Under the pieces are notes generated by a model. That model had not been told where the DNA came from. It did no database searches and was given only the letters and a program-made list of their open reading frames with translations. A program made the translations under genes and the position numbers. Below are positions 1-64,000 of a stretch of DNA of 64,000 nucleotides, one piece after another. The stretch is taken from positions 192,001 to 256,000 of IMG/VR virus record IMGVR_UViG_3300015615_000196; one strand, given 5' to 3'. The stretch is from a virus (Duplodnaviria; Caudoviricetes). Position 1 is the first letter of the stretch, and every line of letters starts with the position of its first letter.

Positions 1-13
1 AACGTAACCAAAA

Positions 14-95
14 TTTGTGGCTATGGTGTAAGTTACTTCCGCTCGAAAGAGCACCTGATGGTTAATCAAGAACTACTGACACTGATTTCCACAAA
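14..95 (+). ncRNA. Candidate structured ncRNA, repeat unit 1
   Basis: Closing stem TTTGTGG(14-20)/CCACAAA(89-95); boxes GGCTAT, GTTACTTC, AACTAC and TTTCC shared with unit 2 at identical spacing; internal GCTC-GAAA-GAGC hairpin (41-52). Confidence 0.65.
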
Positions 96-100
96 CCCAT

Positions 101-167
101 ATTCTGGCTATTGATCCGGTTACTTCAACTACAATTGGTAACAACTACCGTTTCGCCTTTCCAGAAT
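101..167 (+). ncRNA. Candidate structured ncRNA, repeat unit 2
   Basis: Closing stem ATTCTGG(101-107)/CCAGAAT(161-167); same four boxes as unit 1; stems differ in sequence but keep pairing. Confidence 0.65.
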
Positions 168-209
168 TATTATTTTGATGTGATTTAAAATCTGTAAAGA
201 CCAAATACC

Positions 210-2387
210 ATGAACACTATCAAAGAAAAAACCGCAAAGACCTCAGTCGCAACTGCTACGGCAATGACGAAGGCACAAATCGCTCTTCAAAGAGGATTTT
301 TAGTACCTACAGGTGGACTTGTTGCTCCGGTGAGCAAGCAAGAACGATTCACCATGCAAGCTGAATTGATGCAGTTCGGATACATGTTGTCCGAAGATGC
401 ACTTGGCGTTGTAACCATCGAATGGTTCAACGAAGTAATGCCGTTCTTAAAAAGAACGTTGGGCGTAGGTGCGTACATGGGTGCGTACATGCCATTCTAC
501 AAGAACTTCCCGACTCAGGTAATGGAGTTGAGTCACGTTGAGTTGTATCTCAATGCGGTCATGCATTACTGGTCATTGGGTACGTGGGAACCTGCCTACG
601 AACTCCGTGAAAGAGGCTTCGCGTTTGAAAACACGAAGTTCACAACTATCAAGTTGGGAACAGAAGATCAGTTCAATGCGATCTTCACGACATTGGTGTC
701 GATCAACCAGTCTATTACTGAAAACGACAAGAAAGTTGTTGAGTGGTTCATCCAGAACTATTCACACAGCTTGATATTCCCGAAGACCATCCCGTTCAAG
801 GAAACTCTTTGTATGCTTGCCGGACACGGCTTGAATGTTCCAATTACGTCTGCAACGGACGTATTGAGAATTGCCGTATACCTTTCAGGTGGTGACATTT
901 CATTGCCAGCCGTACCACGAATAACGGTGAAGGAAGTACGTCCGGGAAGAAAGGAAGTGTTCTTCCGTAACCTTTTGAACTCGCAGACAGAAGCGAGAGA
1001 AAAGTTCAAGTTCAAGAACTTGAGCCGTGCAAAGAGAAAGTATTTGCTTTCATTGCTTGAAGGAACCAAGATCGACTTGGGCGAAATGAAATTGCGTCTT
1101 GAAAGATGGATTCGTCTTGGCGAAGTTCTTCACGTAGGTGAATTCAAGAACCGTTTCCCGAAAGCATACGAAGCGTTCTACGCTATCCGTAATGCTGCGG
1201 ACGAAATCCGTACATTCGAGTCTACGCTTGAAGAAGCGTTTACCAATGCTTACATCACTGGTGGTGAAGCAGAACTTAACACGGCCTTGAATCTCTTGTC
1301 AAAGAGACCGGGTATGTTTGCAAGAAGACTTGACTGGTTGTTGAGAACGTTCGACCCGAACGTTGTTCTTCCAGCCTTCAAGAAGATTGCCATGAAGGTA
1401 AGCAAGAAAGTATTGTGGGAACTCTACAATCACTTCATCAAGCGTGATACTGTGTCACCGAGAATGGTGATGATCAAGGGTAAGAAAGCAACCAAAGTTA
1501 CTTTGGATGCATTGCCAGCAATGAGCAAAATCTTGATCACCAAGATTCAGGGTATGATCTTGGAATGTTTGGGACAACACTTCGCACAACTTGATAAGTT
1601 GGGTAAGGTGTATGTTGACGAACGTTTGAAGAAGATTCCGTTGCCTACGGCAATGAGAAGTGTGAACACTTCGGTGAAGACCTACATGAGAGGTACGAGA
1701 GTACCATTCAATGACAATGCAAAGGTTATCAGACCTTATATTCACTGGTTCGACCAGTATGGTCACGAAGACCTTGACTTGAGCGTTGCATTCTACGATG
1801 CACACTTGAGAGGTAAGGATCATATCTCGTACACGAATTTGAAGATTCAACATCTTAACTCATGCCACTCAGGTGACGTGAGACACAGACAAGGTGCGTG
1901 TGCAGAATACGTGGACATTGATATTGCTGCTTGCTTACAGCACGGCATCAGATATGCAATGGTACAGGTGCATAACTTCCAGAACAGACCAATGCACACG
2001 ATGAAAGACTGCGTGTTCGGTTTGATGGAAAGAGAATTCCCGGAATCAAATCCGATCTTCGTCCCGAAGACTATCACCAATGCAGTAGCAGTGGCGAACG
2101 AAAGTTCAACTGTGTGTATTGCAGTGTTGGATTTGAAGGAAAAGGAATACATCTGGCTTGACCTTGAGTTACAATCAAGAGGTTTGGCTAACCTTGAAAG
2201 CACTTCAAGCATGGCTCACAAGCTGATCAAAGGTGCAATCGACAGTGCAATTCTGTCAGTGTACGACTTGTTGTCAATCCATGCTGACGCAAGAGGTGTT
2301 GCAATCCTGAACAAGGAAGCTGCGGATACCGTATTCGAATACGAAGACTTTGTAACAAGCTATGACAAAGTGGCGACTTACATGTAA
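210..2387 (+). CDS. Large helical protein with C-terminal TerD-like domain
   Basis: 725 aa; C-terminal DLDLSVAFYD...HSGDV...AEYVDIDI...VQVHNF pattern typical of TerD-type domains; N-terminal PFYKNFPTQV and RPGMFARRLD motifs. Confidence 0.7.
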   Translation: MNTIKEKTAKTSVATATAMTKAQIALQRGFLVPTGGLVAPVSKQERFTMQAELMQFGYMLSEDALGVVTIEWFNEVMPFLKRTLGVGAYMGAYMPFYKNFPTQVMELSHVELYLNAVMHYWSLGTWEPAYELRERGFAFENTKFTTIKLGTEDQFNAIFTTLVSINQSITENDKKVVEWFIQNYSHSLIFPKTIPFKETLCMLAGHGLNVPITSATDVLRIAVYLSGGDISLPAVPRITVKEVRPGRKEVFFRNLLNSQTEAREKFKFKNLSRAKRKYLLSLLEGTKIDLGEMKLRLERWIRLGEVLHVGEFKNRFPKAYEAFYAIRNAADEIRTFESTLEEAFTNAYITGGEAELNTALNLLSKRPGMFARRLDWLLRTFDPNVVLPAFKKIAMKVSKKVLWELYNHFIKRDTVSPRMVMIKGKKATKVTLDALPAMSKILITKIQGMILECLGQHFAQLDKLGKVYVDERLKKIPLPTAMRSVNTSVKTYMRGTRVPFNDNAKVIRPYIHWFDQYGHEDLDLSVAFYDAHLRGKDHISYTNLKIQHLNSCHSGDVRHRQGACAEYVDIDIAACLQHGIRYAMVQVHNFQNRPMHTMKDCVFGLMEREFPESNPIFVPKTITNAVAVANESSTVCIAVLDLKEKEYIWLDLELQSRGLANLESTSSMAHKLIKGAIDSAILSVYDLLSIHADARGVAILNKEAADTVFEYEDFVTSYDKVATYM

Positions 2388-2388
2388 C

Positions 2389-2460
2389 ATCAAACTTCCT
2401 TGATGGCTGGTGCATCAGACCATTCTTAGTGGCTAAGTAAGAATCCAAGAAGTCCCTGAT
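2389..2460 (+). ncRNA. Candidate three-way-junction RNA in the 3' region of the TerD-domain gene
   Basis: ACTTCCTTG/CAAGAAGT closing stem enclosing hairpins ATGGCTGG-TGCA-TCAGACCAT and ATTCTTA-N9-TAAGAAT. Confidence 0.4.
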
Positions 2461-2462
2461 AT

Positions 2463-2494
2463 AATGCCTCACAGATTTTCTGTGGGGCATTTTT
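2463..2494 (+). terminator. Rho-independent terminator
   Basis: AATGCCTCACAGA-TTT-TCTGTGGGGCATT hairpin followed by a T run. Confidence 0.85.
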
Positions 2495-2543
2495 ATGTTC
2501 AAAATTCTCTGAAAAATTTAAATAAGTTTCGTACCCCATCACT

Positions 2544-2551
2544 GTATTTAT
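2544..2551 (+). promoter_or_regulatory. Putative phage late promoter GTATTTAT
   Basis: Motif recurs upstream of many operon starts in the window. Confidence 0.65.
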
Positions 2552-2632
2552 TTGTAATAGTACTGTCCAATAATTTAGGGATTCATGTAACTCATTGGAC
2601 GGTCATCAACTTACGAAAAAAGATACAGGTAG

Positions 2633-3574
2633 ATGCCATTTTTCACCAGACCCGACCTATCGGATACACAGTTCAAACAATTGACTGGATCGACATTGAC
2701 TATGTCGGGTTCAACCAATTATATTGGAGTATTGAAGTCCAAAGGTACTGAAATTGATGCTACGTTAACTGGCGCAACTTCGGCAACTACCGGACACGTT
2801 CTCACATACCTTGCAGGAAAGATAAGATTGGCTCCTTCATCAGGAGGTAACTCAGCATTCAATAGTAGCAGATCAACAACCAGAGCAGGGATTCCATCAG
2901 TAAACGTTGGTGGATCAAATGTCAATCAATTTTTGGAAGGATACTTCTTTCCATCAGTACCACCCGATGCGGTGATAAGTGGTGGAGGAACCCGACAATT
3001 TGGCAATAATGCTGGCCTGACTTTAAACTGGACTGCAACCAGAAGAACACAACCAATTACATCGATCACGGTTAATGGTCTTTCGGTTCCATCAGGATTC
3101 TTCTCGGCTCTTCCACAAAATGGAAGTGTATCGAGTGCTACAACAGCAACGATTGCGACACCAAATACAAACCAAACTTATCCGATGAACGTAACAACCG
3201 CATCAGAAAGTGTAAATGCAAGTACATCAATTGTGTTTAGCCACAAGAGATATTTTTATGGTGATAACCAAGATGTGATTGCATTCACTGATCCGAACAC
3301 AAGTTCGAACGTAAACTTACACGATCCAGCAAATGCAGAATTTGCTGGATCAAGAGTAAAAGGAACATTTGCTATCACTTTGAGTGGTCAGTTCTTTTAC
3401 TACGTGTATCCAACATCATTTGGTGCTGCATCATTCACGATTAACGGTTTGTCGAACACTGACTTTACTTTCAAGGACTTTACGTTCACAAACCCATTTG
3501 GATTTGCAACAACGTTCAGAATGTATAGAAGCAATAACATATTAAATGGCACATTCAACATAGCTGTGTCTTAA
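2633..3574 (+). CDS. Virion structural/fibre-like protein
   Basis: 313 aa, Thr/Ser/Gly-rich beta-type sequence; N-terminal motif shared with 12160 ORF; first gene after late motif. Confidence 0.6.
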   Translation: MPFFTRPDLSDTQFKQLTGSTLTMSGSTNYIGVLKSKGTEIDATLTGATSATTGHVLTYLAGKIRLAPSSGGNSAFNSSRSTTRAGIPSVNVGGSNVNQFLEGYFFPSVPPDAVISGGGTRQFGNNAGLTLNWTATRRTQPITSITVNGLSVPSGFFSALPQNGSVSSATTATIATPNTNQTYPMNVTTASESVNASTSIVFSHKRYFYGDNQDVIAFTDPNTSSNVNLHDPANAEFAGSRVKGTFAITLSGQFFYYVYPTSFGAASFTINGLSNTDFTFKDFTFTNPFGFATTFRMYRSNNILNGTFNIAVS

Positions 3575-3587
3575 AAGATAAAGAAGG

Positions 3588-6131
3588 ATGTCAAATTTAT
3601 TAGGAACCGTAGTAGCCTCACCGATAGTACAAGGAGCAAGTACAATTGACTCTTACGGTACTCACTATGCCTTTCTTGGTGTGGGTGGTTACCAAGAGTA
3701 CTTAACCCTTGCGGAAAGAGACGCGATCTTGATTGACCCGCTTAACAGATTGGGTGATGATGGTCTTTCTTCTGGCCGTAGAAGATTGGGTATGCTCGTG
3801 TATGTCTCTGAGACAAACATCGTATATCAATTAAACATTGCCTACAACTCATGGACTGGTATGACCAGTGCAGCGAAAGTTGCAGCACTTGCAAACAATT
3901 CAAACTGGATTGAATATGCATCTGGCAGTGGCGGTGACGCGATAAAGAAAAGATATAACCAGACTCTTCACGGTTTCAGTGTGGGTCAGGTAATTTCATA
4001 CAACGGAACTTCGTTCCAACTTAAACTTGCAGGGCCAAGCGATACCAACGAAACAATTGGTATGGTCAGCAAGATTGATGATGCAAACAATTTCACTGTA
4101 ACCTATGCTGGTTTCATTGATACGACCGCAATCAGTGGTTTGAGTGCAAACACAGTGTACTATGTATCCCCTGCAATTGCAGGAGCAATTACGCCAGTTG
4201 CACCTTTAAATCTTGGAGAAGAAAATAGACCTATCTTGATCACACAAACAATAACCACAGGTATTGTGGTAATGTATCGTGGTCAGATAATCACAGAAAA
4301 TGTAATTAGTGGTAGTAGTGGTGCAACATATGTTGCCGGGGTTATTGGCCCTGCCGAAGATGGCACATATACTGACGGATTGTTCACGGACTTTGTTCCA
4401 TCAACTCCAACAGGTACGGCAATTGACAGATTCAATGAATTGTTTAAAGTTCTGTCACCACCACCTGCACCAGCGTTGTCAAGTATCTTGAATTCTCCAA
4501 CGTTGAATTCAGCCAAGTTATCATTCGGTGTAAGCCGAAACGATATTGGGTACAGCAATGTAACAACGGCAGCAGGTAACACAGCAGTCGATATTAATGG
4601 TTCATACGTAGTAGGTGGAACCAGAATTGGTGTAACAAATGCATTGGTTAGTGGCCCACTTAATTCTTCTGTTCCAGCAACTTCTGCATATGCAGCAGGT
4701 GCTTTTGATAAAGGAGACGAAGGTAAACTTGAAATGTTTGTAAACGGTGCGTTGATAGGTTCAATAATTCTTAGTGGATCAACAGGAGCAAGTTCAAACT
4801 TCTTCTTCACCTTGAGTGCAGTCTCAGCAGTAACATTTACAAATGGTCAACCGTTGAACGTATTCAAATACAGAACAGGTATTTTCAAAGTAAGAACTGT
4901 TGATATGGTCAATGGTTTTAACTATGTAAGAGTACAACATACAAAACCAAGTGGGAACTTACTTACAAACTATTTGGAGTGGGTATATGATCCAAATGCA
5001 ACAACATTATCTGCTACGGGATCAGGACTTAGCGGTCTTACCTTGACAGGCAGTAGATTTATTTCAGGTGTAAGATACAATACAGGTGGTACTGTGGTCT
5101 ACACTACAACAATTAACAACGCATATAAGAACGTATATCCGAACGGAAGCGTAATTACGTATCCTTCAAGAACGAACTTGAGTGATGCTGGTATTATAAC
5201 ACAATCAGGAACAGGATTGACAACAACAATTTCTGCTGTTCGAACATTAACCTCGTTATTGACAGGATCGGTAAGTCCGCAACTTAGTGCGTTGAAACTG
5301 AAATCGAACCACACGTTGTCTAACAATATTTTGGGTAGTGTAGGTTCACTTGGAAAAATTGAAAGCAATATTTCCCTCACCCATCCTCTCAAAGCAACTT
5401 TGACTGGTGGTGTTGCAAGCACAACAGGATTTTTACAATACAACACCATTCAAGCTGCAAACTTGAAGATGGAGAATTTTACTGGTGAAGGAAAAAGACT
5501 TCAAGATAGAGACTACACCTCTTTAACATATGCTAACATCAATGGTGGAACCTATGCATGGGATTCAACTCAAATTTTGACTGGTGGTAACCCACAACAC
5601 AACACAGGTTTACTTGTGTTCAATGGTGAATTGGTTTATCCAAGTGCAGCATATTTAACAACACAGTATGGAATTACGACAGGTAATTTTGCAGCCGTAA
5701 CAAATATTTTGGTTGGCAATCCAAACTATTCAACTGCCAGTGGCGTGAGAGTTTACGATAGATTGTTTACCTCAGCAAATGCTGTTACGCAAGCAACATT
5801 GACAATTGAATTCTTACATACCGGAACAAACAGTAGCTTCTTAACCAATGGTGGAACTGGTGGTACAGCAAGCGGTAACTTCGTTAAAGTTGAAGTTATG
5901 ATTAAAAGATCGGGAGGTCAGACACACGGATGGTTTAATCCATTCGCACCATCTGGCAACCCGGAAGGTGTTGCAAATACGGCAGTCTCAACAATTGCTG
6001 GCGGTACTTCGGTAACGTGTACATTATCAACTGTACCGAGAATTGGTAACGGTGATCTTGTCATTGTGAGAGTTTATGCGGCAGGTGCATGGACAAATAG
6101 AATAAGTAACATTAACGTAGTTAACATATAA
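3588..6131 (+). CDS. Large virion structural protein
   Basis: 847 aa; ERDAI...RRRLGMLVYV fibre motif, HGFSVGQVI decoration-like domain; C-terminal ~600 aa paralogous to 6133 ORF. Confidence 0.65.
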   Translation: MSNLLGTVVASPIVQGASTIDSYGTHYAFLGVGGYQEYLTLAERDAILIDPLNRLGDDGLSSGRRRLGMLVYVSETNIVYQLNIAYNSWTGMTSAAKVAALANNSNWIEYASGSGGDAIKKRYNQTLHGFSVGQVISYNGTSFQLKLAGPSDTNETIGMVSKIDDANNFTVTYAGFIDTTAISGLSANTVYYVSPAIAGAITPVAPLNLGEENRPILITQTITTGIVVMYRGQIITENVISGSSGATYVAGVIGPAEDGTYTDGLFTDFVPSTPTGTAIDRFNELFKVLSPPPAPALSSILNSPTLNSAKLSFGVSRNDIGYSNVTTAAGNTAVDINGSYVVGGTRIGVTNALVSGPLNSSVPATSAYAAGAFDKGDEGKLEMFVNGALIGSIILSGSTGASSNFFFTLSAVSAVTFTNGQPLNVFKYRTGIFKVRTVDMVNGFNYVRVQHTKPSGNLLTNYLEWVYDPNATTLSATGSGLSGLTLTGSRFISGVRYNTGGTVVYTTTINNAYKNVYPNGSVITYPSRTNLSDAGIITQSGTGLTTTISAVRTLTSLLTGSVSPQLSALKLKSNHTLSNNILGSVGSLGKIESNISLTHPLKATLTGGVASTTGFLQYNTIQAANLKMENFTGEGKRLQDRDYTSLTYANINGGTYAWDSTQILTGGNPQHNTGLLVFNGELVYPSAAYLTTQYGITTGNFAAVTNILVGNPNYSTASGVRVYDRLFTSANAVTQATLTIEFLHTGTNSSFLTNGGTGGTASGNFVKVEVMIKRSGGQTHGWFNPFAPSGNPEGVANTAVSTIAGGTSVTCTLSTVPRIGNGDLVIVRVYAAGAWTNRISNINVVNI

Positions 6132-6132
6132 G

Positions 6133-9100
6133 ATGGGCTTAAACACATTAAATACAGGTGCGATCTCTTTCAAGAGACTAAGCGGTAAAGCACATACCCA
6201 ACAGAACTTTGCTGTCACAGAAGAAAGCATTGGCTCAAACGTTAGTTTGTCATTTGCAACTGTGTTCGGTAAGGCAATTCAACCTAAACCACTTACGGTA
6301 GGTGGATTGACTGCGTTGTATGCAACTGATAATAAAGTTGAACGAGTAAGATTTGACGTAGAAATAATTCCAGATACATTGATTGGTACTAACCAGTCTC
6401 AGGGTTACAGATTGAAATTACCTATCGGTTACACTGGTAGTGGTAAATTGGGTTCACACTATAGTGGTGGTACAAAATTATACACTGCTCTTGGTAAACT
6501 TCAAATCGTCCCATCATTATATGGCACAGTAAAGCCAGATGGTTCAACTGAGTACGATCCGATTTTGTATCAAACAAACGGCACAACAGTAATTCCTAAG
6601 TTCGATCCCATCAATTGGATTATCGACAATTATAGTGGGATTTTGTTCGTACAAGACCCGCCAGCAGGATTTGACATCAGTGCTGCAAGACCGGGATACG
6701 TTGAAGCATTCTTATACGTAGGAGATTATCTTGATCAAGTAATTGCGAGTGGTGTTACTGGAAGTTCAGTGGATTGGAGCAACATCGCTAACAAGCCATT
6801 GGTATTCCCACCAGCACCACACACACATCCGATCTCTGGTGTAACTGGATTGCAGGGTGCATTGAATTCAAAAATAGATATTGCGAATATTGGAATGAGT
6901 GGTGGATCGCCAACAACACATGTTGCACCATTGGATGGTAATAACATCATACCACCGATATACATTCCTTCAATATTCAAAGAAGTATATGTTGTGCCAA
7001 CAATTGCTGCAAGAACTGCACGATTTGTTGCATCTGGTAGTACACCGGGGCCGGGACAAGTTGAATCATTTGAAGGTTTAAGAGTTTATGTACTTGATTG
7101 TACTGGTGCACCAGAATTACCTACTGGAACAACTGGTAGCTGTGAGTCGATTGATACAACTGGTTTCTTAAACTGGTCAGCAATCACGTCATCACAATTC
7201 GTGAATACCGATTGGACATCAATATCAGGTAAGCCACCACTCGTAAATCAAATTATTCCGGGTGCGGGTATTAGTGTCTTGCCTCTCGGTGGAACAGGAT
7301 ATACTACGGTCGATGTTAAAACTGATAGTTCATACATTACTACATTAGTGCCATCTGGAAAATTGACAATCAAAGATTTGTCAATCGATCCACGTAAGAT
7401 GAAATTCCAAGGAGGACTTACGGGTACGACTGGTCAATATATTATCAGAGGATCGGGAGATACATTCCAAGCTGTTAATTTACCATTTACCGGAGTGAGT
7501 ACAGTAACAGCCGCGAGTGGTATAACAAATATTGGAACAGCACCAAATCCTATTTTGGTTGCTCAAGTTGATACTGCGGACGGTAGTATCGAAAAGACAT
7601 CATTAGGTATCCGTGTTACAAATAACACGATTGGCACGACCAAATTGAATTTGGGTTCAGGCCCGACACAATTCAATGCCGACTTGTTACCACTAAACAC
7701 AGGTACAACTTACATGGGTGCAACCGATGTTGGAACTGCAATTGAAAAACTCGCAACGGGTATTACTGCATTGAATACTGTCGCTCTTACTGGTGCAACA
7801 AACATCGGTACTGGTGAAGGACACATATTCACTTCGGTGACTGCACATAAGACACAATTGAAAGGAATCAAACACGGTAATCACATTGCAGTAAGTGAAA
7901 ACGGTACTGATATTACGATTGCGGTAACTGGTATTAGTGCAACAACTGGTAGCACAATTGGCCCTGCCGAAGACGGAAGTTATTTGGATGGTTTGTTTAC
8001 AGACTTTATCCCGGCAACTCCTACTGGTACAGCCGTTGACAGATTCAACGTAGTGTTGAAAGCATTAGCACCGCCACCTGCACCTAACTTAACAGGGGCA
8101 ACAGGAAGCGGTACGTTTGTCGCGGGTAAGCTATCATTTGGTTCATCGAAACCAATTGTTGGCTTTACGAACGTTGGTACAAACGCAGGTAATCCTGCCG
8201 TTGACATTAACGGTAACTATGCAATTGGTGGAACCAGATTAGGTTTGACCAGCGTAGCGATTACTGGTGTATTAAACAGCAGCGTTGTCGGTGGAGGTGG
8301 TGGAATACCATACAATAACACGGCATTCGGTGATGGTGAAAAAGGTAAGTTGATTATGTACAAGAATGGTGTAGTGTTTAGCCAATTGGTTCTTTCAGCA
8401 ACAACAGCTTCAACAAGCAATGCACACATGTCAGTATCAGCAGTTGCAGCAGTGAAGTTTGCAAGTGGTCAACCATTGAACGTATTCAAATACAGAACAG
8501 GAACATTTAGCATTCCGCTTTCAGCAATGACAACGGGATATAATTATATCAGAATTGTGCACACAGGATCAACATTCAGCAGACAAACCAACTTCTTAGA
8601 GTGGGTTTACGATAACGATGCTTCAAACATCGGATTGATCGGCCCTACTGGTTTGACCAACGTAACTCTTGGTGGTACTAAATTTATCTCAGGTGTTAAG
8701 TTCAATACAGGAGGTACAGTACAATATCAAGCAACGTTCTCGAATGCATACAAGAACGTATATAGCAATTCGGCAACGGCAATCGACTTCATTGCAAAAG
8801 ACAATCTTGGTGCAATGACTTTGATGGATGTAACGGGTGGCGGTATTGTTGCCAGATTGACAAGTCCGTTGCAGACACTTCCAAATTTGGATACTGCTGC
8901 ATCGAACCCACAGAACACGAACATTACGATCCTTGGTACGTTACCGATCAACGTATCACAGATTTTGGGTAACGTTGGATTGTTAGGTAGAGTGAGATCA
9001 AGCGTAAGTGTATTGCATCCATTCACTGCACAGCAATTCTCAGGAGCACAATCAACATTGACTGGATTCTTGGTTAACAACGTAACACAATCATCGAACT

Positions 9101-9771
9101 TGAACAATGAAACATTCGATGGTGAAATTGATAGATTGGAAGCAAGAGATTACTCAGTCCTCACATATGCAAACGTAAACGGTGGAACATATGCATGGAC
9201 AAGTTCTCAGAATTTGATAACTGGTAACGCACAACATAACACAGGCTTGCTTGTGTTTAATGGTGAGTTGATGTATCCAAATGCAGCGTACTTAACAACG
9301 CAGTACGGTATTACTACTGGTAACTTCGCAGGTGTGACATTCGCACCAGTGGGTAACCCGAACTATACCACTGCCTCTTTGTCGAGAGACTACTACAGAA
9401 AGTTCAAGTCTGCAAACGGCACGACACAATCAACGTTGACATTTACCATCACACATAGTGGTGCAGCAGGTGATTTCTTGACGAACGGTGGAACGGGTGG
9501 TGTACCGCCAACTGCAAATAATATTAAGGTTGAATTCTTAATCATGAGAAGTGGTGGTGCAATTCACGGATGGGCAAACCCATTCGCCCCTTCTGGTAAC
9601 CCGGAAGGTATTGCAAACACATCAACTTCACAGGTTGGTAACTTGATGACTGTATCATGCACGTTGGCTACAACTCCAAGAGTTGCAATCAATGACATCG
9701 TGGTTGTGAGAATATTCACATCAAGCAGCTACTCAAATAGAATTTTGAACTTGGCAGTAACTAACATATAA
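6133..9771 (+). CDS. Large virion structural protein (mosaic)
   Basis: 1212 aa; N-terminus paralogous to 9794 ORF, C-terminus paralogous to 3588 ORF (IGPAEDGxYxDGLFTDF onward). Confidence 0.65.
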   Translation: MGLNTLNTGAISFKRLSGKAHTQQNFAVTEESIGSNVSLSFATVFGKAIQPKPLTVGGLTALYATDNKVERVRFDVEIIPDTLIGTNQSQGYRLKLPIGYTGSGKLGSHYSGGTKLYTALGKLQIVPSLYGTVKPDGSTEYDPILYQTNGTTVIPKFDPINWIIDNYSGILFVQDPPAGFDISAARPGYVEAFLYVGDYLDQVIASGVTGSSVDWSNIANKPLVFPPAPHTHPISGVTGLQGALNSKIDIANIGMSGGSPTTHVAPLDGNNIIPPIYIPSIFKEVYVVPTIAARTARFVASGSTPGPGQVESFEGLRVYVLDCTGAPELPTGTTGSCESIDTTGFLNWSAITSSQFVNTDWTSISGKPPLVNQIIPGAGISVLPLGGTGYTTVDVKTDSSYITTLVPSGKLTIKDLSIDPRKMKFQGGLTGTTGQYIIRGSGDTFQAVNLPFTGVSTVTAASGITNIGTAPNPILVAQVDTADGSIEKTSLGIRVTNNTIGTTKLNLGSGPTQFNADLLPLNTGTTYMGATDVGTAIEKLATGITALNTVALTGATNIGTGEGHIFTSVTAHKTQLKGIKHGNHIAVSENGTDITIAVTGISATTGSTIGPAEDGSYLDGLFTDFIPATPTGTAVDRFNVVLKALAPPPAPNLTGATGSGTFVAGKLSFGSSKPIVGFTNVGTNAGNPAVDINGNYAIGGTRLGLTSVAITGVLNSSVVGGGGGIPYNNTAFGDGEKGKLIMYKNGVVFSQLVLSATTASTSNAHMSVSAVAAVKFASGQPLNVFKYRTGTFSIPLSAMTTGYNYIRIVHTGSTFSRQTNFLEWVYDNDASNIGLIGPTGLTNVTLGGTKFISGVKFNTGGTVQYQATFSNAYKNVYSNSATAIDFIAKDNLGAMTLMDVTGGGIVARLTSPLQTLPNLDTAASNPQNTNITILGTLPINVSQILGNVGLLGRVRSSVSVLHPFTAQQFSGAQSTLTGFLVNNVTQSSNLNNETFDGEIDRLEARDYSVLTYANVNGGTYAWTSSQNLITGNAQHNTGLLVFNGELMYPNAAYLTTQYGITTGNFAGVTFAPVGNPNYTTASLSRDYYRKFKSANGTTQSTLTFTITHSGAAGDFLTNGGTGGVPPTANNIKVEFLIMRSGGAIHGWANPFAPSGNPEGIANTSTSQVGNLMTVSCTLATTPRVAINDIVVVRIFTSSSYSNRILNLAVTNI

Positions 9772-9793
9772 GATAAAAATTGACGATAAGTAA

Positions 9794-12127
9794 ATGGCAC
9801 TAAATCCCACAAATACAGGAGCAATCTCATTCAAGAAATTGAGTGGAAAGGCACATACACAACAGAATTTTGCTGTGACGGAAGAAGGCATTGCAACAAA
9901 CGTGCAAATGTCGTATGCAACCGTATTTGCTAATCCAATCGAACCACTTCCAGTGACCAACTCTGGTTTGACTACATTGTATTCAACCAACGGTATTGTC
10001 GAGAGAGTTAAATTCCAAATTGATCTTATTCCAGATACGCAAATTGCTGTCGGTAAGTCTCAAGGTTATAAATTAAAATTACCTTCTGACTATAACACCT
10101 TTGGTGAACTTTATCCTCAATTTTCAGCAGGTACATATTTGTACACAGCACTCGGTAAACTTCAAATCGTACCTGCACTTTATGGTAAATTGAAACCAGA
10201 TGGCTCGACAGAATACGATCCAATTTTGTATCAAACAAACGGTTCAACTGTAATTCCGAAATTTGATCCGATCAACTGGTATATTGATCCATATGATGGT
10301 ATCTTGTTTGTACAAGACCCACCAGCAGGATATGATACAAGTGCAAGTAGACCCGGCTATCTCGAAGCCTTTTTGTATGTAGGTGACTATGTTGATGACT
10401 TGTTGAATATTATGACAACAGGTAGTACTGGTACTACTGGTCTTAATGTGGGTGGTGGTGCAGGTGTGTTCAAAGATAAAGTTGGAAACAATTTAAGATT
10501 TAAATCTCTTGTTGGAAGTGGTGGTATTGCTGTGAGTGCACTAACAAATACAATTGCGCTTTCATTTACTGGTTCAACTGGCGGTGGAACAATTACTGGT
10601 GCAACTAATGGTTTACATGTAACTGGTGCAGGTAAAAAAATTGCATTAGGTGGATCATTAACTGGCGATACACAGATCAACGGAGCAGACACACACTTAT
10701 TATTGTTGGGTGGTAATGGCGTACCGGGAAATTTATTAGGTGGATTCTCGGTTTTCACCACAGGAACAACATCAAACGCACCAATTTATTTTGATTGGCA
10801 AGATGGAAATGATCACATCGCACAATATTTTAGTACCTCTGGTTTTAAAACAATTTCATTTGTAACTGAAAATTTATTATCGGGCGATGCTGCACTTCAA
10901 AATTTTCAAACTAATTCAGTACTTACACAAGTATCGAATCCATCAAACTCTGGACAAACAACGGCAACGTTGTACTATGCGTATAACCAAATTCTTTCTC
11001 AAAATAATTTTTCAAATGAAGAATTTGAATTAACTGTTGGATTTGGCACAAGTCAAAGATTCACAAAGAGCGACAACACAAATAATTTACAGAGTGGTTT
11101 GTTCTTCGACAATGGATTATATGGTGTCTATTTAATGGATGCTAACAATAATACGAATGAAGTCGTTAAAATCAATGCCAAACTTAACAATTTCACTATT
11201 GATGATAGTAGAACTGGTGATACACAGACAGGTATTCAATATGCGTCTGATTACTCAGCAAACTATACTGCAAGATCGTTAGTTGATGCTGCTTTTGTAA
11301 CTGGAATGACTTCTGGTAGTTCGGTTAATGCTGCAAACGGTTTAACGAAAATTGGTAGCACCGTTGTACTTGGTGGTTCATTGACTGGTACAACGATAAT
11401 TGCCAGTGATGGTAGTGCAACTGGACAAGAGATCAAGTTTGGTTATTTTGGCCCCGGTCAAAGATTGGGAAGATATAGTGTCTTCACAACTGGTTCAACT
11501 GGAACACAAGAATGGGACTGGACAAATGGTGATGACAACATCAATTTCACATTATTTGCAGATAGTAAATTCATATCAATGCAATCGTCAGACAATGCAA
11601 ATAGCACGTCAAGTAGTATGTTATTGTCTCAGACATATATTACTGCGGGTGCAAGTAATGCAACTGACTCAACGAGTTTCAGTATGTTACCGAATGCATT
11701 TATTATTCAAGGTACAAATACTGCAACATTCCCCGGTGCTCAATACAATGATGACTACACTGCAAACTTCACTGAGAGATCACTTGTCGATAAAGGATAT
11801 GTTGATTCAGCAATTAGCACAGCATTTGCTGTTGAAAGCATAGACAGCGATTCAGGTGTTGATGTTGACACAAGTAACAAATTAATTCTTGTTGATACAA
11901 GTAGCGGCCCTGTGAATATTACTCTAAGTGAAGGTGCGCCAAGTGGAAGAATTGTAAAAATAAAAGACAAGTATGGGGCGGCAAGCACAAATAATATTGT
12001 GGTTGATGGCGATTCGTTTGGAATTGACAATAACACAACGGCAACAATCAACAGTAATTTGGGTGCATTGGAATTAACTTTTAGTTCTGATGATGCAACT
12101 TGGTATGTAACTGGATTTGTGAACTAA
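9794..12127 (+). CDS. Virion fibre-like protein
   Basis: 777 aa; two NGL...LGGSLTG / RSLVD modules; C-terminal ILVDTSSGPVNITL...IKDKYG fibre-type domain. Confidence 0.65.
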   Translation: MALNPTNTGAISFKKLSGKAHTQQNFAVTEEGIATNVQMSYATVFANPIEPLPVTNSGLTTLYSTNGIVERVKFQIDLIPDTQIAVGKSQGYKLKLPSDYNTFGELYPQFSAGTYLYTALGKLQIVPALYGKLKPDGSTEYDPILYQTNGSTVIPKFDPINWYIDPYDGILFVQDPPAGYDTSASRPGYLEAFLYVGDYVDDLLNIMTTGSTGTTGLNVGGGAGVFKDKVGNNLRFKSLVGSGGIAVSALTNTIALSFTGSTGGGTITGATNGLHVTGAGKKIALGGSLTGDTQINGADTHLLLLGGNGVPGNLLGGFSVFTTGTTSNAPIYFDWQDGNDHIAQYFSTSGFKTISFVTENLLSGDAALQNFQTNSVLTQVSNPSNSGQTTATLYYAYNQILSQNNFSNEEFELTVGFGTSQRFTKSDNTNNLQSGLFFDNGLYGVYLMDANNNTNEVVKINAKLNNFTIDDSRTGDTQTGIQYASDYSANYTARSLVDAAFVTGMTSGSSVNAANGLTKIGSTVVLGGSLTGTTIIASDGSATGQEIKFGYFGPGQRLGRYSVFTTGSTGTQEWDWTNGDDNINFTLFADSKFISMQSSDNANSTSSSMLLSQTYITAGASNATDSTSFSMLPNAFIIQGTNTATFPGAQYNDDYTANFTERSLVDKGYVDSAISTAFAVESIDSDSGVDVDTSNKLILVDTSSGPVNITLSEGAPSGRIVKIKDKYGAASTNNIVVDGDSFGIDNNTTATINSNLGALELTFSSDDATWYVTGFVN

Positions 12128-12135
12128 TTTTCAGC

Positions 12136-12144
12136 GTATTTATA
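12136..12144 (+). promoter_or_regulatory. Putative late promoter GTATTTATA
   Basis: Intergenic copy 15 nt before the 12160 start. Confidence 0.65.
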
Positions 12145-12159
12145 AGAAAAACATAGGAA

Positions 12160-15100
12160 ATGGGTTTCGATACCAAAATAAACCTCAATAATGGAAAATT
12201 TGAACAAGCACCGAGTGACACATTAGCATTTTCGGGTACTAATTACTTTGCCGGAAATATTGATTCAAAAGACGGTTATAAGGTTTCTGGAACCACGCTT
12301 TTTAGTGGAGGTCATGTAATCAGTGCATTTAAAATTGGACAAGATGCTGTTTCCGCAGGTGCAAATAGTATAGCAATTGGTAGATTAGCCACTGCAACTG
12401 GTGATAGTACTATCGCAATAGGTGTTGGTGCATTGGCAATTTCAAGCGATAGCATGAGTATTGGCGATGGTGCAAAATCAAGTGCAAATGGTGGAATTTC
12501 TATTGGAGCCGCAGCCGGAAGTACAACTGGTGTACAGGGAAATCAATCAATATCAATTGGACAAGCAGCGAATAGCGGAAGTGATGATATTGGCACTGCT
12601 TCCATTTCAATGGGTTACTTGTCAAAAGCAGTAAGTCAAGAAGCGATTTCCATTGGTTTTGGTTCATATATAAGTGGAGGTACTGGTGCAGTTGCAATTG
12701 GCAGTGGTGCACAAGCGAGAGCACAATATTCAGTAGCAGTTGGTTATCAAGCAGGTACAGTAACAGGTACTGATGGTGGTGCATCTGTTTCAGTTGGTCG
12801 ATTAGCCAACTATGGTGCATTTAATATTGGTACATGGAGTGTTGCTGTTGGTAATGCAAGTCAGAGCGTTGGAGATAATTCTGTAGCAGTCGGTGTTACA
12901 TCGATTGCAACTGGAACTTCTTCAATAGCAATCGGTAATAATCCACTTGCTGGTGGATTGGAATCAATTGCAGTAGGCCGACAAGTTGTTGCCAAAGGTA
13001 ATAACAGTGTGGCGATGGTCGTATTCAGTAATGTAAGTGCATCAGCCCCTAATTCTGTTGCCATTGGTATTTCATCATCAATCACAGGTAACTCAGTTAG
13101 TTCAATTGCAATTGGTGATACGGCCAGAGTGTTTAATGCAACTGGTGGTATTGCGATTGGTTTGAATTCTAAGATTTCAAATAATGACGGTATCGGAATT
13201 GGTAGAGAAGCAGGTAGTACAACAGGTAATACTGGAACTCAGGCAGTTCACATTGGTTATCGATCAGGTGGTGCTGGTTTAAATAGAGCAATTGGTTCGA
13301 CAACGGTTGCCATTGGTACTGACACAGTAACAGTAGGTGATAACTCTATATCAATTGGTAATAATGCAGGTAACATAACTGGTGTTTTTGGTGAGAGATA
13401 TATCTCTATGGGTCATCAAGCCAACCAAGGAACACAAGTTCAAATTGGTAATGATACAGTTGCCATTGGTACAAATTCTCAAGCAGTAGGTGCTAACACG
13501 ATTACAATTGGTAATTCAGCAGGTGTAACCAGTGGATCAGACTTTGGAAATGCAATCTCAATTGGTTTAAATGCCAATCAAGGTACAGCAGATATTGGTC
13601 AAGATTCAATTGCCATTGGTCGTCAAACTGAGGCAAGCACTACTGAATCAATTGCTATCGGTTCAAATGCAGTTTCAAAAGCAGCAACTGCGGTATCAAT
13701 TGGACGTTATGCAGGTAACAATAGTGGTACGGTAAATATCTCTCATGTTTCTATTGGTGAAAATGCGAATACTGGTACAGCAGGTATTGGTATTGCGGGT
13801 GTTGGTATAGGCAGCAGTGCATTGTCCGTAGGAAATCATTCAATTGCAATTGGATATTTGAGCAAGTCAACTGGTGCAACATCAATTGCAATCGGTAAAC
13901 AAGCATTAGCATACGGACAACAATCAGTATCGATAGGTAACGATGCATCGGCAAATGGTACGTTCGGCATTGCAATGGGTATCACTGCTAATGCAAGTGC
14001 ATCAAGTTCAATAGCAATTGGTAATAGTGCATCGGCAACTGCAAATAATTCAACAGCAGTTGGTGTTGGGGCAGACGTATCAGGTGTTGATTCTGTTGCT
14101 CTCGGTAAAGCAAATGTCTCAGGTTTAAGATCAATTGCAATTGGTACTGGTTCACTTGGTGTAACAACAACATCTGATTTTTCAGTTGTTATTGGTTCAG
14201 ACATTACTTCTCACATTGCAACTAACGGTGTTGCAATCGGTGGTAGCATAATACAGGGCGGTAATAATAGTGTTACAATTGGTATTGGAGCACAAACAAA
14301 TGGAACAAACAGCATTGCAATGGGTAATGGCCCAATTGCAGATGGTGATTACAGCATATCACTTGGTTTCACAAGTTCGGCTACGGGTACAACATCAATA
14401 GCAATTGGAAGACAAGCAATGGCTTTCGGTTTACAATCTGTGGCAGTCGGTAATGATGCCAGAGCAAATGGAACTAATAGTGTTGCAATTGGTATTACAG
14501 CATACGCAAAATCAAACGAATCAGTTGCAATTGGTAGCACGGCTGGTTCCGCTACAGGTACGGTTGGCGTTAATTTTGTCAGCATTGGAAGAAATTCAAA
14601 TTCAGGTACAGGAAATATTGGTCTTGCTTCAATTGCTATTGGTGATACAGCAAGATCAGCAGCAGACAATACGATTGCAATTGGTAATGGCGCAGGATAC
14701 CAATATTCATCATACGGAAGTGGTGCGATTTCAATTGGTTTAGTATCAAATGGTACTAACGCACCAATCGGTGCAAACTCAATTGCTATTGGAACATCAA
14801 CAAATGCAACGACAACATCAAGCATTGCAATTGGCCCTAATGCGATTGCGACTGGTGGTACATCATCATTGGCAATAGGAAATGCAGCCATTGCAAATGC
14901 GGCCAGTGTAATTTCTATCGGTACTGGTGCAGGTAATACTACGGGCACTACGGGTCAATATGCGATTTCAATTGGTCTTTCAAGTAATTCAGTTGATGAC
15001 ATTGGACAAGATTCAATTGCGATTGGTCGTGGTAATAGAACATCGGCATTATCATCAATTGCAATCGGTAGATTCTTATATTCTACAGCAACAGGTGCAA

Positions 15101-15534
15101 TTACGATGGGTAGAACAAACACCCAAGTTATCAACAATCAAGCAGACAGTTTCCAATTGTCATGGGATGGTGATGATGACTTTAAGTTATCAAAAGGAGC
15201 AATTCAAACAACAAACGCAACGACAGCAACATTGCTTTCATATACACTTGCATCTACATCGGTTTACAGTGTTAAAGCAACAGTTGTGGCGAGAGAATCA
15301 ACTGGTGCAGACAGAGCGATGTATGTTATAAAGGCATTGGCGTATAGAGAAGGTGGGGGTGCTGTTATCGAAGGTGGTGCACCATATGTGATAGACAATA
15401 TTGAATCAAGTGGTGCAGGATCGTGGTCTGCAACAGTGGATGCTGGTGGTAATACCATCAGAGTTAGAGTTACAGGTGCAGCATCGACAACAATTAATTG
15501 GCATGTCATTTTAGAATTGACGAAAGTAAGTTAA
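12160..15534 (+). CDS. Fibre/adhesin with YadA-head-like (Hep_Hag) repeats
   Basis: 1124 aa; dozens of ~14-aa SIAIG/SVAIG repeats; no signal peptide or autotransporter anchor. Confidence 0.8.
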   Translation: MGFDTKINLNNGKFEQAPSDTLAFSGTNYFAGNIDSKDGYKVSGTTLFSGGHVISAFKIGQDAVSAGANSIAIGRLATATGDSTIAIGVGALAISSDSMSIGDGAKSSANGGISIGAAAGSTTGVQGNQSISIGQAANSGSDDIGTASISMGYLSKAVSQEAISIGFGSYISGGTGAVAIGSGAQARAQYSVAVGYQAGTVTGTDGGASVSVGRLANYGAFNIGTWSVAVGNASQSVGDNSVAVGVTSIATGTSSIAIGNNPLAGGLESIAVGRQVVAKGNNSVAMVVFSNVSASAPNSVAIGISSSITGNSVSSIAIGDTARVFNATGGIAIGLNSKISNNDGIGIGREAGSTTGNTGTQAVHIGYRSGGAGLNRAIGSTTVAIGTDTVTVGDNSISIGNNAGNITGVFGERYISMGHQANQGTQVQIGNDTVAIGTNSQAVGANTITIGNSAGVTSGSDFGNAISIGLNANQGTADIGQDSIAIGRQTEASTTESIAIGSNAVSKAATAVSIGRYAGNNSGTVNISHVSIGENANTGTAGIGIAGVGIGSSALSVGNHSIAIGYLSKSTGATSIAIGKQALAYGQQSVSIGNDASANGTFGIAMGITANASASSSIAIGNSASATANNSTAVGVGADVSGVDSVALGKANVSGLRSIAIGTGSLGVTTTSDFSVVIGSDITSHIATNGVAIGGSIIQGGNNSVTIGIGAQTNGTNSIAMGNGPIADGDYSISLGFTSSATGTTSIAIGRQAMAFGLQSVAVGNDARANGTNSVAIGITAYAKSNESVAIGSTAGSATGTVGVNFVSIGRNSNSGTGNIGLASIAIGDTARSAADNTIAIGNGAGYQYSSYGSGAISIGLVSNGTNAPIGANSIAIGTSTNATTTSSIAIGPNAIATGGTSSLAIGNAAIANAASVISIGTGAGNTTGTTGQYAISIGLSSNSVDDIGQDSIAIGRGNRTSALSSIAIGRFLYSTATGAITMGRTNTQVINNQADSFQLSWDGDDDFKLSKGAIQTTNATTATLLSYTLASTSVYSVKATVVARESTGADRAMYVIKALAYREGGGAVIEGGAPYVIDNIESSGAGSWSATVDAGGNTIRVRVTGAASTTINWHVILELTKVS

Positions 15535-15538
15535 GAAT

Positions 15539-16984
15539 ATGAGTTTAATACAATTTAACGTACCAACAAATATATCTGGTGGTTCAGGTGGGACAGAAAC
15601 TTTTGCAAGTAATGGTCTTACTAAAATAGGTGACTATGTAACTCTTGGTGGAACCCTAACAGGGGATACCACGATTGATGGCGCAGGTTCAAACAAATTG
15701 AATTTCACTTCAATAAATGGACTTCATATCACGACAACATCAACAGATGGATTTTCTGTGCTTACTCCGGCAGAACAAAGTTTGTTTAGTGGAGGAACAT
15801 TCAAAGTAAATTCGAATGTTAACGGGGTTAGAGCAATTGAAATAATTGCTAAAGGTTCAAGTACTGAAACATTTATCGGTGCAGAAAATGGTCAAGTAAC
15901 ATTTTCATCAACAGGTGGAAGCGTTAATTTAATTGGTTCTGTAGTCAGTGCAAATGCATCAGGACAATTATCAATGAGTGGTGGTGCTGATGGTGTTGTT
16001 ATACAAGGTGGTACTGGTGCACTTGCATTAAGACAAGATGGAAACTATCCAATGGGATTATATAGTTTCAGCAATGGTGCAATGGAAATTTTGGCGACTG
16101 GTGATACGAACATCACAAGTAACAATATGATCATTAACGCCCTAACTGATCTTTTAGTTGAGTCAGAAAATAGCATGACTATCAATGGTTATGGAAATGG
16201 TGGAATAATTGTTAACACCTCAGATGGTGGAATTACAGTACAAACAAATCAACATGATATTTCGGTCAATACTGGTAGTGCATTTATAAATTTATCGTCA
16301 CAAAATCTTGTGAGTTCTGAAACGAGTTTTGTTGTCACGTTAGGTGCATCATCGAATATTTCATTAGAATCGGATCAGGCTTCAATTAATTTCATAACAA
16401 ATACTATTCAGTGGGAGGTCACGAATGGTTCATCAACGTCACAATCAAACATATCACCAACTTCTACAAGTATTCAATGTGGTGATGCATCAATCACATC
16501 GCTTTTAACATTGAGCAACACTGGTTATGATCTTACGTTTGTTGATAATGGTAGTGGTTTTTATAACGCAGTTGAGGCTACAACATCTGATGCGATAAAC
16601 ATAATTGCAACTGATGCTTCATTCAAGGGCATTTTATACAACAATGATTATTCTGGAAATTTTGTTAACAGATCACTTGTTGATAAACAATACGTTGACA
16701 CTGCGGTTTCAGATGAAAGATTGAAACAAAACATTACGGGACTCACTAATTCTCTTAATCGTATCAATGCCCTCAAACCAGTTGAATTTGATTTCATAAA
16801 ATCAAAAGAGCATACTGCTGGTTTTATTGCACAAGACATGGATAAGGTTTTCCCTGAATTGGTAGTAAAAGATGGTGAGTTTTGGAGAATCAAAAATCAA
16901 TTGATCCCATACCTTGTAAAAGCCATTCAGGAATTGAGTGCTAAGGTAGACGATCTACAAAATAAATTGAATCAGACTAAGTAA
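15539..16984 (+). CDS. Tail fibre with C-terminal intramolecular chaperone (peptidase S74)
   Basis: SDERLKQNI...LKPVEF...GFIAQD...PELV...LVKAIQEL followed by a coiled coil. Confidence 0.85.
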   Translation: MSLIQFNVPTNISGGSGGTETFASNGLTKIGDYVTLGGTLTGDTTIDGAGSNKLNFTSINGLHITTTSTDGFSVLTPAEQSLFSGGTFKVNSNVNGVRAIEIIAKGSSTETFIGAENGQVTFSSTGGSVNLIGSVVSANASGQLSMSGGADGVVIQGGTGALALRQDGNYPMGLYSFSNGAMEILATGDTNITSNNMIINALTDLLVESENSMTINGYGNGGIIVNTSDGGITVQTNQHDISVNTGSAFINLSSQNLVSSETSFVVTLGASSNISLESDQASINFITNTIQWEVTNGSSTSQSNISPTSTSIQCGDASITSLLTLSNTGYDLTFVDNGSGFYNAVEATTSDAINIIATDASFKGILYNNDYSGNFVNRSLVDKQYVDTAVSDERLKQNITGLTNSLNRINALKPVEFDFIKSKEHTAGFIAQDMDKVFPELVVKDGEFWRIKNQLIPYLVKAIQELSAKVDDLQNKLNQTK

Positions 16985-16986
16985 AT

Positions 16987-17301
16987 ATGGCATTAAAAAT
17001 AAACAGAGAATTAACCACTAAAGATGGTGGTGTGGTAGCAAGCGGTTCATGTGCCGTATTCAGTACTCAATTTCCAGCAATAGGATACGACTATATTGCC
17101 CGTGTTCAGGTATATCGATCACAAGCAGCAAAAGAAGCAAATGCAACACCTTTGGACGTGGTTGAGTTAACCCAATTGAACTTTAGAAAATCGCTTACTC
17201 TAAGCGATTTTGCAGAATTGACTCCGATAGTGATTCACGACCATGTGAAGGCATTTTTGGAAGATCAACTTGGTTCTGGTACTGTCGAGGTTCTTCTTTA
17301 A
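16987..17301 (+). CDS. Small fibre-associated protein
   Basis: 104 aa ORF coupled to the S74 fibre gene. Confidence 0.6.
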   Translation: MALKINRELTTKDGGVVASGSCAVFSTQFPAIGYDYIARVQVYRSQAAKEANATPLDVVELTQLNFRKSLTLSDFAELTPIVIHDHVKAFLEDQLGSGTVEVLL

Positions 17302-17362
17302 ATTTTAGTGGATAGTTGAGGTAAAATCCCGCTTATTATCGGTGAATAAGTGGGAGAAAAAA

Positions 17363-17376
17363 CTATTTATAAATAG
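17363..17376. promoter_or_regulatory. Palindromic late-motif site CTATTTATAAATAG
   Basis: Perfect 14-bp palindrome carrying TATTTAT on both strands, upstream of 17406. Confidence 0.5.
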
Positions 17377-17405
17377 AATAACCTCAAAATCGCTGAAATT
17401 TTCAC

Positions 17406-17666
17406 ATGCCAGAAAACGACTTCAATAACAACCAAACGAGAGAATACAATCTTCGACTTGGGGATTACCCCCAAAAAATAGACGAAGCCACAGATACTTT
17501 GGTCTATGTGGGCTTTGCTCAAGTTCAGGGTCAAGACCCATCATTAGCACTCTGGAAAATCAAAAAAATCGAAAAAATCGGTAGTGTGTGGGAAATTACT
17601 TATGCCGATGGTGACGAACAGTACGACAACATTTGGAATAACCGTGCATCATTAAACTATAAGTAA
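17406..17666 (+). CDS. Small virion-associated protein, paralog of 25611
   Basis: 86 aa; ends YADGDEQYDNIWNNRASLNYK. Confidence 0.7.
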   Translation: MPENDFNNNQTREYNLRLGDYPQKIDEATDTLVYVGFAQVQGQDPSLALWKIKKIEKIGSVWEITYADGDEQYDNIWNNRASLNYK

Positions 17667-17671
17667 GAGTA

Positions 17672-19552
17672 ATGAGTTTAGTAATTGATAAATTAACAGG
17701 ACAGATTTACCTTTTCGATATTTCTGGTGGGGGTGGAAGTGGTTCCACTGCAACCTACCCGGAGGTAAATCTATTTTCTCAATTACCGAGTGCTGCTGCA
17801 AATAACGGCAAAATCTACGTAGTCCGTCAACCATCGGGTACGTTCATGATCAACCGTAAAGAAGCGGGTCTCTATTATTCTAATGGAGTAGTCTGGACAC
17901 GTTTAGGCGATATTCCTTCATTCTTCAACGATGACAATTTCCAGATTTACGATGGTACTGACAACACCAAACAAGTAAGGTTTCAATTATCTGGTGTTAC
18001 CAGTGGTCAACAACGAGTAGTTACTGTCCGTGATAGTAACGGTACAATGGCATACTTGACTGACTTGAATGCTAAAGTAGACACGTCAGTTTTCGCATTG
18101 TACACGGGCACAACTGCACCGGGACAATTCCTTGGCATTTCCAATTTCAATGTATATAGTGCTGCTACGAACACACGCATCACAAATCTTGAACATGCAA
18201 TTACAGGAGTTACGGGAAGTGATATACATTTTGAGAATGTCGTTTACGTAATGAATAGTGGTAATGATACCACTGGAAATGGTACGATAAACAAACCATA
18301 TGCAACGGTGACGAAAGCAATGACTTCGATCACGGGTGCATCAAATACGAATCGATATGTAATTCAACTTCCAGCAGGAAATCATACCGAAGCATCAATT
18401 GCTTTAAAGCCTTGGGTGTTTATTCGAGGTTTGGGAAATCAACAAACTCGACTTGCCGTATCGACAAATAAAATTGTTCCAGATGCGTCATTTGGTACGA
18501 TGAACGGTAGAAGTGGACTGATTGATCTTTCGTTGAATGGTTCAACAGGAATCAATTTTGATTTACGAACATTGGGCAATTTTAGTTGCGTATTGGACGT
18601 AAATAGATGTTGGGTCAACGGTGAATTTAATTTTTTGGGTAGAATTAGTGGTGCAGATTTTTTGCAGGTTTTCAACACGTTCATGTTTTCAAACCTGAAT
18701 AACATCAATACGAAAGTTGCAGTTGGGAACTCATATGTTGCTGGTGACTTCAATGTAAATCTTTCAGGTTCAACAAGCAATGTTGATGTCGATGTTAATG
18801 CCACAGAATTGTACAGCAATGTCAACATCAAAAGTGATGGAAGTAATACGACCACAGTAAAGTGGAGTGCTTGTTACATTGGGGGCAATCATGTTTACAG
18901 TGGTAACAATATGACCATCACATCTGATGCGGTGTCATTATCACAAACGGATAGTAATATAACAATTGCCGGAGGTGCTGTGTTAAGCCGAATCACTGGT
19001 GCACATGCTGTCTCAGCAGGATACACACCGTCAAATTACACTGCTGCAATTGACACAGTAAAATCTCACTTGACTGGAATTGACGCAAAATTAGGATCGA
19101 TTTCGGTAAGTGGAGGCACAACATATCATGCAATTCAAGTTGTTGATTTAGTTGGTGGAATTGATGTGAATACTATTGCACCTACATCGGTGCAGTGGAC
19201 AAATGTTGAATTTACGGGTAGTTCACTCAATTATACGGGTGCAAGTCGTATTTATATTCAGGCGACCGGGAATTATGAAATAACCTACAATTTGGTGCTT
19301 AAAAACGGGAATAATACCTCGAAAACCATTGGTAGTGTTATCAAAATGAACGGTACGACAAACGTAACTCCTTTGAGCGTTGCCACTTATATCGATAGTG
19401 GAACTTCGATCACGGGAAGTAATAACATTGCAAATTACAAGAAAACATTTAATGCTGGTGATTACATAGAATTACAAGCATTTAGAATTGGTGGTACTGG
19501 TTCAGCAGAAACTATTCCAGAAGCATCATTCATAAGAGTAGTAAGGATTTAA
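17672..19552 (+). CDS. Fibre/spike protein with beta-helix-like centre and C1q/BclA-like C-terminus
   Basis: YVMNSGNDTTGNGTINKPYATVTKA beta-helix-start motif; IYIQATGNYEITY...FNAGDYIEL C-terminus. Confidence 0.6.
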   Translation: MSLVIDKLTGQIYLFDISGGGGSGSTATYPEVNLFSQLPSAAANNGKIYVVRQPSGTFMINRKEAGLYYSNGVVWTRLGDIPSFFNDDNFQIYDGTDNTKQVRFQLSGVTSGQQRVVTVRDSNGTMAYLTDLNAKVDTSVFALYTGTTAPGQFLGISNFNVYSAATNTRITNLEHAITGVTGSDIHFENVVYVMNSGNDTTGNGTINKPYATVTKAMTSITGASNTNRYVIQLPAGNHTEASIALKPWVFIRGLGNQQTRLAVSTNKIVPDASFGTMNGRSGLIDLSLNGSTGINFDLRTLGNFSCVLDVNRCWVNGEFNFLGRISGADFLQVFNTFMFSNLNNINTKVAVGNSYVAGDFNVNLSGSTSNVDVDVNATELYSNVNIKSDGSNTTTVKWSACYIGGNHVYSGNNMTITSDAVSLSQTDSNITIAGGAVLSRITGAHAVSAGYTPSNYTAAIDTVKSHLTGIDAKLGSISVSGGTTYHAIQVVDLVGGIDVNTIAPTSVQWTNVEFTGSSLNYTGASRIYIQATGNYEITYNLVLKNGNNTSKTIGSVIKMNGTTNVTPLSVATYIDSGTSITGSNNIANYKKTFNAGDYIELQAFRIGGTGSAETIPEASFIRVVRI

Positions 19553-19565
19553 ACAAAACACGCAC

Positions 19566-21863
19566 ATGGCATTTCGTTATTTAAAGTATCTCACGGATTA
19601 TGGCAATACAATTGTTGCCGAAAGCCCTACCCCATTTATATTGGGGCCGGGTGAAGGTCAAATCTTCACTAATTTTGAAATCCCTGCGATTCAACCACTT
19701 TACCTTTATGCGGAAAGTGGGGGCAACGTAATCGTCAATAGCGATCCACAGATCAATGCATATCTTGCATCGATTGGTGAGGAACCTTTTGATAGTGTCT
19801 TCACTGGTTATACTGCAACCACTGAGCAAAGATTAAGTGGCATTGAAAGTAACGTTATTTATCTTTCAGGTGAAACTGCACTTCGTCTCAGAATATCAGA
19901 CTTCAATGTTTATTCTGGTGCAACACTTTCAAACATCAATAGCAGACTAAAAATAACTGACTTTAATGTTTACTCTGCTGCAACATTAACGAACATCAAC
20001 AGTAGATTACTAACAAGTAATTTCAATACATATTCAGCAAACACACAGACACAGATCAATGGTAAGTTGAATATTACAGATTTCAACGTCTATTCTGCTG
20101 CAACTCTTTCATTAATTCAGTCTTCACAATCAGGTCTCGATCCAAAACAATCTGTATTCGTAGCAACCACTGCACCTTTAGGTGGTGGTGCAACTTATAG
20201 TGCAACAGGCGGTACAGCAGGAACTGGTTCGTTTACATCGGCCCCGACAACCATTGACGGTCGAACACTTTCAAACGGAAAAAGAGTTTTGGTTAAGAAC
20301 CAAGTAGATGCAAGACAAAATGGTATCTATGTTGTAATCTCTTCTGGTGTATGGCATCGTGCTCCTGATCAAAACGGTGTACCTGCAACAAATATCAGTG
20401 CTGGTAACTATACCTTTATTGAAACTGGCACAACAAATATTGGTTCAGGATGGGTGGTTATTGGCAATGGTCAGTTGACCGTTAACGTTGATAACATTGT
20501 CTGGACACAATTTAATGCTTCAACCGGATATGTTCAGGGTGTAGGTATTCTTATTACTGGAAACACAATTTCATTTAACGGTTCTGCGGTAGCAGGTAAC
20601 AGTTTAACATGGAATGGTACACAATTAAATGTTGATCCTACTACTGGAACACTGGCAACGGCTCTTGCAGCAAAACTTGACAAGACAGTGTTCAATACAT
20701 TCACAGGTACAACAGCACCTGCAACGTATTTGTCAATTGCAAACTTCAATTCATATTCAGCAGCAACTCAGACTCAGATCAACAACAAGTTGAATACGTC
20801 TGACTTCAACACATACAGTGCGAACACAGCAAACATTCTTAACACAAAGGTTGATTCGGCAAATAACGGTTTAACTAAGGTAGGAAGAAATATACACCTT
20901 GGTGGTACGTTAACAGGTACAACCAACATTGGTCTTGGATCATTCAATTTGATATTGACTGGTGGAACTGGTACACTTCGTTATGGTTCAGACCTTTCAG
21001 CACAATACAATGTAAGATCATTGGTTGACAAAGGATACGTAACTGGTATTACCAGTACGTTACTTACTATCTCAGCATTCAATGTATATTCAGCAGCAAC
21101 GCTTACAAATATCAACAGCAGATTGTTGACCAGTGCGTTCAACACGTATTCAGGTAACACTGCCAACTTGATTAACACCAAAATTGGTTCAGCAAACAAT
21201 GGTTTAACTAAATCAGGTACTAACGTACATCTTGGCGGTACATTAACAGGTGCAACAACTATTGGACTTGGTACTGTCAATTTAACTTTGACAGGTACTA
21301 CTGGTACACTTCGTTACGGTTCTGACTTGTCAGCACAGTATAATGTTCGTTCCGTTGTCGATAAAGGTTATGTCACTGGTATCACCAGTACATTACTTAC
21401 GAAATCATCGTTCAATTCATACACTGCAAGTACAGCAACTCAACAAATATTGTTGATCAGTACTGGTACTACAGATTTAAATCAGGTAACACCAACAACA
21501 ATCACATGGCATATTCAAAGAAGATATGACACTACATATTTCTTGTTCACTGGTGGTACAAATATTAGAATCTTGTCGGCAGGAAATTATGACATATCAT
21601 ATCAGATAAATTTGGCGAGTGCAAATGCAGCCGCTAAATCATTAAGTAGTAATGTCTATGTAAACGGATCGGCAGCAAGCGACACATTGGCATCAACATA
21701 TACACAAAGTAACAATGCAGTATGTTCGTTGGTTTTAGGTCGAATTCAGAAATCATTTGCAGCAAACGATTTAATTACGTTGCGTGGATATAGAATTTTG
21801 AATGCAGGTGCGGCAAATACAGTACCAAATTCAGTCTTCATATCGATCACTAAAAAGGTTTAA
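19566..21863 (+). CDS. Repeat-rich fibre protein
   Basis: FNVYSAAT repeats, LDPKQSV...RVLVKNQ...QNGIYVV...WHRAPD fibre motif, C1q-like end. Confidence 0.7.
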   Translation: MAFRYLKYLTDYGNTIVAESPTPFILGPGEGQIFTNFEIPAIQPLYLYAESGGNVIVNSDPQINAYLASIGEEPFDSVFTGYTATTEQRLSGIESNVIYLSGETALRLRISDFNVYSGATLSNINSRLKITDFNVYSAATLTNINSRLLTSNFNTYSANTQTQINGKLNITDFNVYSAATLSLIQSSQSGLDPKQSVFVATTAPLGGGATYSATGGTAGTGSFTSAPTTIDGRTLSNGKRVLVKNQVDARQNGIYVVISSGVWHRAPDQNGVPATNISAGNYTFIETGTTNIGSGWVVIGNGQLTVNVDNIVWTQFNASTGYVQGVGILITGNTISFNGSAVAGNSLTWNGTQLNVDPTTGTLATALAAKLDKTVFNTFTGTTAPATYLSIANFNSYSAATQTQINNKLNTSDFNTYSANTANILNTKVDSANNGLTKVGRNIHLGGTLTGTTNIGLGSFNLILTGGTGTLRYGSDLSAQYNVRSLVDKGYVTGITSTLLTISAFNVYSAATLTNINSRLLTSAFNTYSGNTANLINTKIGSANNGLTKSGTNVHLGGTLTGATTIGLGTVNLTLTGTTGTLRYGSDLSAQYNVRSVVDKGYVTGITSTLLTKSSFNSYTASTATQQILLISTGTTDLNQVTPTTITWHIQRRYDTTYFLFTGGTNIRILSAGNYDISYQINLASANAAAKSLSSNVYVNGSAASDTLASTYTQSNNAVCSLVLGRIQKSFAANDLITLRGYRILNAGAANTVPNSVFISITKKV

Positions 21864-21870
21864 TGGTTAA

Positions 21871-24684
21871 ATGGCATTACTATATTTCAAATACCGTACA
21901 GACTATGGCAATACGATAATAGCAAGTTCTGTAAATTCATTTTCTTTAGGGCCAAATGAAGCACAGATACAACTTGACTATACGATTCCATCAGTGCAAC
22001 CACTCTATCTATACAGAGTGCAAGCAGGAAATATTGTTGAAAATCTTGATGTAAACGTTAACGGATACAACCAAAGTATTGGTAACGATGTGAGTAATCC
22101 GTTGTCATCAAATGTTTTTACCGGATACACTGGTACAACAGCCCCTGCAACATTTGCACTAAAAGTAAGATTTAACACGTATACTGGTACAACTGCTCCG
22201 GCAACGTATCAAAGTAAATCAAGTATCGTTACATTGACTGGTACTACTTTACCAGCAACCTATGTTGCAAAAAGTGTTTTCAATTCATACACAGGTGGTA
22301 CAACAAACGTGACTACTGCAAGTAATGGTGTTCGTAAAAATGGATCGAACATAAGACTTGGAGGTTCGTTGACAGGTTCGACAAACATTGGACTTGGGAC
22401 GTTTAATCTTGTGTTCACTGGTTCATCAGGCACATTAAGATATGGTTCTGATTTATCAGCAAGTTACAATGTTCGTTCTTTTGTAGATAAAGGATATGTG
22501 ACGGGTATCACAAGTACCTTGCTCACGGTATCAGCATTCAATACATACTCAGGCAATACTGCTAACTTAATCAATACAAAGTTGGCAACTTCTGCGTTTA
22601 ATACGTATTCAGGAAACACTGCCAACTTGATCAACACTAAAGTTGGTTCAGCCAATAATGGTGTTAGAAAGACTGGTACTAATGTTTATCTTGGTGGTTC
22701 ATTAACAGGATCAACCAATCTTGGTCTTGGCGCATTGAATTTGATATTCACTGCAACTACAGGAACAGTCAGATATGGTGCTGATTATTCTGCCAATTTT
22801 AATGTGCGTTCACTTGTTGATAAAGGTTATGTGACTGGTATTACCAGTACACTTGTTACACAAGCAAAAATAAACACATACACGGGTACAACAGCCCCAA
22901 ATACATTTGTGGCTAAAAGCGTATTTTCAACGTACACTGGCGGTACAACAAATGTAACAAGTGCAAGCAATGGGGTTCGTAAAAACGGTAATAATGTTCG
23001 TCTTGGTGGTTCATTGACAGGTTCAACAAATATTGGTCTTGGAACTTTCAATTTAGTATTCACTGGTTCAAGTGGAACATTACGTTATGGGTCTGATCTT
23101 TCTGCAAGTTATAATGTGAGATCATTAGTAGATAGGGGCTATGTGACAGGTATAACCAGCACATTGCTTACGGTATCTGCATTTAATACTTATTCAGGTA
23201 ATACGGCTAACTTAATCAACACAAAGTTGGCAACATCAGCATTCAATACTTACTCAGGCAATACTGCTAACTTGATCAATACAAAAGTAGGATCAGCCAA
23301 TAATGGTGTAAGAAAAACAGGCACTAATGTCTATTTGGGAGGATCATTGACGGGTTCTACCAATATTGGACTCGGTACGTTTAATATTGTATTTACTGGT
23401 TCGTCAGGAACTTTAAGATATGGTTCAGACTTGTCTGCTTCTTACAATGTAAGATCATTAGTGGATAGGGGTTATGTGACAGGTATCACCAGCACACTAC
23501 TTTCAACATCAGCATTCAATACCTACTCAGGCAATACTGCTAATTTGATCAACACAAAGTTGGCAACATCTGCATTTAACACCTACTCTGGTAACACGGC
23601 TAACTTGATCAACACAAAAGTCGGATCAGCCAATAATGGTTTAACTAAGGTTGGTACAAATGTTAGATTGGGTGGATCGCTGACAGGTGCAACTACAATT
23701 GATGCAACAACAAGCACGTTATTATTTACAGGTACAACTGGTCAATTCAACGTTGATAGAACAACTGCATCAATAAATCTCAGTACCAGAAATGCTTTAA
23801 CACTGGTAGGTAAAAACACTGGTGGTGCAACCAGAGTGACTTTTAAAATTTCTGCAACTGGTACAACATATAGTGATGCAACTGCAACAGGCATTGTGTA
23901 TGGTGCAGATTATTCTTCTGGTTTTGTTCCTCGTACACTTGTTGACAAAGGATACGTTACAGGTATCACAAGTACATTGGTGGCAACTGCTGGTAATGGC
24001 ATAAGAAAGAATGGACAAAATGTGCGTCTTGGCGGCTCATTAACAGGTTCAACAAATCTTGGTCTTGGCACATTCAATCTTATCTTCACGGGCACAACCG
24101 GAACGCTTCGTTATGGTTCTGACTTGTCGGCACAATACAACGTTCGTTCTTTAGTCGATAAAGGGTACGTTACTGGAACAACACAGGCAGCAATTACGGT
24201 GAGAAATAGTGGTACAACATTAAATACCGTACCAGTTGAATTCACAACATGGAATTTCTCAAGTGGATTGACAGCAATCGATAAAGGATCAAATGTTCTT
24301 GAAATTCAAGCAGTGTATGGTGGTGAAGTTTATTCAACAGGTCGTACAAGTACTGCAACAAATTCGGGAGCACTTGCTGATTATCTTGCAAGGAGTTTTT
24401 CTTTGGCAGGTGGTGTCTATAAAATAGAATTTGCATATAAGGGTGGTATTGCAACAGCAAACGTAAATTTCACTGTTACATTGTTAGTTGATGGTGTGGC
24501 ATTGGTTAGCGGAAATAATACGGCATATAGAAACGTTGCATCCGGTAATAGGACGATGGTTTATGCGTTTGGAGTACAAACGCTATCTCGTGGTTCTCAC
24601 TCATTTAGATTGCAACACGCACCTACAGCAGGTGGTACTTTGACCGGAGATTATGGACAAATATTGATAACAAGAATTGGATAA
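21871..24684 (+). CDS. Repeat-rich fibre protein (six LGGSLTG/RSLVD modules)
   Basis: 937 aa with long internal repeats; N-terminus paralogous to 19566 ORF. Confidence 0.7.
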   Translation: MALLYFKYRTDYGNTIIASSVNSFSLGPNEAQIQLDYTIPSVQPLYLYRVQAGNIVENLDVNVNGYNQSIGNDVSNPLSSNVFTGYTGTTAPATFALKVRFNTYTGTTAPATYQSKSSIVTLTGTTLPATYVAKSVFNSYTGGTTNVTTASNGVRKNGSNIRLGGSLTGSTNIGLGTFNLVFTGSSGTLRYGSDLSASYNVRSFVDKGYVTGITSTLLTVSAFNTYSGNTANLINTKLATSAFNTYSGNTANLINTKVGSANNGVRKTGTNVYLGGSLTGSTNLGLGALNLIFTATTGTVRYGADYSANFNVRSLVDKGYVTGITSTLVTQAKINTYTGTTAPNTFVAKSVFSTYTGGTTNVTSASNGVRKNGNNVRLGGSLTGSTNIGLGTFNLVFTGSSGTLRYGSDLSASYNVRSLVDRGYVTGITSTLLTVSAFNTYSGNTANLINTKLATSAFNTYSGNTANLINTKVGSANNGVRKTGTNVYLGGSLTGSTNIGLGTFNIVFTGSSGTLRYGSDLSASYNVRSLVDRGYVTGITSTLLSTSAFNTYSGNTANLINTKLATSAFNTYSGNTANLINTKVGSANNGLTKVGTNVRLGGSLTGATTIDATTSTLLFTGTTGQFNVDRTTASINLSTRNALTLVGKNTGGATRVTFKISATGTTYSDATATGIVYGADYSSGFVPRTLVDKGYVTGITSTLVATAGNGIRKNGQNVRLGGSLTGSTNLGLGTFNLIFTGTTGTLRYGSDLSAQYNVRSLVDKGYVTGTTQAAITVRNSGTTLNTVPVEFTTWNFSSGLTAIDKGSNVLEIQAVYGGEVYSTGRTSTATNSGALADYLARSFSLAGGVYKIEFAYKGGIATANVNFTVTLLVDGVALVSGNNTAYRNVASGNRTMVYAFGVQTLSRGSHSFRLQHAPTAGGTLTGDYGQILITRIG
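22516..23364 (+). repeat. Intragenic repeat: 68 identical residues at 22516-22719 and 23161-23364
   Basis: Direct codon-by-codon comparison; 645-nt period. Confidence 0.9.
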
Positions 24685-24685
24685 T

Positions 24686-25600
24686 ATGAAATTACTTGCA
24701 TATACATTGAATGGGCAAATTCTTGGAGTCGATAAAACCTCTTGGGATGATACGGATTTTATTGGATTTCCATTTACTGCATGTACCGACAATGCAATAA
24801 TTCCTTCTGGCTATACGGACATTAGTAGCATATTAAATTGGGGTAAGTTCGGTGAAGAATGCGGATTGAATTATGTGAAGGTAAGAAACGAAATCAAAAA
24901 ATATCTTTTAAATGAATCTTTCAGTGATGAAGAAATTGCAGTGTTAAAGAGATACAATCTTTACAAGTATTACAGAATATACGATCAGATAAACGATGCA
25001 AATGTCATAATAAGCGATCACCCGCCAATTGATCTTGACTACGATCTAATGGGTTTCAACAAGAAAAGATTTTTCAACAAAGGAGAATTGGAGCGTGTTG
25101 AATATTATGAGAACTATACGTTGTCGGCAACTACTTTCAGTGTGAAAACTGTAGAAGAGATTAGAACATACAACAGAATAAATCAGATGTTGAGTAGTAG
25201 AGTGATGTCAATTAATTGGATTCTTAGTGATGACACTACTGGATTTACAAAAAATACAGTGAAGTACTACACACCAATTGAAGCAATTCAAGCAGGTGAA
25301 ACAAGAAGATCGAATTTAATTTCAAATCTTAAAATAACGGTAATTGGTATACTTATGCAGTTTTCAGGAGCATCATCAATTATTGCACAGCAGGTCGGAA
25401 CGCCTTTTTTGGATAAGTATTCTATTGACATTGCAAAGTACATTCAGGGGTATGAACAACAGTTAAAGGACGCAATAGATGCTGACGATGAATTCAATTG
25501 GCTAAATTTGGTCATTCCAAATACAGGAGGAATAACGGTTCGTCAGTATTTAATATCAGAACTAACCATCGATTACACGATAAATAACACTCACGTATAA
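24686..25600 (+). CDS. Hypothetical protein
   Basis: ORF 24677-25600; ATG at 24686 directly follows the upstream stop. Confidence 0.7.
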   Translation: MKLLAYTLNGQILGVDKTSWDDTDFIGFPFTACTDNAIIPSGYTDISSILNWGKFGEECGLNYVKVRNEIKKYLLNESFSDEEIAVLKRYNLYKYYRIYDQINDANVIISDHPPIDLDYDLMGFNKKRFFNKGELERVEYYENYTLSATTFSVKTVEEIRTYNRINQMLSSRVMSINWILSDDTTGFTKNTVKYYTPIEAIQAGETRRSNLISNLKITVIGILMQFSGASSIIAQQVGTPFLDKYSIDIAKYIQGYEQQLKDAIDADDEFNWLNLVIPNTGGITVRQYLISELTIDYTINNTHV

Positions 25601-25610
25601 CCCTAAAAAA

Positions 25611-25871
25611 ATGGAAATTGACGACAGAATCAACTATCCACCAGTAGGCGGGAATCTTTCACAAGACGCAAGCAATTGGTTAAGAAAAGATGCTGCTGCC
25701 GGAGCAACGTATTATGGATACGCTTTTTCTCTTGGTGCTGACCCTGCTGCTGCGGTATGGAGAATTCGTAAAGAAACAGTTACTGGTACGGTTACGGTTG
25801 TAACCTATGCTGATGGTGACGGAGAGTACGATAACATTTGGAATAACAGAGCGAGTTTAACCTACAAATAA
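25611..25871 (+). CDS. Small virion-associated protein, paralog of 17406
   Basis: 86 aa; ends YADGDGEYDNIWNNRASLTYK. Confidence 0.7.
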   Translation: MEIDDRINYPPVGGNLSQDASNWLRKDAAAGATYYGYAFSLGADPAAAVWRIRKETVTGTVTVVTYADGDGEYDNIWNNRASLTYK

Positions 25872-25872
25872 C

Positions 25873-26253
25873 ATGTACGGATGGTTAATCATATTCATGC
25901 TCGTACTTGCAATTGGAGTTTTGCTTTACATTCAAATATCTAAGTTGCAGTTACTTCATAAATTGGTAGCAAGTTTTGATAACTCGGCTGATGGGTTCAG
26001 TGCGAGAAAATTGTCTGCATTTATCGGTGTTTCAGTTTCTGTCATTGCAACATTTAGATTCGTAGACGATAAGACTGTTATTGAGGCGTTGATGGTATGG
26101 TTGGTCTTTGCACTTCTTTGCTTGGGTATTATTACAGCAGAACAACTTTTGAAGTTCTACAACAAGGATAAGAAAGATGCTCCTGCTGCACCTGTCGAAG
26201 AAAAAAAGGACGAGACACCGCCACCTGCTGATCCACCAGTCGATAAACTTTAA
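25873..26253 (+). CDS. Three-TM membrane protein, holin-like
   Basis: Three hydrophobic segments and a charged, Pro-rich C-tail. Confidence 0.5.
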   Translation: MYGWLIIFMLVLAIGVLLYIQISKLQLLHKLVASFDNSADGFSARKLSAFIGVSVSVIATFRFVDDKTVIEALMVWLVFALLCLGIITAEQLLKFYNKDKKDAPAAPVEEKKDETPPPADPPVDKL

Positions 26254-26255
26254 AA

Positions 26256-26432
26256 ATGAAACGAATTTTACTTAGACTGTTGGGTAGACAAATTGGTCAC
26301 TACAGTGTGATTGTCGGACTCGTAACATCATTGAGTTTCGTGACACCGGGAAATGTATTAGCATTCTTGATTATCACATTAGGGACAACAGCAGTAAATT
26401 TAGGATTGATGAACGTAGGAAACAATGTATAA
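26256..26432 (+). CDS. Small membrane protein (58 aa, absent from ORF track)
   Basis: MKRILLRLLGRQIGHYSVIVGLVTSLSFVTPGNVLAFLIITLGTTAVNLGLMNVGNNV; fills the gap between neighbours. Confidence 0.6.
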   Translation: MKRILLRLLGRQIGHYSVIVGLVTSLSFVTPGNVLAFLIITLGTTAVNLGLMNVGNNV

Positions 26433-26832
26433 TAGCAGACCAACATTTTTCATAAAGAAAAACAGCAACTTGCCGAAATTGAAATTTGCTCTTTCGGAAC
26501 AGTTGCTTTTACGTTATGATATTACGGAAGACATGCTCGGTAATTGTGCAGTTACTTTCTCAATGCAAAATTCAGAAGACGGCACGTATCGTATTGCCAA
26601 CAAAGCAGCAGACCTTCTTGTGAATACCGATTTTGAATCAAATCCAGATGACGACAAATACAATCTCGTATATAAGTTTTCATTGGCAGATACCACTAAG
26701 CCGGGTATTTTTTTAGGTGAGTTTAAAGTTGATTTCTTGGGTGAAGATCAGTGCGGGAAGATAACGTTCCCTGTAACTGATAAAATCACAATTGTAATAC
26801 AGGATTCTTCAACGAAAACCACCGTTATTTAA
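26425..26832 (+). CDS. Ig-like virion protein (BppU N-terminal-like)
   Basis: FIKKNSNLPKL...VYKFSLADT..PGIFLGEFKV...TFP pattern. Confidence 0.5.
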   Translation: MYNSRPTFFIKKNSNLPKLKFALSEQLLLRYDITEDMLGNCAVTFSMQNSEDGTYRIANKAADLLVNTDFESNPDDDKYNLVYKFSLADTTKPGIFLGEFKVDFLGEDQCGKITFPVTDKITIVIQDSSTKTTVI

Positions 26833-26864
26833 TCTGTGACCGTTTCTGGTTGCCGATTTTTTCC

Positions 26865-26872
26865 TATATTTA
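26865..26872 (+). promoter_or_regulatory. Bacteroidota-type -7 promoter element variant (TATATTTA)
   Basis: One mismatch to TAnnTTTG, directly upstream of the helicase-polymerase operon. Confidence 0.4.
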
Positions 26873-26878
26873 CGTTCA

Positions 26879-28783
26879 ATGAGTGGTTTTGGACAAAGCG
26901 GAATTATGCGTGGTGATAGGTCACAATTTACTGTGCAGTGTGAAAGCACTGGTAGTAAAGGGACTTGGTACAAGCTATTTTTCCCACCCAACAATCAGAT
27001 CAATGACAGAATAAAAATGAGTGCCAAGAACCACCATCGGTGGTCACTTGAAGATCATTGTTGGCATGTTCATGTCAAAGCACTCTACGACTTAATCAAG
27101 ATGTATCGCAAGTCTGATAAGATTAGATTTGAATTTGGTGAAAAGGGTCGTGTTCACTTCCTCGAACAGATCAAGAAGATAGATCAGTTGCTTGAAATTA
27201 AGCAAGACAAAATCGAACGTCTCAAGAAAAAGAATGCAGAGGCACTTGCATGGAAGAAAGAACTTGAAGAGAACTATCAACAATATGAACCGGAGGTAAT
27301 GAAGCACATCAAACAAGATGTGAAACTCTACCCCCATCAGGTTGTAGCAATCATGTTCTTGAAGAAAGTGATCAATGGACTTCTGTCTCTTGAAATGGGT
27401 TTGGGTAAAACACTCTGCTCAATTGGATACGCTGAAATGATGGGCTTTAAGAAAGTGTTGGTCATCACACCAAACTCATTGAAGTTCAACTACCATGATG
27501 AAGTGAAGAAATTCACACATAGTTCAAAACCGTATATCATCTACTCGAAGTCTCAATCAAAAAAGAACAAAAGCAAGAAGGAACAAGATGATGCGAACTA
27601 CATTATTGTTAACTACGACTATTTCAATAACAAAGATCACAAGAAGGTCAAGGAGAAATACGAAGCATTGAATCTTGGTTTTATCGAATGTGTTGTTCTG
27701 GATGAATCACACATGATCAAGAACACGCAGTCAAATACCTACAAGAACATAAAGAAGTTGATCAAGGACATTCCGAGTAAGGTCTTTTTGTCTGGCACAC
27801 CTGCACCGAATAGAACGAAAGAATTATACACTGTTCTTAACTTAATTTCACCACTTGACTTTCCAACGAAGACAGAATTCTACGAGCAATACTGTGGATT
27901 GACATACATTCCAAAACATGATGGTATCAATGATTCAGAAAACGATGAACGATACTATGGTGGATGGCAACAGAACGAAGGTGGTATGCGTCTTGAAGAA
28001 CTATATCACAAGATTGCACCATATACGTATCGTAAGCGTAAGTTTGAAGTATTGAAAGATTTGCCGGACAAAATCTATCAGAAGATCGTCATCGAAATGA
28101 ACGATGAAGAAAAGAAACAGTACGATAAGATTGAAGAGGGCGTAGCGAATGAAATTTTCAGCGATGAAGAAATGAGTTCGGTCAACATTCTGACGATCAT
28201 GTTGAGACTTCGTCAATATACGTCCATGCTCAAAATAAAACCTACTGTTGAACTTGCAACTCGTCTCCATGATGAAGGAGAGAAGTCGGTTATTGTGGAT
28301 ATGTTTAAGCCACCGATTGCTGAAATGAAAAAGATGCTTGGTGAGATCGCAGGTCTACACACAGGTGATGAAGACGAACAAGAACGAAATATTGTAAAAA
28401 ACGACTTTCAGAATCCAGAAGGTGAGACCAAAGTTTTCTTGGCATCTATCAGCACAACCAAGTATGGATTAACTCTAACTGCTGCAAGCAAACTATTTAT
28501 GACAACACTCCCTTGGTCTACCGGGGAGTATGATCAGGTTTCAGATCGACTGCACCGTATCGGTCAAAAGGACACGGTTTTCATCTACCCTGTGATTATC
28601 AAGGATACAATAGACGAGTACGTATTTTCGATGATCGAAAAGAAGAGGATTGAAATAACCAAAGTACTTGACAATGAGGATTACAAATCCAATGTTGAGG
28701 AATCGGTATTATCTGAGGTGCTTGAAATGCTCAGAAGAAAGTATGGAAAAAATAAGAACGGAGACGGAGCCAAAACTACATAA
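26879..28783 (+). CDS. SNF2-family helicase
   Basis: LYPHQ, EMGLGKT, DESH, LSGTP, GLTLT and QVSDRLHRIGQ motifs. Confidence 0.92.
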   Translation: MSGFGQSGIMRGDRSQFTVQCESTGSKGTWYKLFFPPNNQINDRIKMSAKNHHRWSLEDHCWHVHVKALYDLIKMYRKSDKIRFEFGEKGRVHFLEQIKKIDQLLEIKQDKIERLKKKNAEALAWKKELEENYQQYEPEVMKHIKQDVKLYPHQVVAIMFLKKVINGLLSLEMGLGKTLCSIGYAEMMGFKKVLVITPNSLKFNYHDEVKKFTHSSKPYIIYSKSQSKKNKSKKEQDDANYIIVNYDYFNNKDHKKVKEKYEALNLGFIECVVLDESHMIKNTQSNTYKNIKKLIKDIPSKVFLSGTPAPNRTKELYTVLNLISPLDFPTKTEFYEQYCGLTYIPKHDGINDSENDERYYGGWQQNEGGMRLEELYHKIAPYTYRKRKFEVLKDLPDKIYQKIVIEMNDEEKKQYDKIEEGVANEIFSDEEMSSVNILTIMLRLRQYTSMLKIKPTVELATRLHDEGEKSVIVDMFKPPIAEMKKMLGEIAGLHTGDEDEQERNIVKNDFQNPEGETKVFLASISTTKYGLTLTAASKLFMTTLPWSTGEYDQVSDRLHRIGQKDTVFIYPVIIKDTIDEYVFSMIEKKRIEITKVLDNEDYKSNVEESVLSEVLEMLRRKYGKNKNGDGAKTT

Positions 28784-29171
28784 CGTATTTAAGAAGCGTG
28801 AGTATAATGCTATCACGGATATTTTTGAACAATATTTTCAGAACGAACTGACACAGGAACTTGCAAACGTAATTAGTTTTGAAGCCGGGAAATTTTTGGT
28901 ACAATCAAAAGGAATCAACCCTAAATTGATCGAGAGAGAATTCGGCATCCTGTTCAATTTCAACAAAGAAAAGGACTTTATTTTTGCACTTGGCAAAAAT
29001 TTGTTATCTTCGCTCTGGATTATCGGAGTGTACCCTGATCATCCTGAAAAATTGGCCAATAAAGACGTATACAGCAATAGTGATTTTGTTTACAAATTTT
29101 ACACTGAAAACAAAAATTTAGTCATCGAAAAAACCAATAACCATGACGGAAAACCTACAGATAATCAATGA
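28743..29171 (+). CDS. Hypothetical protein
   Basis: ORF 28668-29171 between helicase and polymerase; likely ATG at 28743. Confidence 0.65.
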   Translation: MEKIRTETEPKLHNVFKKREYNAITDIFEQYFQNELTQELANVISFEAGKFLVQSKGINPKLIEREFGILFNFNKEKDFIFALGKNLLSSLWIIGVYPDHPEKLANKDVYSNSDFVYKFYTENKNLVIEKTNNHDGKPTDNQ

Positions 29172-32100
29172 AATCAGTAAATTCCTCAACGGCTCAAACG
29201 ACAAAGTCAAATATGTAGTAAACGTAGAGGCTTTCCCTTTTAGCAACTACGCCAACTGCATCATTCATGAGCCGGGGAAAGACCCACTAATTCATCGACA
29301 AAAATTTACGTCCTTCCTATACATGAAGGACTTAAAGAGATACGGTAAGACTCTTTACGGTGGACAGAAAGAAGCACTGGAAAGTCAGATGGAGAAATAC
29401 GGGATCAAACTCGAAATTCTTCAAACCGGAAATCACCCTCGAATGGTTGAGGGATACACAACAAAAATTTCAAGTTCCATTTCCTACACTGCCATCCAGA
29501 ACTTTTTAAAGGCTGGTGGTCTTGACATGTGGGAGAAAGATAAAGACGGGTCGATGCCAAACAAGCATCTTTTCTACACCCTTGCACTTGACGAACAATT
29601 TTTCATATCAACAGGTATTCGCCTTTACAAAGGCATTGAACAATATGCAGGTGTACATCGACTGATCTTCGACATTGAGACTACTGGATTGAGACCGTTC
29701 AGTAGTCGTGTCTTTTTGATCGGTATGCGTGACAACAGAAATTTTGAGACGATCCTGAAAGTCGCCAAAGAGAATGATGACGATGAAGAACGTATTTTGA
29801 TTGAGAAGTTCTTTAACATCATTGACAAATTAAAGCCAGCAATCATTAGTGGTTACAACTCGGAAGAGTTCGACTTTTTCTTCATCTTGGAACGTGCAAA
29901 GATTCTCGGAATTCTAACCGAAGATAAGAAAAATAGATTTTCTGCATTCATTGGCGAATTCAAAACGACACTTGATGATAGTCGTGATGATAACGGCAAT
30001 TTTCGTCACAAGATTTCACGTAAGCCTCACACCTCAGTAAAATACGGCAACACGACAGACTACTACACTGCAACCCAAATGTGGGGATACAGTGTAACGG
30101 ATATTCTTCATGCTGTGAAGAGAACGGCAGCTTTGAACACTGAAATCAAGAGTACAAAGTTGAAGTACATTGCAAAGTATGAAGACATTGCAAAACCAGA
30201 TCGTATGTACATCAAAGGTGAAAACATCTTTAGTACATGGAAAGAAAATAAGTTGTATATCACCAATCCTGCAACCAATGACTATGAGTTGATCCCTGAC
30301 GAATTTCAGGAGCAAGCAGAGAAGTTTTGGTATCTTCAATCGCAAAAAGAAAAAATTAGTGTTGAAGAATATAAGCAATTAAGAACACAAACAGTATCTG
30401 GAATGACACCATCATTCTACGATTGGCAGATTTCTAAAAAAACGGTGTATGGGGATAAGTACAAATTTCTGAATGGTATTGAGGTCGTGGAACGTTACTT
30501 GTTTGATGACTTATGGGAAACTGAGAAAATTGATAACCTTTACAGCCAGAGTTCCTTCCTGCTCTCAAAGATGCTCCCAACTTCATATGTTCGCGTGTCA
30601 ACAATGGGCAATGCATCAGTGTGGAATTTGCTTATGACAACGTGGAGTTACGAAAGAGGTCTTGCAATCCCCATCTGTGATAAACAAGAAAAATTCAGTG
30701 GTGGTCTTGCAAGATGTTATCGTAAAGGACTAAACAAACGAATTATAAAACTCGACTTCGCATCGCTTTATCCGATGTTACAGTTGACGTATGGCATTTT
30801 CCCTAAGTTTGACATTACAGGTGTAATCCGTAAGATGTTGTTGTATATGTCAACGACTCGTAACATTTACAAGAACCTTGCAAACGGTAAGCCACTAAAG
30901 GGTGATCAAGTTGAGTTGTTGAAATTGATTGATGAAGAAAGTTATGTGAAGTATGTGTCCGGTGAACCATTCAGTGCGGATGAAAAGAACAGCTTCAAAG
31001 TAAAACAGCTTCCTATCAAAATCATCAACAACTCATTGTTCGGTGCGTTGGGTTCAGCAGAAGCCTTCAATTGGTCTGACAATACCTGTGCTGCTGAGAT
31101 TACTTGTAGAGGACGCTTGCACTTACGTAAGATGATTGCATGGTACAAGAACTATGGTATGATACCATTGCTTGCAGTAACTGACGGTGTGAATTTTTCA
31201 TATCCAGAAAAATCAAATCTTACTGTTGAGGGTGTTGAATTACCGGAAGCAATACCAATTAAGGAAGCATGGCAATATGTGGGTGCGGATGGAAAGACCT
31301 ACGATGGTGTGAAAGCATTAGTAGAAAAATTCAATACCGATGTAATGCCTAAACCTTTCATGGGTGTTGATATTGATGGTACTTGGGAAAGTTCACTTAA
31401 TCTTTCGCGTATCAACTATGCTAATTTAACAGAAAAATCCACAGATAAAAACGGTAAACCTGTTGATAAGAAAGTCAAGTTGACTGGTAACACCATCAAG
31501 TCAAAGGTAATGCCGGAGTACATTGAAGAATTCATTGATAGAGGACTTCGATTGATTCTGGAAGATGACGGGGTGGGATTTGTTGACTATTACAATGAAT
31601 ATCTGGCAAAGATTTTTTACAAGCAAATACCGCTCAAGAAGATTGCAACCAAAAAGAAATACAAGATCACGGTGAATCAATATCGCAATAGAGGTGTTGA
31701 TAAAAATGGCCGTAAGAAAGCGAAGATGGCTTTTATGGAAGCAGTAATGATTGATCGTGACCAAATGGTCATGAAGCAATACAAAGAAATGTACGGAGAA
31801 GGAACCAACGTTGAGATTGACGACATGTATGATGCAGTTGCTCACGTAATACCGAATGAACCAGAAATGGATAGCTACATCTACTTTGTGAACGTTGGAA
31901 AGAAGAGAGGCCACAAGGATAGTTCCATGATGGACGATGGCAACGGTAATCAGGTTCTTTGTTCAAAAATTATCAATACGATTGACCTTGAGAACAATCC
32001 TGACATACTTGGTGAGTACAACGTAGATAAATACGTAGAGGCTTTCAACAAAAGAGTAAGCACGATTCTTGAGGGCTTTGATCCGAGTCTTAGAAAAATG

Positions 32101-32739
32101 ATCTTGGTGAAGAACCCTAAGAACTGTGAACAGTTTTCAGAAAGCGAACTTCAATTGAAGAGTTTCGCTGCTGACGACTACGATGCATCAATGGTACTTG
32201 AAGAAAAGGAACTGGATTTCTGGAACAGAACAGGTTTGAAGCCTTCGTCAATTTGGGATGGCTACAAGTTACCTGAACCAACTGCTCTGGATGAAATCAA
32301 CGAGTACTATGAGAAGATAAATGAACTGAATGAAAAGATGAAGAACAGTTCGAGAAAACAGAAAGTGATTTCTGTTAACGATGAACTGGTTGATGACTGC
32401 TTTGTACTGGCGAAGAACTACAACACGTATGATCTTTTCCACTACAAGGATAACATGTATACTGTAGTAAGAAGCAATATGTACGCTCCGCAACAAGGTA
32501 CTGAATACGATTTCTTTGAGGGTGGTCTTTCAAAGAAGATGATCGAATTCAAAAGAGAAATGGCGAAGAAGTTCAAGCAAGAATTTGGTTTGCCGGAAGA
32601 AAAGAAACTATCAACCATCGTAAACGATAAGGGAGAATTAAGAGGACTTATTATGTTTGAACAGTACATCAAGACTGAACTGGCCAAACTTGATAAGGAC
32701 GATGAAGAAGAAGAGGATTCAGACGAAGATGACGATTAA
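29143..32739 (+). CDS. polB: Family B DNA polymerase with 3'-5' exonuclease
   Basis: DIETTG, YNSEEFD, DFASLYP, KIINNSLFG and VTDG motifs. Confidence 0.95.
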   Translation: MTENLQIINEISKFLNGSNDKVKYVVNVEAFPFSNYANCIIHEPGKDPLIHRQKFTSFLYMKDLKRYGKTLYGGQKEALESQMEKYGIKLEILQTGNHPRMVEGYTTKISSSISYTAIQNFLKAGGLDMWEKDKDGSMPNKHLFYTLALDEQFFISTGIRLYKGIEQYAGVHRLIFDIETTGLRPFSSRVFLIGMRDNRNFETILKVAKENDDDEERILIEKFFNIIDKLKPAIISGYNSEEFDFFFILERAKILGILTEDKKNRFSAFIGEFKTTLDDSRDDNGNFRHKISRKPHTSVKYGNTTDYYTATQMWGYSVTDILHAVKRTAALNTEIKSTKLKYIAKYEDIAKPDRMYIKGENIFSTWKENKLYITNPATNDYELIPDEFQEQAEKFWYLQSQKEKISVEEYKQLRTQTVSGMTPSFYDWQISKKTVYGDKYKFLNGIEVVERYLFDDLWETEKIDNLYSQSSFLLSKMLPTSYVRVSTMGNASVWNLLMTTWSYERGLAIPICDKQEKFSGGLARCYRKGLNKRIIKLDFASLYPMLQLTYGIFPKFDITGVIRKMLLYMSTTRNIYKNLANGKPLKGDQVELLKLIDEESYVKYVSGEPFSADEKNSFKVKQLPIKIINNSLFGALGSAEAFNWSDNTCAAEITCRGRLHLRKMIAWYKNYGMIPLLAVTDGVNFSYPEKSNLTVEGVELPEAIPIKEAWQYVGADGKTYDGVKALVEKFNTDVMPKPFMGVDIDGTWESSLNLSRINYANLTEKSTDKNGKPVDKKVKLTGNTIKSKVMPEYIEEFIDRGLRLILEDDGVGFVDYYNEYLAKIFYKQIPLKKIATKKKYKITVNQYRNRGVDKNGRKKAKMAFMEAVMIDRDQMVMKQYKEMYGEGTNVEIDDMYDAVAHVIPNEPEMDSYIYFVNVGKKRGHKDSSMMDDGNGNQVLCSKIINTIDLENNPDILGEYNVDKYVEAFNKRVSTILEGFDPSLRKMILVKNPKNCEQFSESELQLKSFAADDYDASMVLEEKELDFWNRTGLKPSSIWDGYKLPEPTALDEINEYYEKINELNEKMKNSSRKQKVISVNDELVDDCFVLAKNYNTYDLFHYKDNMYTVVRSNMYAPQQGTEYDFFEGGLSKKMIEFKREMAKKFKQEFGLPEEKKLSTIVNDKGELRGLIMFEQYIKTELAKLDKDDEEEEDSDEDDD

Positions 32740-33016
32740 TTATTGCCATGTCAATCCTCAACGACTCAAACAGTTAAAATTCAAGCCAAGAGATTCAGGC
32801 GAAGAAGAGGACGATGACATGATATTCATTGTCAGAGTCTATGACGAAGACGGAGGGTCTTTCGTTGATTATTATTTTGATAATCACATATCACTCTACA
32901 TTTTTATGGATTCATTGGATGAAGCCGAAGTGGAGTATGATTTAATTGACGAAGACGGCTACATTATTGAAGAAGGAGACGATGAAGATTTCGTAGATGA
33001 TACGCTGCTTGATTAA
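32729..33016 (+). CDS. Small acidic hypothetical protein
   Basis: ORF 32657-33016; likely ATG at 32729; very Asp/Glu-rich. Confidence 0.6.
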   Translation: MTINYCHVNPQRLKQLKFKPRDSGEEEDDDMIFIVRVYDEDGGSFVDYYFDNHISLYIFMDSLDEAEVEYDLIDEDGYIIEEGDDEDFVDDTLLD

Positions 33017-33200
33017 TGCAACAAAACTCAAAAATTGGACACTCCGAAAAGAGAGAGAATTTTCTATTGTAATACACGATAGATACGGCTTATTCGGTGT
33101 GTATTTTATGTTGGCACAACTTCGTGTAGCGTACCCAACATTTACTCTTCGCATCTACGACAAGAATCATAACCTGATTGACACGTTTAGGAATGCATGA
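32997..33200 (+). CDS. Small hypothetical protein
   Basis: 67 aa; overlaps neighbours; N-terminal motif shared with flanking ORFs. Confidence 0.6.
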   Translation: MIRCLINATKLKNWTLRKEREFSIVIHDRYGLFGVYFMLAQLRVAYPTFTLRIYDKNHNLIDTFRNA

Positions 33201-33400
33201 TTTGTACGGTAAACATATCGAAGTTAAAAGCCGGATTGCATTATAGATCAGTCGAAGCACAACAAAGTCGCACCTATTGGGTTGAAGTGACGGGATTTAC
33301 TACCGATCAAGAAATTCACGAATATCTTAATAAGGTTTTAAAAAAATTCAGGTCTCGTCAATGGGGTTCAGGTGAAGAGATTAATATCCCAAATCGGTGA
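33197..33400 (+). CDS. Small hypothetical protein
   Basis: 67 aa; ATGA overlap with upstream gene. Confidence 0.6.
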   Translation: MICTVNISKLKAGLHYRSVEAQQSRTYWVEVTGFTTDQEIHEYLNKVLKKFRSRQWGSGEEINIPNR

Positions 33401-33419
33401 TGTAACTCACCGTATCCCC

Positions 33420-33428
33420 GTATTTATA
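33420..33428 (+). promoter_or_regulatory. Putative late promoter GTATTTATA
   Basis: GTATTTAT core ends 4 nt before ATG 33432. Confidence 0.65.
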
Positions 33429-33431
33429 GGT

Positions 33432-33803
33432 ATGAAAAAGAAGAAAATCATGGAAATTCTCGATTCCAATGAGGTAATCATTGGGTCTGATGATAAACCG
33501 CAGGTTGATCCTAATGCCCCTGCGCAAGCTGCTGGTACTACTGATCGTAATGCGAAAATGGGACACCAGCCGTTTGATGATAAATTTTGGGGTACGTTCG
33601 GATTCAGTCTGTACGAAGAACTGACGGAAGATCAGATGCTTCAAATTGCAGAAGATATTATCGCCAAGCGTACCGATAAGTCAATCAAACCAAAAAAAGA
33701 GGACAAGTCAGAAATAGTAAACAAGGTTGAAAGAATCAAGGAATTGTTTGCTGATTTGTCGGATACCGAAAAGGGTGATCTGATCAGCAAGTTAAAGAAG
33801 TAA
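33432..33803 (+). CDS. Hypothetical, putative head-packaged protein
   Basis: ORF 33372-33803; start set by the promoter motif; LYEELTE motif. Confidence 0.6.
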   Translation: MKKKKIMEILDSNEVIIGSDDKPQVDPNAPAQAAGTTDRNAKMGHQPFDDKFWGTFGFSLYEELTEDQMLQIAEDIIAKRTDKSIKPKKEDKSEIVNKVERIKELFADLSDTEKGDLISKLKK

Positions 33804-34618
33804 TGAATAGTCAATTATACGGTGAAGGAAGGCATTACAACATTCCGCGAGACATACTGGTCAGAATCCAATCAAAACTTTTCTCCAATCAAAGTGGAGG
33901 TAGTGAAGGAGCAAAGAGAGCCAAGAATCTTGTGAAGATGGGTTATTGCACATACCCAATGCTCAAGAGACTCAAGAATTTTTTCGACTACTGTGATCCC
34001 AAAGCACAGGCAGGACAATTTGAACTGGCAGGAGGTGAGCCAATGCGTCAATTCGTAGAGCGCACACTTCAATCAGAAAGAGCCAGAACAAACAACAACA
34101 ATCAAACCAACGTTGTATCAATGCCACCTTCGGCATTCGATCCAACATTGAATCTAAGCAAGACTCCGAGAATGAACGTGAACGAATCGGAGGTCAAAGG
34201 AAAGAAACCTCGTGGTGCTGTGGCAGTAATCGTCAACGAAGACGGTAAGGTGCTCATTGTAAAACGTTCTCCCAAAGGTGGCTGGATGCCCGGTAAACAC
34301 GCTTTAGTCGGAGGGGGAATAGAACAAGGGGAAGAACCAATTGATGCAGCCAAACGCGAAGTAATGGAGGAAACGGGGCTTAAATTGGAGCATTTCGTAG
34401 ACTCGTTCAACATCCTGACTCCCCCTGAAACTGTAGACTATGCATTCGTGGCAAAAGCCCCGGAAAAGTGTGATGTTGTCTTAAATGACGAGCATACTGA
34501 ACACGGATGGTACGGACTTGATGAAATTGAGAAGCTGGATGGCGTTCCGATGCTCAAGGACTGTGTCGAACTGGCACTAAATAAAATGAAGGAAAAGGGT
34601 ATTTATGGAAAGCGTTAG
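33803..34618 (+). CDS. NUDIX hydrolase with extra N-terminal domain
   Basis: Nudix box GGGIEQGEEPIDAAKREVMEETG; VNE linker between domains. Confidence 0.9.
   Translation: MNSQLYGEGRHYNIPRDILVRIQSKLFSNQSGGSEGAKRAKNLVKMGYCTYPMLKRLKNFFDYCDPKAQAGQFELAGGEPMRQFVERTLQSERARTNNNNQTNVVSMPPSAFDPTLNLSKTPRMNVNESEVKGKKPRGAVAVIVNEDGKVLIVKRSPKGGWMPGKHALVGGGIEQGEEPIDAAKREVMEETGLKLEHFVDSFNILTPPETVDYAFVAKAPEKCDVVLNDEHTEHGWYGLDEIEKLDGVPMLKDCVELALNKMKEKGIYGKR
34599..34606 (+). promoter_or_regulatory. Putative late promoter GTATTTAT
   Basis: At the end of the NUDIX gene, before a structured intergenic region. Confidence 0.55.
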
Positions 34619-34744
34619 TTGTGTTAAAGACTTCCGCTATGGAATGAAACGCAAAGGTGAGGTTTCGACCAATAGGATAATTATTTGCTATTATGGCAAA
34701 TGTTGGGGCACTCGCTAAATTTTTGTAAAAAAATGCATAACTAA
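34615..34744 (+). ncRNA. Candidate structured RNA / 5' leader
   Basis: 10-bp closing stem TTAGTTGTGT/GCATAACTAA with nested stems. Confidence 0.45.
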
Positions 34745-34773
34745 GAAATAATTTAATTAAATTTGTCAAAACT

Positions 34774-35034
34774 ATGCCAAAGCAAAATGGAAAAGAAATT
34801 GGTTTGTTAGCGTACAGTACATCGTTCTTGAATCGTGAGACTGTAAGAAACCGTTACAAAACAACTGACGAATACCGTGCTGGTCACCCTGATGCAAAGT
34901 CAGATGGTGATGAACTTGGTAAAGGAGAAAACAATGGACAAATTGGTGGTAAGACTGACATCGTTCAGAGAAAAGTTTCTCAAGCAAGAAACTTCTTCAC
35001 GCCAAACAATCCATACGATTCTTCAAAGGTATAA
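34774..35034 (+). CDS. Small hypothetical protein
   Basis: 86 aa ORF with A-rich upstream context. Confidence 0.65.
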   Translation: MPKQNGKEIGLLAYSTSFLNRETVRNRYKTTDEYRAGHPDAKSDGDELGKGENNGQIGGKTDIVQRKVSQARNFFTPNNPYDSSKV

Positions 35035-35061
35035 CCTTATTGATGGTGGAACTACATCATA

Positions 35062-35721
35062 ATGAGCAATGAGAAAAGGGTCATTATCGATACGAACGAT
35101 CTCAAACGACACGTTAAGAATTTTCGTAGCGAACCTAACCTGTTAAAAGAATGGGTTAGTCGTGACACTGTTGCCGATGCAATAAAGAACAAGGATGTAG
35201 TGTTCATTTACTATGCTGGTGACGACACAGTAAACAAAGGGTATCGTACAATCGAACCTTATGTGCTTGGTCGTACTAAAGCAGGTAATCTTGCCGTTCG
35301 TGCTTGGCAACAAGCAGGTGCTACGGACAGAGGACAAAATCCATCACGTAAAAATGACGAAATCCCCGGATGGAGATTATTCCGTTTAGACGGAATCACT
35401 TCAATGGTGAAGACTCTGAGAAAGTTTGAAGCTGATCCAGAGTATCTTCGTACCCATCGCCCACACTACAATCCAAAAGATTCTCAAATGGGAGAGATCA
35501 TTTTGGCTGTCGAACCAATGGAAAAAGGACAGACAACAATGAGTGGTGATACTTCGATTACGAAGCCAGATGTGAAGATCACACAGCCAACGGGATTCTT
35601 CAAAAATCAAGCGGACAAATTTAGAAATTTCTTTAGAAAGCCTTCCGACTTTTCAAGTTCATGGATCGAAAGTCAAAAGAGACTGTTCAAAGAATTAATT
35701 AAGCGTAAAAAGGAAGAATAA
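35062..35721 (+). CDS. WYL-domain protein
   Basis: IYYAG...RTIEPYVLG...VRAWQ...WRLFRLDGI. Confidence 0.8.
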   Translation: MSNEKRVIIDTNDLKRHVKNFRSEPNLLKEWVSRDTVADAIKNKDVVFIYYAGDDTVNKGYRTIEPYVLGRTKAGNLAVRAWQQAGATDRGQNPSRKNDEIPGWRLFRLDGITSMVKTLRKFEADPEYLRTHRPHYNPKDSQMGEIILAVEPMEKGQTTMSGDTSITKPDVKITQPTGFFKNQADKFRNFFRKPSDFSSSWIESQKRLFKELIKRKKEE

Positions 35722-35722
35722 T

Positions 35723-36511
35723 ATGCCTGAGCAACTCGTAAAATTCGATCTCAACAAATTAAAGAGCGACATCGATTCACGTAAGAAAGAACAGAACACT
35801 AAACAAGTAGTGTTGGGAAATGTGCCGGAAGGTGCAATCCAGAAGAAAGGAAAAAAACAATTCCTCAATGAATTGGTTACATCAATGCACACTGGTGTAA
35901 GAACCAGTGCAAGTGAAGCGATCAAAGCTGTTAATGAAACAGTTGAAATGAAGAAGGGTGCGCCACAAGCTGTTGCAAAAAACAACGCCAACAAATACAT
36001 CCCATCAAGAACAATCGTAAATGAAGAAGTTGCACCACAACCAATACAAAGAAGAACTGGTGCTGATGATTGGGGCATGGGAGGCAATGGTGCTCAACCA
36101 GATATGAGATATAGATCACAGGGCGATGAACGTGAAATGCAATTCGAAAATGCTTTCCAAAAACAAAACGCAGACTTTGATCAGATGATGATGGCGGGAT
36201 ATGCAAACAATCCGGCATACATGAAGATGATGCAAGAAAGAGGCCAGCAACCAGTACAATCGTACAAGCCTCAAGTTATTGCAGAAGGTTCGCTCAATGA
36301 ACAAGTTGAATTACTCAACGAGAAAATGGAGCGTAACATGGAGAAGTTGGTAGAGTCAACCTTCAAGAATGTTTTAACCAACATCTACACCAAAGAAAAA
36401 ATCCAAGAATCACTTGTAGAGTTCCTTCAAACCGATGAAGGTTTGAAAGTTGTAAGTCGCGCAATCAACGAAATTGCCAAGCGCAACAAGGCGAAACAAC
36501 AGGGAAAATAA
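35723..36511 (+). CDS. Hypothetical, putative head scaffold/internal protein
   Basis: 262 aa with many [ILV]xE motifs (LNE, VNE, IAE, LVE, IQE, INE). Confidence 0.6.
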   Translation: MPEQLVKFDLNKLKSDIDSRKKEQNTKQVVLGNVPEGAIQKKGKKQFLNELVTSMHTGVRTSASEAIKAVNETVEMKKGAPQAVAKNNANKYIPSRTIVNEEVAPQPIQRRTGADDWGMGGNGAQPDMRYRSQGDEREMQFENAFQKQNADFDQMMMAGYANNPAYMKMMQERGQQPVQSYKPQVIAEGSLNEQVELLNEKMERNMEKLVESTFKNVLTNIYTKEKIQESLVEFLQTDEGLKVVSRAINEIAKRNKAKQQGK

Positions 36512-36512
36512 A

Positions 36513-36520
36513 GTATTTAT
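36513..36520 (+). promoter_or_regulatory. Putative late promoter GTATTTAT
   Basis: 6 nt before ATG 36527. Confidence 0.65.
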
Positions 36521-36526
36521 CCCTAT

Positions 36527-39490
36527 ATGGGAGATACAAATTGTCCTAAACTTGACCCTAAACTTTATAGTCAAATTTTAGAGAAGTGCCTTACTTCTCT
36601 CAATTTGCCTATTGAGTACTCTTTAATCGGTGGTCGTACCTGCGGGAACGCCTACTTGAGTCATGGACGAGTCTACAAAGTAACGACCGACAAATCAGAA
36701 GCAGTCGAATCCAACAAAGTAGTTGGAAAGAACAACTCCCACTTAGTTGACGTATATAACGTCAAGAAAATCAACACCGATCTTACTCCTGAAAGCGTAT
36801 ACCTGATTGTAATGGAATACGTGAACACAGGGAAGCAAAGCATTTTCGCTGAGATTCAGGAAAACTTAATTAATCTTTTCCGTGAACACCTGAACTTGCA
36901 TCTTTTTGATTTGCTCGAAGCATACAGATTCAAACCTGAACAATATGCTGCATACGAACCAGACGTGAAAGAGGCATTGGCTCCACATCAAAAGGAAACA
37001 CTGTACTACAATACTCTTCTTGAAATTCTCGATGAACTTAAAGCCAACGGTGTCGAATCAATTGATGTCCATTACCACAACTTAGGCGTGAAGCAGAATG
37101 GTAATATTGCATTCTTTGATTTCGGATTTGGTGACGAGCAGGGAGAGGTTGATTCAATGGGTGTTAATGAGAAGGTAGAGTTGGATGAAGAAATCAAGCA
37201 ACTTTATGACGCATTGGGAAAGAACGGTATTTCACTTCAAGACTTTGCAATCAAATTGAGTGACAGACTTGGGTTTGAGGGTGCAATGATGCTTGGTAGT
37301 GGAACACAAGGTGCAGCAATTGATGTTGGTGGTGGTACTGTTATGAAAATCACAACTGACAACGGAGAGGCAAGTGAGGCAAATCATTTGGTTGGTAAAA
37401 ACAACCAGTACATAGGAAACGTATTTAAGGTTTACAAACTTGACCCTCCATACAATTTCGCATACGTCATCTTGAGAGAAAAACTTAAAGTGGATTCTCA
37501 AGAAAACAGTAGAAGAGAAAAGGTCTTTGAGAAGGTGATGGATGATAACGACATCAGTTGGTTCACATTCGATGAAATCATCATGAGAGGCAACAAGCAA
37601 GAACTTGAAGAAACCAGAGATTCATTAAGAATCAGAAACAACGCAGACATTGAAGTTGTTGATGCATTTTTTGCTGTCTTTGGCAACCTGATTGACAATG
37701 GTATCAAGAGCACAGACTTCGCACCAAACAATTTTGGTTTTAAAAACAATGGTGCATGGGCCTACTACGATTTAGGATATAGTTCAAATCCAGAAGACTT
37801 GGGTGGTGTCGAAGGACTTGCAGTGAACGAGCGTGTAGTATCTTACATGCCAAATTCATCAGCAATGAGTGTCAAGAAGAAGTGTCAAATCGGTGGCAAC
37901 GGTGACGGAACAAGTAGTGCTTGCAATCAAGGAGATATTTCGAATATCAAGCTGAATAAGATAAGTGAGCACACGAGCAAATGGAAACAAAGACTTGAAA
38001 AGAAGCAACAAGTTGAGGAAAATATGTTTTATCGTGTGCCGTCAGGCTTCACCCCGCCAAGGGGAACAACTGCACTTGACGTAGTAAATTTTGAGAGAAA
38101 TGAAAACGGCAATGTTGAAGAAATGGATATTGCACTTGAAAATGCCAAAAAGCATGGAATTGATCTTGCAAAATATCCGGCAAGTAGCGTAATTTGGGTC
38201 ACCAAAACACCGGAAGACGCAATGAGATACGGGAATGACGTTGAAGAAGAACCAATTGAGAATCCGATCATATTGACTACGGATGGTGATAATGGATATT
38301 TGGTGTTTAGAAAAGAAGGAATGATTGCAGAAGAGCAAAAAGTTGAAATCAACGATCTACCATTCAAAGGTGATGTGGAAGCTGCTGGCGGTAAAATTTA
38401 CTCTGTCGGTGGGGCTGTTCGTGACTCTATTCTTGGTAAGGAATCAAAAGACTTGGACATATTGATCACCGGACTACCACTTGATCAACTCGAAACCATT
38501 CTTTCAAAGTATGGTCGTGTCGATAACGTAGGAAAATCATTCGGTATCATCAAATACAACTCTCCGCAGACCGGAGAAATTGACATCGCAATTCCTCGTA
38601 CAGAGAGAAAGAACGATCAAGGTGGGTATCAGGGTTTCGATGTAACTTCTGATCACAATCTACCAATTGAGAAAGACCTTGAACGTAGAGACTTTACGAT
38701 CAATGCCATTGCAAAAGATAGTTCTGGCTTGATGATCGACCCTTACGGTGGACAAGGTGATATTCAGAAGAAACAGATTAAGATGGTGAACCCACAAGCC
38801 TTCTCTGACGATCCGTTGAGAATGCTTCGTGCTGTACAATTTGCATCGCGTTTTGGATTTTCGATTGAACCGGAGACACTGGCATCGATTCAACAGAATG
38901 CATCTAAGATCAGAGAGATTTCTCCTGAAAGAATCTTGATTGAGTTTGACAAAATTGTGAAGAAAGGTAATCCGATGGTCGGAGCAAAGTTGCTTCGTCA
39001 GACAGGATTGTACAATCAAATTTTTGGTGTTGACAGAGGTGTGAACTTCGCTCCTTTCGATCATGTGAAGACAATGGGAGAATTCGTGTTCTCTCTGATC
39101 AAGGACAACATTCAAAATCCTGCTGAGTACTTCAAGGATCATATGAAAGGAGACCTTGACACGTACAACAACATTCGTGCACTGGAACTTGGTAACAAGT
39201 TCAACGGAGACAAGAAGACAATCTTCGATATGTACAAGATTTATCCACAGTCTTTGAACACGGACTTGTTTGGCCCAAAGTTTAAGGATACGGTGGAGTA
39301 TATGAAGGCGAAAAACATACCGTTTTCGTTAAAAGAGGTTCCGGTAAACGGAAACGATTTGATGTCATTGGGCTTCCAAGGTAAAGAAATCGGTAATGCC
39401 TTCGTAAATGTGTTAAACAAGATTTACAGCGAAGAATTGCCCAATAATCGTGAGGATATTCTCAATTACGTGAAGACCCTTAAAGTTTAA
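36527..39490 (+). CDS. Multidomain protein: two kinase-like domains plus class II tRNA nucleotidyltransferase (CCA-adding)
   Basis: YKVTTD..E/DVHYHN/DFG and MKITTD..E/DFAPNN/DLG kinase motifs; GGAVRD, DLD, RRDFTINA, DDPLRMLR and SPERI nucleotidyltransferase motifs. Confidence 0.88.
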   Translation: MGDTNCPKLDPKLYSQILEKCLTSLNLPIEYSLIGGRTCGNAYLSHGRVYKVTTDKSEAVESNKVVGKNNSHLVDVYNVKKINTDLTPESVYLIVMEYVNTGKQSIFAEIQENLINLFREHLNLHLFDLLEAYRFKPEQYAAYEPDVKEALAPHQKETLYYNTLLEILDELKANGVESIDVHYHNLGVKQNGNIAFFDFGFGDEQGEVDSMGVNEKVELDEEIKQLYDALGKNGISLQDFAIKLSDRLGFEGAMMLGSGTQGAAIDVGGGTVMKITTDNGEASEANHLVGKNNQYIGNVFKVYKLDPPYNFAYVILREKLKVDSQENSRREKVFEKVMDDNDISWFTFDEIIMRGNKQELEETRDSLRIRNNADIEVVDAFFAVFGNLIDNGIKSTDFAPNNFGFKNNGAWAYYDLGYSSNPEDLGGVEGLAVNERVVSYMPNSSAMSVKKKCQIGGNGDGTSSACNQGDISNIKLNKISEHTSKWKQRLEKKQQVEENMFYRVPSGFTPPRGTTALDVVNFERNENGNVEEMDIALENAKKHGIDLAKYPASSVIWVTKTPEDAMRYGNDVEEEPIENPIILTTDGDNGYLVFRKEGMIAEEQKVEINDLPFKGDVEAAGGKIYSVGGAVRDSILGKESKDLDILITGLPLDQLETILSKYGRVDNVGKSFGIIKYNSPQTGEIDIAIPRTERKNDQGGYQGFDVTSDHNLPIEKDLERRDFTINAIAKDSSGLMIDPYGGQGDIQKKQIKMVNPQAFSDDPLRMLRAVQFASRFGFSIEPETLASIQQNASKIREISPERILIEFDKIVKKGNPMVGAKLLRQTGLYNQIFGVDRGVNFAPFDHVKTMGEFVFSLIKDNIQNPAEYFKDHMKGDLDTYNNIRALELGNKFNGDKKTIFDMYKIYPQSLNTDLFGPKFKDTVEYMKAKNIPFSLKEVPVNGNDLMSLGFQGKEIGNAFVNVLNKIYSEELPNNREDILNYVKTLKV

Positions 39491-39497
39491 AAATCAC

Positions 39498-39505
39498 GTA
39501 TTTAT
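39498..39505 (+). promoter_or_regulatory. Putative late promoter GTATTTAT
   Basis: 4 nt before ATG 39510. Confidence 0.65.
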
Positions 39506-39509
39506 TAGC

Positions 39510-40307
39510 ATGGAGAAAGAGAACATCTATAAGCCGAAGTCATTACCACAGTTGTCAGCACCGTTTAGCTACGTTGCTCACCACTTGAATGACATGGGTC
39601 AACCCTATGAATTGGTAGGTGCGAACGTAGATTCTATCACTCCGTCACAGGCGTTTATTGATACGGACATCGTAAGCAATCTGGTGGACAAATTGAAGAA
39701 AGGCGAAGAACTCAAGGCAATTTGGTTGGACAAAGACAACAATGCTCTTGATGGTCACCACAGATATGCAGCGTATGCTCTCAATAAGAATAGCCATATC
39801 CCATCCGTAAGATTGGGTTGTGAAAAGCAAAAGGCAATTGATATTTTGAACGAGATTCAGTCGATGTACGAGAGAGAAAACGGTTCTCAATTCTTGAACG
39901 CATTGACAGAAGATCAAGATACTTCAATGTACATCCCGGACAAGAAAGTGCCTACGAAGAAGGCTACGGTGAAAGGATATAGAAAGAACAAGATCGTAGA
40001 GAAGTCCATCACTGGTAACTTCTTTGCATTGAAACCTGTGGAAGGCTACAAACTCGAAACAGAAATCGAATTCTCGTCACTCATGAATTCGGACGATGTA
40101 AATCCGAGTATTAAGGACGACAAGAATCCTCCGGCTGCTCTTGCAAAAGAGTGGTTCCCGTCTTTGAATTTCAAAGAAAAGGCAAAGATGATGGGCATGA
40201 AAGAAGAGCAATTCATCAATGCTATCGTAGCTGAAAAAGCAAGAACGAAGGGCATCGATGGTATCCAATACGGAGACAAATTACTTCAATCAATTGACGA
40301 CAAATAA
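39510..40307 (+). CDS. ParB/Sulfiredoxin-like N-terminal domain protein
   Basis: ITPSQ...IWLDKDNNALDGHHRYAA. Confidence 0.75.
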   Translation: MEKENIYKPKSLPQLSAPFSYVAHHLNDMGQPYELVGANVDSITPSQAFIDTDIVSNLVDKLKKGEELKAIWLDKDNNALDGHHRYAAYALNKNSHIPSVRLGCEKQKAIDILNEIQSMYERENGSQFLNALTEDQDTSMYIPDKKVPTKKATVKGYRKNKIVEKSITGNFFALKPVEGYKLETEIEFSSLMNSDDVNPSIKDDKNPPAALAKEWFPSLNFKEKAKMMGMKEEQFINAIVAEKARTKGIDGIQYGDKLLQSIDDK

Positions 40308-40316
40308 CACAACGAT

Positions 40317-40673
40317 ATGTCATACTACAGAATTAGAAACAACACCAACACTCTCGGCAAAAGACACCCAAGATTCAACACGCCTCAAATAATTGAGTTT
40401 AAAGACCTTTTGGAGAACAATGAGGTAAGTGTCGCCCCTTCTACGGAAATCATCGTAGAGACCGCCTATTTGCCTGTATCAGCACAAAAGCTGAGAGCCG
40501 AAGGATTGATCACCATTGTGGAGATCGATAAGCAGACGTACCACAAACTGCGTAAAAACAAAGAAACGCAACTTGCTGAGGAAGCAAAGAATGCAGCTAT
40601 CGTAGAGCAGGAAATAGCTAAAGTAGCAAAATCTGAGGAAAGAAGCAAGAAATACGCTACAAAACTTAAATAA
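40317..40673 (+). CDS. Hypothetical protein
   Basis: 118 aa ORF in operon. Confidence 0.65.
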   Translation: MSYYRIRNNTNTLGKRHPRFNTPQIIEFKDLLENNEVSVAPSTEIIVETAYLPVSAQKLRAEGLITIVEIDKQTYHKLRKNKETQLAEEAKNAAIVEQEIAKVAKSEERSKKYATKLK

Positions 40674-40725
40674 TAAAATTTTGTAAATTTTTACAGTTTT
40701 TTCCGATTTTCGGAGAAGTGAGTCC

Positions 40726-40734
40726 GTATTTATA
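40726..40734 (+). promoter_or_regulatory. Putative late promoter GTATTTATA
   Basis: Intergenic, upstream of the glycosyltransferase. Confidence 0.6.
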
Positions 40735-40757
40735 ATAAACTATAAATTATTATAACT

Positions 40758-42140
40758 ATGGACGAAAAAATCAAAATCCTGTTTTTCAACAAAGACGTTG
40801 CTGGTGTAAACTATTGGAGAACGCTTACTCCGGCAATGCAATTGGACATGTCACATTCTGACAAGTTCAAAGTGGAAATCAACCCGGACTTAAACTTCAA
40901 CAACTACGATGAAGTTCTCAACTATCTCAAGGGCTTCCACATCATCCACTATCACCGTTACATTTTACCGAACGTCACACAGACGGTTCAGCTTGCCCGT
41001 GAACTGAAAAAGAACGGAACAGTTCTTATCATGGACATAGATGACTACTGGTTACTTGACCGTACTCACCCGATGTATCCTACTGCCTTCGAAAAGAAGT
41101 TGCACTTTGACATCATCGACAACTTGAAGATCGCGGACTACGTAACCACTACGACTGATTTGTTTGCTTCTGAGATCAGAAGAATTACTGGTAAGGACAA
41201 CGTAATGGTATTCCCGAACTCGGTGAATCCTGAATGGATGAAACAATTTCAAGACAACAAAATCGTTGACGAAAAATTTGTACGTATCATGTACATGGCG
41301 GGTTCTTCTCACAAGAATGATATTCAGCAACTTGATGGCGTGGCAAACGCATTGAACTCAACTCTTGGTGTTCAAGATCAATTCAAGTTCCTTCTTGCAG
41401 GTTGGGACACGGAAGGTCATACGACCGATTTCAAATTCAATCAGGAATTTGCAACTGTGTTACAGAAGAGAAGATTGTGGGACAAAAAAATGATCAAACA
41501 AATCAACAAAACCAGAGGTGATGTTGATAAGATTGAAGGTCTTCCTGCCGACATTCGTAATGCGTTCAGAGGAAGAGTTTTTGATGTAAATGAACGTGCG
41601 ATTCACTCAACCGAATCAGTGTACCTTGACTATGAAAAGATGCTCACGGACAATTATCGTGTGATCAAAAATCAAGACTATTTGACTTGGTTGAATAAAT
41701 TTGAACGTGATAAGTATGCCGATGCTGCACTTGTAAATTACGAGAGAAGATGGACGCAGAAGGCGAATATCTACGCTCAGGTTCTTGACGAAGCCGACAT
41801 TTCTCTTGCTCCACTTGCAGACAACACATTCAACAGAATGAAGTCTAATTTGAAGCAGGTGGAAGTTTGGTCACGTAAGCTGCCGATCATCTGTACTGAC
41901 ATTCCACCGTACAACGTGGACGGTAAGCACATGAAAAACTGTATTCTTATTCCTTGGAAGAAACACAATGACAAGGAGTGGTACAAGGCAATCAAAACTT
42001 TGATCAAGGAGCCGAATCTCCGTGCTGATTTGGGTAACCAACTGTACGAAGATTTCAAGGTCAAGTATAACCTGAAACACGTAACAGAGGCCAGAGCGCA
42101 ATTCTATTCTACCGTAGCCACTATTTATCATTTAGTATGA
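40758..42140 (+). CDS. GT-B fold glycosyltransferase
   Basis: GVNYWR, MDIDDYW, ADYVTTTT, PNSV, DISLAPL...FNRMKSNLK..E and PIICTD.PPY motifs. Confidence 0.85.
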   Translation: MDEKIKILFFNKDVAGVNYWRTLTPAMQLDMSHSDKFKVEINPDLNFNNYDEVLNYLKGFHIIHYHRYILPNVTQTVQLARELKKNGTVLIMDIDDYWLLDRTHPMYPTAFEKKLHFDIIDNLKIADYVTTTTDLFASEIRRITGKDNVMVFPNSVNPEWMKQFQDNKIVDEKFVRIMYMAGSSHKNDIQQLDGVANALNSTLGVQDQFKFLLAGWDTEGHTTDFKFNQEFATVLQKRRLWDKKMIKQINKTRGDVDKIEGLPADIRNAFRGRVFDVNERAIHSTESVYLDYEKMLTDNYRVIKNQDYLTWLNKFERDKYADAALVNYERRWTQKANIYAQVLDEADISLAPLADNTFNRMKSNLKQVEVWSRKLPIICTDIPPYNVDGKHMKNCILIPWKKHNDKEWYKAIKTLIKEPNLRADLGNQLYEDFKVKYNLKHVTEARAQFYSTVATIYHLV

Positions 42141-42161
42141 TCTTACTAATTGATAATCAGT

Positions 42162-42602
42162 ATGGACTATGAATACATTAGATATTTGATGCTCTACACG
42201 GATCAAAAGTATCCGTTTGAAATGGCAAAATCCGATCCGGGATTAGCCGAAGGTTTGCGAAGTGTCAACACCTACATGGCGAAAAATGGTAGAAGAAAGT
42301 TGACCGATGCAGAAGCTGGACGCATCCTCATGACGGAGAGAACGATAAGAAGACAAGTTCGTGATATAGACAGAGACTACGAACCGGGTGATCAAGCACC
42401 AGTGGCAGCACAACCGCCACAGAAGACACAAGCAGACCTTGAAAGTGAATTGGCTTTATTAAGAAAGGCAATTCAGGAAAAGGAAGCTGAACTCAGAAAC
42501 AGTGCCGTTCACAAGATTAGTTCTCCGACACAAACAAAAGGTGATAGTGGTATCATCGAACGTAACTTAAAAGACACTGGATACAGTGACAAAATAAATT
42601 AA
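42162..42602 (+). CDS. Hypothetical protein
   Basis: ORF 42150-42602; first ATG at 42162; CTATTTAT at 42121. Confidence 0.65.
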   Translation: MDYEYIRYLMLYTDQKYPFEMAKSDPGLAEGLRSVNTYMAKNGRRKLTDAEAGRILMTERTIRRQVRDIDRDYEPGDQAPVAAQPPQKTQADLESELALLRKAIQEKEAELRNSAVHKISSPTQTKGDSGIIERNLKDTGYSDKIN

Positions 42603-42606
42603 CACA

Positions 42607-43107
42607 ATGAGTAACTTTTTGACCCGTTTAAAAGAAAGTCTTGACACAGGAAAACAGGACGACCAATTGAAATCACAGATGGAGGAAACTTTGGCTAATG
42701 CCGATAAGTATGGTTCAGGAGATTTTAGTGCACTTGAAAAGAAAGCAGAAGCTGCTGTTGCCAAAAGAAAACCTTTGACCCCGGAAGAGATTGCCAAGAT
42801 AAACGAAGAAGCCGCAGCACATCAAAAACGCATTGATGAATTTGATGCAAAGATGAAAGAACTTGCAAAGTTGAAACTTGCAGAACAAGATGCGCAACAA
42901 AAAGAGTTGGAAGCAAAACAAGAACCGTTTGTGTTGTTGAATGTTGTTAAGAAGGAGGTTCTTAATCCACCAACAGAAGGAGTGAGTGAACTTGTACTAC
43001 AGGATAGTACTGGTAAACCAATAACGAGCGATCAGCTTTTCGATAAGTATGATTATCCCAAGAAAGAGGATACTAAGTTAGAAGAGAGCAATGATAAATT
43101 GGTTTAA
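42607..43107 (+). CDS. Hypothetical coiled-coil protein
   Basis: 166 aa, Glu/Lys/Ala-rich. Confidence 0.65.
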   Translation: MSNFLTRLKESLDTGKQDDQLKSQMEETLANADKYGSGDFSALEKKAEAAVAKRKPLTPEEIAKINEEAAAHQKRIDEFDAKMKELAKLKLAEQDAQQKELEAKQEPFVLLNVVKKEVLNPPTEGVSELVLQDSTGKPITSDQLFDKYDYPKKEDTKLEESNDKLV

Positions 43108-43963
43108 AAGGCTATTTGCATCAGCCACACTATCACTATTCTTTGCTCTCAAACGTGTTGATGATGAACTTCGTGCTGACCCAATCGATTTGTTCAAAAC
43201 AGAACATCGAGCGGAGATCAGAAGTATATTCGAGCGTTTTGATGAAAAGTATGTTGAACGTTTCTATGAGATTTTAAAGAATGCCGACAAGTTCTTACGA
43301 ACAGCAAATCCCGCCAAGATTCAAAGGGCAGCAGGTAAGTTCGGATTGAACTACGGTATGAAGGATCATCATGGAAGACGCTTTGAACACTACGGCTTCT
43401 TTGACGAGAAGCATAGGTTCGCAGGTAAATCACTGAAAGAAGTTCGTGATTTGGAAGTTGCAGAAAAACAAGTGCAGGATGACGATTATCCGGTAATCGT
43501 GATGTATCAGAACAAGAAGGAATTCTCGTTTAATGAAAGTGCAGCAATGGTTCTTTTCAACAAGAGAGGATTATTTGCACCGGAGATTCACGAACTGGCA
43601 AGAATGAAGAAGTATCCTTTACTTGTAGTAAGAGATAAAGTTGTTGCAAACAGAATCGAGCAGTTGACCGAGTATTTGCACGTAAAGCAGATCACCAGCC
43701 AACACAAGATTCTCGAATTCATGATACCAAAGAAATTCGGACTTGAAAAAATTGAGGACAGTGATCCAATATTCAAAGAGTTGATCAACATCGATCAGGT
43801 GTGGTTTAAGGATGAATATGGTGATCGCAACTCATACAAGGTTCAAGAATTCTTTAAGCGCAGTGAGCACAATAAATTTAAACCGGATGGTGAACTCAAT
43901 CCTCACGGATATGACGTAATAAAATTCAAGGCTACCGACATAATTGAAATGGGTAGACCGTAA
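43091..43963 (+). CDS. Hypothetical protein
   Basis: 290 aa ORF overlapping neighbours. Confidence 0.65.
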   Translation: MINWFKRLFASATLSLFFALKRVDDELRADPIDLFKTEHRAEIRSIFERFDEKYVERFYEILKNADKFLRTANPAKIQRAAGKFGLNYGMKDHHGRRFEHYGFFDEKHRFAGKSLKEVRDLEVAEKQVQDDDYPVIVMYQNKKEFSFNESAAMVLFNKRGLFAPEIHELARMKKYPLLVVRDKVVANRIEQLTEYLHVKQITSQHKILEFMIPKKFGLEKIEDSDPIFKELINIDQVWFKDEYGDRNSYKVQEFFKRSEHNKFKPDGELNPHGYDVIKFKATDIIEMGRP

Positions 43964-43985
43964 CATTAAATCAAACACAATATTT

Positions 43986-44387
43986 ATGGACGCACAAGAT
44001 CACACAATTCAGGGAGGATCGTTGACAGCACAGAACCATACTCACTTTCATCACAACAACGCGAATGCAGTTAATTTTGTGCATGTAGGAGACGGTAGTT
44101 GGGGCACATCAACATCAAGTTGGGAACCCTATGGTGAGAAGAACGTAGTTGATGTAAAAGTCGATGATGAAACAATTGAGATCACGTATATTCAACGTGC
44201 ACTCTATTCGTACACGACAATCAACAGTAGTTTCACTATCGGTGGCCCTCAGCAAAGTTACCACAACCCTGACAGAGTGTTCAAGGAAGTTTACGGTGTG
44301 AAAGATGGCAAGTTAACATTGGTGAAAACCATTCAAGGACGTGTTATTCCACCACAGCCGAACGAAACTTATGAATTTGATGAATAG
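43986..44387 (+). CDS. Hypothetical protein
   Basis: ORF 43944-44387; likely ATG at 43986. Confidence 0.55.
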   Translation: MDAQDHTIQGGSLTAQNHTHFHHNNANAVNFVHVGDGSWGTSTSSWEPYGEKNVVDVKVDDETIEITYIQRALYSYTTINSSFTIGGPQQSYHNPDRVFKEVYGVKDGKLTLVKTIQGRVIPPQPNETYEFDE

Positions 44388-44420
44388 TAGTTGTTTTCTC
44401 GTTTAGTTTTAGTTTTTTCG

Positions 44421-44448
44421 AAAAATCCGCTTAAAAAACGGATTTTTT
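44421..44448 (+). terminator. Rho-independent terminator (possibly bidirectional)
   Basis: AAAAATCCG-N9-CGGATTTTTT. Confidence 0.65.
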
Positions 44449-44457
44449 GTATTTATA
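44449..44457 (+). promoter_or_regulatory. Putative late promoter GTATTTATA
   Basis: Directly after the terminator, before the baseplate operon. Confidence 0.7.
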
Positions 44458-44467
44458 GAAAATACTT

Positions 44468-44875
44468 ATGCCAGCCATCAATATCAAATTTCCTCTTGAA
44501 GATGACGTTGAAAAGAACGTGCTGTTCAAGCAGAACAATGTATCGAAAGATGCCCTTGTTTCCAACTTGCTTTTGTTGCTTTTGACCGATGAAGGGGAAA
44601 GATTTTACATGTCCGACTATGGTATCAATCTCAGAAAATACATATTCGAACCAAAGGATGGCGTAACCGAAGCAGAAGTCACAGAAGAGATTAAAACAAG
44701 AGTAAGACAATTCATTCCGCAGCTTACCATCAATAGAGTACAGTTTTTCCATGCGGAGGAAGATCAGGACGGTAATCCACTTATGGAAAATGAGGTTAAC
44801 GTCCATATTGACTTCACCTACGGTAGTGATGTGTTCAGCGATACAGGTAGCGTAGAGATAACATTTCCAGCATAA
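44468..44875 (+). CDS. Baseplate wedge protein, T4 gp25/GpW-like
   Basis: NLLLLLLTDEGERFYMSDYGINLRKYIFEP. Confidence 0.88.
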   Translation: MPAINIKFPLEDDVEKNVLFKQNNVSKDALVSNLLLLLLTDEGERFYMSDYGINLRKYIFEPKDGVTEAEVTEEIKTRVRQFIPQLTINRVQFFHAEEDQDGNPLMENEVNVHIDFTYGSDVFSDTGSVEITFPA

Positions 44876-44887
44876 TAACAGATAGCA

Positions 44888-46741
44888 ATGGCAGATCAAA
44901 TTTCATTCAATAAACGTACTTTCACCGAATATCGTGACGAATTGGTTTCGATGATAAGAGAAATGTATCCAGAAGTATTCACAGACTTCACGGATTCAAG
45001 CGTTGGTTCAATGCTTATTGATTTGAACGCAGGTGTTGCGAACAATCTCTCAGTAAATACCGACAGAGCATTTCAAGAAACACAACTTGAAAATGCACAA
45101 CAAAGACAATCAATTCTCAACATAGCAAAAAACTTGGGATTCAACATACCGGGTAACCGTGCATCGGTAACTGTAGTTGATTTCAGCGTACAAGTTCCAG
45201 TAAGAGGCGACAGACCAAACGAAACTTACCTTCCGGTTATTCAGGCAGGTGCACAAGTATCGGGTGGTGGGAAAATTTTCGAAACCTCAGATGCTATCGA
45301 CTTCAATAGTGCATTCAGTATCTTAGGCGATCCGAACAGAGCAGAGAGTCCAAACTTTGATGGTAACGGTATTATTCAAAGCTATACAATTACAAAGAGA
45401 GAAGTAGTACTTAATGGTGCTACCAATATTTTCAAGAAGATTATTACCGATACCGAAGCAGCACCATTCTATTCGTTGTTGCTTCCTGACAGTGATGTAT
45501 TAGAGATTACATCAATCATTCTTTTGCCGGGAACAAACTATTCTGGCAATCCAACTGACGCAGATTTTTCAAATCCAGATAACAGATACTATGAAGTTGA
45601 TTATTTGATTCAGCAACGAGTGTTTGTTGATGATCCTAATGGTGGAACAACAAATGCAACGACTGGTGGCACAGGTATCAGAGCAGGAAAGTGGATGGAT
45701 GTCACCAAGAAATTCATCAAGGAATTTACGAGCGCAGGTTTATGCAAAGTAACGTTCGGTGGTGGTAATGGCGATCTTGATTTCTTTTTGGATGGTTTTG
45801 CAAAGGCCGGAGTAACCAACCAGCAATTCTTAAATAACTATTTGCTCAATACATCATTGGGTGAGAAGTTGAAAAAAGACTACACGTTATTCGTAAGATA
45901 TAGAACGGGTGGTGGTACATCATCAAACATTGGTTCAAACGTACTTAGCAGCGTTGGTAATATCAACATGATCATCAACGGGTCAAGAGACGACTTCAAT
46001 AAGCAAGTACGTAGAAGTTTAAGAGTGAACAACCCAATTCCTGCAATTGGTGGTAATGATGGGTTGAGCATCGAACAGATTAGAAATTTGATCAAGTACA
46101 ATTTCAGTTCTCAATTTAGAGACGTAACAATCAATGACTACTTGTTCCAAGTGTACAAAATGCCGGGTAAATATGGCTCACCTTTCAGAGCAAATGCTTT
46201 CAAAGAAAATAACAAGGTGGTTATTTCAATCATTGGAAAGAACAGTGATAATACATTGAACAACACCAGCAACACATTACTACAAGAAAACATTACAGAG
46301 TACTTAACAGAATTCCGTATGGTTAATGATTACGTTGAAGTGCGAAATGGTCAAATATTCAATCTTGCATTAACTTTCGACATCTTCATAGCTGATTCAG
46401 CTAATCAAGGTGAATTGGCAAACAATGTCATTCAAACCGTAAGTGCCTACTTCGATGTAAACACCACCCAAATGAATGAAGACATTTTCTTGGGTGATCT
46501 TTTAAACTCGATAAATGACATCAATGGTGTAATCAACATCATTTCGTGCAAGGTCTTCAATAAAGTCGGTAACGGTTACTCGTTAAACGAAATTGGTCAG
46601 GAATATGTGGATGAAACAACAAAAGAAATCAAATTGATTAACAATACTGTCTACAGTAGTGAAGATTCAATGTTTGAAATCAAGTATCCTCAAAAGGACA
46701 TTGTATTATATCTAAGAAAGAAGACTGACTTATTTAAGTAA
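44888..46741 (+). CDS. Baseplate wedge protein, T4 gp6/J-like
   Basis: TDFTDSSVG..LIDL, AQQRQSILNIAKNLGF, GG.DGLSIEQIR...RDVTINDY. Confidence 0.88.
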   Translation: MADQISFNKRTFTEYRDELVSMIREMYPEVFTDFTDSSVGSMLIDLNAGVANNLSVNTDRAFQETQLENAQQRQSILNIAKNLGFNIPGNRASVTVVDFSVQVPVRGDRPNETYLPVIQAGAQVSGGGKIFETSDAIDFNSAFSILGDPNRAESPNFDGNGIIQSYTITKREVVLNGATNIFKKIITDTEAAPFYSLLLPDSDVLEITSIILLPGTNYSGNPTDADFSNPDNRYYEVDYLIQQRVFVDDPNGGTTNATTGGTGIRAGKWMDVTKKFIKEFTSAGLCKVTFGGGNGDLDFFLDGFAKAGVTNQQFLNNYLLNTSLGEKLKKDYTLFVRYRTGGGTSSNIGSNVLSSVGNINMIINGSRDDFNKQVRRSLRVNNPIPAIGGNDGLSIEQIRNLIKYNFSSQFRDVTINDYLFQVYKMPGKYGSPFRANAFKENNKVVISIIGKNSDNTLNNTSNTLLQENITEYLTEFRMVNDYVEVRNGQIFNLALTFDIFIADSANQGELANNVIQTVSAYFDVNTTQMNEDIFLGDLLNSINDINGVINIISCKVFNKVGNGYSLNEIGQEYVDETTKEIKLINNTVYSSEDSMFEIKYPQKDIVLYLRKKTDLFK

Positions 46742-47427
46742 TGAGTTTGATAAGACGACAGATTCAGTATCAGAGTGGAGCGACCGAATACAATTTCAAT
46801 ATTTTACTCACTGCAAGTGTTAAAGATTGGGGTTTTTTCGATACACTTGACGACACAGAAATGGTCGGACAGATTAACTATGCCGATAGACCAACAACCT
46901 ATGCTGGTAATCAACCCTACGTAAACAGCTACAATTTTTCAAACTATACACCGGATGATTTTCCATCGGGGTTCACGTATACTGTGACCGGGGAATCATT
47001 CAGTCGTCTCAATGAACTTGAGAAGTACGTGGTATCAAATGATCCGAATGTAAAGTACTTCCCATACACTGGTGGAACTGACGGATTAAGCGGTTTCACA
47101 ATTAACGCATCCATGACGGCTTTCACCTACTACGTGGGTGGGATATTGTACACGGATTTGACGGTTAGTGGATCAAGTGCAACGACAACCACATTTTCAT
47201 TCAACGCAATCACAAATAACCCCCTCAATTTTGACAATAAGCGTATCGTAAAATTTGAGAATAAGCAGAACATGGTGGAGAATCCACGAGTTGGAAAGGA
47301 TGTATTTATTGTAAGACAGCAACAGCCTGTATTTGAACGAAATTACCGATTAAGAGCGGTAAATAGCTTAAATGACACGTTGACGTATGCTGGTGGGAAT
47401 TATTTTACAATTTTCGATAACACATAA
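46741..47427 (+). CDS. Putative baseplate/tail structural protein
   Basis: 228 aa in baseplate operon. Confidence 0.55.
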   Translation: MSLIRRQIQYQSGATEYNFNILLTASVKDWGFFDTLDDTEMVGQINYADRPTTYAGNQPYVNSYNFSNYTPDDFPSGFTYTVTGESFSRLNELEKYVVSNDPNVKYFPYTGGTDGLSGFTINASMTAFTYYVGGILYTDLTVSGSSATTTTFSFNAITNNPLNFDNKRIVKFENKQNMVENPRVGKDVFIVRQQQPVFERNYRLRAVNSLNDTLTYAGGNYFTIFDNT

Positions 47428-47430
47428 GAT

Positions 47431-48345
47431 ATGGCAATAGGAACCTTTGGAAATATCAGACCAGCCGACATTAATCCTGCTGATTTAGAAATTTTCTACA
47501 CGTATGCAGTCAATAGAGAAACCGCACCAATTGGTTTCACTGCTTTGACGGCAACAGAAGTATTGACGGAATTCACAATTCCATCAAGCGATCCGAACTT
47601 TGTGAGTGGAGAAGAAAACTTATTGGGCGGCATGTACAACCTTACGCTCAAAGCATCTATCTTCAACCAGTTTGGTATCTACACGATCTTCATCAGACCA
47701 AAAGCAATTCGTACTACGATTACAGATTGCGGTGTATTGTCATCACTCCCATCTGTAAAGGGTATTGTTCTTAATGTGAACGACCTTGACGCAAGTTTAA
47801 GAGGTAACAATGCACTTCAAGGATACCGTGTAGAGTATATTCAAAACGATGGTACTAAATTGAGAAACGTAGTTCGCTACGTGACCACCTCAAACAGAGT
47901 TGTACCTGTAACCGACAACATTTCGAACACGAGCCAAACGGCAGTACGATACAGATTCGATGACTCTGGTAATTTATTGTTCTTACAAGTGACACCGAGC
48001 AGTGCATCGGCAGTAAAGCCAAATATCACTCCGTTTATCGGATCACCGAACCAGAGCATATTGCTTTCAAACACCAACGTCAATCCTGAAACGATTGAAG
48101 TTGAAATTGTTGAAAACACAATTGATAGCTTGGTTGATTACGTTGCTGGTGAACAAATCAGAGACGTGAAGAAAGGTATCTTGACCTACTACGATAAAAA
48201 CAGAGCGATCACAAGACAGTTTGACGTGTACGACATCGAAGACAACATCAATCAGGAAGAGTTATTTGAAGTTAAACAAAAGAGAGAAACCATTGACAAC
48301 AGTCAAGATTTTGATACTGTTACTGGTGACGTGACCGGATCGTAA
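47431..48345 (+). CDS. Putative baseplate/tail structural protein
   Basis: 304 aa in baseplate operon; GTATTTAT at 47302 upstream. Confidence 0.55.
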   Translation: MAIGTFGNIRPADINPADLEIFYTYAVNRETAPIGFTALTATEVLTEFTIPSSDPNFVSGEENLLGGMYNLTLKASIFNQFGIYTIFIRPKAIRTTITDCGVLSSLPSVKGIVLNVNDLDASLRGNNALQGYRVEYIQNDGTKLRNVVRYVTTSNRVVPVTDNISNTSQTAVRYRFDDSGNLLFLQVTPSSASAVKPNITPFIGSPNQSILLSNTNVNPETIEVEIVENTIDSLVDYVAGEQIRDVKKGILTYYDKNRAITRQFDVYDIEDNINQEELFEVKQKRETIDNSQDFDTVTGDVTGS

Positions 48346-48346
48346 T

Positions 48347-51300
48347 ATGGCAAAGATAAAGGTAATAAATAAGAGAGACGGCAAAACAGCCGTTGGTAGT
48401 TCGTTCAGAAACATCCCGTCTGAAACTATTTTCAGTTTTGGTGATTTTTCGGTTGAAACGAACTTTAATACTCGTGTTGTTAAAAACTATAGCAACACTC
48501 TCAGTTCCTTTGTAAAACCAATTACGCTTGAGACTCTAAATGTTACACCGGAAGATTCATTGAAGATAATGAACTTCTCGACCGATGTAAAACTGAACCT
48601 TCAATTATCGGATATTGGTTCGTATGTGAGATACGGATCAACAAAGGAACTTTTGAGAGTTTCGGTTGAGAATATCATCGCAGAATTTCCTTCAAGTTTA
48701 TTCTTATCGTATCAAACAGATACAAGTAAGGTATACTCGGTATTCAACTACAGCTACAATCCTATTTTGGACGTGTCTACGTTTGATATACCATACAACG
48801 CAGTTCACAACACCTTTGGTTTATCAATCAACGAAGGAAATGAACAGTTACCACAAAATAACGTTCTAAGAAACTTAAATATCAGCTACAACAACTACGT
48901 CATTTGGCGTAGTGAGTTTGCTGATGACAATACCCATCAAGTACTCGGATTTACTGGTCTCTCAAATACCAATCCATTCATTCATGTGGTTGTTGCTGGT
49001 GATCCATTCCCGGAAATGACCTCTGGCTTTACAACTCAGGACTTCAAGAACTATCACATGAAGCCTATGCCGTTGTATTTCAACAAGTTCTTTGAAGACT
49101 TGACTCAATTGGAGAAATACATGGTATCTGATAAGGTTGATTTGGGTTACCAAATGATTTTTAAGAAGGCATTCATTTCAGAAGATAGTACTGTTACCTA
49201 TGCAAATCAGACAGTCATTTGGACAACTGGTGACGGTTACAACATTGACATCACTGGCGCACAATACAGCAAGTTCTTGGACGATCTTGGTGATCTTGGC
49301 GATGACTACGATAAGTTCAAGACTGATACAATCATTCGTATGCTTGTACCTCAGTCGTTGTTACAGTATGATACTACCGAAGAAGGTAAGATGTCAAAGT
49401 TGCTCAGAGTATACGGTAGAAACTTCGATAGTATCAAAGTTTATGTTGATGCTCTTGCATACGTAAACACATTTACCTACGATAAGAAAGATAACGCACC
49501 TGATGTAATTGTAAAGAACTTTGCAAAGACATTAGGATGGGATGTAACCACATTGGTTACCGATGATGACTTATTGAGCAGCGTATTCTCGACCACCTCA
49601 ATGAATAAGGACGATGTAACACCACCAGAGGTCGATATTGAACTTTGGAGACGAATTGTCATCAACACAAATTATCTTTTTAAAGCAAAAGGTACTCGTC
49701 ATGCATTGAAGGCTATGTTTTTGTTGGTTGGTATCCCCGAACCATTCATTGACATCAAAGAATATGTTTACACGGTAGATCAGGTAATCGATCCAAATAC
49801 AGTAACCGTAAGTCTTGCTGATTTACCTTCGGCATCTTTACCCTACAACGTTCAAGGATACCCAATTGCCCCGATTGAGACAGAGAAGTTCTATTTCCAG
49901 ATTAGCGGTAGCACCGATTCTGGTCAGGCATATATTGACAACTATAGAAAGGTTGGCTTCAAGGTTAACAGAACAGAAGATAACAAGAAATCATGGGTAA
50001 AGGCAGGTAGTGTTGAGAGAATACACTATTCAACGCCAAACTACTATCAGCGTGACAGCAATTTGATCATCAATACAAAAGAAGTTGATGCAACTCTCGA
50101 CATCGCAAGAGGTATCGAGTACGACATGTTCAAATATAACGTTGAACAGAACTTCCCTATCACAAATACTGGTAGAACCAAGCCGTTTATCTACATCAAC
50201 ATTGCAGCAAGCTATGGCGTATCTGCAAACACATTCACGTTACCCGAAAATGCACAGGGGGATATACAAGTTAACTTCAATGGTTTCAACTTAAAGAAGG
50301 GAACGGATTACACTCAGATCGGTTTGAATCAAGTTCAATTGATTGGTGGTGTCGCACAAACACTTTCAAACGGAGAGAAAGACATAATCACGCTTACCTA
50401 TGCTAACGATCATAATAATACGGGCTTCTACAATCAGGTCAGCTTCGTGGTTACGGCAGTTGCAGCAAACATCAGTGGTATGGTAATTCCATTACCAGAA
50501 GTACCGTTGGGTGAAGTTCAGTTGAGTGTAAACGGAGTGAGCCTTGCAAAGGGCACTACGTTGTATACTGGCGACTATATTACGAATCCGGGTAACCCAT
50601 CAGAATTGTTAGTGGTTAACAGTTCGTTGATGACATACTTGCAAACCAATCCAATTGTGGTTATCTCGTATTTCAAGTCAACACAACCAGAAACACTACA
50701 GAAAAAATCAGAAGTATTCCGTGTTGATAGTTTTAGCAGTGCAAAGTTCTTCTTTAACATTTCGTTGAGCAAGTACACTTATGTGATGGACTATGAAGCA
50801 CCAGACGTATCTGCAATAAAGGTCATTGTTAATGGTTTGACACTTCAAAACACAACGGACTTCATTTTGAATCCTACGAATAAGAAACAAATTTTATTCA
50901 ATACCAGTGGTATCAATATAGGTTACATCATTCACGTATTCTATGTTATCGATACTTCCGCACCAGATGTACCGATTACCTTTGGTGACTTTGTGTTCCC
51001 GGATTTCTCTACAATCAGTTTCTTGGAGTATCTCGAATTGATCAATAGAAGATTGATTAACGTTAAGAACAGAAAGACACTTACTGATCATGAAGGTGGC
51101 ATCTATCCTACAGTACAAAAGCTGTATGAGGAATATCTCAAGAGAAGTTTTGCTCAACCTCCGATTACACCAAGTAACGGATACACGTTCTACAACTTGT
51201 ACCCATTCATCAACAAATTCAATGCTTACTTCCATAAGTTCATTGACCAGATGTTGAGTGCAACAATCATTTTGAAGAAGGGCGGGGTAATGGTTCGTAA

Positions 51301-51529
51301 TACAGACTATACAAAACAGAAGTTCCCGTATCGTAGAGGTGTGAGTTTTATTCAACTTTTAAATCATTTAGGTGATGACGGTTCGGAATTTAAAGTAGCA
51401 GTACCTGCACCAGCAGCAGTGGCATTGTATATCTTCCGTGATGACGAGAACGAACCAGCCTACATTTATCAGGAAAATGAACATCGTCCACCCTATTTAT
51501 TTGTAGAAACCGAAATAACACCACCATAA
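48347..51529 (+). CDS. Large baseplate wedge protein (gp7/tail protein I-like)
   Basis: FAKTLGW...YLFKAKGTRHALK motif; repeated VxxNGxxL beta modules. Confidence 0.7.
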   Translation: MAKIKVINKRDGKTAVGSSFRNIPSETIFSFGDFSVETNFNTRVVKNYSNTLSSFVKPITLETLNVTPEDSLKIMNFSTDVKLNLQLSDIGSYVRYGSTKELLRVSVENIIAEFPSSLFLSYQTDTSKVYSVFNYSYNPILDVSTFDIPYNAVHNTFGLSINEGNEQLPQNNVLRNLNISYNNYVIWRSEFADDNTHQVLGFTGLSNTNPFIHVVVAGDPFPEMTSGFTTQDFKNYHMKPMPLYFNKFFEDLTQLEKYMVSDKVDLGYQMIFKKAFISEDSTVTYANQTVIWTTGDGYNIDITGAQYSKFLDDLGDLGDDYDKFKTDTIIRMLVPQSLLQYDTTEEGKMSKLLRVYGRNFDSIKVYVDALAYVNTFTYDKKDNAPDVIVKNFAKTLGWDVTTLVTDDDLLSSVFSTTSMNKDDVTPPEVDIELWRRIVINTNYLFKAKGTRHALKAMFLLVGIPEPFIDIKEYVYTVDQVIDPNTVTVSLADLPSASLPYNVQGYPIAPIETEKFYFQISGSTDSGQAYIDNYRKVGFKVNRTEDNKKSWVKAGSVERIHYSTPNYYQRDSNLIINTKEVDATLDIARGIEYDMFKYNVEQNFPITNTGRTKPFIYINIAASYGVSANTFTLPENAQGDIQVNFNGFNLKKGTDYTQIGLNQVQLIGGVAQTLSNGEKDIITLTYANDHNNTGFYNQVSFVVTAVAANISGMVIPLPEVPLGEVQLSVNGVSLAKGTTLYTGDYITNPGNPSELLVVNSSLMTYLQTNPIVVISYFKSTQPETLQKKSEVFRVDSFSSAKFFFNISLSKYTYVMDYEAPDVSAIKVIVNGLTLQNTTDFILNPTNKKQILFNTSGINIGYIIHVFYVIDTSAPDVPITFGDFVFPDFSTISFLEYLELINRRLINVKNRKTLTDHEGGIYPTVQKLYEEYLKRSFAQPPITPSNGYTFYNLYPFINKFNAYFHKFIDQMLSATIILKKGGVMVRNTDYTKQKFPYRRGVSFIQLLNHLGDDGSEFKVAVPAPAAVALYIFRDDENEPAYIYQENEHRPPYLFVETEITPP

Positions 51530-51543
51530 GAACTGATTAATAT

Positions 51544-52434
51544 ATGTACAAATACATTGATTTTACGAAAACAGGGGGATTCCCGCTTACACAAGATGTA
51601 ATGGCATTTCTTCAAGACAGCTATGATAAAGTATTTGGAAGCATCGCACAGACTTTGGGCCAATATAACATTCTTACTGGATGTACTTTTGATGGTGGTA
51701 GTGGAAGCTATGGTAGTGGATGGATCACATACAATGGTGAAGTTTTACCTTTTGTGGGTGCTCCGGCTGTTCCAAATGGTGTTATTGTGGTTGAAAGTGC
51801 ACATACAGTAACATACAGAGATACATCAATGAATGCTGTAATTAAGACCAGATATGCTACACTTGGTTCTGGTGGTATACCAATCACGTCATTTAGTATA
51901 AACACACTTGCAAGTTTAAAAAATGGTATTGACGGAGCCAATGCAGCCGCAGCACAAGCAGCCGCAGATGCAGCAGCAGCACAATCTGCGGCAGCAGCAG
52001 CTACATCAACAGCAAACAATGCACTTTCAGTTGCAGGTTCGGCAGGTCTTCCTTCTGGAACAATTATTTTGTGGAGTGGTTCCGTTGGTTCAATTCCCTC
52101 TGGCTTCGTACTATGTAATGGTGGAAGTGGGACTCCTGATTTACGCGATAGATTCGTTGTGGGTGCTGGTCTATCGTATAGCCCCGGTAATACTGGTGGT
52201 GCTAATGGGGTCACGTTAACCACGCCACAAATACCAACACACACTCACACTGTTAACGGACAAACAGGTGGTGATAATAATGACCATAGTAACAACACAA
52301 GATTTGCTGGTGGTGATAAAGGTGTTTCAGAAAGTGCATTCTTTTTCGCAATCAGCAGTGGTTCGGCAGGTGGTAATCAATCACACGAAAACCGTCCACC
52401 ATACTATGCCTTGTGTTATATCATGAAAACTTAA
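51544..52434 (+). CDS. Short tail fibre with tail-collar domain
   Basis: PSGTIILWSG..IPSGFVLCNG..TPDLRDRFVVGAG and HENRPPYYALCYIMK. Confidence 0.88.
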   Translation: MYKYIDFTKTGGFPLTQDVMAFLQDSYDKVFGSIAQTLGQYNILTGCTFDGGSGSYGSGWITYNGEVLPFVGAPAVPNGVIVVESAHTVTYRDTSMNAVIKTRYATLGSGGIPITSFSINTLASLKNGIDGANAAAAQAAADAAAAQSAAAAATSTANNALSVAGSAGLPSGTIILWSGSVGSIPSGFVLCNGGSGTPDLRDRFVVGAGLSYSPGNTGGANGVTLTTPQIPTHTHTVNGQTGGDNNDHSNNTRFAGGDKGVSESAFFFAISSGSAGGNQSHENRPPYYALCYIMKT

Positions 52435-52443
52435 TTAATAATC

Positions 52444-53379
52444 ATGCTATTCTTAACCACACAACCGGATAGCGATTATTACATTTGGCAGCTTCAAGTA
52501 CAGATTAACAATTTCAAAAAGTTTGGATGTGAGGACAAATGCATTGTTATCTTTGGCTACAACCCGGTAATCGGTATCAATCCAAAAGCAAAAGAGTTTC
52601 AGTCTCAGACTACGGCTAAGGTATTATTCTATCCTGATAACCGAGATTTGTCAACCAGACTTTATCTTCCATCGATTCGACCACATTTACTCAAGCAGCT
52701 TTATCGTGAAAATCCAGAAATTATTCTTGATCAGAATTTCTTGTATTTGGATTGTGACATCATATTTGCCGACTATCCAGATTTCAGTGAGATCAATGGT
52801 GAAAAATTTGTTCATGTGAGTGATACAAATGAATTATTTTCGTATGAAGACATCGCAGAGACAAACAAAGAACTCTTTTTCAATATGTGTAAGGAAGTGG
52901 GTATCCCACCATATACTGTTGAGAATTACAAGAACGCTATCGGTGGAATAACATACGCATTTAAATTCTTCCACTACTTCGATTACGATTTTTGGGATAA
53001 AGTGGAACGTGATTCTGTTGCACTTTATAAGATGATGCTGGTAACCAATAACGAAGACAGCATTTCACAAATCATGTCAGTAAACAAATGGGCTTTGATG
53101 TGGAACCTTTGGTTAATAGGATACGATACCAAGGTATCAAACGAATTGAAGGTTATGTGGGCAATGAATAGTATTGAAGATTGGGATGACTACAATTTGT
53201 ACAACAATGCAGGGGTTGAAGAACAGCAAAGTAAGTATTTATTCTATAAGCACGACTATACAGAAAAGTCTCCTTTCGGAGTAGATTTTTCATACGTTTC
53301 TGACAAACATTGTTCATACAAATACGTTGAAGAATTGATCTCTACGGGGAAAGCACTTAAAGCATTGGACAATGAGTAA
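52444..53379 (+). CDS. GT-A fold glycosyltransferase, paralog 1
   Basis: YYIWQ, SIRP and YLDCDIIF (DxD); co-linear with next ORF. Confidence 0.65.
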   Translation: MLFLTTQPDSDYYIWQLQVQINNFKKFGCEDKCIVIFGYNPVIGINPKAKEFQSQTTAKVLFYPDNRDLSTRLYLPSIRPHLLKQLYRENPEIILDQNFLYLDCDIIFADYPDFSEINGEKFVHVSDTNELFSYEDIAETNKELFFNMCKEVGIPPYTVENYKNAIGGITYAFKFFHYFDYDFWDKVERDSVALYKMMLVTNNEDSISQIMSVNKWALMWNLWLIGYDTKVSNELKVMWAMNSIEDWDDYNLYNNAGVEEQQSKYLFYKHDYTEKSPFGVDFSYVSDKHCSYKYVEELISTGKALKALDNE

Positions 53380-54307
53380 TCAGACACTATTCATATCGGT
53401 ACAACCAGACACAGACTACTACGTTTGGCAGTTAATGGTTCAAATGAAGAATTTCAGAAAGTTTAATATCGAGAATAGTGCAATCATCATCTTCGTTTAC
53501 AATCCTCGTACTGGAATAAACAAAACAGCATTAAAATTTGAGAAGAACACTAACGCAGTTGTATTATACTTCCCGGACAACAGAACAGATTACGATAGAA
53601 GATATGTTTCTTCCATTAGACCATATGCACTGGCTGAATTTTATAGACAGTATTATGAGTTGGTGGCAGAGGCAAATGTTTTTTATCACGATTCGGATAT
53701 TGTCTTTACTGAACTTCCTGATTTTAATGCTTTGAGTAAGGAAAATAAAATTATGGTATCAGATACGATGTCGTACATTGGTGCGAAGTATGTGAGAAGT
53801 AAGAGTTACGAGTTGCTTGTTGAAATGTGTAAAATTGTTGGCGTTGATTCTCAACTTGTGATTGACAACGAAGAGAAGACTGGTGGTGCGCAGTACTTCA
53901 TTCCAAACAACCTCAAACTTTCTTCTGATTTTTGGAATAAGGTTAAGTTGGATTCTGTGGCACTTTTTGACTACATGAATTCAACCACATCTAAGTATGC
54001 ACCTTCTGATCCGATTCAGGCATGGACTGCGGATATGTGGGCATTACTCTGGAATTTTTGGTTGATTGGATACGACTCAAAAATTTCAAAAGAATTGGCA
54101 TTCTCATGGGCGACTGATCCAATTGCTTATTGGAAGGCAAATAAAATATTTCACAATGCAGGTGTTACACCAGATCGCAAAAATTTGTTCTTTAAAGGGG
54201 GTTTTATGACTAAAATGCCGTTCGGGGAAGATTTTAGTTATGTCTCAGAACAGTTTTGTTCTAAGAAGTATGTTGAAGAAATCATGTCCACCCCAAATTT
54301 GCGCTAA
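53372..54307 (+). CDS. GT-A fold glycosyltransferase, paralog 2
   Basis: YYVWQ, SIRP, YHDSDIVF (DxD), GGAQY, WTADMWA and FHNAGV. Confidence 0.7.
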   Translation: MSNQTLFISVQPDTDYYVWQLMVQMKNFRKFNIENSAIIIFVYNPRTGINKTALKFEKNTNAVVLYFPDNRTDYDRRYVSSIRPYALAEFYRQYYELVAEANVFYHDSDIVFTELPDFNALSKENKIMVSDTMSYIGAKYVRSKSYELLVEMCKIVGVDSQLVIDNEEKTGGAQYFIPNNLKLSSDFWNKVKLDSVALFDYMNSTTSKYAPSDPIQAWTADMWALLWNFWLIGYDSKISKELAFSWATDPIAYWKANKIFHNAGVTPDRKNLFFKGGFMTKMPFGEDFSYVSEQFCSKKYVEEIMSTPNLR

Positions 54308-54320
54308 ATCCCAAGAATTA

Positions 54321-54328
54321 GTATTTAT
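54321..54328 (+). promoter_or_regulatory. Putative late promoter GTATTTAT
   Basis: Intergenic, before 54347. Confidence 0.65.
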
Positions 54329-54346
54329 TTTAGAACATCGTAAGAT

Positions 54347-56980
54347 ATGTCATTTATACTAAAAACGAACCCTACAGTCATCAACATCAAACTCACCAAT
54401 CTTGGGAGACAAAGCCTTTCACAGGGCACTTTGACCTTTAAGAAGTGGGCAATCGGAGACAGTGAAGTAGATTATTCGTTTAATTCAGATATTGCTTTTG
54501 ATTCATTTCGAGCAACCATACTTAGACCAAAGGATGGTAACCCGAAATTCTTATCTTATATCAAAAGAGACGACTCAGACCCCGCAAGTATATATACGGA
54601 CTTGCCATCGGTAGTTTCAAACACTAACATCATTACGAATACTGCAACAGAGAGAGGTTTCTTCAACATCACGACTGGTGGTACTCAAATTTATACTGAT
54701 GTTATTCATTGTAAGCAGCCTGATATGCAAATCTACATTTCGGGAGCAACTGGTGGCACAAAAATATCAATCAAAAAAGCCCCATCATATATTGCGAATG
54801 TGGTTGAACCTGTAGTTGGTGATTATATTGTTGTTAAGTGGGCTAATCCAATAATTACTGGTGGTACTGTTACTCCAATCGTAAATCAAAATGTACCATA
54901 CATCTGGTATAAGATTCATGCGAAAACTGGTACGTTGAGTGCAAATGATTTACTTGTTACAGTTGACAAACAAACACCTGATTTCAGTGGTTACGTTGGC
55001 AACATTGCATCGGGAGCATTCTGTTATCCGAATAACAACAATAGAGACGTAAGTGGTGACTCGGTACAAACCTACTATAGTACACCATTCGTTACTGATT
55101 TTATTGATGATAGTGTTATCGCATTCTTAGAAAATTGTATTTGTCCAACAAGAGACGTTCCTGTTTGGAATTTGGCCATTGTATTCACAGAAGAAGTGGC
55201 TGGTGTTACTTCAAACATGAGAAACATTTCTCAATATTACACAAAAGGTTTTGGTGGGTTTGTGAGATATATTGAACGTATCAGCACAGACATTAAAAAA
55301 ATTGGCATCATTCACTTCACGAATTCATCACCAAACAACCACTACGGTGAAGGTTTTTTTGATGATACTCCAATTCTTGATTTGCCAACAATCATGTGGC
55401 ATCATGAAACAGGTAATACAATTGGCTTACAATTAACTTCTGCATTTGATGTACAATATTTACCTGATCTTGAAACTCCTTATAGAGATTTGGTTGACAA
55501 ATATGGAACAATTGTAGGCAAGGTTTTTAATGACTTGAAGATTTTCGTAATTGAAGATCAGGAATTATTGTTTGCAATGACCTACAAAGGTAATAGAAAT
55601 TGGACATTGCCAAGACCCACTCTTGCATTGAATACAACCTTGTGTGAGGGTTGTAATTTGATTATAACTACAATAACAACAACACCAGATGATGGATCGA
55701 ATATTGGATCGTTAACAATCAATACTGACTATGGTTTGGGACAGTTATTGTATTCGATAAATGGTTCGATCTTCGTTACTGGAAATACATTCAGTAATTT
55801 GAGCGGTGGAACCTATAATGTAACTGTAATCGATACGGGTGTTAACAACTGTGTTCAAACTCAGATTGTAAGTGTGCCGTTGAATACGACAACTACGACT
55901 ACTACAACGACCACGACAACTACGACTACTACAACGACCACGACAACTACGACCACAACTACAACAACACCGCCTCCACAAGAATTTTGGATAGTAAGGG
56001 ATGGTGGTCAAGTGTTGTATACATTAAATGGTGGGCAAACTTGGGTAGATAGATCAATACCAGCAGCAGTGGTTCCCACAATTGCAAGTCATTTACTTAC
56101 TTATGATATTAGTTTTGTAGGACAAACAGGATATATATTGGGTAATGCTGGTAGTTTATTCCTTGTTAAAACTATTGATGGCGGTCAAAACTGGACAAAT
56201 ATTAGTGCAAAAGTACCGGGCCTTGGAATCACGACAGCACCAACTTCAATGTATGCGATTGATGCAAATACTGTTGTTATTGGAACTGATACTGCTGATT
56301 CGCAGATTTGGAAAACAACTGATGGTGGTGCAACTAATTTTGTTGGATATGCGAAAGGGCCAGCAGCAACAATGAATAGATTAGTCTTCACTTCACAATT
56401 GACTGCATATGCTTCGGATGTATATGCATCTGGCGGCTTCCGCACATATAAATCAACTCTTGGTGGTGCTTCGTTAGTTGGTAAGGATGATGCGGGAATG
56501 AGTAGTGCTTATTTGTTCGACATTTCGGCAATTGGAAACAATGTGGCTGTTGGTGGTGGTTATGATTTGTGGAAGTCAACAAATGGTGCAGGAACTTGGA
56601 CAAAAATAACGACACTTCCTAATCAGGGGAATTATGCTGACGATATTTATGTTTACGCAGTGAAAATATTGAGTAATGGCAATATCATTGTAGCGGGTAC
56701 GACCAGTAGCTATTCACAGAACAAATTTGCTATGTCAAGTGATGGTGTGAATTGGACGGTGACGAATGTTCCAATAACTGGTAATGGTGTTGCTACATCA
56801 TATTATTATCATAATAATATTGATTTTGCACCTGACGAATTACATGGTATTGCAGTAATAAACAGTGGTGACAAAATTATGAGAACTTCTGATGGAGGAT
56901 TAACGTGGACATTGACATCATTGGGCTTTGGAGTTAAATCAATCACGGCAGTTTCCGCAGCAAAATTACCGTTACTATAA
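54347..56980 (+). CDS. Tail protein with SprB-like repeat, poly-Thr linker and BNR-repeat beta-propeller
   Basis: KLTNLGR...WAIGDSEVDY N-terminus; LYSING...FSNLSGGTYNVTVID..C; T28; multiple TxDGGxTW Asp-boxes. Confidence 0.75.
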   Translation: MSFILKTNPTVINIKLTNLGRQSLSQGTLTFKKWAIGDSEVDYSFNSDIAFDSFRATILRPKDGNPKFLSYIKRDDSDPASIYTDLPSVVSNTNIITNTATERGFFNITTGGTQIYTDVIHCKQPDMQIYISGATGGTKISIKKAPSYIANVVEPVVGDYIVVKWANPIITGGTVTPIVNQNVPYIWYKIHAKTGTLSANDLLVTVDKQTPDFSGYVGNIASGAFCYPNNNNRDVSGDSVQTYYSTPFVTDFIDDSVIAFLENCICPTRDVPVWNLAIVFTEEVAGVTSNMRNISQYYTKGFGGFVRYIERISTDIKKIGIIHFTNSSPNNHYGEGFFDDTPILDLPTIMWHHETGNTIGLQLTSAFDVQYLPDLETPYRDLVDKYGTIVGKVFNDLKIFVIEDQELLFAMTYKGNRNWTLPRPTLALNTTLCEGCNLIITTITTTPDDGSNIGSLTINTDYGLGQLLYSINGSIFVTGNTFSNLSGGTYNVTVIDTGVNNCVQTQIVSVPLNTTTTTTTTTTTTTTTTTTTTTTTTTTTTPPPQEFWIVRDGGQVLYTLNGGQTWVDRSIPAAVVPTIASHLLTYDISFVGQTGYILGNAGSLFLVKTIDGGQNWTNISAKVPGLGITTAPTSMYAIDANTVVIGTDTADSQIWKTTDGGATNFVGYAKGPAATMNRLVFTSQLTAYASDVYASGGFRTYKSTLGGASLVGKDDAGMSSAYLFDISAIGNNVAVGGGYDLWKSTNGAGTWTKITTLPNQGNYADDIYVYAVKILSNGNIIVAGTTSSYSQNKFAMSSDGVNWTVTNVPITGNGVATSYYYHNNIDFAPDELHGIAVINSGDKIMRTSDGGLTWTLTSLGFGVKSITAVSAAKLPLL
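55886..55969 (+). repeat. Poly-threonine coding tract (28 ACN codons)
   Basis: Contains a 27-bp unit ACGACAACTACGACTACTACAACGACC twice plus a partial third copy. Confidence 0.95.
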
Positions 56981-56991
56981 TTGATTAAGAA

Positions 56992-57777
56992 ATGAGTGCA
57001 CCTAAAACAATATTCTTTACGTATGTGATGGCAACTTCACCGATAACAGGTGGAACATACACCCATACGTATCAAACTCAAACTAATTTTGGTTATGGGA
57101 CGGCAATTCACTGTAACTATGTAGAGAGATTTGAAGCCGAGTCGTTGGCAAATAAAAACATCAACGTAATCTTACCTGATGGTTCTGCATTTCCTTTCTT
57201 GAGAAATTCATCTGAGATTCAAGCAGGATTTGATGGATGGGGATGGAATGCAAGATACTTGTTTGGCTTGTGTCAGATCGTAGACGGAACTGGAAGTACG
57301 GTAACTGCCGATCCTACCAACTGGTCTGTGATTGATTTAACGCCTCAATTAGACAACTACAATACGTTCTCTGGAACAACCATTCCAGTAACTGCATTTA
57401 ACTCGTCAACGATCATGATTATCCGTATTACGGACGTGATCAACGCACCGAAATATAGCTTGGCATATTTGAACAACCCATCAAAATTGAGTGTGGACGA
57501 CAACAAGTTGGCATTCGGGGAAGAAGCCTTCTTTTTCGGTAACGTAAGAGCCGATATTTTGGCAAGAGCCTACACAACCGAGATTCCAGCAGTACTTCCG
57601 TTGAACCAATACAACTCGACTACCAACCCTACTTGGGATGCTGTTTCCCCGGTGGTAATCAGTGAAATGGGCATTTTTGACGAAAATAACAACCTTGTAG
57701 CCGTAGGGAAGCTAAACAACCCTATCGAAAAGGATTCGACCATCTACCGTACTGTGCTTTTCAGCATAGATTTCTAA
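56992..57777 (+). CDS. Tail/baseplate structural protein
   Basis: C-terminal VVISEMGIFDENNNLVAVGKLNNPIEK motif of tail-fibre attachment domains. Confidence 0.65.
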   Translation: MSAPKTIFFTYVMATSPITGGTYTHTYQTQTNFGYGTAIHCNYVERFEAESLANKNINVILPDGSAFPFLRNSSEIQAGFDGWGWNARYLFGLCQIVDGTGSTVTADPTNWSVIDLTPQLDNYNTFSGTTIPVTAFNSSTIMIIRITDVINAPKYSLAYLNNPSKLSVDDNKLAFGEEAFFFGNVRADILARAYTTEIPAVLPLNQYNSTTNPTWDAVSPVVISEMGIFDENNNLVAVGKLNNPIEKDSTIYRTVLFSIDF

Positions 57778-57806
57778 GGTTTTTTATAAAATTCTGTAAA
57801 TTCTTA

Positions 57807-57814
57807 GTATTTAT
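57807..57814 (+). promoter_or_regulatory. Putative late promoter GTATTTAT
   Basis: Intergenic, before 57839. Confidence 0.6.
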
Positions 57815-57838
57815 TATAAAGATAGATACTTAGAAACT

Positions 57839-58042
57839 ATGGAAGCATTAAAAAAAATCACCGATAAGACATCAAAATCTGTCATTATCGATGGAGACAT
57901 TCACGCACAGCTTAAATCACTTTGTGCTGGCAAGAATTTGAAAATGGGTGGAGTAATCGAGAACCTTATTCGCTTGTACCTAAAGGATTACAAGAACGTA
58001 CAGAAGCAGATCGATAACCTTAACGAATCAGAAGTGGGATAA
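57839..58042 (+). CDS. Ribbon-helix-helix-like DNA-binding protein
   Basis: KSVIIDGDIHAQLKSLCAGKNLKMGGVIENLIRLYL strand-helix-helix pattern. Confidence 0.65.
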   Translation: MEALKKITDKTSKSVIIDGDIHAQLKSLCAGKNLKMGGVIENLIRLYLKDYKNVQKQIDNLNESEVG

Positions 58043-58044
58043 TC

Positions 58045-58650
58045 GTGAAGAAGTACTCGTGGTCAATTGACGTATCGACCTCAAACTTGGGGTCTGCACT
58101 TTGGGATGAAAACGGCAACCTTGTAGAGGTACGCCATTTGGTGTTGAAAAATAACAAAGAGATTCCAGAAGAAGTTCGCTACCTTGATAAGGCCAAGGTA
58201 TTCAAAGATTACGTCCTAAAATTCAAGAAGGAAGTGGAGAGTGCATACAACTGCGAGATCGACAACATCTTTGTGGAAGCACCTCTTCAAAACACTCCTG
58301 TGAACATTGAGACTACGGCCAAACTTCTCGCATTTAATGGTATCGTATGCTATATTTTGGATGAAGTCTTTGAAAAGGCTCCGTATCTCATTACCATCTA
58401 CCAATCTCGTAAACTCTTCTTCCCTGAGCATGTGACTCGTAAGAAGGTGAAAGGGCAGATAAAAGAAACTTTAAGTTTGCCTAAGAATATTGACAAAAAG
58501 CACTATATTTGGGAAAAAGTTGCACGACTTTATCCCCAAATAGCTTGGCACTATAAGAAGGATGGAACTTCTATACGTGATACAAGTTACGATATTTCCG
58601 ACAGCATTGTCGTTGGTTTGGCAGGATTGAAAGTCATGGGACTGCAATAA
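58045..58650 (+). CDS. RuvC-like Holliday junction resolvase
   Basis: SIDVSTSNLG, IFVEAP and DISDS acidic motifs. Confidence 0.75.
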   Translation: MKKYSWSIDVSTSNLGSALWDENGNLVEVRHLVLKNNKEIPEEVRYLDKAKVFKDYVLKFKKEVESAYNCEIDNIFVEAPLQNTPVNIETTAKLLAFNGIVCYILDEVFEKAPYLITIYQSRKLFFPEHVTRKKVKGQIKETLSLPKNIDKKHYIWEKVARLYPQIAWHYKKDGTSIRDTSYDISDSIVVGLAGLKVMGLQ

Positions 58651-58673
58651 CCTGATCATTGTCATGATCATCG

Positions 58674-58979
58674 TTGAAACAAGTCTACTTATTAAAATCT
58701 GATTACACTGGCTACTACAAGATCGGTGTTTCAAAGAACACGGCTCAACGTGTAAAGCAACTCCTGACCGGATCGTCAGAAAATATTTCTATTGTCTTCA
58801 CCTTTGAAAGTACGATACCGTATAAAGTTGAGACAGCCCTTCACAATTTCTTCAAGCAGTATAAAGTAAACAGAGAATGGTATAACCTTTCTTTGGAAGA
58901 TGAAATAGAGTTTCCGGCCCTTTGTGAGAAGACCGAAAAAAACCTGAAATTAGTCCTTGAAAATAATATGAAAATTTAA
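58674..58979 (+). CDS. GIY-YIG superfamily (T5orf172-like) protein
   Basis: VYLL...YYKIGVS...RVKQL.TG...E..LH..F...REWY. Confidence 0.85.
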   Translation: MKQVYLLKSDYTGYYKIGVSKNTAQRVKQLLTGSSENISIVFTFESTIPYKVETALHNFFKQYKVNREWYNLSLEDEIEFPALCEKTEKNLKLVLENNMKI

Positions 58980-58989
58980 GCCAGAAGGC

Positions 58990-59018
58990 TTGTATTTGTG
59001 AAAACTTTGTTATCTTTA
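58990..59018 (+). promoter_or_regulatory. Bacteroidota-type promoter (TTG-N18-TATCTTTA)
   Basis: Resembles the -33 TTTG / -7 TAnnTTTG arrangement. Confidence 0.45.
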
Positions 59019-59053
59019 CAATCGTTGAATCATTTTATTAACCAAACAAACCG

Positions 59054-60538
59054 ATGATCACTGAGAGATTGAGTAATGCAATCAAAATTTTAACCTATGC
59101 AATAAACAATAATCTGAGTCTTGCCGAAGCATGTAGAAGAATGGGTAAAGCCGAGTCCTACGTGCGTAACACACGAAACGAATACAGCGACAAGAATTCT
59201 CCTGAGTACAAAACGATGTTAAAACTGTATGAACAAGTTTTGACTAAAACACTCAGCATCAAAAACCCCCAACCAGTTGCAATCGAAGACGTAGCCAACG
59301 CAGCAGCATCAACAGATGACGAACTTGGCCTCCTACCTCACGATACCGTCATCGAAAAAGAAGAAACACTCCGTACCGAAACCGACAACACACTTGAACT
59401 TGATTTCAGAGGCAATGACTTAGTTCGTACACCTGATCAACTTTTGAGAAAAGCAAAAATCGATCTTTCCGTTTGGAAGGTTGATAGACAAGTAGTGAAC
59501 TGTTGGGATGTCACGATGAAAATTCGTGAGTTCGATGAAAACGGAAAAACTGCTGCCGAGAATCCAACAGTATCACAGAATTTTCAGGTCAAAGTATGGT
59601 TGTCGAAGATTCGTAATACTGAGGAACAAAAAGCATGGGATGACTTCATCGCAGCGATCAAAGCAAATGCACCGAAGTTACCCCCGCCACCCCAAAGATT
59701 TGTCAGCCCCGGCATTTCTACTCGTGAAGGTGGTGAGGTTCCTGCAAGAAAAAAATATCTGTTGGAAGTATCCATTCCTGACTTACACATTGGTAAGTTG
59801 GCATGGGAGGATGAATCAGGTGAGAACTATGACACGAAAATTGCCGTTGAACGTTTCAACGAATGTGTTGAGAACTTACTTGCTCATTCAATGCCATACA
59901 GAAATGATATTGAAGAAATTCTTTTCCCGATTGGTAATGACTTGATCAACATAGACAATATGTCGAACAAGACAACCGCAGGAACAGAACAACGTGTTGA
60001 TTCAAGATGGCAACAGATGTTTATCAAGGCAAAAGACTTGATGATTAAAAACATCGACCGTCTTTCGAAAATCGCTCCGGTACGTGTATTGATGGTAAGT
60101 GGTAACCACGACTATCAAACAGTGTACTACTTGGGTTGTGTGCTTGAAGCATACTACAGCAAGTCTCCTACTGTCACAATCGACAACAGTGCGGAACAAC
60201 GTAAGTACCACGAGTACGGTGTTAATATGATCGGCTTCACTCACGGTAACGAAGAGAAGCACCAAGAATTGGGATTGATCATGGCAACGCAAAAGCCGGA
60301 AATGTGGGCAAGAACAAAGTGCCGTCAAATTCACTTGGGACACTTCCACTCACGCAAGACAACGAAGTACTTGGACGTACAAGAGTTCCAAGGATTCACA
60401 GTGAGAGTGTTACCGTCATTGAGTGGAACTGATGACTGGCACAACCGTAAAGGATATATGAGCATGAAATCAGGTGTCGTCTTTTTGTATGAAAAAACTG
60501 GTGGTCTGGTTGCAGAGTTCTCTCATAACATTATTTAA
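59054..60538 (+). CDS. Calcineurin-like metallophosphoesterase with N-terminal HTH
   Basis: DLHIG, GND, GNHD, HG and GHFH motifs; SLAEACRRMGKAESYVR HTH. Confidence 0.85.
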   Translation: MITERLSNAIKILTYAINNNLSLAEACRRMGKAESYVRNTRNEYSDKNSPEYKTMLKLYEQVLTKTLSIKNPQPVAIEDVANAAASTDDELGLLPHDTVIEKEETLRTETDNTLELDFRGNDLVRTPDQLLRKAKIDLSVWKVDRQVVNCWDVTMKIREFDENGKTAAENPTVSQNFQVKVWLSKIRNTEEQKAWDDFIAAIKANAPKLPPPPQRFVSPGISTREGGEVPARKKYLLEVSIPDLHIGKLAWEDESGENYDTKIAVERFNECVENLLAHSMPYRNDIEEILFPIGNDLINIDNMSNKTTAGTEQRVDSRWQQMFIKAKDLMIKNIDRLSKIAPVRVLMVSGNHDYQTVYYLGCVLEAYYSKSPTVTIDNSAEQRKYHEYGVNMIGFTHGNEEKHQELGLIMATQKPEMWARTKCRQIHLGHFHSRKTTKYLDVQEFQGFTVRVLPSLSGTDDWHNRKGYMSMKSGVVFLYEKTGGLVAEFSHNII

Positions 60539-60551
60539 CAAGCTAAGGGGT

Positions 60552-61109
60552 ATGGAAGAGAATGTACAACCCGAAGAAAGCGGTAAGTTAGTATTACCGC
60601 CAAAAAGTAGTAGTGGTAGTAAGAGTAAAAAGAAATCTACTACGACTGATAAAGACAAAGAAGCGAAAGCTAAAGTACAGGAGTTGTTGAAGAACACTCC
60701 GGTAGCTGCTCTCGTTGGTGCAACCAATGATTCGCAAGTAGTAAAGCCTGAGACCATTTCTCAAGAGAGATCACAAAAATGGCTTGAAGATCAAGTGGAC
60801 ATTTTGAGTAAGCAAGTTGAAGAACTTGAAAACGAGATTGTCTGGTACAAGAGTGAAATGGGTAAGATGCAGCAGAATGCTACACAACTTATTCCCGGTG
60901 GTCAAGGGTTGCAACCCAATCCTGAACTTGAGAGCAATCTTGTAGAATTATTCCGTCATTTTGAAAATCTACATCTACGATACAATCGTGATGGAAATTT
61001 CATGGTAAAAATATCATATCCGGCAACGAGAAATGGTATCCTCGATAAGTTCTTGGAGTACTTCCCGTTCTTACAAAAATATCAACGGTTCCAGAACCCG
61101 AATATGTAA
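60552..61109 (+). CDS. Hypothetical coiled-coil protein
   Basis: ORF 60474-61109; likely ATG at 60552. Confidence 0.65.
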   Translation: MEENVQPEESGKLVLPPKSSSGSKSKKKSTTTDKDKEAKAKVQELLKNTPVAALVGATNDSQVVKPETISQERSQKWLEDQVDILSKQVEELENEIVWYKSEMGKMQQNATQLIPGGQGLQPNPELESNLVELFRHFENLHLRYNRDGNFMVKISYPATRNGILDKFLEYFPFLQKYQRFQNPNM

Positions 61110-61140
61110 AGAAGCTGTTTTGTTTTGCTTTTGTTTGGTT

Positions 61141-61172
61141 AAATCCCACTGATTTTTATCGTGGGATTTTTC
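61141..61172 (+). terminator. Rho-independent terminator
   Basis: AAATCCCAC-N11-GTGGGATTT followed by T-rich sequence. Confidence 0.7.
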
Positions 61173-61176
61173 TTTG

Positions 61177-61184
61177 TATATTTG
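61177..61184 (+). promoter_or_regulatory. Bacteroidota housekeeping -7 element TATATTTG
   Basis: Exact TAnnTTTG match 5 nt before the primase ATG. Confidence 0.55.
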
Positions 61185-61189
61185 CTCAC

Positions 61190-62179
61190 ATGTCGAAATA
61201 CGATGACTTAGCTGGTTTGTTCAGACGCATCTTCTCTGAGGTTCAGAATGAAGGTAGTTCACAAATTCAGGTGAATTGTCCTCGGTGTCAGGAGAGAGAT
61301 AATCTTGATGAACCCGATGGTAAGTTCAACTTGGAAATCAATTTGGACAAACACATGTTCCGTTGCTGGAAATGTGACGAACCAAAGTTTTCTGGCCGTA
61401 GTCTTGAATACTTAATTAAACTTTTCGGTGGGAAGGACGAACTTGAGGAATACAAGCAGGTTCGTGAAGACTACTTCGACATGTTTAATGATGAAGAGAA
61501 GTCCGAAGAGGAAGAAAAGGAAGTCGCAGTAAATCTACCGGATGAATTCATTCCATTCTCTTCAATGGATGAAGACGATCCACAGCATCTTGAAGCATAC
61601 CGCTATCTGGTATTTGATCGTAAGATACCACGAGACATCATGTTCAAGTATAGACTTGGATTTTGTGTTACTGGTCGATTCAAGAACAGAGTGGTCATCC
61701 CTTCATTCGATAAGAATGGAAAGCTGAATTACTTTGTAGCAAGAACGTGGATAAAGGGTGTTAAACCAACGTATTTGAATCCTAAAGTAGAGAAAGGTAA
61801 GTTCATCTACAATGAAGGATTCATAAATTGGGATGCTCCGGTGTATTTAGTAGAAGGGGGATTCGAAGAACTTAGTTTCCCTGTCAATGCAATCCCTTTG
61901 TTGGGTAAAGTAATCGGAGAGAAATTATTTTTCGAACTAAAGGACAAAAAACCGGAAATAATCGTTATATTAGACCCGGATGCAGTAAAGGATGCGATAC
62001 GACTTTACGAACAATTACAAGGTATCTATTACGACTGCACAGAAAAAGTAAAAATAATCATCATGGAGGGAAAGCATGATTTAGACGAAGTAAAGAGAAA
62101 CTTCGATGTAGAGGGTGTCAAGAAAGTCATCCAATCTGCACGGTATTTGAATGATCTTGATTACTTACGTCTCAAATAA
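61190..62179 (+). CDS. DnaG-type DNA primase
   Basis: CPRC...CWKC zinc ribbon, NRVVIP, YLNP and TOPRIM VEG..E / LDPDA. Confidence 0.9.
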   Translation: MSKYDDLAGLFRRIFSEVQNEGSSQIQVNCPRCQERDNLDEPDGKFNLEINLDKHMFRCWKCDEPKFSGRSLEYLIKLFGGKDELEEYKQVREDYFDMFNDEEKSEEEEKEVAVNLPDEFIPFSSMDEDDPQHLEAYRYLVFDRKIPRDIMFKYRLGFCVTGRFKNRVVIPSFDKNGKLNYFVARTWIKGVKPTYLNPKVEKGKFIYNEGFINWDAPVYLVEGGFEELSFPVNAIPLLGKVIGEKLFFELKDKKPEIIVILDPDAVKDAIRLYEQLQGIYYDCTEKVKIIIMEGKHDLDEVKRNFDVEGVKKVIQSARYLNDLDYLRLK

Positions 62180-62203
62180 TCTAAGATGGTATGAGAGATT
62201 TTA

Positions 62204-62776
62204 ATGACTCAAGAAGAAGACAATATTCTGATTGAACAAATCATAAAGAGCAACGATCAAAAGGCTTCAAACAAACTATACAACTGGTACTATAAAGAGG
62301 TAAAGAACCACATCAAAAAGAAGTTTGGCAAAAAACTTTCATCGGACGATGTGGATGATTTGAGTTCAGACGCAATCAGTAAAAGTTTTATAAACCTTAC
62401 TGCATTTGACGCAAACAAGTCGAGTTTCAAAACTTGGCTGTATACGATAGCCGAGAATTTAGCAATTGACCATTCACGTAAACTTGAGAATCGAGTTGAT
62501 CGTGTACATTATCATTATCTGGAAGAAGCAGAGGATCGAAAGTTCGAACTTCCGGCAACAGATAACTACGAAGAGTCGTTTGCAATACGACAAACGGTAA
62601 AATACGGGACATCAAATCTCGATGAACAGACAACCGATATGATTCAGAAGAAATATGTTGAAGGATACTCCCACAATGAGATCGGAGAGTTGTATTCTCT
62701 CACCAGTTCTACGGTTTCCAATAAGATCAACTATGCCAAAAGCAAGATCAGGAACAAGATCGGAAAGCTGAAATAA
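62204..62776 (+). CDS. ECF-type RNA polymerase sigma factor
   Basis: DVDDL..D, FKTWLYTIAENLAIDHSRK (region 2); GYSHNEIGE...STVSNKINYAK (region 4). Confidence 0.9.
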   Translation: MTQEEDNILIEQIIKSNDQKASNKLYNWYYKEVKNHIKKKFGKKLSSDDVDDLSSDAISKSFINLTAFDANKSSFKTWLYTIAENLAIDHSRKLENRVDRVHYHYLEEAEDRKFELPATDNYEESFAIRQTVKYGTSNLDEQTTDMIQKKYVEGYSHNEIGELYSLTSSTVSNKINYAKSKIRNKIGKLK

Positions 62777-62788
62777 ACACATAAAGGA

Positions 62789-62796
62789 GTATTTAT
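62789..62796 (+). promoter_or_regulatory. Putative late promoter GTATTTAT
   Basis: 4 nt before ATG 62801. Confidence 0.6.
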
Positions 62797-62800
62797 TTTT

Positions 62801-63928
62801 ATGGATATAGAAAAGTACCGTAAGCTAAAAGAAGAGATCAGAAACAAGAGTTTTGAGAAAAAATACACTACTGTTGACTGGATTCTCTACTATGCCTCAT
62901 TCTTTGGTAATATAGCATCAATTTTCTTCGCATTTTTCCTTTGGTTTCCATCCCTTTTAAAGACGATAACCCTACACGTAGCTGATAATAGCCTTACATA
63001 CGGTATTGCCGTTCTAAGCACCATTATCTTGCTCACATTGGTTGAATTTTTAAAACGTGGGATACTCGGTATTTTTTCATCGGAGTTCATTGAAGCCAAA
63101 ATGAGAATTGCCACCCGATCAATATTTGGGTTGTTTGTTTTCAGTCTTGGTATTCTTGCATTGAGTTTTTACTTCTCCATTAACGGAGCAATTGAGTTCT
63201 CAAAGACCAGTGGTAAGACCAACATAGCAGTGGAAGCCAGTAGTAAGGCAATGCTCGATAGTTTGGTGAAGGTAAATGAAAGAGAGAAGCGTCCGATTCA
63301 AGAAGAACTTACTTCGTTACGTGAATCGAACAAGAACATACGTCAGAAGCGTGATGATACTCCACTTGAACAACGTACTGCCCGTTATCAATACAATGTG
63401 TTGATTAACGAGAATGAAAAACTGATTGCTGAGAATACAAAGAAACTGGAAGCACTTGAGAAGGGATTTCAGACCGACATCATTAAACTCAAATCAGAAG
63501 AATCAAAAACTAAAGAAGAAAATGTGAAGGGCGATGAAAGCAATGTTTTACTGTTCTTGCTCGTCTCTACTTTCATCGAAGTGATCATCGTAATTGGTGT
63601 GTACTTTCGACAACTTTATATTCACCGTGCATTCTACGAAGCCGAGCAAAAACTTGAGCCATTGGTAAGAAAACGAGACAAGTATGAAACACTACTTCGT
63701 ATTGTCTACAAGAATGGTGAGGTAAAACAAGATGAACAAATTATCAGTCTCACCAAACTTACTGAAATCGTGAGAACGAAGGGTGCTGCATTCACACCAA
63801 AGCACGTAAAAGACTTCTATACTGAAATGACCCACTTGGGTGCATTCAAAATTGCTGCAAATAAACGCTGGACTTTGGTTTCTTATGACGAAGCTAAAAA
63901 ACTCATTACAAGCCTCGAAAATCTATAA
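62801..63928 (+). CDS. Membrane protein with coiled-coil region
   Basis: Three N-terminal TM segments, long coiled coil, a fourth TM segment and a soluble C-terminus. Confidence 0.7.
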   Translation: MDIEKYRKLKEEIRNKSFEKKYTTVDWILYYASFFGNIASIFFAFFLWFPSLLKTITLHVADNSLTYGIAVLSTIILLTLVEFLKRGILGIFSSEFIEAKMRIATRSIFGLFVFSLGILALSFYFSINGAIEFSKTSGKTNIAVEASSKAMLDSLVKVNEREKRPIQEELTSLRESNKNIRQKRDDTPLEQRTARYQYNVLINENEKLIAENTKKLEALEKGFQTDIIKLKSEESKTKEENVKGDESNVLLFLLVSTFIEVIIVIGVYFRQLYIHRAFYEAEQKLEPLVRKRDKYETLLRIVYKNGEVKQDEQIISLTKLTEIVRTKGAAFTPKHVKDFYTEMTHLGAFKIAANKRWTLVSYDEAKKLITSLENL

Positions 63929-63947
63929 TTAATCGCGTTTTGTTTCT

Positions 63948-63956
63948 GTATTTATA
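63948..63956 (+). promoter_or_regulatory. Putative late promoter GTATTTATA
   Basis: Intergenic, before ATG 63976. Confidence 0.6.
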
Positions 63957-63975
63957 AAGAAACAGAGACGAAACA

Positions 63976-64000
63976 ATGAGCAATAATCGAAGTGCTTTTG
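63976..64000 (+). CDS. Start of a gene truncated by the window edge
   Basis: ATG after the late motif; frame open to the end of the window. Confidence 0.45.

What the first reader, a model, noticed from the sequence alone, without database searches (positions are those of the whole stretch)
14..167. Tandem covarying structured-RNA repeats directly upstream of a TerD-domain gene (candidate ncRNA-array/protein system)
Seen: two units 5 nt apart share the layout [stem]-GGCTAT-N7-GTTACTTC-[variable hairpin insert]-AACTAC-N9-TTTCC-[stem] with identical N7/N9 spacing. The outer stems differ yet pair (TTTGTGG/CCACAAA; ATTCTGG/CCAGAAT). The N7 and N9 segments also differ yet pair with each other (GGTGTAAGT/ACTGACACT 8 of 9; TGATCCGGT/ACCGTTTCG 7 of 9). 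The inserts differ in length (31 vs 16 nt). Conserved loops with compensatory stems point to a functional RNA rather than a DNA repeat, and this is not CRISPR or tRNA. Inference: the end of an array, probably continuing left of the window, whose units are bound by the adjacent 725-aa protein. This would parallel Ro60/Y-RNA complexes, with a fixed protein-binding scaffold carrying a variable payload.
Basis: partly seen in the sequence, partly recalled or inferred. Interest (0 to 1): 0.88.

Follow-up and report, generated by a model that had tools for sequence, protein, structure and literature searches.

The report
Anticodon-displaying RNAs beside Ro-like TerD gene
A giant phage carries three small folded RNAs, two of them tipped with look-alikes of tRNA anticodon arms, in front of an unstudied protein gene, and the same RNA-protein pair recurs in many phages and bacteria, probably as an undescribed cousin of the Ro60/Y-RNA particle that deals with tRNA-cutting enzymes.

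Summary
Observation confirmed. Units at 14-95 and 101-167 are real; a third lies just left of the window, so the array has three units. The genome is a 363-kb phage. The units belong to a large RNA family absent from Rfam. A structure-blind alignment of 70 units shows strong covariation (363 double-sided changes against 129 shuffled). The RNA tracks the 725-aa protein: 88 of 100 homolog loci carry it, and in 121 Pyrinomonadaceae genomes the same three have both. The protein has a TerD fold at the C-terminus and a helical body that resembles the Ro60 ring only weakly (Z 6-7, no sequence match). Key result: the variable inserts are enriched for anticodon stem-loop look-alikes (26 of 124 against 2.0 shuffled; 7 of 39 against 1.7 in held-out loci). 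Relatives graft whole tRNA bodies onto the same handle, and some lie beside RtcB. Best reading: a Ro60/Y-RNA-like particle that displays tRNA parts as bait or recruiter in tRNA damage and repair. Binding, expression and function are untested. It is not a Y RNA or Ro60 by family tests. This scan has reported the same system before on other genomes.

The parts
1..13 (+). End of the spacer that joins unit 1 to unit 0. Unit 0 itself lies left of the window (G000:C1:191884-191956; L001:15884-15956); its insert is a 5-bp stem with a 7-nt loop, 14/17 identical to the phage's own tRNA-Thr(CGU) anticodon arm, and same-position units in relatives carry Ile(UAU)- or Met(CAU)-type loops
   Evidence: 5 of 2000 shuffles reach 14/17
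14..95 (+). Unit 1: outer helix 14-20/89-95, conserved internal loop, inner helix 25-33/75-83, conserved UACUUC 34-39, insert 40-74
41..52 (+). GAAA-tetraloop hairpin in the insert of unit 1
54..70 (+). Degenerate tRNA-Asn(GUU) anticodon-arm look-alike in unit 1: 14/17 identical to the phage's tRNA-Asn arm, but positions 32-33 are changed (no U33). The same-position unit in L003 has the exact Asn loop (15/17)
   Evidence: 3 of 2000 shuffles
101..167 (+). Unit 2: same handle; short insert with the ATTGG word of a second recurring insert class; not an anticodon arm by my tests
   Evidence: 11/17, not significant
210..2387 (+). 725-aa protein: helical body (basic in residues 210-482: 49 K+R against 29 D+E, invariant arginines) plus TerD-fold domain (503-676); RING-less relative of the MXAN_6230/SCO0854 (Prok-RING_4) family
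2463..2491 (+). Intrinsic-terminator-like hairpin closing the cassette
   Evidence: pattern match only

Best explanation
The three units are genes for small trans-acting RNAs of about 70-80 nt. Their conserved two-helix handle is the binding site for the adjacent helical+TerD protein, and the variable tip displays a piece of tRNA. SHOWN: conserved covarying fold; linkage to this one protein family; tips enriched for anticodon stem-loops, with T-arms and whole tRNA bodies in relatives; TerD fold. INFERRED: the RNAs are cut from one stable-RNA transcript (GOLLD, two odd tRNA-like elements, three units, gene); the basic helical body grips the handle as Ro60 grips Y RNA; the displayed anticodon arm engages proteins that read tRNA anticodon arms. 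MOST LIKELY ROLE: tRNA damage control. The tip is bait for anticodon nucleases or a docking site for tRNA-repair enzymes such as RtcB, which helps a phage with about 60 tRNAs keep translation running when the host cuts tRNAs. Odds: RNP with this protein about 0.8; tRNA-part display is functional about 0.7; role in tRNA cleavage or repair about 0.5.
For: Covariation: 83% of cells paired against 55% shuffled, 363 double changes against 129. Linkage: 88/100 homolog loci; the same 3 of 121 genomes hold both RNA and protein, adjacent; 14 of 16 viral records with a full RNA match also encode the protein. Units lie upstream or downstream of the gene (27 against 36 loci) and once divergently (L051). 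Tips: 7-nt-loop hairpins 60/124 against 21.0+-4.0; anticodon-like loops 26 against 2.0+-1.4; 21/119 against 1.7 without T-loops; held-out 7/39 against 1.7. Lys(UUU) is the commonest (9 of 35) and recurs with different stems, including in phage XacN1 at 24% protein identity. In Bacteroidota loci one tRNA-like scaffold switches loop between Lys, Arg, Leu and Ile. RtcB-like genes flank such loci (three scanned), RtcR lies near the Variovorax gene, and the phage itself encodes RtcB, two RNA ligases and 61 tRNA calls. Ro60 and Rsr are the only listed PDB chains that align over 250 or more residues at under 6 A. tRNA-Lys is a known target of an anti-phage nuclease (PMC11455837); rsr-yrlBA-rtcBA responds to cut tRNAs (PMC7790460).
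Against: The Ro60 likeness (Z 6.1-6.9) is within the background range for helical proteins, and profile comparison with two TROVE proteins found nothing (thin template). Only about a fifth to a third of inserts are anticodon-like. Window unit 2 is not, and units 0 and 1 lack the canonical U33, which a good nuclease bait should keep. A stem-blind 7-mer test was not significant (22 against 18.8). RtcB is adjacent in only a minority of loci. 12 of 100 loci show no unit within the fetched flanks.
Confidence: 0.55

Rival explanations
1. RNP scaffold for RNA quality control in the RYPER style: the tRNA-like tip tethers a processing enzyme (PNPase, nucleotidyltransferase, phosphoesterase) to the protein, which threads damaged RNA. 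The tips are docking surfaces and are never cut.
For: YrlA-topology relatives exist (38.4 bits against RF02553, cut-off 69). Phosphoesterase, RNA ligase, SmpB, PTH2 and TatD genes are neighbours. Y RNA tethers Rsr to PNPase (PMC4201824).
Against: A fixed enzyme partner predicts a fixed tip, but the anticodon identity varies between paralogs and between species.
Confidence: 0.2
2. The particle is real but the tips are relics: units arose from tRNA genes captured on the handle, the anticodon arm is what is left, and only the handle matters (for example as a sponge that keeps the protein inactive).
For: Arrays often sit in or near tRNA clusters. Window tips resemble the phage's own tRNA arms but have lost U33. 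Many tips are short and unstructured.
Against: The same Lys loop is closed by many different compensatory stems, and loops change identity on an unchanged scaffold, which suggests selection on the hairpin.
Confidence: 0.15
3. Cis-regulatory operator: the protein binds these hairpins in its own mRNA leader and controls its own expression.
For: In the window the last unit ends 42 nt before the start codon; many bacteria have one or two units just upstream.
Against: Units are downstream in more loci than upstream, divergent in L051, far from the gene in some records, and fused into tRNA bodies.
Confidence: 0.07
4. DNA-level repeat (CRISPR-like array or recombination site).
For: Tandem units with constant and variable parts.
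Against: Constant parts are internal loops, stems covary with frequent G-U pairs, and 254 of 255 units lie on the gene's strand.
Confidence: 0.02

Closest known systems
Bacterial and phage Ro60 (Rsr) with Y RNAs YrlA/YrlB (Rfam RF02553; PMC4201824; PDB 2nvo, 9l5y)
   Same: Several small RNAs encoded beside one helical protein on the same strand; a stem handle formed by the RNA ends; some members carry a circularly permuted tRNA body; RtcB and RtcR nearby in some loci; weak whole-ring structural likeness.
   Different: The handle lacks the GNCGAAN(0-1)G motif; no Rfam match at cut-off; no TROVE hit; TerD instead of vWA; arrays of up to about ten units; tips show anticodon arms of changing identity; an inverse design also occurs (normal tRNA body with the handle inserted in the anticodon stem).
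MXAN_6230/SCO0854 family (NCBIfam NF041916; Pfam PF14447 Prok-RING_4). From memory, Pfam describes these as helical + ROT/TROVE-like repeats + TerD with a possible RNA-processing role
   Same: Homologous over residues 333-712 (254 bits); predicted structure TM 0.76; a Streptomyces member has a weak unit upstream (20 bits).
   Different: No RING finger here; below the 600-bit cut-off; I found no paper naming a partner RNA (the two Aravind-group papers most likely to mention one were not held).
Phage tRNAs that evade anticodon nucleases (T5 tRNA-Lys against PARIS; PMC11455837)
   Same: A phage RNA with a tRNA anticodon arm, plausibly aimed at tRNA-cutting defences.
   Different: Those are working, cleavage-resistant tRNAs; these are non-translating fragments on a protein-binding handle.

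Membership tests
Y RNA / YrlA (RF02553) | Rfam score at or above the gathering cut-off | tested here: not met
   No hit for the window units; best relatives 38.4, 34.5 and 29.6 bits against 69
Y RNA / YrlA (RF02553) | GNCGAAN(0-1)G Ro-binding motif near the 5' end (PMC4201824) | tested here: not met
   The consensus handle is different
Y RNA / YrlA (RF02553) | At least one RNA per locus with a tRNA-like (T, acceptor, D) domain | tested here: inconclusive
   Present in relatives; the window units carry only anticodon-arm-like tips; two free tRNA-like elements lie upstream
Y RNA / YrlA (RF02553) | Bound in vivo by the neighbouring protein | not testable with these tools
   Needs RIP or EMSA
Ro60/Rsr (TROVE) | TROVE domain (PF05731) by sequence | tested here: not met
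   No Pfam hit in 67 homologs, none in the genome, hhalign probability 0.1% against two TROVE proteins
Ro60/Rsr (TROVE) | C-terminal vWA domain | tested here: not met
   The C-terminal domain is TerD-fold (Z 13.9, rmsd 2.5, 150 aligned)
Ro60/Rsr (TROVE) | Ring-shaped helical-repeat fold | tested here: inconclusive
   9l5y Z 6.9, rmsd 4.9, 251 aligned; 2nvo Z 6.1, rmsd 5.6, 260 aligned; the longest low-rmsd matches, but Z is in the background range
MXAN_6230/SCO0854 (NF041916) | Score of 600 bits or more, and a RING domain | tested here: not met
   254 bits; no PF14447 hit; homologous all the same
TerD fold | TerD beta-sandwich with acidic metal-site motifs | tested here: met
   Fold matches 2qz7 and 2kxt; invariant D521, D523, H553-D556, E566; metal binding itself not tested
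tRNA | Cloverleaf recognised by ARAGORN or RF00005 | tested here: not met
   No call in the window
CRISPR array | Near-identical direct repeats with unique spacers | tested here: not met
   Constant parts are short loops inside covarying stems

The most novel reading that the evidence does not exclude
A widespread modular RNP (about 2,500 protein clusters at 50% identity) in which one protein carries interchangeable small RNAs, each presenting a chosen tRNA anticodon arm as bait or tripwire for tRNA-cutting nucleases. The array would be a programmable panel of which tRNAs are guarded, used by bacteria for sensing damage and by phages for counter-defence.
Probability: 0.3. Interest if true: 0.9.

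Novelty: new variant of a known kind. Interest (0 to 1): 0.74.

Why it matters
It gives a large protein family of no known function (2,569 clusters) a specific candidate RNA partner that is missing from Rfam. It suggests that the Ro60/Y-RNA design has a second, TerD-capped branch in jumbo phages and bacteria. If the anticodon tips are bait, this is a new layer in the conflict over tRNA cleavage. It can be tested with cultured members such as phages XacN1, Weasels2 and LpeD.

Tried and rejected
Rfam at gathering and E-value thresholds: no family for the units. Pfam and PDB sequence searches of the protein: nothing. Foldseek on the N-terminal model: no hit at E <= 0.001. Profile comparison with TROVE: negative, but on a two-sequence template. 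Stem-blind anticodon 7-mer test: not significant, and no depletion of A34 anticodons; the signal appears only when a closing stem is required. Promoter scan: at chance level (8 against 7.2). A hairpin after the stop codon (2390-2456) folds no better than shuffles (z -0.66), so it is rejected as a part. Paper searches for TerD with TROVE, Y RNA or RNA motif, for SCO0854 and for Prok-RING_4 found no description of this RNA. Burroughs and Aravind 2016, Anantharaman 2012 and Sim 2020 were not held, so a prior mention there is not excluded. No complex prediction was run, because the tool does not take RNA.

Full report
Setting. The window is C1:192001-256000 of a 362,603-bp virus record with terminal repeats, a jumbo phage with 61 tRNA calls, an RtcB and two RNA ligases. 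Left of the window the order is ribonucleotide-reductase-like ORFs (my reading), a GOLLD RNA (159.8 bits), an odd tRNA-Gln with a non-standard T-loop, a second cloverleaf-like element, then the units, the 725-aa gene and a terminator-like hairpin. GOLLD and odd tRNAs also precede the array in the two closest relatives.

Observation. Both units are as described. A third lies at C1:191884-191956 and there are no more: a covariance model finds three strong hits in the genome and nothing else above 17 bits. No Rfam family or tRNA matches them.

A family. I fetched 132 loci encoding homologs. A motif-plus-pairing scan found 255 units, 254 on the gene's strand. On a MAFFT alignment of 70 diverse units, made without structure, the two helices have 83% of cells paired (55% shuffled), 363 changes on both sides (129 shuffled) and a covariation score of 0.68 (0.19 shuffled; 0.12-0.20 with slid partners). 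The units were selected for pairing, so these figures lean upward, but all four Watson-Crick pair types occur at most positions while the loops stay nearly invariant. I call the conserved part the handle, a word taken from earlier notes of this scan.

Linkage. The model hits 88 of 100 homolog loci and loci of distant homologs at 22-33% identity in XacN1, Weasels2, LpeD, Bacillus, Variovorax and Streptomyces, some weakly. In the reverse direction, 80 viral loci were found by a DNA pattern alone; 16 had a full model match, and 14 of those records encode the protein, the other two being 16% and 27% complete. None of the 64 loci without a full match encoded it. Among 121 Pyrinomonadaceae genomes, 3 have the protein and the same 3 have the RNA next to it. 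Units are downstream in 36 non-redundant loci, upstream in 27 and on both sides in one, and divergent in L051, which argues for free RNAs and against an mRNA leader. A GTTCTTTR word is ten times enriched around arrays (1.2 against 0.12 per kb); from memory it resembles the boxA antitermination site of stable-RNA operons, which I did not test.

What the tips are. A stem-blind search for anticodon 7-mers gave nothing. With a closing stem required, hairpins with a 7-nt loop are found in 60 of 124 dereplicated inserts (21.0+-4.0 shuffled); the next largest excess, at 9 nt (31 against 17.6), probably reflects the same hairpins. Loops of the form Y-U-N-N-N-R-N occur in 26 (2.0+-1.4 shuffled; 0 of 300), and in 13 of 68 (1.2) at stricter dereplication. 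Without T-loop inserts the count is 21 of 119 against 1.7; Lys(UUU) leads, then Ser, Met/Ile and Pro, on many different stems. In loci not used for discovery, 7 of 39 inserts qualify against 1.7 (1 of 1000 shuffles; with 4-bp stems 3 against 0.6, 17 of 1000). Relatives go further. Some handles close a circularly permuted tRNA body, the YrlA topology. Others sit inside the anticodon stem of a normal tRNA body, whose loop reads Asn in phages and Lys, Arg, Leu or Ile in four Bacteroidota loci. In this phage, units 0 and 1 match its own tRNA-Thr and tRNA-Asn anticodon arms at 14 of 17 bases (5 and 3 of 2000 shuffles; this null does not keep the hairpin, so it is not independent), but both lack U33. 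Unit 2 does not match and belongs to a second insert class with a TTGG word (15 against 7.6), which could be a Gln/Pro loop or a CCA-pairing sequence; I could not tell which.

The protein. It has no Pfam hit and a sub-cut-off match to the MXAN_6230/SCO0854 family, confirmed by predicted structure. The family has 2,569 clusters at 50% identity. The model (pLDDT 83) has a clear TerD fold at 503-676 (Z 13.9). The helical part, folded alone (pLDDT 89), aligns over 251-260 residues at about 5 A with phage Ro60 and Deinococcus Rsr, covering their ring domain; no other listed chain does so, but Z 6-7 is within background, and no sequence link to TROVE was found. This part is basic and has invariant arginines, as expected of an RNA-binding surface. 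Neighbours include RtcB-like ligases, TatD, RtcR, an RNA ligase, a phosphoesterase, SmpB and PTH2, though RtcB is adjacent in only a minority of loci.

Mechanism. Shown: fold, linkage and tRNA-like tips. Inferred: the RNAs are processed from a stable-RNA transcript, the protein binds the handle, and the tip meets proteins that read anticodon arms. The most likely setting is tRNA cleavage and repair, by analogy with the rsr-yrlBA-rtcBA operon that answers cut tRNAs (PMC7790460) and with defences that cut tRNA-Lys (PMC11455837). Whether the tip is bait, sensor, docking site or relic is open. The loss of U33 in this phage's two tips is the main local evidence against simple bait.

Known or new. 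It works like Ro60/Y RNA by design (PMC4201824) but fails the membership tests for both Y RNA and Ro60. I found no paper on this RNA, with the caveat that three relevant papers were not held. I rate it a new variant of a known kind. This scan has flagged the same system on at least a dozen other windows, once with a Lys anticodon tip. Those notes are not independent support; my tip statistics were computed before I saw them.

Noticed in passing
L001:15172-15593 (about 400-830 bases left of the window): GOLLD RNA above the Rfam cut-off directly upstream of the array; also in the two closest relatives L002 and L003.
   Followed up: partly
L001:15735-15884: Two tRNA-like elements with non-standard T-loops between GOLLD and unit 0; the second is missed by ARAGORN but folds as a cloverleaf and is conserved in L003. 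Possibly further mimics.
   Followed up: partly
L001:15957-16013 (ends at window 13): Spacer between units 0 and 1 holds the GTTCTTTR word (boxA-like) and a hairpin that ends just before unit 1.
   Followed up: partly
L281, L282, L283, L285, L288 upstream of the gene: Divergent handle variant (GGTCAA start) in Bacteroidota chromosomes next to RtcB-like genes and TatD; the default model misses most of these units. L281 has the whole RNA block duplicated.
   Followed up: partly
L030:4072-4587 and homologs: A protein of no Pfam family (ORF of 172 aa) follows the array in 54 related phage loci, often with a metallophosphoesterase (43 loci); both may be further parts of the system.
   Followed up: no
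L008:5165-5315, L022, L090: Some units carry a long insert in the 5' strand of the inner helix instead of, or as well as, at the tip.
   Followed up: no
window 2633-12127: Run of large Gly/Thr-rich ORFs with repeated blocks (313, 847, 1212, 777 aa), probably virion structural or tail proteins.
   Followed up: no
G000:C1:54516-54598 and 299220-299292: The phage encodes a tRNA-Leu with the rare AAG anticodon and a tRNA call with a CTA (amber-reading) anticodon; CTA calls also recur in many related loci.
   Followed up: no
L257:3569-3639: In the Mesorhizobium contig a unit with a Ser(UGA)-type tip lies about 30 kb from the gene, so copies can be dispersed.
   Followed up: partly
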